A stretch of 64,000 bases of DNA from Salpingoeca rosetta (Eukaryota > Protista > Choanoflagellata): NCBI GenBank assembly GCA_033442325.1, contig JAWQFM010000007.1, forward strand, positions 578,948 to 642,947. Direction: 5' to 3'. The notes beneath the pieces were generated by a model. That model saw only the letters and a program-made list of their open reading frames with translations. It searched no databases and was not told the DNA's origin. Both the position numbers and the translations under genes were made by a program. Shown here in pieces: positions 1 to 64,000 of the stretch; within the stretch, counting starts at the first letter, position 1, and every line of letters starts with the position of its first letter.

Positions 1-150
<150 letters not shown>

Positions 151-162
151 GTCGCCGCTCAC

Positions 163-488
163 GCTGCAGTGCGCTGCCAGGGTCGAAGATCCAGCTCGTG
201 CCTGGAACAGGACCGGCGAGGGCGCGGTCGTTGCGGTCACTGACGGTGCACACGCGCGGATCCGGGCCCTGAACTGCGAGGGCAAAGCAGTAGCGCCGAC
301 CCCGCTTGATCTTGCGATGACTGTGCATGTCTTGACCGTCGTTGGGGTCATACAGGGAGTCTCTGTTCCTGTTGTAGTTCCTGTCAATGTATGATTCATC
401 GAGATACACCTACAGGCAATTGAGCCACGTGAGACACGAAAAGGGAACATTGCACATGCGAAGAAACATCGACAACACAGCAGCATGG

Positions 489-528
<40 letters not shown>

Positions 529-1438
529 CTCTGAGGCGCTCGTCAGGTGGCAACCTCCTGTTTGCATCAAACTCCTTCAGATACTTCGCCAGCAGCTGCT
601 TGTGCCTCGGGTTCTCTTGAACAACGTGCTTGTTGCCGCGAAGGTAGCCCGCACGACGAAGAAACCGCTGCACTGCCCGCAGAGCCGCCGCCCTGTCCAG
701 TTCGTCGTCACCATCGCCAGCAAACGAAGGTCGTACGTCCACATGCCTGTGCTTGCGTAGGAAGTCAAGCACCTGTACGGCCGTGATGCGGTGTCCACCT
801 TCTCTCTGCATGCGCACGTGATCGCGAACCTGCCTGAGCACACGTTTTGTCGTGGGCACACGTGTCGGCAGCTGTGTCGCCTTCCCACGGCGGTTCTCAA
901 CAGAAAGTGTCTTAAGGCCCTGCAGACACGAAGCACATGGAATATGAGCCAACATGAACAGATCTAAGACAAACAGCACGCTGGTGTATGAGTTGACCAC
1001 AGCAGGTACATCTCCTCAACTCACATCTATGCCGTGCTCTTGCAACAGCTTGTTGAGCATTGCATACTTCCGACGCACAGTGCTGAGGCCAACCCTGTGT
1101 TGTTCCAGACCGAGGTAAAAGAGTGAAGTGAGGTCGGCCATGCGAATGAATCATGTCACAGTTGACACATGCAAACACGTCAGCTTGCACACTAACAAAA
1201 GAGTGTCAACATACCCCAACTGCTTAGCAGCACGTTCATCGACCTGGCCATTCGAGCGCTTGCCCTTGGACTTCCTCCGGTTCTCCAAGTGTGCCAATTT
1301 CAACTGCATGTACACATGCAAAACCAGAAGCGTTTCCTTCTCTGTCAGGGTTCCCTGACCCCTCATGTTCCTCAGGCACGCACATATCTCCACGATCTCC
1401 TGAGGAGTCACGTGCTTCTTGGTTACCGGCTTGGGCAT
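163..1438 (-). mobile_element. Intron-containing IS630/Tc1/mariner-superfamily DDE transposase-like gene, 5' part (continues off the left edge)
   Basis: Exons ~1438-1214, ~1095-1027, ~919-526 and 409-163 with GT..AG boundaries splice to MPKPVTKK...QLG-VGLSTVRRKY (HTH-like)...LRAVQRFLRRAGYLRG...RLRE-VYLDESYIDRNYNRNRDSLYDPND...KRGRRYCFALAV...WIF. YLDES is the first catalytic Asp motif of ITm transposases and is followed by a KG.R-type motif. Confidence 0.75.
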
Positions 1439-2148
1439 GTCTTGTCGTGCCCGCTTTGGTGAGTTGGTGGCAGCTCGCCTTCATCGTCGTCGCTCACCAC
1501 CTCGGAATCAGGCACAAACTCATCGTCGGTGATGGTGGTTGAAAATTTTTATTTTGCCGACGATTTGCACGAAAGATGCAACTTGACAGCGGTCGCTTGG
1601 GGCGTGTGCGTCACCCTTGCACCCCAAACCAGCGCAGATGCATGTGCAAGGCCGACGTGGTGCTGCCGGTCAGCTTTCAAACGACTCAAATCCAACCACA
1701 AACGAGAAAAATAAAACCCTACCATTTCGTGTGTCGGGCACTATCACAATCGCCTCCACGCCTCCAACCAACCAACTAAGCCAAACGAACAAACAAACGA
1801 ACGAACAAACGATGACGACGCTTTGTTGTTTTGTTGATGTGTCTTGTGTGTTTGTGACATGATGATGATGTGTCATTTATTTTTGCGCACTGCCATCTCC
1901 CCCTCCATCCATCCATCCATCCCACCACCAGCCGCACCCGCGACCATTTACGTTTATTGTTACACACACACACACACACGCTCTCACATCACATCCCCAG
2001 CTCGAGCTAAGCTAAGCCCGTGTTTGGTGTTTACCCAGTCGCCCGTGCGCACGTTCACCTACATTCCAAAACCACCACCAACCAACCAACCCCACCTTCC
2101 CTTTCTGGCTGTGTCTGTCTCGCCCCCCCCCCCCCTCTACACGCTGAC

Positions 2149-2195
2149 TTCCCAGAAATTGCACTGCTCCCTCCTGTGCGGGTTCCGAGAAATTG
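2149..2195. promoter_or_regulatory. Tandem STAT GAS-like motifs (TTCCCAGAA, TTCCGAGAA)
   Basis: Two TTCN3GAA sites 34 bp apart, both followed by ATTG, about 570-610 bp upstream of ATG 2757. Confidence 0.3.
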
Positions 2196-2756
2196 TGTCC
2201 GTAGTTTGGGCCTACACGCAACACGCCATATTGAGATTTGTTGGGTGTGCTTGGTTTGTGTAGCGCACGCTCTCCTTCTCTCCTCCTCGTTGGTGTCACT
2301 CACGCGTCTCCCTCGAGTCTAAATATTGCACCCGGCTGCTACCCGAACAAGCAAGCAAGCAAGCAAGCGAACGACACACATCAACACGCCGTGTTGATTT
2401 GTCTGTGCTTGGTCGACACTTGTTGCTGACTTTGGCGCGGTCGTTCACTTTTTCCTTCTTCCCGACTTACGCATCACTTGACCAAAGTTACTCGTGTAAG
2501 CTCGCTGCGAGATCTTGTTCGTCTTCTCCTCCGCCTTTGCTCCGACGAGCCCCGCGTGTCATTTTTCTCCTCGACACCACCCACCAGCCAGCCACCTCGT
2601 GCTTGCCGCCGCGCGCCGCCGGCTCCTGTGCTTTCACTGGTGCATCAGCTTTACCTTCCTGCTTCATCATCGTCGCCGCGACCCGGCCCCCCCCCCCTCA
2701 GATCTCCCTCATTCTCCCACACTCCTTTTCGTCAACCTCCTTCACCAGCTGTAACC

Positions 2757-3560
2757 ATGATGGACTACAACACACTCATCTCCGTGGCCTTCAACAAGAA
2801 CTGCACCCTGACACAGTCCCAGCAGAGCCCGCTGCGGAAGGTGTTGTTGCAGAGGACGCTCTGGGTCAAGCTGCAGAACAAGTTTGCCGCCTCGGCCAAC
2901 ATCGAGCGCGACGCCCTGCAGCCCGTGCTGACAGAAGAGGAGATCCGCCCCAGGTCCAAGCGCCACCAGCGCATGACTGCCGAGGCCGACAAGACCGCCA
3001 AGAAGATGAGCGCGCTCGCCTCCCAGGTTGAGGACAACTGCCGCACCGCCCCCACCGTCTATGACCAGGCGGAGATTGAGCGCTCCCGCAACATGGATGT
3101 CCGCACAGACGCCAACCAGCGGCAGCAGCTGCAGAAGCAGATGCAGCAACACCAGCGACAGCAGCAGCCCATCACGCGCCGCCGGCGCCGCAGCCTCAAC
3201 CCGGCCCCAACAAGAATCACGCCAACACCGGCAATGGCCCCAGCACCCAAAGTGTACCGCACCGACACCACCAAGAGCGCCATGCATGCACGCAACAGCA
3301 ACAGCAACAACAACGCAGCAGCCACCCATCCGTACCATCCTCGCAAGAAGGCTGGCCGCCCGCTGTCTTATCCAACCATGCGCTACCACCAGCACCAGCC
3401 TCAGCTGCAGCCACAGCCAAACAAGCGCGCGCACCAGCAAGAGCAACAGCAGCAGCAGCAAGTACGCCAAGTCGCACATCGCACGGGCTACTGCTCACCG
3501 CGATCCATCCGCCGCCATGTCCAGTCCATGCCTCCAGCCGTCCTGTCCACGGCCCGCTGA
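2757..3560 (+). CDS. Intronless 267-aa protein with N-terminal SERTA/IER-like helical motif and Q/R/P-rich disordered tail (paralogue A)
   Basis: Clean GC3-rich ORF starting ACCATGATG, MMDYNTLISVAFNKNC...PLRKVLLQRTLWVKLQNKF. 25/49 ungapped identity to the ORF at 45734-46420. The family label is inference. Confidence 0.75.
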   Translation: MMDYNTLISVAFNKNCTLTQSQQSPLRKVLLQRTLWVKLQNKFAASANIERDALQPVLTEEEIRPRSKRHQRMTAEADKTAKKMSALASQVEDNCRTAPTVYDQAEIERSRNMDVRTDANQRQQLQKQMQQHQRQQQPITRRRRRSLNPAPTRITPTPAMAPAPKVYRTDTTKSAMHARNSNSNNNAAATHPYHPRKKAGRPLSYPTMRYHQHQPQLQPQPNKRAHQQEQQQQQQVRQVAHRTGYCSPRSIRRHVQSMPPAVLSTAR

Positions 3561-3906
3561 TGGCTTGTCATTTTTGTCCGATATCGTTTCCTTTGCCTTA
3601 GACTGCTGACTCCCTTCTTGCTTGGTGCTTGCTTGCATGCACTTGGCTATTACGACAACCCCCTTCTTGTCATGTGATTTCCCATTTGCCCTCCCCTTGT
3701 GTTACCACAAAGCGCATGGAGCAGCAATGCTGCTTCTTTGCCTGCGTGCTTACTTGCCTGCCTGCTTGTTTTTGGATGCTGACCGAGGAACGCGCTTGCT
3801 GGCGCTGCGTAGCTTTCACCTTGACTTTCTACGATGATGGTTGTTCCCCCAACCTTGCTGCTGACCTTTGCCTGATGAGGACCCATAGCTGGTGCCGCTG
3901 TTCCCT

Positions 3907-3939
<33 letters not shown>

Positions 3940-4265
3940 GTGTGTACTTGTGTGTACTTGTGTGCCGTGTCACATGCCTCTTGCTTGCGTTTGGCGGTGG
4001 TGCTGCTTGGTGCTGGTCACCAACAACTACCGCTTTGTCCAATGAACGACAATCACAATCAATCTACCGGTCAAGTCAATCTCAAGCCTTTCTTTCATTC
4101 AAAAGCAAACTGCTGTCTGTGTGTGGACAAGTCTCAAAACGAAGAGAGGAAACAGTGGCGGCACTGCATTGCAAAAAAACCAAACTGACATGCGATGCAA
4201 GCAAGCAAGGAGGGGGGGGGGGACGGAAGAGTGCACATGCACGTTTGTTGCGCGCACGTGTGTGT

Positions 4266-4346
<81 letters not shown>

Positions 4347-4405
4347 TGTGTGTGTGTGTGTGTGTCATGGGAGCACACGCGTCGTGTGAGCCGCAGCTGG
4401 CTGTG

Positions 4406-14650
<10,245 letters not shown>

Positions 14651-14799
14651 GCCGCTTGCTGTCTTGGCTGTTGTGCTCGCTTGCTGTTGCTGGCTGGAGG
14701 GGTGTCCGTTTCTTGTTTTGCTGACTCAGGAACCGATGTGATGACATGAGTCATCAGCAAGAGAACAAGAAGGCGACACCACAAATATTACTTCTTGTG

Positions 14800-15897
14800 G
14801 CGACACGACAGAGGGAGATATGCAGGGAGGACAGCCCAGCGGTGGCAACGGCACACGTTCCTGTGAAACCAGAGTGCACCCACCCACCAAGCAAGCAACC
14901 AAGCAACCAAGCAACCAAGCAACCAACAACCACTCGACTCGACACAGCAGTGTACGTGTGAGTCTACACGCGCGCACACTTGTGGGGGACACATGATGAT
15001 GTGGGCTGTTGCTGTGCAGTGGCCATTGCATGGGTGTTGCTTGCCATGACACCCGCACCACATGCACGGAGACCACGACAACCGTGTGCAAAAGAAAGGA
15101 GGGAAGCAGCAAGTAAGTTCTTCCTTTTGCATCACGTATGTGTCCCACTTCTCTCTCACCACCACACACACACACACGTGCCTGCTTGCGTGCTCGCTTG
15201 CTTGCTTGCTGTGTTGCTGGGTGCACGCACACACACACACACACACACACAGACACGCACGTACACACAACACAGACAGTGTGGCACCAGCACAACAACA
15301 ACGACAACAACGCCACCCACAGTGACCACCTCACCAACGTCGCACTGCCGTTTCCAGACAACAGGCCCCGCATGACCTTGCCACTTGCAACGGCGTTGTT
15401 GCGCAGCGGGCGGGGATGCATGGTGATGAGCCACCTTCCCTCCTCAAGCAAGGCAACAATGCCATTCCCTGGCACTGGGCTCACTGCCAGACAACCAGCA
15501 CCAACTTTTGCCACTGCGTGCGTGCGTGTGATGTGTGATGTGTGATGTGTGTGCGTGTTTGTGGCACACGATGTGCGCACGCGTGCGTTTTTGCATGGAG
15601 TGCATCACTGGCAATGCCCCTGGCTGCTGGGCGCTGTCGCTTGTGCTGGCGGTATTGGTCCTGCTGCTGAAGCAAGGGCACACACACACACGCACATATC
15701 GCCATTCCTCACACACCACACCAACAGCCAACCCGCAACAACAACCATATCAGCAGCAGCAGCAGCAGCAGCACACGAGCAAGAGCTGGAGTGCATGCAC
15801 ACATAACCACAGCCGACCACAGACCACAAACCACAGCCGACCACAGACCACAGCAGCCTCATTTGCGTTCATCCTCATTCAACCTCTCCCACGCAGC
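14800..15897. repeat. Direct repeat copy 1 (~1.1 kb), spanning the intergenic region between the flippase and the Cys-rich secreted gene
   Basis: GCGACACGACAGAGGGAG...CCTCTCCCACGCAGC is near-identical to 20410-21517. Differences are microsatellite lengths and a few substitutions. Confidence 0.95.
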
Positions 15898-15962
15898 TTT
15901 TGACCGCGTTCCTTCTTCTTGTTGGCCTCGATCTACCACTACTTAACACATACACAATCACA

Positions 15963-16918
15963 ATGGCACGCACGGCAATCTTCCTCACCTTCGCAGCAGC
16001 TATGCTCGCTGGTACGTGTGGCATGCATGTGTGTGTGTGTGTGTGGCATGCGTTCGCCCATGAGAACATGTTTTTCGTGATGTTTGTGGGCACATGTCGT
16101 TGTGCTGGTTCTCGGTCGACTGGACGCCTTTTCTGTGTGTTGTGCATCGTGTCACCCTGCATTCAACTCAACTTAACTGTGCCTGCTCACCCACGTGCAC
16201 ACCCATACACGCACGTCTCACCTTCGATTGGTCTCACCATCTTGTAATGCGCTTCCCTCTCGCGCGTCGCCCCCCCCCCCCCTTTTCGACTACACAAACA
16301 ACAACAACAACACAGCCGCCGCTGCCACTGAGGTTCGGCTGACCCAGATTTCGTCGTTTGACCGCTTTGCCGGCGATGTCGAGGATGCGACCACCACCAG
16401 CACAGGCTGCGTCTCGCTCGGCGTGTCCAACTCCGGTTACCAGTTCACCCCCGCCGATGCCAACACCGTCACCCCTGTCTGCATCGACTCGTGCAACGAG
16501 AACGGCTGCTACACATTCTCCGAGGGCTGCGGGGCTGGCTGCGACTTCTGCGCGGAGGTTTCCGAGTGCACGGACAGGGACGGCTTCAAGCGCTGCACAG
16601 AGCTCCTCAGCTGCCCATGCGTTGTTGGCGCGTACACGTGCGAGCCCGCAAACGTCGGCGTCTCCATCGAGTCTGTGGTGCGTACCAATTTGGTTGTGTC
16701 TGTTTGTGTCTGTGTGAGTTACGTGTGTGTTTGTGGGCGTAGGAATTTGTTTGTGTGTGATTGTGTGTGTGATTGCGTAGCAGAGTGTGCAAGATTGCTC
16801 AGTTGTGGTTCTGTGTGTGCCAGTGGTTGCACATCGTGTGCCAGCGGTCAGTGTTGACTCATGCGTAACCAACACAGCTCACTCTTATGCACTTCACCCA
16901 CCACCACGCTGCTGCTGC

Positions 16919-16952
<34 letters not shown>

Positions 16953-16954
16953 GG

Positions 16955-17021
<67 letters not shown>

Positions 17022-17500
17022 CAGCCCGAGGACAGCGACGCGCGCCGCCTTGACCTGCTCACCACGGGCGGATACTTTGCGTACTTTGCGCAGGAGGACT
17101 GCACCGGCACGGGCTTCAACATGCTTGCATGCAGCGCAAAGGACGGAGACTGCAAGGTGCAGTGTGCATGTGCATTGTGCAAGATTTGTGTGCTTGTGGT
17201 GGGGTTGTGGTATGCTTGGCGTTGGTTTGCTGCAGCCTTCGCTGCTGCGCTTGCGCTTTCGGTTGCCATCTTTCCCCTTCCCAATTGTTTTTGTGCCAAG
17301 GGGCTTTGCTCCCACCCTTTCCCTTCTGCTGTTACCGCGACATGATTCGTCTTCTCGTCTCGTCACACCCACATCTCACCCACCTTTTCTCATCCCATGC
17401 ACTCACACATTTGCTGTATCACCACGCAAACGCACCACAGGGCCTTGCACCGTGCACCTCGTCTGACGGCAGCTGCTGCAAGCTTGTCCCCACGGCCTAG
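15963..17500 (+). CDS. Secreted cysteine-rich protein (~200 aa, 4 exons), unknown function
   Basis: Signal peptide MARTAIFLTFAAAMLA-AAAA. Exons 15963-16011, 16316-16677, 17025-17156 and 17441-17500 splice in frame with GT..AG; many Cys; ends CCKLVPTA*. Confidence 0.8.
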
Positions 17501-18778
17501 ATCCTGCACCCCACCTCTCCTATCCATTCATTCAACTTCCACACATACCTATCCTTCCTATCCGTCCGTCCACCCATCCATCCATTCTCCTTCCCGCCCT
17601 TTTTTTCCCCTGAATAAGTGTCGTCCTCGTCTCGTCGTCTGCGATGTTTCGTGGCAACCTGCAACAGAATCATGCCTACATGTCTACATGCCAACCTTCC
17701 CCCTCCTCCCAACTGAAACGTTTGTTGAACTACCTTGACCACCAATGTATGGCGTGCTGTTGCTGTCCTGTCCCTTGCCACGCCCTGTATGACTGTGTCT
17801 TTGCGTCATGCGGTGGGTGACGATATGTGCCCACCTGGGCGGTTTGCCCGTTGCTGTCGTCAGCGTGAGCTACACGCTGGCTGGGCACCGTTCGTGGCAG
17901 TTGTGTTGTCGCGTTGATGGCGTGGTTTGTTGTTTGTTGTTGTCTGGCTTGTCTGGCTTGTTGTGAGTCTGCTGTCGTAGTCGTTGGTGTTGGTGCTGTT
18001 TGCTTTTATTACTTGTACCGTGCGTGTGTGCTTCTACCATGCATCGCACACGCACGCGAACGTGTGTGAGGGGTGTAAATCACTTTTGTGATTCGTCTAC
18101 TACAGCATCCACTTTCTCTCTATCGCGCGCACGTTCGAGGAGGATTTGAGCAGGCCCTGCACACACAACAGAGTGCACAACACACACACACACACACCAC
18201 ACACACACACACAGCGTGCACACGCACAGTGCACGCGCACACACACACGCACGCACAGTGCACGCGCACACACGCACACACGCACACAGTGCACACACAA
18301 CGCATCAGCCAGCTGAACGTGTGTATTGTTATGTGATCAGGTACCCTTGTGGCCATGATCACTGCCATCTGGGCAGCACAACGGGAAGACACAATGCCGT
18401 GGACATGAAAGCATTGGAATTGACAAGGAAATGCACAACACATACACCGAGAAGGAAAGCGAGCCTGTGAACATTGGAGCCAGCCAACGAAACGAAGCGA
18501 CAACCCGAAAAGGCAAAACGAAGCCGAGGAAAGGAGATCACGCAAAGGACGGCACTTGCACAAGCGAACCGTCACGGTCAACACAGATAAGCAACGGCAA
18601 ACGTAGCACACACTCATTGATGCGTTCTTACATACATCGCGCAACCACACAAACACACAGATACACACAGACACACAGACACACGCACACACACACACAG
18701 ACACACACGCACACACACACATACACACACACAATGGTGCATACACACGTCACGCAACCACACGCCCCGTCAACTCGC

Positions 18779-20218
18779 TCAGTTTGTGTGGTGGTCAAAG
18801 CACGGGGGAATTGGGTTGGTGCCGTGCGTGGCAGTGGAGTTGGCGACGCCTTTGCACTTGTAGTACTTGTCGCCCCACGGGTACACGCCAGGGTTGACCA
18901 CCTTGACGTTGTCAAACGCAATCGCCTCCATGGGTTTGGTGCTGTTGCCCAGGATCACGCCAGGGCTCCACAGTGGGTCATACACAACAATGTCGCGCAG
19001 CACAATGTTGTGCCAGTGCATGTTGCTCGGCACAGGGCACTTGGCAATGGGGTCCTCCGGCCACAGCAACGAGCACGCGTGCTTGTAGCCGGCCTGCTGC
19101 GGGCCAATCCAGATGGCCCATTGGGTCGGGTTGTAGATGGTGATGTTCTCGTACAGGACATCGGAGATGGAGCCAGTTGCCGGGTCATCCTCCGGCCGCG
19201 ACTTCATATAGATGCCCTTGAACGTGTTGTGCATCACGCTGTCACGGAAGGTGATGTTGCGCACGCACGTGTGCGCGAGGGAGGCGCCGATGGACCCGAT
19301 GGTGAGGCCGACACCGCTGGCGTTGATGCGCTCAAAGAGCATGTTCTCGCTGCACGGGGAGCGGATGCTGTCCCCCGTCTGCTGCTTCACGGCAATGCAG
19401 TCGTCGTCGTTCCAGATGTTGCAGTCGTGGATGTGCACGTTCTTGCCCGCCACGTCAAACCCGTCTGTGTTGAAGGCGGTGAGGTCGAAGAGATCGTGGT
19501 AGGGGCGGTCCGTGCGCCGCGCATCCACGTCGCAGTAGCGGATCACAACGTCCTCCACGTCCTCTGCCATCACGTGGTAGTAGGGTGAGTTCTTGAACAG
19601 GATGTGCTCAAACAGCAGCTGCGACGCGTTGTGGATGTACAGCATCTTGGGCCTGTTCTCGCCAATGAGCAGGTACTCCACCGCGCCCCACCACGCGCTG
19701 CCGTGGCCGTCGATGGTGCCCATGCCGGAGCTGGTGATGGTGATGTTGTCGACGTTCTCCAGGTGCATGCACTCAAACACGCGCCCATCGGGGTGGCGCG
19801 GCCACGCCTTCATGTCGTCCAGGTACGCCAGCGTGCCGTCAATCTGGATCACCACGTCCCGAATGCCCGTGGCGTAGATGCCGCCCATGAGCCAGAAGGT
19901 CGTGTTTGGAATGAGCAGCGTGTCCCCGGGCGCCAGGCTGGCCAGCGTCGTGTTCATTAGCTTGCTGTTTGCCTGCGCGACAGAGAGGGACTTGTCGTTG
20001 GCCACGCCACCAACCTTGGCAAAGTCCACCACGTGCGCAGCCGCCTCGATGCTGTGGTGCATGTGCATCACGGTTGCTCCAGCGTGCTTGCCGTTCACAG
20101 GCACGGCAGCAGCGGTGACGCTGCCCGCAATAACAGCGACAGCCACCAAACTCACCACCGCGGTCACCATCGCCATCCCTCGTGACGTGATCGGCGTCAT
20201 CGGTGCGCTCCTCTTCAT
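18779..20218 (-). CDS. Glycoside hydrolase family 28 (polygalacturonase-like beta-helix), secreted, intronless CDS
   Basis: Hydrophobic N-terminus, DFAKVGG, TLLIP, GTIDGHGSAWW, RP, KNSPYYH, FNTDGFD, NDDDCIAVK, GLTIGSIG, GIYMKS, DVLYENIT. Confidence 0.9.
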   Translation of the reverse strand: MKRSAPMTPITSRGMAMVTAVVSLVAVAVIAGSVTAAAVPVNGKHAGATVMHMHHSIEAAAHVVDFAKVGGVANDKSLSVAQANSKLMNTTLASLAPGDTLLIPNTTFWLMGGIYATGIRDVVIQIDGTLAYLDDMKAWPRHPDGRVFECMHLENVDNITITSSGMGTIDGHGSAWWGAVEYLLIGENRPKMLYIHNASQLLFEHILFKNSPYYHVMAEDVEDVVIRYCDVDARRTDRPYHDLFDLTAFNTDGFDVAGKNVHIHDCNIWNDDDCIAVKQQTGDSIRSPCSENMLFERINASGVGLTIGSIGASLAHTCVRNITFRDSVMHNTFKGIYMKSRPEDDPATGSISDVLYENITIYNPTQWAIWIGPQQAGYKHACSLLWPEDPIAKCPVPSNMHWHNIVLRDIVVYDPLWSPGVILGNSTKPMEAIAFDNVKVVNPGVYPWGDKYYKCKGVANSTATHGTNPIPPCFDHHTN

Positions 20219-20409
20219 CCTCCCTGTCACAAACACACACTCGCACAGGGGCGCTGATGGCTCAACTTTTGCTCTGCGTTGCTTTGGTTGAGCTTGTTGT
20301 TGTGGGTTGTCTTCTTGGTTTGTTTGGAGACGTTGATTGCTGAAATTTGATTGAAAATGTACATAAAAGACGCCCCTCCAAACAATTTGTGCTGTTGTGT
20401 TCGTAAGTC

Positions 20410-21361
20410 GCGACACGACAGAGGGAGATATGCAGGGAGGACAGCCCAGCGGTGGCAACGGCACACGTTCCTGTGAAACCAGAGTGCACCCACCCACCAA
20501 GCAAGCAACCAAGCAACCAAGCAACCAAGCAACCAACAACCACTCGACTCGACACAGCAGTGTACGTGTGAGTCTACACGCGCGCACACTTGTGGGGGGA
20601 CACATGATGATGTGGGCTGTTGCTGTGCAGTGGCCATTGCATGGGTGTTGCTTGCCATGACACCCGCACCACATGCACGGAGACCACGACAACCGTGTGC
20701 AAAAGAAAGGAGGGAAGCAGCAAGTAAGTTCTTCCTTTTGCATCACGTATGTGTCCCACTTCTCTCTCACCACCACACACACACGTGCCTGCTTGCGTGC
20801 TCGCTTGCTTGCTTGCTGTGTTGCTGGGTGCACGCACTCACACTCACACACACACACACAGACACGCACGTACACACAACACAGACAGTGTGGCACCAGC
20901 ACAACAACAACGACAACAACGCCACCCACAGTGACCACCTCACCAACGTCGCACTGCCGTTTCCAGACAACAGGCCCCGCATGACCTTGCCACTTGCAAC
21001 GGCGTTGTTGCGCAGCGGGCGGGGATGCATGGTGATGAGCCACCTTCCCTCCTCAAGCAAGGCAACAATGCCATTCCCTGGCACTGGGCTCACTGCCAGA
21101 CAACCAGCACCAACTTTTGCCACTGCGTGCGTGCGTGCGTGTGCGTGATGTGTGATGTGTGTGCGTGTTTGTGGCACACGATGTGCGCACGCGTGCGTTT
21201 TTGCATGGAGTGCATCACTGGCAATGCCCCTGGCTGCTGGGCGCTGTCGCTTTGTGCTGGCGGTATTGGTCCTGCTGCTGAAGCAAGGGCACACACACAC
21301 ACGCACATATCGCCATTCCTCACACACCACACCAACAGCCAACCCGCAACAACAACCATAT

Positions 21362-21393
<32 letters not shown>

Positions 21394-21517
21394 CACGAGC
21401 AAGAGCTGGAGTGCATGCACACATAACCACAGACGACCACAGACCACAAACCACAGACGACCACAGACCACAGCAGCCTCATTTGCGTTCATCCTCATTC
21501 AACCTCTCCCACGCAGC
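20410..21517. repeat. Direct repeat copy 2 (~1.1 kb), spanning the intergenic region between GH28 and the mucin gene
   Basis: Near-identical to 14800-15897 in the same orientation; no TSD or TIR is visible. Confidence 0.95.
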
Positions 21518-21590
21518 ATCTTTCTTTGACAAACGCAAGAGTTGAATCGCTTGCGCTCTATTCATATCATCACACACATTGACCACCAAG

Positions 21591-43142: not shown

Positions 43143-44162
43143 ATGCCCATCGCCGCGACCAAGCTCGACATCTCCAGGGAGCAGCACACCGAGGAGATCC
43201 CCGCGTCATGCTACTTCACCCCTCGCACCGTCAGGGTATGTTTTGTGCGCTTTTGCTTGCTTGTCATCTTCATGATGATGATGGTGGTGATGGGTGGTTG
43301 CGGCCTGCAAGAGTTGCGAGCTTTGTTGTTGTGGTGGTGGCAGCGATGGATGGGGCATGCTGTTAGAGTGTGTTGAGGGTGGTCAGCTACATGAAAGAGA
43401 GAAAAACATGATGACACTGTGACATGATACCCTTACCCTCTTACCAACAACAACAAGGACAACAACAACAAGAAGTACAACAACAAACAATAACAACACG
43501 ATGTGTCTTGAACACCCATCACAAGCAACCCAGCCATACACATAGTCATCACACCTAGCATGTGACCCACTAACCCCACCCCTCCCCTTTTGGTTCTCCA
43601 CACGTACGCTTTCATTTGCCCGCTTGCAGGATCTCCTGTGCTACTATGCGTTTATCCTGTTTGTCACGAGCTTCCTGTGGTTTGCCGGCCTGTACCTTTG
43701 GGCCATTCACGACAACAAGGATGAGGAGCGCGTCGGCATGGGCCTCACCATTGCAGGTGTGTATGACGCGCTGTGTATGTGTCTGTGTGTGCATGTGCAT
43801 GTGCATGTGCATGTATGTNNNNNNNNNNNNNNNNNNNNNNNNNNNNNNNNNNNNNNNNNNNNNNNNNNNNNNNNNNNNNNNNNNNNNNNNNNNNNNNNNN
43901 NNNNNNNNNNNNNNNNNNATCCCCCCCCCTTTCTTTCTTTTTTTCCTTCCTTCCCTTTCTCTTGCTTCCCCCCCCTGCCCATCATGTACTCACTAGCTCA
44001 CTTGCACGATATGCCTGGCCCGTGCCCCTATTTCCACGTGCAGGCATTGTTGTTGGTGGTGGTGCCATCTTGGTGATCACAAGCATCTGCCTGTGTAACT
44101 GCAACAAGCCGCTGCCGGAAACAGAGGACAAGGACGACGATATTGAGATGCAAGAGAAGTGA
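43143..44162 (+). CDS. Small two-transmembrane protein (~112 aa), unknown function
   Basis: Exons 43143-43235, 43630-43756 and 44044-44162 splice in frame; two hydrophobic helices, then CLCNC and an acidic tail. The second intron contains a gap. Confidence 0.65.
43819..43918. other. Assembly gap (100 N)
   Basis: N run. Confidence 1.
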
Positions 44163-45065
44163 AGGGGCTGGTTCTTTTGCCCTCGCTGATATCGTTTCTC
44201 CCTCCCCCCCCCCCCCTTTTCACATCGCCCCAAAACGTCCTCGCACACGTGTACACTCACACGCGCACGCACCAACCAACCCACCACTTCACACACACTC
44301 AACCACAATGCATTGCAGTGACCCCTAGTTTCCCTTCCCCCCCCCCCTTCACCCCTTCGCCCTCTTTCTTTTTCGCATCAAGCACACTTTCCTCCACCCT
44401 CTCCACCCTCGTTGGTGTGTACATGTTTCGCTTGGTTGTTTTAGGCATGTTCTGTTGATCGCTGGCATGAAGTGCACCAGAAATTGCGCCATTCACGCTG
44501 ACACACTGACACGTTGATACGACAGACTGTTCCTTTTCTTTTCCCTTCCTCTCTTCTCCTCCCCCCCCCCCTCACACACACCGTTTGCATTTGCCGTGTC
44601 CGTGCGTGTGCACTCCTGATATCGTGTGTGAGGGATTGTGTGCTCTTTTGCGTGTAGGCTGTGTTTTTGTGTGCTTGCACAGCACGGTCTGTTACCCAAC
44701 ACGCCCTTGCCCACAAACAGTGGTGTTTCCTCTCTGTTCCTCCGTTCTCAAGTTCTCACGCGCGTCGGTGGCCTGTGTCCGTGCGTCCATCCCCTTGTGT
44801 GTGAGTGTGGTTGTTTCTTCCTCGTGTCTTTGGTGTTGCCCTTCTTCCTCTATCTGCATCATCTTCCCTCCTCCTTGTTGGTCGGACCTTAATGAACACT
44901 CGACAGTGAAACCCTGAAAGCAACCGCAGCACAGCCATGGGTGGGCGCATGATGGAGGCATGCGTGGTTCTGCCGTAGTCGTAGATTCGTTGAGATTGCG
45001 CTGCATGCATGCACGTACCCACGCACCCATCCTCTGTCGCGTGAACCCTGCTCGCACTTTCCCCC

Positions 45066-45194
<129 letters not shown>

Positions 45195-45733
45195 ACGTTG
45201 AGTTGGATTGATTGTTGTTGTACTTGCGTGGACCAATAAATGTAAGGCACACTCGGCATGAAGAACAAAAAGAGCGTGTAGGGCAAGGAGAGGCACATCC
45301 TCTCTCAATCAATCAATGATTCGATCGATCGATCAATCGACCAATCAATCAATCAATGAGAAGCGCGGTGCTCATGTCACCAAATGATACGAATCGAAAC
45401 TAAGCAGAAGAACAAAAGGCCATGTCACCGCGTGTTAAGCGACCCCCTTTGAACAACAGGGGGTCGCAAGCAGGTGTAGCATTATGAACGACAAGCACGC
45501 AAGGCGGTGCTGACGACGTTCTCTCAAGGGTCAGAGGAACAGGTGCAAGATAACTGGCATCAAGCCAAAACCCAAGGCCAAACCAAAGTAACAAGTGGTG
45601 GTGGTGGTGGTGGTGGTGGTGGCAATTGCACCGCCCCACAAATGCACATGCATACACAAGAGGCCATGGTGTACGACCAGCGCACAACGCTCCTGTCGCC
45701 AAAGCTGTCTGTCTGTGGCGGCCACCCTTCTTC

Positions 45734-46420
45734 TCAGACGACGTGGTGGGGCGTGTGCGCGGTCGGGTGCGTCCACGGCTGCGTGTGTTGCGCCTTGAAC
45801 GAGTGGCTGGCATAGTCCTGGGCGCAGGAGGAGGAGGAGGCCGCGTCTGTGGCAGTCTGCACAGTGACGTGGGGAGGCACGTCGCTCTGTTCCTCCTGCA
45901 TGTCCTCGTCCGAGTCTGAGCTAGAGTCCTCAGACTCCGTGTCAGAGACGCTGGGCAGCTCCTGGTGGTGCTGGCGGTGGTGCTGGCGGTGGGGTGCTGA
46001 CTGGCGCATCGCTGGGTAACGCGCCTGGTACGGGGTGGTGTGCGCACAGCTTGTGGTGTCCATCGCCGATGGCTGCTCTTGTTGCTGCTTAGGCACCTGG
46101 TTCTCGACGTCCTTGGACACGTCCATGGCCGTGGCCGTGGCAGGCTTGGTTGCGGTGGCGGATGCGCTAAGGCGGGAGCGCCTGCGCATGGATGGCACAG
46201 AGCGCTCGCGGCGGGTGAGCACTGGCGAGGAGGCGAGGGCCTCCACGTTGTCGCACTTGGCAAACATGTTCTGCAGCTTCCTCCACATGTCACGCTGCAT
46301 CAGGCTCTTGCGCAGGCTTGTGGACGAGTCCTCGGCCATGCGGCAGTTCTTCTTGTAGGCAATGGGGATGAGCGTGTTGTACGTCATGGGAGGCGCGCTG
46401 GTAGATGTTCTCGTCATCAT
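45734..46420 (-). CDS. Intronless 228-aa protein with SERTA/IER-like N-terminal motif (paralogue B)
   Basis: GCCATGATG start; MTYNTLIPIAYKKNC...SLRKSLMQRDMWRKLQNMF is homologous to 2757-3560; RRRSRLS and an acidic Ser-rich tail. Confidence 0.75.
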   Translation of the reverse strand: MMTRTSTSAPPMTYNTLIPIAYKKNCRMAEDSSTSLRKSLMQRDMWRKLQNMFAKCDNVEALASSPVLTRRERSVPSMRRRSRLSASATATKPATATAMDVSKDVENQVPKQQQEQPSAMDTTSCAHTTPYQARYPAMRQSAPHRQHHRQHHQELPSVSDTESEDSSSDSDEDMQEEQSDVPPHVTVQTATDAASSSSCAQDYASHSFKAQHTQPWTHPTAHTPHHVV

Positions 46421-46650
46421 GGCGTTTGCTGTTGTTGTTGTCTCTGCGGGAGTGGTGGTGTTGGTGACTGCTTCGTCTTCTCACAGTGATCGCGTGCTGG
46501 CTTGACTTGACTGGCTTGCCTGCTTGTTGTGTCGGCTCTCTGGAAATGAACGTGGAGATGCGGTGGTGATGGTGTGCACTGGCTATTCGTTGGGTTGGTG
46601 GGCTGTTGGGTTGGCTGGTTGCTAGACGTATAGCAGCGCAGCAGAGTGCT

Positions 46651-46675
46651 GATTGGTTGGGGAAGGTTCTGGAAA
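46651..46675 (-). promoter_or_regulatory. Perfect three-unit heat-shock element (GAAggTTCtgGAA) next to a CCAAT box
   Basis: HSE at 46662-46674 and CCAAT on the minus strand at 46652-46656, about 240 bp upstream of ATG 46420. Confidence 0.4.
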
Positions 46676-47698
46676 AGCGGTGATGTATCTGTTTGTGTCT
46701 GTCTTGGTCGTGGGTCGTGGAGTCTTCTGATCAGCAAACAGTCCTTTGAGTTGGCTTTTCGCTTGCTTGGTTCTTGGTGTTGATCGAGGATGTGCGCGCT
46801 GTGAAAATGACACATTCCAGCGTTTGCACTCCAACCAAATCATCGCACCAAGGCGAGGTCGGGGCTGCTTCTGCTTTTGCTGCATGCTGTTGCATCGAGC
46901 GCGTGGGTGTGTAAAGCCTTCGCCTTTTGCTTTGCTCCGTGCGACGACTGTGTTAGGCCAATCAACTTATGTATGTCATCAAAGCGTGATGGCTGAACGC
47001 AACGCAGCGCAACGCAAGCAATCACAACCCACAATGCAAGAAGTGTGCAACGCACAACAAAGCCGTGCGAAAATACATAGATGCAACCCCTCGAAAATAC
47101 TTGCAAATCTTCAACAAAGGCCGTCACCGACGGTTGCTGCAGCACGGGTGTGACAAAACCGAGCGGGAAAATTGGCTAAGGGATGGACGAATACGTTTGG
47201 GCGGTGTTGGCTCTGAAGGTGGACGAAACCAAGCGCTTGGCTGCGTCTTGCGCCAGCGTTTTGTTGTCGTTTGCTGTGCTCTTCCCACGCAATCTCGCTG
47301 CTTTGCGCGCTGCGTCGCGCGCTGCTTCACGCGCCGATTGCCTGCTTTGCCCCTGACGCCTGCTTGCGTTGGTCGCTCACTCACGTAAACAATCAGAGGC
47401 AGTGGGAAGAGCAACAGTCGGTGCGTCCAAGATGAAACCAATGGCCTGGATGAAAGCAGTCCCTGCACAGAGAGGGGTGAACAAAGGATGAAGGCAAAGG
47501 TGGTGCAAGGTGGGACGCAACTTGTGTGTGTGTGTGTGTGCTGCCCCTTTGGCGCAACAAAGGCCAACCTTGCCTTTGGGATGAAAGGGCTGGCTTCGCG
47601 CTCGTTGGACCACCACGCAACGATCACCACATGCAAAGGTCGCCATAATTTTGTGCTGTCGAAGGACCAGTCAGGCTGACGAAACCAACTCGCTCGCG

Positions 47699-49802
<2,104 letters not shown>

Positions 49803-50127
49803 TGCCCGTGCACACATGCACCCGGCCACGATATTGCCCTTGTCGTGCTGTCATCGTCGTCGTGTTGCTGCGCTGGTCACCGTTGAGCGCACTGCGGCTG
49901 TACGTCAGCGCGTGTGTTTGGCGTGGCTTTGCCCAATAAACAAAACACACCACCACCACCTTCAAGGCCGCTGCCGCTGTCGCTGTTGGCACAGCCCGTA
50001 CCATCACGCTCGAACAGTCTTTTAATCACAACAACGCACGCACATGTGAAGAGAGAAGCACACACTACAACAGCGACAAGCGTCCACACGTCGCCACACA
50101 TGCGCTTGCATGCGCGAGAGGCGCGCT

Positions 50128-50326
50128 TTACACGCCATATCCGAGCACAGCACCCTGCACGGGGCGCAACACAGCATCAGCAGAAGACACGTGCGCAAGA
50201 AAGGCAGACGGTGTGAGCTGATGCAATGATTCAGGCACAACAGGCACGCCCCGGCCCGCACACATCGCGTCATTGTCACACACTTGTACATGTACGCACG
50301 CACGCGCGCACACACAGAGAGACAGA

Positions 50327-50371
<45 letters not shown>

Positions 50372-50610
50372 CCTTTGAACATGAGCTTCATCTGTGCAAC
50401 AGGGCACCCAGTCTCCTTCGCAATGAGCTCCTTCAAGTCCTTCACTGTCTGGTCGCTGGACACCGTGACCCTCTTCGTCTCCTTTGCGTACACCACCCGC
50501 AGCGTCATAGATGCGGCTGTCTCATCCTTGGCTTCGCTCATCGTTGTTGTTGTTGTTGTTGTTGTCAGCGTTTGTGTGGGGATTTGTGGACAGTTGCAAC
50601 TTTTTTTTTT

Positions 50611-50652
<42 letters not shown>

Positions 50653-51375
50653 GTTCAAGTAATGCCGTACACTTGGTGGCTTATTGACAAGTAACGGCAC
50701 TCATACCTCTTGGGATGTGTTTGGATAGTGGATGATGAGCTTGTTGTTTGCCGTCTTGATGTGCAGGCGGGCCTGAGACACGAAGCAAAGCACATCGACA
50801 CAAGGGGGGGGGGGAAACATGAGTGTGAACGGAGTGACGGACACATGTGCATGTCTGTGTGTGTGTGTGTGTATGCATGTGAGTGCGTACACGTGCGCGT
50901 GTGTGCGTCAGCACTTGTGCACCACATGCATGTCCACGGCACCTTCTTGCCGCCATCGCCGATGAGGCCGGCAAGCGGACCGTCGGGCAGCGGATCCTGA
51001 CCAGGGCGGTACGCTGTTCACCATCATCACCACCACCACCACCATCATCATCATCAGAAGCAGCAGCAGCAGTAGTAGTAGTAGTAGTAGTTGTCGTAGT
51101 AGTAGTAGTAGTAGCAGCAGCAGCAGCAGCAGCAGCAGTGGGGAAGTGGAAGCATGCACATCAAGCAACCGCAAGGGGTACGGTGTGGGTAAGTGTGGGG
51201 ACACGTTGAAGGGTGAGCACGTTTGCAAAGGGTTGTCGACACCGAATATCAACGCACCAAAAGGGGCGTCCGCCGGAGGGCCCTTCTGGATGATTTCACG
51301 ATGCACCTGCAAAGAACGAAGCAGCACGCAAACGTGAGGGACAATGGCAAGCGCAGATGTGGATCTGATTCACCA

Positions 51376-51465
<90 letters not shown>

Positions 51466-51860
51466 GCACGCAAAGCGCGCACACACACACACACACACAA
51501 CACACACAACACACACGCACACACGCACACACACAAAGCACGCACCCTTTCTTCGCTCCACTTCTTCTTCACAGTGGTTGCAGCCGCTGGGACGGATGGT
51601 GTGTCGAGTAGCCATGAGTGGGAATGTAACTGTGCCTCCCTTCACACCTTCACGCATACACGCCAAGTACAGCAATGATTGAGGCACATCAACACGGAAC
51701 ACAACACACCGCCGCCCATACCTTGCGCCTTGAACGCAGCCGTGTTTGACACCTGGTCTGCTTGTGTGACCTCGGCAACTTGTGTCTGCGTTGCGCCCAC
51801 AACCAACACCTTTGCTTTCTGTTCATCGACGGGTCACACCACAACATGTGGTGAGTGGGG

Positions 51861-51895
<35 letters not shown>

Positions 51896-52110
51896 TCGCT
51901 GTGGAGTTGTCATGTGAACACTGCGGTGCTGTGTGGCTCGACAATGCATATGGAGGAACTGTTTTCACACGCAACGGCTGACCTCTTTCAATCCGGTCTC
52001 CGAGATCTTCTTTGCGTCCAGCTCGGGTTTGCCAGGTGCCGCCAGCAACCCTGCGCAAACGCGTGAGACCGTGAGATGTGTACAAAGAAAGCACATGAGC
52101 CCTTGACATG

Positions 52111-52189
<79 letters not shown>

Positions 52190-52359
52190 CCTTTGAACAT
52201 GAGCTTCATCTGTGCAACAGGGCACCCAGTCTCCTTCGCAATGAGCTCCTTCAAGTCCTTCACTGTCTGGTCGCTGGACACCGTGACCCTCTTCGTCTCC
52301 TTTGCGTACACCACCCGCAGCGTCATAGATGCGGCTGTCTCATCCTTGGCTTCGCTCAT
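50128..52359 (-). CDS. UBFD1-like protein (N-terminal ubiquitin-like domain plus C-terminal PH-like domain); model disrupted
   Basis: UBL exon TVKDLKELIAKETGCPVAQMKLMFKG-LL, then VLVVGAT, KKKWSEE.HREIIQKGPP, DPLPDGPLAGLIGDGGKK-ARLHIK and a last exon GAVLGYGV*. Penultimate exon(s) appear replaced by a copy of exon 1. Confidence 0.7.
50369..50655. repeat. Exact duplicate of 52187-52474 (UBL exon 1 plus 5' flank)
   Basis: Identical apart from homopolymer/microsatellite length, bounded by (CA)n and (GT)n. Confidence 0.92.
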
Positions 52360-52428
52360 CGTTGTTGTTGTTGTTGTTGTTGTCAGCGTTTGTGTGGGGA
52401 TTTGTGGACAGTTGCAACTTTTTTTTTT

Positions 52429-52470
<42 letters not shown>

Positions 52471-52541
52471 GTTCACTCTTTCAACACCTTTGTTCCAACG
52501 CCAGTCTGTACTTGTTGGCATGTATTCGCTTTCATTGGTGC

Positions 52542-52932
52542 TCACGCCAGACCAAACGCAGGCTGCACCAGGCACGCAAGAAACGGGTGTCAGTAATCAG
52601 AACGTCAACACTGACTCTCTGTTCCTTTTTGCTCACTCAAGCACGCACAGCATGCCCTCTCACACACAAACAAGCACATACACATACACACGCACGCGCG
52701 CACACACACACACACACACATACACGCACACGCACCACCACAACAGTGGCAACAGGGGCGCACCTGGTCGGTGTACTGCTGCAAGAGGTGGCGGGCGAGC
52801 GCAACATCGTCGCGCGCTTCGCTCATCCACTCCATCGCCCCATTGACCTCCGGCAGCGCCCCCGTCCGCTGCACTTCGTCTTCCCGCGCCACACGCTCAA
52901 GCACCCCTGATGATGGTGGTGGTGATGGGTGA

Positions 52933-52977
<45 letters not shown>

Positions 52978-53568
52978 CGTGTCAGCGTCAGCGGGACATT
53001 CACAAGCAACAACCTTCGCTGACACTTGCACGCCTCAATATGCAATAGCACATGCGCTTGCACCCACCTTGGACGGTGTCGTGGCGGTGGGAGCCCCCCA
53101 ACGCGTGTCGCACGTCGTCGTGCGTCTGTTCGGCGGCCCGCAGGAGCTTTTCTCCGCGCGCAGCTTCAGCGAGGGCCATCGTCGTGGTGGTGATGGTGGT
53201 GGTGGTGGTGGTGGTGATGATGAGAACGGTGGAGGGTGAGATATGACTGTAATGTAAGGCGATGGGATGCGAGGGAGGGGTGTGAATGTGACTGCGCAGT
53301 GATGATGCAGAAGATTACGGGGGCGCAATGCGGACATGTCAACTGGTGCAAACACGAGAGCGGTGCGCACGCACAGCGATATTGGGCGTGGAGCAGCGTG
53401 GTGAGGAGATGGTCCACACTCTGATAAACACATATACACAAGACCAAACGAGCAACGACGCGTGAGCACGTTCTTGCATTCTTCACACACACACGCACAC
53501 ACACACGCACACACACACGCATACGCACACACACGCACACACACACACGCATACGCACACACACGCAT

Positions 53569-53636
<68 letters not shown>

Positions 53637-56600
53637 CTGGTGTGGGGCGAGCAGGGTGGTGCGGAGGTGGTGTGCAAACGAGGGGTTCCAGTATCCGTTG
53701 ACGGTGGTGTCGTCAGCACGGATGGACGTCTGCCCAAGACGCAGCCTGTGGACCATGGGGCCATTGCAGTCGGGATTTGTCAATGTGTAGATTATGTGTG
53801 TGTGTGTGTGTGCAAGGGAAAGACGTGGAAATTGCACTTCTGTGTGTGTCTGTGTTTGTGTACAGGATGAAAAGGAACGACACACAAGCACCGAGCCACG
53901 CGAGTGTGTGCACTTACGGTAGGCTGTCGTCATGTGCGATGGTCAGGGCGGAGAGTGGGAGGCGAGAAACAAGCTGCACCTCCTCTTGCATCGCATCTGA
54001 TCATCGAGAAATGCGGCCAGGGGGAGGAGGGGTGGGTGGCGATGAGAATGGTGGCAGGGGTGTGCACGTGAGGCGAATGAACGATGATAACCATGCAGTG
54101 ACAGAGGTGAGACACCACCACCCTGCTTGCACACGTGTGTGCGTGTTGGTTGTACAAGTGTGTGCGTGTTGTGTTGGTTGTACAAGTGGGTGCGTGTTGT
54201 GTTGGTTGTACAAGTGTGTGCGTGTTGTGTTGGTTGTACAAGTGGGTGCGTGTTGTGTTGGTTGGCACCTGCGTCCGTGTGGTGCTGCATCGTCTCAACA
54301 CGCTGCTCCACGTCGCCGAGTTCTCCGCGCCGAAGCTGACGGCAGGCGAGGTGATAGTGGTGGTGGAGGCGATGGTGGTGATGATGGTGGTGGTGGTGAT
54401 GGGCACATGTGAACAAGAAGAGCACGTGCGGTTCTGATCTGACTGCACACGCAATCAGCATGCATACAAGCGCAACTCAGACACACAACCAGACAAGCAA
54501 CCAACGCAACACAACGCAACGCAACGCAACGCAACGCAACGCAAACACAGTTGAACATATGGTCTTTTCCATGTCTCTCGTTCTTGTCGTGTCTCAGCAG
54601 CATCACGATGCACTCACGCTGTCGAGTTGTTTGTGTGTGTGCACGCGCAACTGCTCGACTTGACGCGATATCCGCACAAGATCTGAACTCAGCACTCGCT
54701 GATGCGACGATAAAGGATCGTGGTGATTGGTGATTGGTGATTGGTGATTGGTGACGGCAACGTGAACTTGGATACACTGTGTCAAACCAACGCAAGCAAC
54801 AACCACAGCAAACCCCCGCCCGTGCACACAAATTCACACACACACACACATCTGTCACTCTCCACCACCATCACAACCACCACCACTGCCATCACCGCCA
54901 CCGCTGGCATCACCATGTCATCCTCGAAGGAGTGCAGCTGTTTCGTCTTCGTCGCGGCGGCGTCGCGCTGTCGTGCGCGTGTGTTCACGACGCTGGTGGC
55001 ATCAGATATGGACACCTCCAGGGCCTTCCTCTCCGCCTCAACAGCAGCAGCATCGCCCATCGCCTGCACGTACTCCCTGGCATGGTGCGGGTATGTAGCG
55101 AGGTAGGCATGAGTCGGTGAGAGAGGGACGAAGGAGGACAGGTGCTTGCGTGCGCGCGCGCGTGTGTGTATGTGCTTGTGTGTGTGTGTATGTACGTGTG
55201 TGTATGTGTGTGTCTGTGTGTCAAGTAGCATCTGCTTCCATCCACTTCGCCTCTATTCCATAGTCGGCATCACCACAACCAACACCCAAACACACACCCA
55301 ACACGCACGCACACACACCCAACACCGAAACACACACCCAACACACACACCCAACACGCAAGCGCAAGCATACACGCGTCGACAGGGTCTCTGTGCGCTC
55401 ACCGTAACGCATCGTCTGCGCGCGTGTCTCCGAGTTGCAGTTCAATCGCATTCTGTCCACAAAGGAGTTGGTGTTGGTGTGTGTGTGTTGTGTTGTGTGT
55501 GTGTGTGTGCGTGTTTATGAGGAACAAGTGGTTCTCGAAAGGGCATCATATCACAAGAAGAGCAGAAGAACACAATTCACCACCACCACCACCAAGATCG
55601 CCATCCACTTCCCCACCGCGTGCTGCTGGCACTGGTCCTCGTGCTGCTGCGCCGTCTGGTTTGCGCTGTCAATCTCCAGCGACGACAGCACATATTTCCG
55701 CTCTTCCTCCTGACACCGCGCACCGGTTTGTGCGTGCATGTGTGTGTGTGAAAGTGTGTGTGTGTGTGTGAAAGTGAGAGAGAGAGAGCGTGTGTGTGTG
55801 TGTGTGTGTTGCAAACAACAAGCAGCGCCATCAGTCATCCACCACACACAAGCACGTGCAGCGAATTCACCACCACCAACTTCACCACTGGCCGTTTACA
55901 CACGTGCACGAGCTGCTCGAGCTCCGTCAGCAAATTCGGGGGCGCATCATCCTCGCGGCGGCAGCTGGTGGTGACGGTGATGATGATGGTGGTGGTGATG
56001 ATGGTGGTGATGATGGTGGTTTGTAGGTGACAACACACACACACACACACACAAGACAAAAACACACACAAGACAAAAACACAAACGAGCGCGGTTGTGC
56101 AGTTGTTAGCAAGCAAAACAGCGGATAGAGGAGTGCTGCTGTCACTGTGTGACCGTGGCATATGGCAAGATATGATTATGATTGATCGTACTCGATGCGA
56201 GATGTGTTCGCTGGTCGCCCGTCGCTCTCAACATCACGCGCAATCTCCTATCGTCGTACACGCACGCACACACAAGCATGATACATGAGCACACGCACAC
56301 AACCGCACGCACAAGCATGAGCACACGTACACAACCGCACGCACAAGCATGATGCATGAGCACACGCACACAACCGCACACGCACGCATACACAACAAAA
56401 ACTGTCCAACCTCTGTGATGCTCAGGAGCGCATCTGAAATGTCTCGATATGAATGTCTCTGTCAGCAACAAAACAAAAGTCACATTGCACGTGCGTATGT
56501 GAGTGGGTGAGTGAGTCTGTGTGTGTGTGTCTGTGTGTGTATGTGTGTTTGAAGGCACGACAAGCTTTCAAAAGAAGAGAGAAAGGAAAGCAAGCAACGG

Positions 56601-57711
56601 CGCACAAGCAATTGCATCTAGAATCCCTTCACACACACACACACACGTACTCAAACGTCGCGTGCAATCACAAACGCAATTGTTTCATCACCTCATACAG
56701 GGCGTCAACGACAGTCAAGTCCTTCGTGGATGTATCGTGTTTGATGCCGTGCTTTGATGTCAATGCGACTGAAGGCAAAGAAACTGACACACACACAACG
56801 CAACACACGTGTGCGCGTAACACATGCACACATAGCATGCACATAGCACACACACACACATAGCGCATACACACACAACACACAAAACACACACACACAC
56901 ACGCACACACCATCAAATTCACATGTCCCCGCAAACGCGTGTGAAGGTGTTCATGGTTCATACCAGCTTGTCGCTGTGCACAAGTTTCCTGAGCTCCTTC
57001 TAACAACGCACCACGACGACCACGCACGCATGTGTGAGAGATAGCGATACGGTGAGTGCTTGGGGGTCAAGGCGCAACGACAGCACCTGTCAATCTCACC
57101 TGGCATTCACCTTCGGCGCCGTATCCATCCATGAGCAGCCGTTGCTTCTCCCTGATGGCACGATGCGAGCAAGGAATGCAACGTCATGGATGAGGGGACT
57201 GGACGGAGGGGACACTTTGCAATCTACACTGGACAGAGTGAACCGACCGCTGCAAACACACATACACACACACGCACACACACATACACACACACACAAG
57301 CAACATACACAAGCACAAGCAAAAATGCACACACAGTGCCGCTTACACTTCAAGGAGGCGGTGCTTCCCGTTGTACACATCAGCCATGACTGTTGCCAGC
57401 GCATCCAGCCGATCAAAGTGGTGCTGCATCTTATGTTGCGCGGCCTGCATAGCGATCACGACACAAAGGTGCACAATGAGGCGACTTGCTCAAGGTGGGC
57501 ACCTGCACGACTAAAATTCACTCTCACACACACACATATACACACGCATCACAACAAAACAAGGAAGCATTTGTCTTCGACGACAGCAAAAGGGGCACCG
57601 TACGCCTTGAATGTAGCGGTGAACGGCGTGCTCCTGCTTCTTCGACCTCAACTGCTGCGACTCTTGAGCTGTGAATTCATTGTCCCACAAACACGCACAG
57701 TCACATGCATA

Positions 57712-57758
<47 letters not shown>

Positions 57759-57989
57759 TGGGGGAGGCAAGGCAGCGACGTCAACGGCACAACCCTAGGC
57801 ACAGCCCTAGGCACAACGACGCAGACATGCCCGCGCACCTTGCTGACAGAGCTTGTGTTGGAGCAGACGCACTTCCTCCTCCAGCGCTTCAATTTCACGT
57901 TCCACCTCTTCCTCGCTCATCTCAGGGCCCTTCAGCGCCCTCTTCTTCTTGCCCGGCCCACCCCTCTTCCCTTTCGGTCCCTGCACCAT
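52542..57989 (-). CDS. Multi-exon coiled-coil protein, weakly reminiscent of augmin subunit HAUS5
   Basis: Helical exons with GT..AG ends: [88 protein letters not shown]. The exon chain is not fully resolved and could be two genes. Confidence 0.55.
54150..54265. repeat. Intronic ~29-bp minisatellite (x4) TGTACAAGTG[TG]GTGCGTGTTGTGTTGGT
   Basis: Directly visible tandem copies. Confidence 0.85.
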
Positions 57990-58122
57990 CGTGCTGGTGT
58001 TAGCGATGCCGTCCGACTGCAAGCGAGCAAGCGAGGATGCAGGACCAGTTTCGATTGCTGTTGCCGGCAGTGACGGTTTCGGAAGATTATGAGAAAACAT
58101 TCGTTGATTTTCAGCATCCAAG

Positions 58123-58562
58123 ATGACGGCGATGACAGCGAGGTGTTGTGTGTGGTGGGCGGCTGTTTGGCTGGCTGCTAGCCACCTTGTTGTGCTGGAT
58201 GGCCGTGTGGCTGCACGTGACCCGGACGACGTGGCCTCCTCCCTCATCGACGATGCAGAAAGCCTTCCAGTTGTTCAAGAACAGAAGTGAGCACCCGTCC
58301 TCTGCTTTGATGCGGAGATATGGATGTGTATTTTATGGAGTGACATGATGTGTTTGTGTGCGGCTGTTTGAAGTGTGTGTTTGTGCTTGCGTTCCTTGGT
58401 TTGCATTCACGTGTCTGTGTGTGTTTGTGTGTGTGTGTGGGTGTATCAAACGGCTCGTGCTTGTTGCACTGTGTGCTTGATAACACCGCCGCTGTTCATT
58501 GCATTGACTTGCCGTGTTTGCTTGTTTTTGTTTTTTTGGTTGTAGCTCACCTGTCGGCCACG

Positions 58563-58623
<61 letters not shown>

Positions 58624-59175
58624 GCTCCACTGCTACACACTCCACCGGCAACAGGGATGACTTTCAGCCGTTTGATGTTGAGGAGCTGTTTGACGAGATC
58701 ACCAAGGACGACGTTGGCGCCGTGCAACGCGCTATTGACTTGGGCTTCGATCCAGAGGGACACGCGGTGTGTTCCACAGCACAACAGCTGCTTCATGCCT
58801 TTCCTTTCGACATTGTTCAAAACCATACACTCCACAGGCAGTGCTTTCTATCACACACAGTGCTTTCTATCTCACGTACAACCATACCTCTGCACACACA
58901 TGCACACACACGTTCACATGCACGCACATTCATACACATACACACGCACTCGTGCATGTGTTGACGGCCACCGCAGGACCGAAGTGGGGAACTGGCGTTC
59001 CATCATGCTGCCTCTGTGGGTGCGCTGAACGTGTGCAAGTTCTTTGTCAATGTGTTGCTCATGGATGTGAACACGCGGCACAGCGACGGCTCCACGCCTG
59101 CCATCGTCGCAGCGTGGCACGGCCACAAGGTGACCACAGTATGTCATTGGTCTGCTAATGTGCGTGTATGTCTGT

Positions 59176-59245
<70 letters not shown>

Positions 59246-60146
59246 GCTCTCTGCATGTATCGATGTCGACGCATGTATGTGCAACAATCCCATCAAACAA
59301 ACACCTTGGCATATACACACCACCGCTGCCGTGCGTGCCCTGCAAGGATGTGCTGGACTATCTGATTGAGAAAGGCGCTGACGCGCACGCGAAATGCTAC
59401 AACGGCTGGAACGCCGTGATGGGCGCTGTGTATTGGAACGAATACGGTCAGTTGACAAGGGAACCACAAGAAGGATGTTTGGCACCACTGTCTCACCAGC
59501 CACAGATACGCCAACAACGGATTAACACACCAGCAGTGGCGTTTGTCCAAATGCAGCCACGCGCATGCACGCAGCCACCGTAACATCAACCTCACGACCA
59601 CTGCGCCACCACAACCTCACGACCACTGCGCCACCACTGCACAGATATGCTCCTTTATCTCGCATCGCTCGGTATTGCATTGGACGAACCGGAAAAGGAT
59701 GGCGAGTGGACGCCCCTCAAAGTCGCGGCAGCCCGGGTAAACCATGGACACACACATGCAGTCGTAATTGGTGGTGCTGAATGTGTGTGCTCGTGCACGC
59801 ACGTAGTTGTAGTGTGTGCTCGTGTACTTTCTTTGCCCTTGTCCTCGCCGCGTCTCTCTGTGTAAAAGTGTGTGTGTGTGTCTATGTTCCGCTCTCCTCC
59901 CCAGCTTTCCCTCATCCAACGTCCAAACACACACTACACACACACGCACGCACGCACGCACGATAGGGCCATGCGCATATGGTTGACTTTCTTCTTCGCC
60001 ACGGAGCAGATCCGCTCTTCATCGACAGCAGGGGACGGACACCGAAGGTACCGCACAACTGGCGGTGGTCGCAATGGCGTGCACTTGTGATGCTGTGCAA
60101 CCTTGTTAACGCGTGTGGCCTGTTGTGGCTACGGTTTGCTCATCTT

Positions 60147-60182
<36 letters not shown>

Positions 60183-60366
60183 GCACACACGCACACGCAC
60201 GCACACACGCACGCATACACAGATGCTTGCAGAATCGAAAGGGTTTCATCTGATTGCAGAGCGATTGGCTGTGGCGGAACGAGAGCGGCGGAAACACCTT
60301 GAACTTGAGGGAATGGAAACAGCACACACACGCACACATGCGCATGACATGCACGATGAACTGTGA
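58123..60366 (+). CDS. Ankyrin-repeat protein with putative signal peptide and C-terminal HDEL
   Basis: Exons 58123-58286, 58655-58766, 58977-59129, ~59347-59446, 59645-59736, 59967-60047 and 60223-60366 splice in phase. Ankyrin motifs GSTPAIVAAWHGH..LDYLIEKGAD, WTPLKVAAARGH..VDFLLRHGAD; ends HDEL*. Confidence 0.88.
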
Positions 60367-60867
60367 CGACGCAGGCGAGCGGCAGGACTCCTTCCCCCCT
60401 CCCCTCCCCCTCCATTGTACTTTCCGTTGCCTTGTGTTCATCTCAATGTTTTGTTTGTTACACACGCACACACACGCACACGCATATCGCCTTTGTTCTT
60501 CAAACACGCCGACACTGTGCAATTGTATCTTGTAATCGTACATTGCAACTATTCATATAAACAACCGTAGCACTACGCACCACGTGCCCCACAACACGCT
60601 CATGTCCATACAAACACACCCACCCAAATCTATGAACAACAGAACAACCAATTACTTGCTCCAAAAGCACCGCAACGCACCGAACAACTACGTGCATGTA
60701 CATTCACACCCTTCCTTCCTCCGTCCCTCCCTCACACAACACAACACAACACAACACAAACACAGCACAACACAACACAACACAAACACAGCACAACACA
60801 ACACAACACAAACACAGCACAACACAACACAAACACAACACAACACACACGCGCATATCCCCTGGCA

Positions 60868-63800
60868 TCAAATGACGGTTTCATATGAGACAACATCGCC
60901 CTCAACAGAGACGCGCGTCACGCCAAACTCAACCAAGCTCTCATCAAACCAGCCAGCACCCTCATCGTCCTCGTTGTTGTCAGTGCCATCGCTCGGGTGC
61001 CGCCCACTGGCGTGCGATCCTGTGCTCGTGTTCACTTGCGACGATGACGACTGTGACAGCCGTTTTTTCACGTCTGTGGACGTGTTCACGCTCGCACCAC
61101 TGTCACTGCCCCGCAGCTGGCGTGTGGGCCCTTCTGCGTGCACCGCGCTCCCATCACGTGGTTGTTGTGGTGCATGATCATGTCGGTGCTGATCCTGTTG
61201 CTGCTGGTGGTGCGTGTTGATGACGACGACGTTGTTGCCTGCACCCATACCGGGCACGTGCAGCGCGCACTCCGTAGCGGGGGAACAGTGTCCGCTCGAG
61301 GCTGAGGGCGACGCCGGCGAATCGACACCATGACGGCCACCACCACCGTCCCTGTGATACGAGGCTGCGTTGCTTCCATGTTGGCCGTTCGTGTGTCCTT
61401 GATGCTGCTGGTGATGGGTTGAGCTGCGACCTGCGAGCGAGAATGCTCTCGTCGTTGCAGCAACGGCCTGTTCGCCCCGCCTCAGCGCCTGCGCACATGT
61501 GCACGTGCACGTGCCCTTGGCGGCCGCCTGACCACTCTCGCTCGGCAGGGAGAGGGATCGACGTGCCTCGTCCACGTGCAAGGCACGCGCACCAACACGA
61601 GCACGACCATCTCCGCCATCAGCAGCACCACAGGTGCACGCCCGGTGTGTGGCAGATGCGCCGCGCACACGCGCACGACGCGAGGATGGCGATGAGCGGC
61701 GAACAGGGCTCTGGCCAACCATGGCACGCGCCTCCACGACAAGTTGCATCAGGCGAAGGCGGCGGCGGCTCCGCGGTGACAGCGGATTCGCACGAGAAAT
61801 GTTGCATGCAGGCACAGTTGCTGCTGACGTCATTGTGTCTGTACCTGCTGTGACTGTGCCTGTTGCTGCTGCTGCTACTGCTGCTGTTGCTGTCACCGTG
61901 GCGGCATCGATGGGTGCCCCTTCGGCATCCTTGGCATCCTTGGCACCCAAGCCTGTTGGCGTAGCATCACTGCCATCTGCCGTGCTGGCAGTGATGGTTG
62001 ATGCGGTGCTGTTGTTGTCCGCGCCAAGAGCATTACTGGATGCGTCACCATCACCAGCAACATCGTCGCCACCACCACCATCAGCGTCATCATCATCATT
62101 GTCGTCATCATCACATTCCTCGTGGCCACCGCAGGCGCTCGTCCCCTTCAGCTGTGCGGACAGCATTGCGTAATGCGCACCAAGCACCGAGCTGCGCAAC
62201 TTCTGTGCTGTGTGAAACGGTGACGCCATCAACGACAACCACGCGCGGTCGTGCTGGTGTTGGTGGTGTTGGTGGCTGTAGTGGTGTGACTCCTGGTAAC
62301 CATGGCGCTGGGGACTGGTTGACGCGAGCTGTGTCGCTGCCAGCGCAACAGTGGAAGCGAGTGCATCATCTGCATGCCCGCCGTCTTCACACACCTGCGA
62401 TGGTCCACTTTCTGCCCCGAAATGATGATTCTGCGCGTGAATGTGATCCTTCCCGCGTTGCTGAATCCACGGTCTGCCACGCCTGTCCTGTTGTGCCTCC
62501 CAATCACCGCCGCCGCCACCTTGCTCTTGTTCTTGTTGTTGCTGCCAAAGCCACGGGCGCAGAACGGCTTCAATGTCCGCACCAACAGATGACGTGCGTC
62601 GACGCGGCTTCACACCCATGCCTTTGCCATCACTATCATTGTAGCTGGCGATGGCATGCGCATCACAGCGTGCATTGGCGTTGCAGCTGCTACTGTTGCT
62701 TCTGTCCGTGTTCTTGCCGTTGCTGTTGGTGTTGGTGTTGGTGTTGTCGCTGTCGTGGATTCCGAGCAACTCCTCGCGTGTGATGCGTCGTCCACGCTGC
62801 TGCCGTCGAAGTCGCGCCTGGTCATCTGCGCTCACACCACGCCGCCGAACACCTTGCCGCTGTTGCTGGTGCCGCCCAAGATGGTGGTGGTGGTGGTGGT
62901 GATTGACCTGGTCACCGTCACGCTGTGATGTGTTCGGTCGCCCGCGCGTGGGTCGTGTGACCGCAAGGCGTGGTTCGCCTCCATAATTACCAAACCCAAC
63001 ACCACTACCATCAGCACCATCATCGTCTGCATCGTCGACAGCGCGGATTGGTGAGAGGTCGCGCCACTGCTGCGCAAACTGGTCCTCAGTCTCCATACGA
63101 AGGCCGCTGTCCTGCACACGTGCACTGCCGCCATCGCCACCAACCGCTGACTCGAGAAACGACCCATTCATGGACTGTGCAGATGTGTTGAAGGAGGCGT
63201 TATGCTCGCCCAGATGTCCATTTGCTGTTCGCAGTCCCGACAACCACGAGCGCTCCCCTTCATCGAGCGACAGGTTGGCAGCCACGCCGCCTTGCTCTGT
63301 CCGGCAGTGAAAGCCATCGGCGTCGCTGCTATTCTGCTTCATATCATCACGGGCTGTTGTTGTGGTGGCAAGCATCGATACAGACATCATGCGGTTGCCG
63401 CTATCATCCCTGCGCAGAGCAGAGGTTGACTGCCCGCACTTGTGCTGCTGGTGCTGCCGGTGCACGTGTGCGCGTTCCTCCACCGTTGTCAGTGCACGCG
63501 GCATGCGTCGTTTCGTGCGGGCACCCCGCGCAGATGCAGGCGACGTGAGTGTGGCGAGTGCAAACTGGCGCCGCCGCTGTGCGCTCATTCGCACAGGTGA
63601 TGTTCGATTTGCCTTCTGCATGAGCGCAATGAGGGATGGGCTGCTTGGGATGTGATATGGAAGGCTCTCCTCCACAATGGTCTTGAGTGGTGTTGTTGCC
63701 ACTGCTGACGCAGCATGTGCTCGAGCGAGAGTGGCGGCGCCGACGGGCGTGTGCGGTGCATCCTGCACAGCAGCATCACCTCCCTGCTGCCGGTAAGACT

Positions 63801-64000
63801 GAAATTCTTCAACACGCTCCTGTTCACCTTCTTGCTCTTCCGCGTCGCCTCCTTTCGCCGCTGTGCGTGCTTGGGCATGGGGTCTTCCCTTCAGCGGGTG
63901 CTGCTGTGGCTCTGAAGACACAACCTGACTGCCATCATCACTATGAGCATCACCAACATTGGCATGTTGAGGCTGCTCCTCACGAGTGCCATCAACACTG
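60868..64000 (-). CDS. Large terminal exon (>1040 aa) of a low-complexity, disordered protein; 5' part outside the window
   Basis: Stop-free frame from the window edge to 60868 with no dinucleotide microsatellites; ends VVSYETVI*. Confidence 0.75.
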   Translation of the reverse strand, partial: SVDGTREEQPQHANVGDAHSDDGSQVVSSEPQQHPLKGRPHAQARTAAKGGDAEEQEGEQERVEEFQSYRQQGGDAAVQDAPHTPVGAATLARAHAASAVATTPLKTIVEESLPYHIPSSPSLIALMQKANRTSPVRMSAQRRRQFALATLTSPASARGARTKRRMPRALTTVEERAHVHRQHQQHKCGQSTSALRRDDSGNRMMSVSMLATTTTARDDMKQNSSDADGFHCRTEQGGVAANLSLDEGERSWLSGLRTANGHLGEHNASFNTSAQSMNGSFLESAVGGDGGSARVQDSGLRMETEDQFAQQWRDLSPIRAVDDADDDGADGSGVGFGNYGGEPRLAVTRPTRGRPNTSQRDGDQVNHHHHHHHLGRHQQQRQGVRRRGVSADDQARLRRQQRGRRITREELLGIHDSDNTNTNTNSNGKNTDRSNSSSCNANARCDAHAIASYNDSDGKGMGVKPRRRTSSVGADIEAVLRPWLWQQQQEQEQGGGGGDWEAQQDRRGRPWIQQRGKDHIHAQNHHFGAESGPSQVCEDGGHADDALASTVALAATQLASTSPQRHGYQESHHYSHQHHQHQHDRAWLSLMASPFHTAQKLRSSVLGAHYAMLSAQLKGTSACGGHEECDDDDNDDDDADGGGGDDVAGDGDASSNALGADNNSTASTITASTADGSDATPTGLGAKDAKDAEGAPIDAATVTATAAVAAAATGTVTAGTDTMTSAATVPACNISRANPLSPRSRRRLRLMQLVVEARAMVGQSPVRRSSPSSRRARVRGASATHRACTCGAADGGDGRARVGARALHVDEARRSLSLPSESGQAAAKGTCTCTCAQALRRGEQAVAATTRAFSLAGRSSTHHQQHQGHTNGQHGSNAASYHRDGGGGRHGVDSPASPSASSGHCSPATECALHVPGMGAGNNVVVINTHHQQQQDQHRHDHAPQQPRDGSAVHAEGPTRQLRGSDSGASVNTSTDVKKRLSQSSSSQVNTSTGSHASGRHPSDGTDNNEDDEGAGWFDESLVEFGVTRVSVEGDVVSYETVI

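Follow-up and report, generated by a model that had tools for sequence, protein, structure and literature searches.

A non-coding 1.1-kb block present twice upstream of unrelated thecate-upregulated genes in Salpingoeca rosetta

No living group is more closely related to animals than the choanoflagellates, and to our knowledge little is understood of how these encode cell-type-specific expression. A 64-kb window (the whole stretch of DNA analysed), corresponding to S. rosetta scaffold GL832962.1, raises this question in a compact form: it contains a 1.1-kb direct repeat, here called R, one copy of which (R1, 14797-15897) lies 5' of a gene for a Cys-rich secreted protein and the other (R2, 20407-21517) 5' of a gene for a mucin-like protein. 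The two copies are spaced 5.6 kb apart in direct orientation and enclose an interior of 4.5 kb. What is this block, how did it come to be present twice, and does it confer the same regulation on both genes? The locus amounts to a natural experiment, in which one block occurs twice beside two unrelated thecate genes and the intervening gene on the opposite strand differs.

Copies of R in the assembly and in independent sequencing

Exactly two copies of R were found in the window by repeat search, by MAFFT alignment and by a blastn search of the window with R1, the remaining blastn matches being CA-microsatellite only. R1 and R2 are 97.8% identical with gaps included (MAFFT), and differ by seven substitutions and seven small indel events over their whole length; the substitution divergence is 0.6%. 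The indels chiefly concern microsatellite length, (CAG)7 versus (CAG)10 and CACA among them, besides a single G and a single T. The slight differences that the original prediction had noted, in repeat lengths and between AGCCGACC and AGACGACC, recur in the alignment, where the latter is present twice, with C at 15813 and 15837 in R1 and A at 21433 and 21457 in R2. The boundaries of R are sharp: the 300 bp on each side show no decayed homology, and alignments of the flanks are no better than those of shuffled sequences, microsatellite aside.

Such similarity might also be that of an old duplication, held at 99% identity by ongoing gene conversion between R1 and R2. At 5.6 kb from each other in direct orientation, the two copies are well placed for conversion, and the C/A differences fall at the same position of both units of a 24-bp tandem repeat; because the two units match within each copy of R (both C in R1, both A in R2), local homogenisation does occur. 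However, the boundaries are sharp, and R1 and R2 still differ by seven scattered substitutions and seven indels over their full length, which makes maintenance by conversion quite unlikely.

Contigs of R have a k-mer depth of 137-171 against 74-91 for the adjoining unique contigs in run X1 (about 1.6-2.0x), and of 29 against 8-12 in run X4 (about 3x). In these two independent DNA studies, contigs at 18738/19558-20439 bear the R2-specific C at 20409, and contigs starting at 15868 and 21488 are two branches leaving the common right end of R; contigs 18738-20439 and 21488-21600+ thus enter and leave R2. The junctions seen in independent contigs are the left end of R2 and both right exits, the left junction of R1, on the flippase side, not being among them. 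In 2026 raw RNA reads, those mapped on R2 carried R1 alleles in 16 of 32 cases at 20594 (deletion), in 8 of 16 at 21251 (deletion) and in 48 of 109 at 21144 (C>T), or 44-50%. As the variants among these reads are exactly R1 alleles, at near 50%, both copies are transcribed, and about equally. Odd joints and loose ends at 15678, 21124-21147, 16312 and 20525-20536 all sit on microsatellites; we read them as cross-mapping and rejected rearrangement on that ground.

The about twofold depth and the separate contigs leading into different flanks exclude both a misassembly and a high-copy transposon. The scaffold is a draft, with N gaps nearby (24364-24463 and 25745-26723), and a single R in the genome could have been duplicated by the assembly; this is contradicted by the depth, by the two ways in which contigs continue to the right, by the left junction specific to R2 and by the presence of both allele sets at about 50%, and an artefact is therefore extremely improbable. 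The original prediction had named a high-copy non-autonomous element as a further danger to its own reading, and here too the depth indicates about two copies, with no third in the window.

In outline the locus resembles an LTR retrotransposon or solo LTRs, with some 4.5 kb enclosed by direct repeats of about 1 kb, each with a promoter and transcribed sequence, between which recombination would delete the interior. Unlike such an element, it has no gag or pol, its interior is limited to a GH28 gene and one host gene with introns, and its copy number is two, none lying elsewhere in the 64 kb. The termini of R read GTGGCG...CGCAGC. No target-site duplication (TSD) was found around either copy of R or around the unit as a whole, TG..CA ends are absent, and terminal inverted repeats (TIRs) are lacking, only 7 of 30 terminal positions matching, as had been claimed from the start; neither a PBS after nor a PPT before the repeat copies is present in the flanks. 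With no TSD, no TIR and about two copies, R does not qualify as a TIR transposon or MITE either, and megablast of R against a phage collection gave no match. That R is an LTR pair or a pair of non-autonomous transposon copies can hardly be entertained.

A transcribed, intron-containing leader between unrelated genes

R fills most of the spacer in two divergent gene pairs. Between the flippase ATG (14650) and R1 there are 146 nt, and between R1 and the ATG of the Cys-rich gene (15963) 65 nt; the corresponding distances for R2 are 188 nt to the GH28 ATG (20218) and 73 nt to the ATG of the mucin-like gene (21591). These values are close to the 150, 66, 190 and 74 bp first estimated. The flippase gene (minus strand, 8779-14650) is the 5' part of a P4-ATPase gene that extends below 8779, and its 1407 aa include PhoLip_ATPase_N, Cation_ATPase and PhoLip_ATPase_C. 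The Cys-rich secreted protein PTSG_03516 (plus strand, 15963-17500; 200 aa) is encoded by exons 15963-16011, 16316-16677, 17025-17156 and 17441-17500, with 21 reads across the splice 17154>17439; its introns are microsatellite-filled, as is typical for the S. rosetta genome. Homology searches with these exons returned only PTSG_03516 itself, an orphan at the search sensitivity used.

The interior also holds PTSG_03517 (minus strand, 18779-20218), a single-exon GH28 glycoside hydrolase gene of 479 aa covered by an RNA contig (18738-20338). Relatives 64-81% identical to it occur in other eukaryote transcriptomes; a homologue on a 153-kb metagenome contig adjoins another GH28 gene and unrelated genes, and is uninformative on the ancestral state. 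Both the GH28 and the Cys-rich gene are single-copy by depth. Beyond R2 follows PTSG_03518 (plus strand, 21591-25078), which encodes a Thr-rich mucin-like secreted protein of 545 aa by a model that spans a 100-N assembly gap, and whose identity follows from the ratio of count/FPKM lengths (2.7164 = 1638/603). The Cys-rich and mucin-like proteins are unrelated in comparison. A homologue search with a fragment of the mucin was swamped by Thr-rich low-complexity matches, and the S. rosetta protein was not returned. In the literature we found nothing specific to S. rosetta on polygalacturonase or on a bidirectional promoter, and the PTSG gene ids occur neither in main texts nor in the supplements of a 2025 iron-assimilation paper.

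Strand-specific RNA depth places the plus-strand start inside R, where the original prediction needed it to be. Plus-strand RNA begins at about 20400-20507, within some 110 bp of the left end of R, and crosses R into the downstream gene, the depth to the left of R2 being 0.12 (20201-20400). The exact start is masked by a (CAAGCAAC)n microsatellite which draws reads from another locus. Leader exon 1 (20507-20723, plus strand, in RNA contig X17; equivalent to about 14897-15112 in R1) has its true 5' end further left, at about 20407-20507, hidden by the same microsatellite. It is followed in R2 by an intron (20724-20966, plus strand, GTAAGT...TTTCCAG), and the GT..AG joint 20723>20967 is present in the X17 contig and in three raw reads of run X24, a number that leaves the spliced fraction uncertain. 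The same intron, with identical splice sites, lies at 15113-15357 (plus strand) in R1; it is 243-245 nt long, and in either copy the splice sites are canonical. A snoRNA hosted by the intron was considered and rejected for want of Rfam support, R having no match to an Rfam family at E <= 1.

Leader exon 2 of the Cys-rich mRNA (15358-15962, plus strand) consists of R1 sequence to 15897 and then of 65 unique nt; an RNA contig is unbroken over 15868-16010 and then spliced to 16315-16677, with a plus-strand depth of 28-49. Its counterpart upstream of the mucin-like gene (20967-21590, plus strand) comprises R2 sequence to 21517 and 73 unique nt, and is covered by an X17 contig at 20967-21346 and by a plus-strand depth of 10-35 up to 21600. 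A pyrimidine tract plus CAG at the right end of R (15896/21516) was rejected as an exon boundary, as the RNA contig passes straight through it.

Thus about 90% of R is a transcribed plus-strand 5' leader with an intron, and the description of R as in the main a bidirectional intergenic spacer does not hold. The leader carries 19-20 upstream ATGs, and it is non-coding, because the upstream ORFs are frameshifted between R1 and R2; the claim that only non-coding DNA was duplicated is borne out. For genes of secreted proteins as well expressed as these two, a 5' UTR with some 20 upstream ATGs is unusual. Additional start sites may lie closer to the ATGs of the Cys-rich and mucin-like genes.

Expression of the genes around R

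PTSG_03516 and PTSG_03518 both belong to the 783-gene 'Attach' (thecate-upregulated) cluster of Fairclough 2013 (PMC4054682, supplements), with log2FC(Attach/Colony) of 4.30 and 4.18, each about 18-fold. Their log-FPKM values correlate at r = 0.98, and their ratio is stable, the SD being 0.44 log2 where three other thecate genes give 1.6-2.0. The common leader cannot be the source of this correlation, since FPKM was computed on CDS lengths only, as the length ratio given above shows. The GH28 gene PTSG_03517 is colony-upregulated (log2FC 1.46; PMC4054682) and anti-correlated with both plus-strand genes (r = -0.75 with the Cys-rich gene and -0.79 with the mucin-like gene); because it lies between the two, a simple shared-domain effect is argued against. 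The comparison covers these three genes, the flippase gene not figuring in the expression tables used. These values need to be interpreted cautiously: any two genes of the thecate cluster correlate at r = 0.86-0.99, and the nearby PTSG_03506, 03523 and 03524 are likewise 'Attach' genes (PMC4054682), so that the co-expression is supportive, not decisive.

A bidirectional promoter of a head-to-head pair would be expected to co-regulate its two genes; the GH28 and mucin-like genes are of opposite classes, and only the plus-strand output of R is demonstrably shared. The GH28 gene probably starts from a site of its own within the unique 188-bp segment between its ATG and R2 (20219-20406, minus strand), as hinted by its RNA contig (X17), which ends at 20338 while DNA contigs continue through; a contig end is no proof of an RNA end. 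Microsatellite reads cross-map at 20401-20600 and confound the minus-strand signal there. Regulation is therefore common to one side only. Of the earlier proposal that R gave both genes their regulation at once, the part which stands is the shared thecate class of the Cys-rich and mucin-like genes, and the part which falls is the co-regulation of the GH28 gene.

We consider it probable that R is a portable promoter-leader module, recently duplicated locally, which places two unrelated genes under the same thecate programme. The core promoter would lie in the first ~100 bp of R and be followed by a non-coding plus-strand 5' leader of about 1 kb, or about 0.85 kb once the intron is removed. A recent local duplication at the DNA level would have produced R1 and R2, which are spaced 5.6 kb apart and now stand 65-73 nt 5' of the start codons of unrelated secreted-protein genes; both fire about equally, PTSG_03516 and PTSG_03518 follow one thecate-cell-specific programme, and the flippase and GH28 genes on the minus strand would merely be adjacent to R. 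The shared expression class suggests that the thecate specificity resides in R. If so, R is a compact candidate thecate-specific promoter-leader, usable in S. rosetta transfection, and the locus a concrete example of a gene joining a cell-type programme via duplication of regulatory DNA.

Origin of the duplication

As a structural event, the locus is an ordinary small local segmental duplication, with near-identical copies, sharp ends, unrelated flanks and about twofold depth. It is like promoter or 5'-exon capture in that a non-coding promoter-leader was copied in direct orientation, a few kilobases off, ahead of an unrelated gene, and in that the gene downstream of the copied block shows the same expression class. 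It differs in that R includes a whole 1-kb intron-containing leader and that the copies are still about 99% identical.

The original prediction had instead started from an ancestral flippase-R-mucin arrangement, into which a cassette of the Cys-rich and GH28 genes integrated, whether through staggered breaks whose fill-in duplicated 1.1 kb of target or through a Campbell-type single crossover with an R-bearing circle, and from which it could be excised. The observed structure is formally what either mechanism yields, and it would look alike after a local copy of R; the data favour insertion no more than they favour a 1.1-kb copy. Insertion, however, needs a 4.5-kb cut-and-paste and an unusual kilobase-scale target duplication where one 1.1-kb local copy suffices. 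The interior also looks native, given the microsatellite-filled introns of the Cys-rich gene, the eukaryote relatives of GH28 and the single-copy depth of both, and the GH28 gene does not use the regulation of R. Furthermore, all 20 locus-bearing runs, from seven studies, contain the cassette, although all carry one species label and cultures of S. rosetta go back to a single isolate. We thus regard insertion as rather unlikely, and a simple local copy of R as the more economical account of its origin.

Direct repeats are a substrate for circles and copy-number change, as in repeat-flanked amplicons and eccDNA (circular amplification in Leishmania, CUP1-type circles in yeast). Excision or switching by recombination between R1 and R2 is a formal possibility only: no circle, empty site, deletion or amplification came to light, and short reads and their contigs cannot tell circle, empty-site or amplification products apart across an identical 1.1-kb repeat.

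The window contains a second short direct duplication, which covers the 5' end of a gene and counts in favour of insertion. It also fits, loosely, a recurrent process in S. rosetta by which segments are inserted with hundreds to ~1000 bp of target duplicated on both sides, an idea that we hold to be unlikely; if true, newcomers would gain a host promoter and leader at once, and the repeat-flanked unit could later be lost or amplified.

Two copies of a non-coding block within a five-gene locus

The 1.1-kb block R, a promoter with a long spliced leader, occurs as two direct copies, R1 (14797-15897) and R2 (20407-21517), the product of a small and recent segmental duplication that places two unrelated secreted-protein genes, both thecate-specific in behaviour, behind near-identical upstream modules. 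Among public contigs, the GH28 protein of the window is found on one, GL832962.1 (1.95 Mb) of the Salpingoeca rosetta assembly GCA_000188695.1, from which gene calls were taken (window = 30219 - locus coordinate). The five genes called are a P4-ATPase (flippase; ATG 14650, minus strand), the Cys-rich gene PTSG_03516 (15963-17500, plus, 200 aa, four exons), the GH28 gene PTSG_03517 (18779-20218, minus, 479 aa, a single exon among intron-rich neighbours; annotated in the Fairclough 2013 supplements), the Thr-rich mucin-like PTSG_03518 (21591-25078, plus, 545 aa) and, past it, a fifth gene on the minus strand. The exons of PTSG_03516 were found by demanding a 603-nt open frame, and RNA contigs agree with them. 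We equate the 545-aa Thr-rich protein with PTSG_03518 because dividing counts by FPKM gives values for PTSG_03518 and PTSG_03516 whose quotient is exactly 2.7164 = 1638/603 in eight of eight samples. Its product is probably incomplete, since one of the N runs in the window (24364-24463, 100 bases; the others are 25745-26723, 979 bases, and 43819-43918, 100 bases) falls inside the gene model; repeated KPGAVA..GCRTC.CVL modules follow its Thr-rich tracts. The closest relatives of the GH28 protein are eukaryote transcriptome proteins (64-81% identity), followed by bdelloid rotifer GH28s (about 55-61%), and its translation has GVG at the place of the GHG found in many GH28s.

R is the sole long repeat of its sequence within the 64-kb window. 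The copies differ by seven substitutions and seven indel events, the majority being microsatellite length changes, and their borders are abrupt: flanks of 100 and 300 bp are no more similar than shuffled sequence, CA/GT runs excepted. The ends of R lie 146, 65, 188 and 73 nt from the flippase, Cys-rich, GH28 and mucin-like start codons, in agreement with the original prediction (about 150, 66, 190 and 74), which was also right that the ends and flanks of both copies carry no terminal inverted repeats, target-site duplication or TG..CA ends; nothing similar to a primer-binding site or polypurine tract was found at R1 or R2. At matching positions in the two units of a 24-bp tandem repeat, R1 has C and C (15813/15837) and R2 has A and A (21433/21457), so the units have been homogenised locally within each copy. 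The right end of R (15870-15897 / 21490-21517) stops one base past a pyrimidine-rich tract and CAG, resembling a 3' splice site; an exon boundary there was rejected, as an RNA contig crosses it unspliced.

The locus is present in 20 public runs from seven studies. We mapped to 15601-21600 two independent DNA runs (X1 and X4) and one probable RNA run, all as contigs, together with the raw reads of one 2026 stranded RNA run. In X1, contigs of R have a depth of 137-171x versus 74-91x for long unique contigs, and in X4 29x versus 8-12x; thus R exists in about two copies and is not the high-copy non-autonomous element that would have told against the original prediction. In both DNA runs, contigs running from GH28 into R2 stop at 20439, exactly 30 nt beyond the R2-specific base 20409, and contigs start at 15868 and 21488, both 30 nt within the common right end of R, the pattern left where a k=31 assembly branches into two distinct right flanks. 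Differences mapped on R2 are the R1 alleles (1-nt deletions at 20594 and 21251, C>T at both 21138 and 21144, and CACA following 20773); in the raw RNA reads they account for 16/32 at 20594, 8/16 at 21251 and 48/109 at 21144. Given the depth, the junction contigs and R1 alleles in near half of the reads, a one-copy misassembly is excluded within 15601-21600, although no read of these runs proves long-range linkage over the identical 1.1-kb repeat. The allele shares also show that R1 and R2 are transcribed about equally.

A plus-strand start site and a shared leader

First mates of the stranded run are antisense to the transcript: the plus-strand Cys-rich gene has first-mate-minus reads and GH28 first-mate-plus reads. 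Plus-strand depth is 0.12 at 20201-20400, left of R2, 9-35 across R2, and 28-49 from the last part of R1 on into the Cys-rich gene. An RNA contig joins 20507-20723 to 20967-21346 through a GT..AG intron that three raw reads span as well, and GTAAGT and TTTCCAG stand at the splice positions in both copies; another contig runs unbroken from 15868, within R1, to 16010 and is then spliced to 16315-16677. On this evidence the plus-strand start site lies no more than about 110 bp from the left end of R, inside the repeat as the original prediction required, and the rest, about 1 kb, is a 5' leader common to the Cys-rich and mucin-like mRNAs. Extra start sites may lie closer to the two ATGs. A (CAAGCAAC)n microsatellite near the left end (14888-14926 in R1, 20498-20536 in R2) draws more than 1,000 RNA reads with loose ends of the sequence GCCAGAAGCTAAGCAAGCAAGCC...; another highly expressed locus is their source, and they hide the exact point at which plus-strand transcription of R starts.

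The leader (14797-15962 / 20407-21590, plus strand) contains 19-20 upstream ATGs, which is unusual for two well-expressed secreted-protein mRNAs that have to be translated behind it. It is non-coding, since its longest uORFs differ between copies owing to 1-nt indels. With no relationship found between the Cys-rich and mucin-like proteins, the expectation that only non-coding DNA was duplicated holds. An Rfam search of the leader gave no family match.

On the other strand, reads drawn by this microsatellite also confound the signal at 20401-20600. The RNA contig of GH28, which has high coverage, stops at 20338, a point 69 nt outside R2 that DNA contigs pass; this is a hint of a GH28 start site in the unique flank of that gene, although a contig end does not prove an RNA end.

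Expression on the two sides of R

Fairclough et al. 2013 (PMC4054682) give FPKM for, in order, three thecate, one swimmer, three rosette and one chain-colony sample. PTSG_03516 has 220, 386, 251; 8.9; 9.2, 46.7, 12.1; and 5.4, and PTSG_03518 has 119, 199, 153; 10.2; 5.4, 28.8, 8.0; and 1.8. Both belong to the 783-gene cluster upregulated in Attach (thecate cells), with log2 fold changes Attach/Colony of 4.30 and 4.18, and we found their log-FPKM to be correlated at r = 0.98, the ratio between the two staying almost constant. These FPKM are based on CDS length only, and therefore leader reads are not the source of the correlation. GH28, which lies between them, has 9.1, 11.8, 13.0; 15.7; 44.5, 40.9, 35.1; and 36.9; in colonies, both rosettes and chains, it is upregulated (log2FC 1.46), and its correlation with the two genes is negative (r = -0.75 and -0.79). 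The supplement tables examined have no entry for the flippase. Thus any sharing of regulation is on one side only and is not bidirectional: the predicted co-expression of the Cys-rich and mucin-like genes stands, as do the two non-coding copies, while the proposal that both cassette genes gained regulation at once does not. Expression supports regulation of PTSG_03516 and PTSG_03518 through R and is not proof of it, because three unrelated thecate genes correlate with this pair at r = 0.86-0.95 (up to 0.99 among themselves) and a few genes nearby are likewise thecate genes. R is a practical candidate for a thecate-specific promoter-leader. The supplementary files are shifted relative to their captions (one captioned 'upregulated in colonial cells' contains the Attach list), and column headers were used instead.

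Origin of the duplication

We favour, on parsimony, a simple event in which a 1.1-kb copy of R, made from either of the two present sites, would have been placed at a distance of 4.5 kb. The same structure would result if the Cys-rich/GH28 pair had been inserted into an ancestral flippase-R-mucin locus, by kb-scale target duplication or a single crossover of a circle; however, the interior looks native, as the Cys-rich introns are filled with microsatellites in the manner typical of this genome, relatives of GH28 with 64-81% identity occur in the transcriptomes of other eukaryotes, and by depth each of the two genes is single-copy. An older duplication kept similar through gene conversion would also look alike, and parsimony again favours the simple copy. 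Recombination between R1 and R2 would excise 5.6 kb and leave flippase-R-mucin, as for any direct repeat. The cassette is found in every run with the locus (20/20, under one species label), in short reads that are blind to circles and empty sites across R. Cultures of S. rosetta reportedly descend from a single isolate.

A recurrent insertion-with-duplication mechanism in this genome is a minority reading, kept alive by a second 5'-end duplication in the window. The copies of this direct repeat (50283-50657 / 52102-52475; 375 bp, 97%, with an identical core of ~290 bp) lie 1.8 kb from each other, with (CA)n and (GT)n runs at the borders. Both hold, on the minus strand, an ATG and a first coding exon that encodes the start of a ubiquitin-like/UBX-like domain protein and stops at a GT donor. 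What was duplicated here is a promoter-proximal first exon, and the pair may represent alternative first exons or a microsatellite-mediated duplication.
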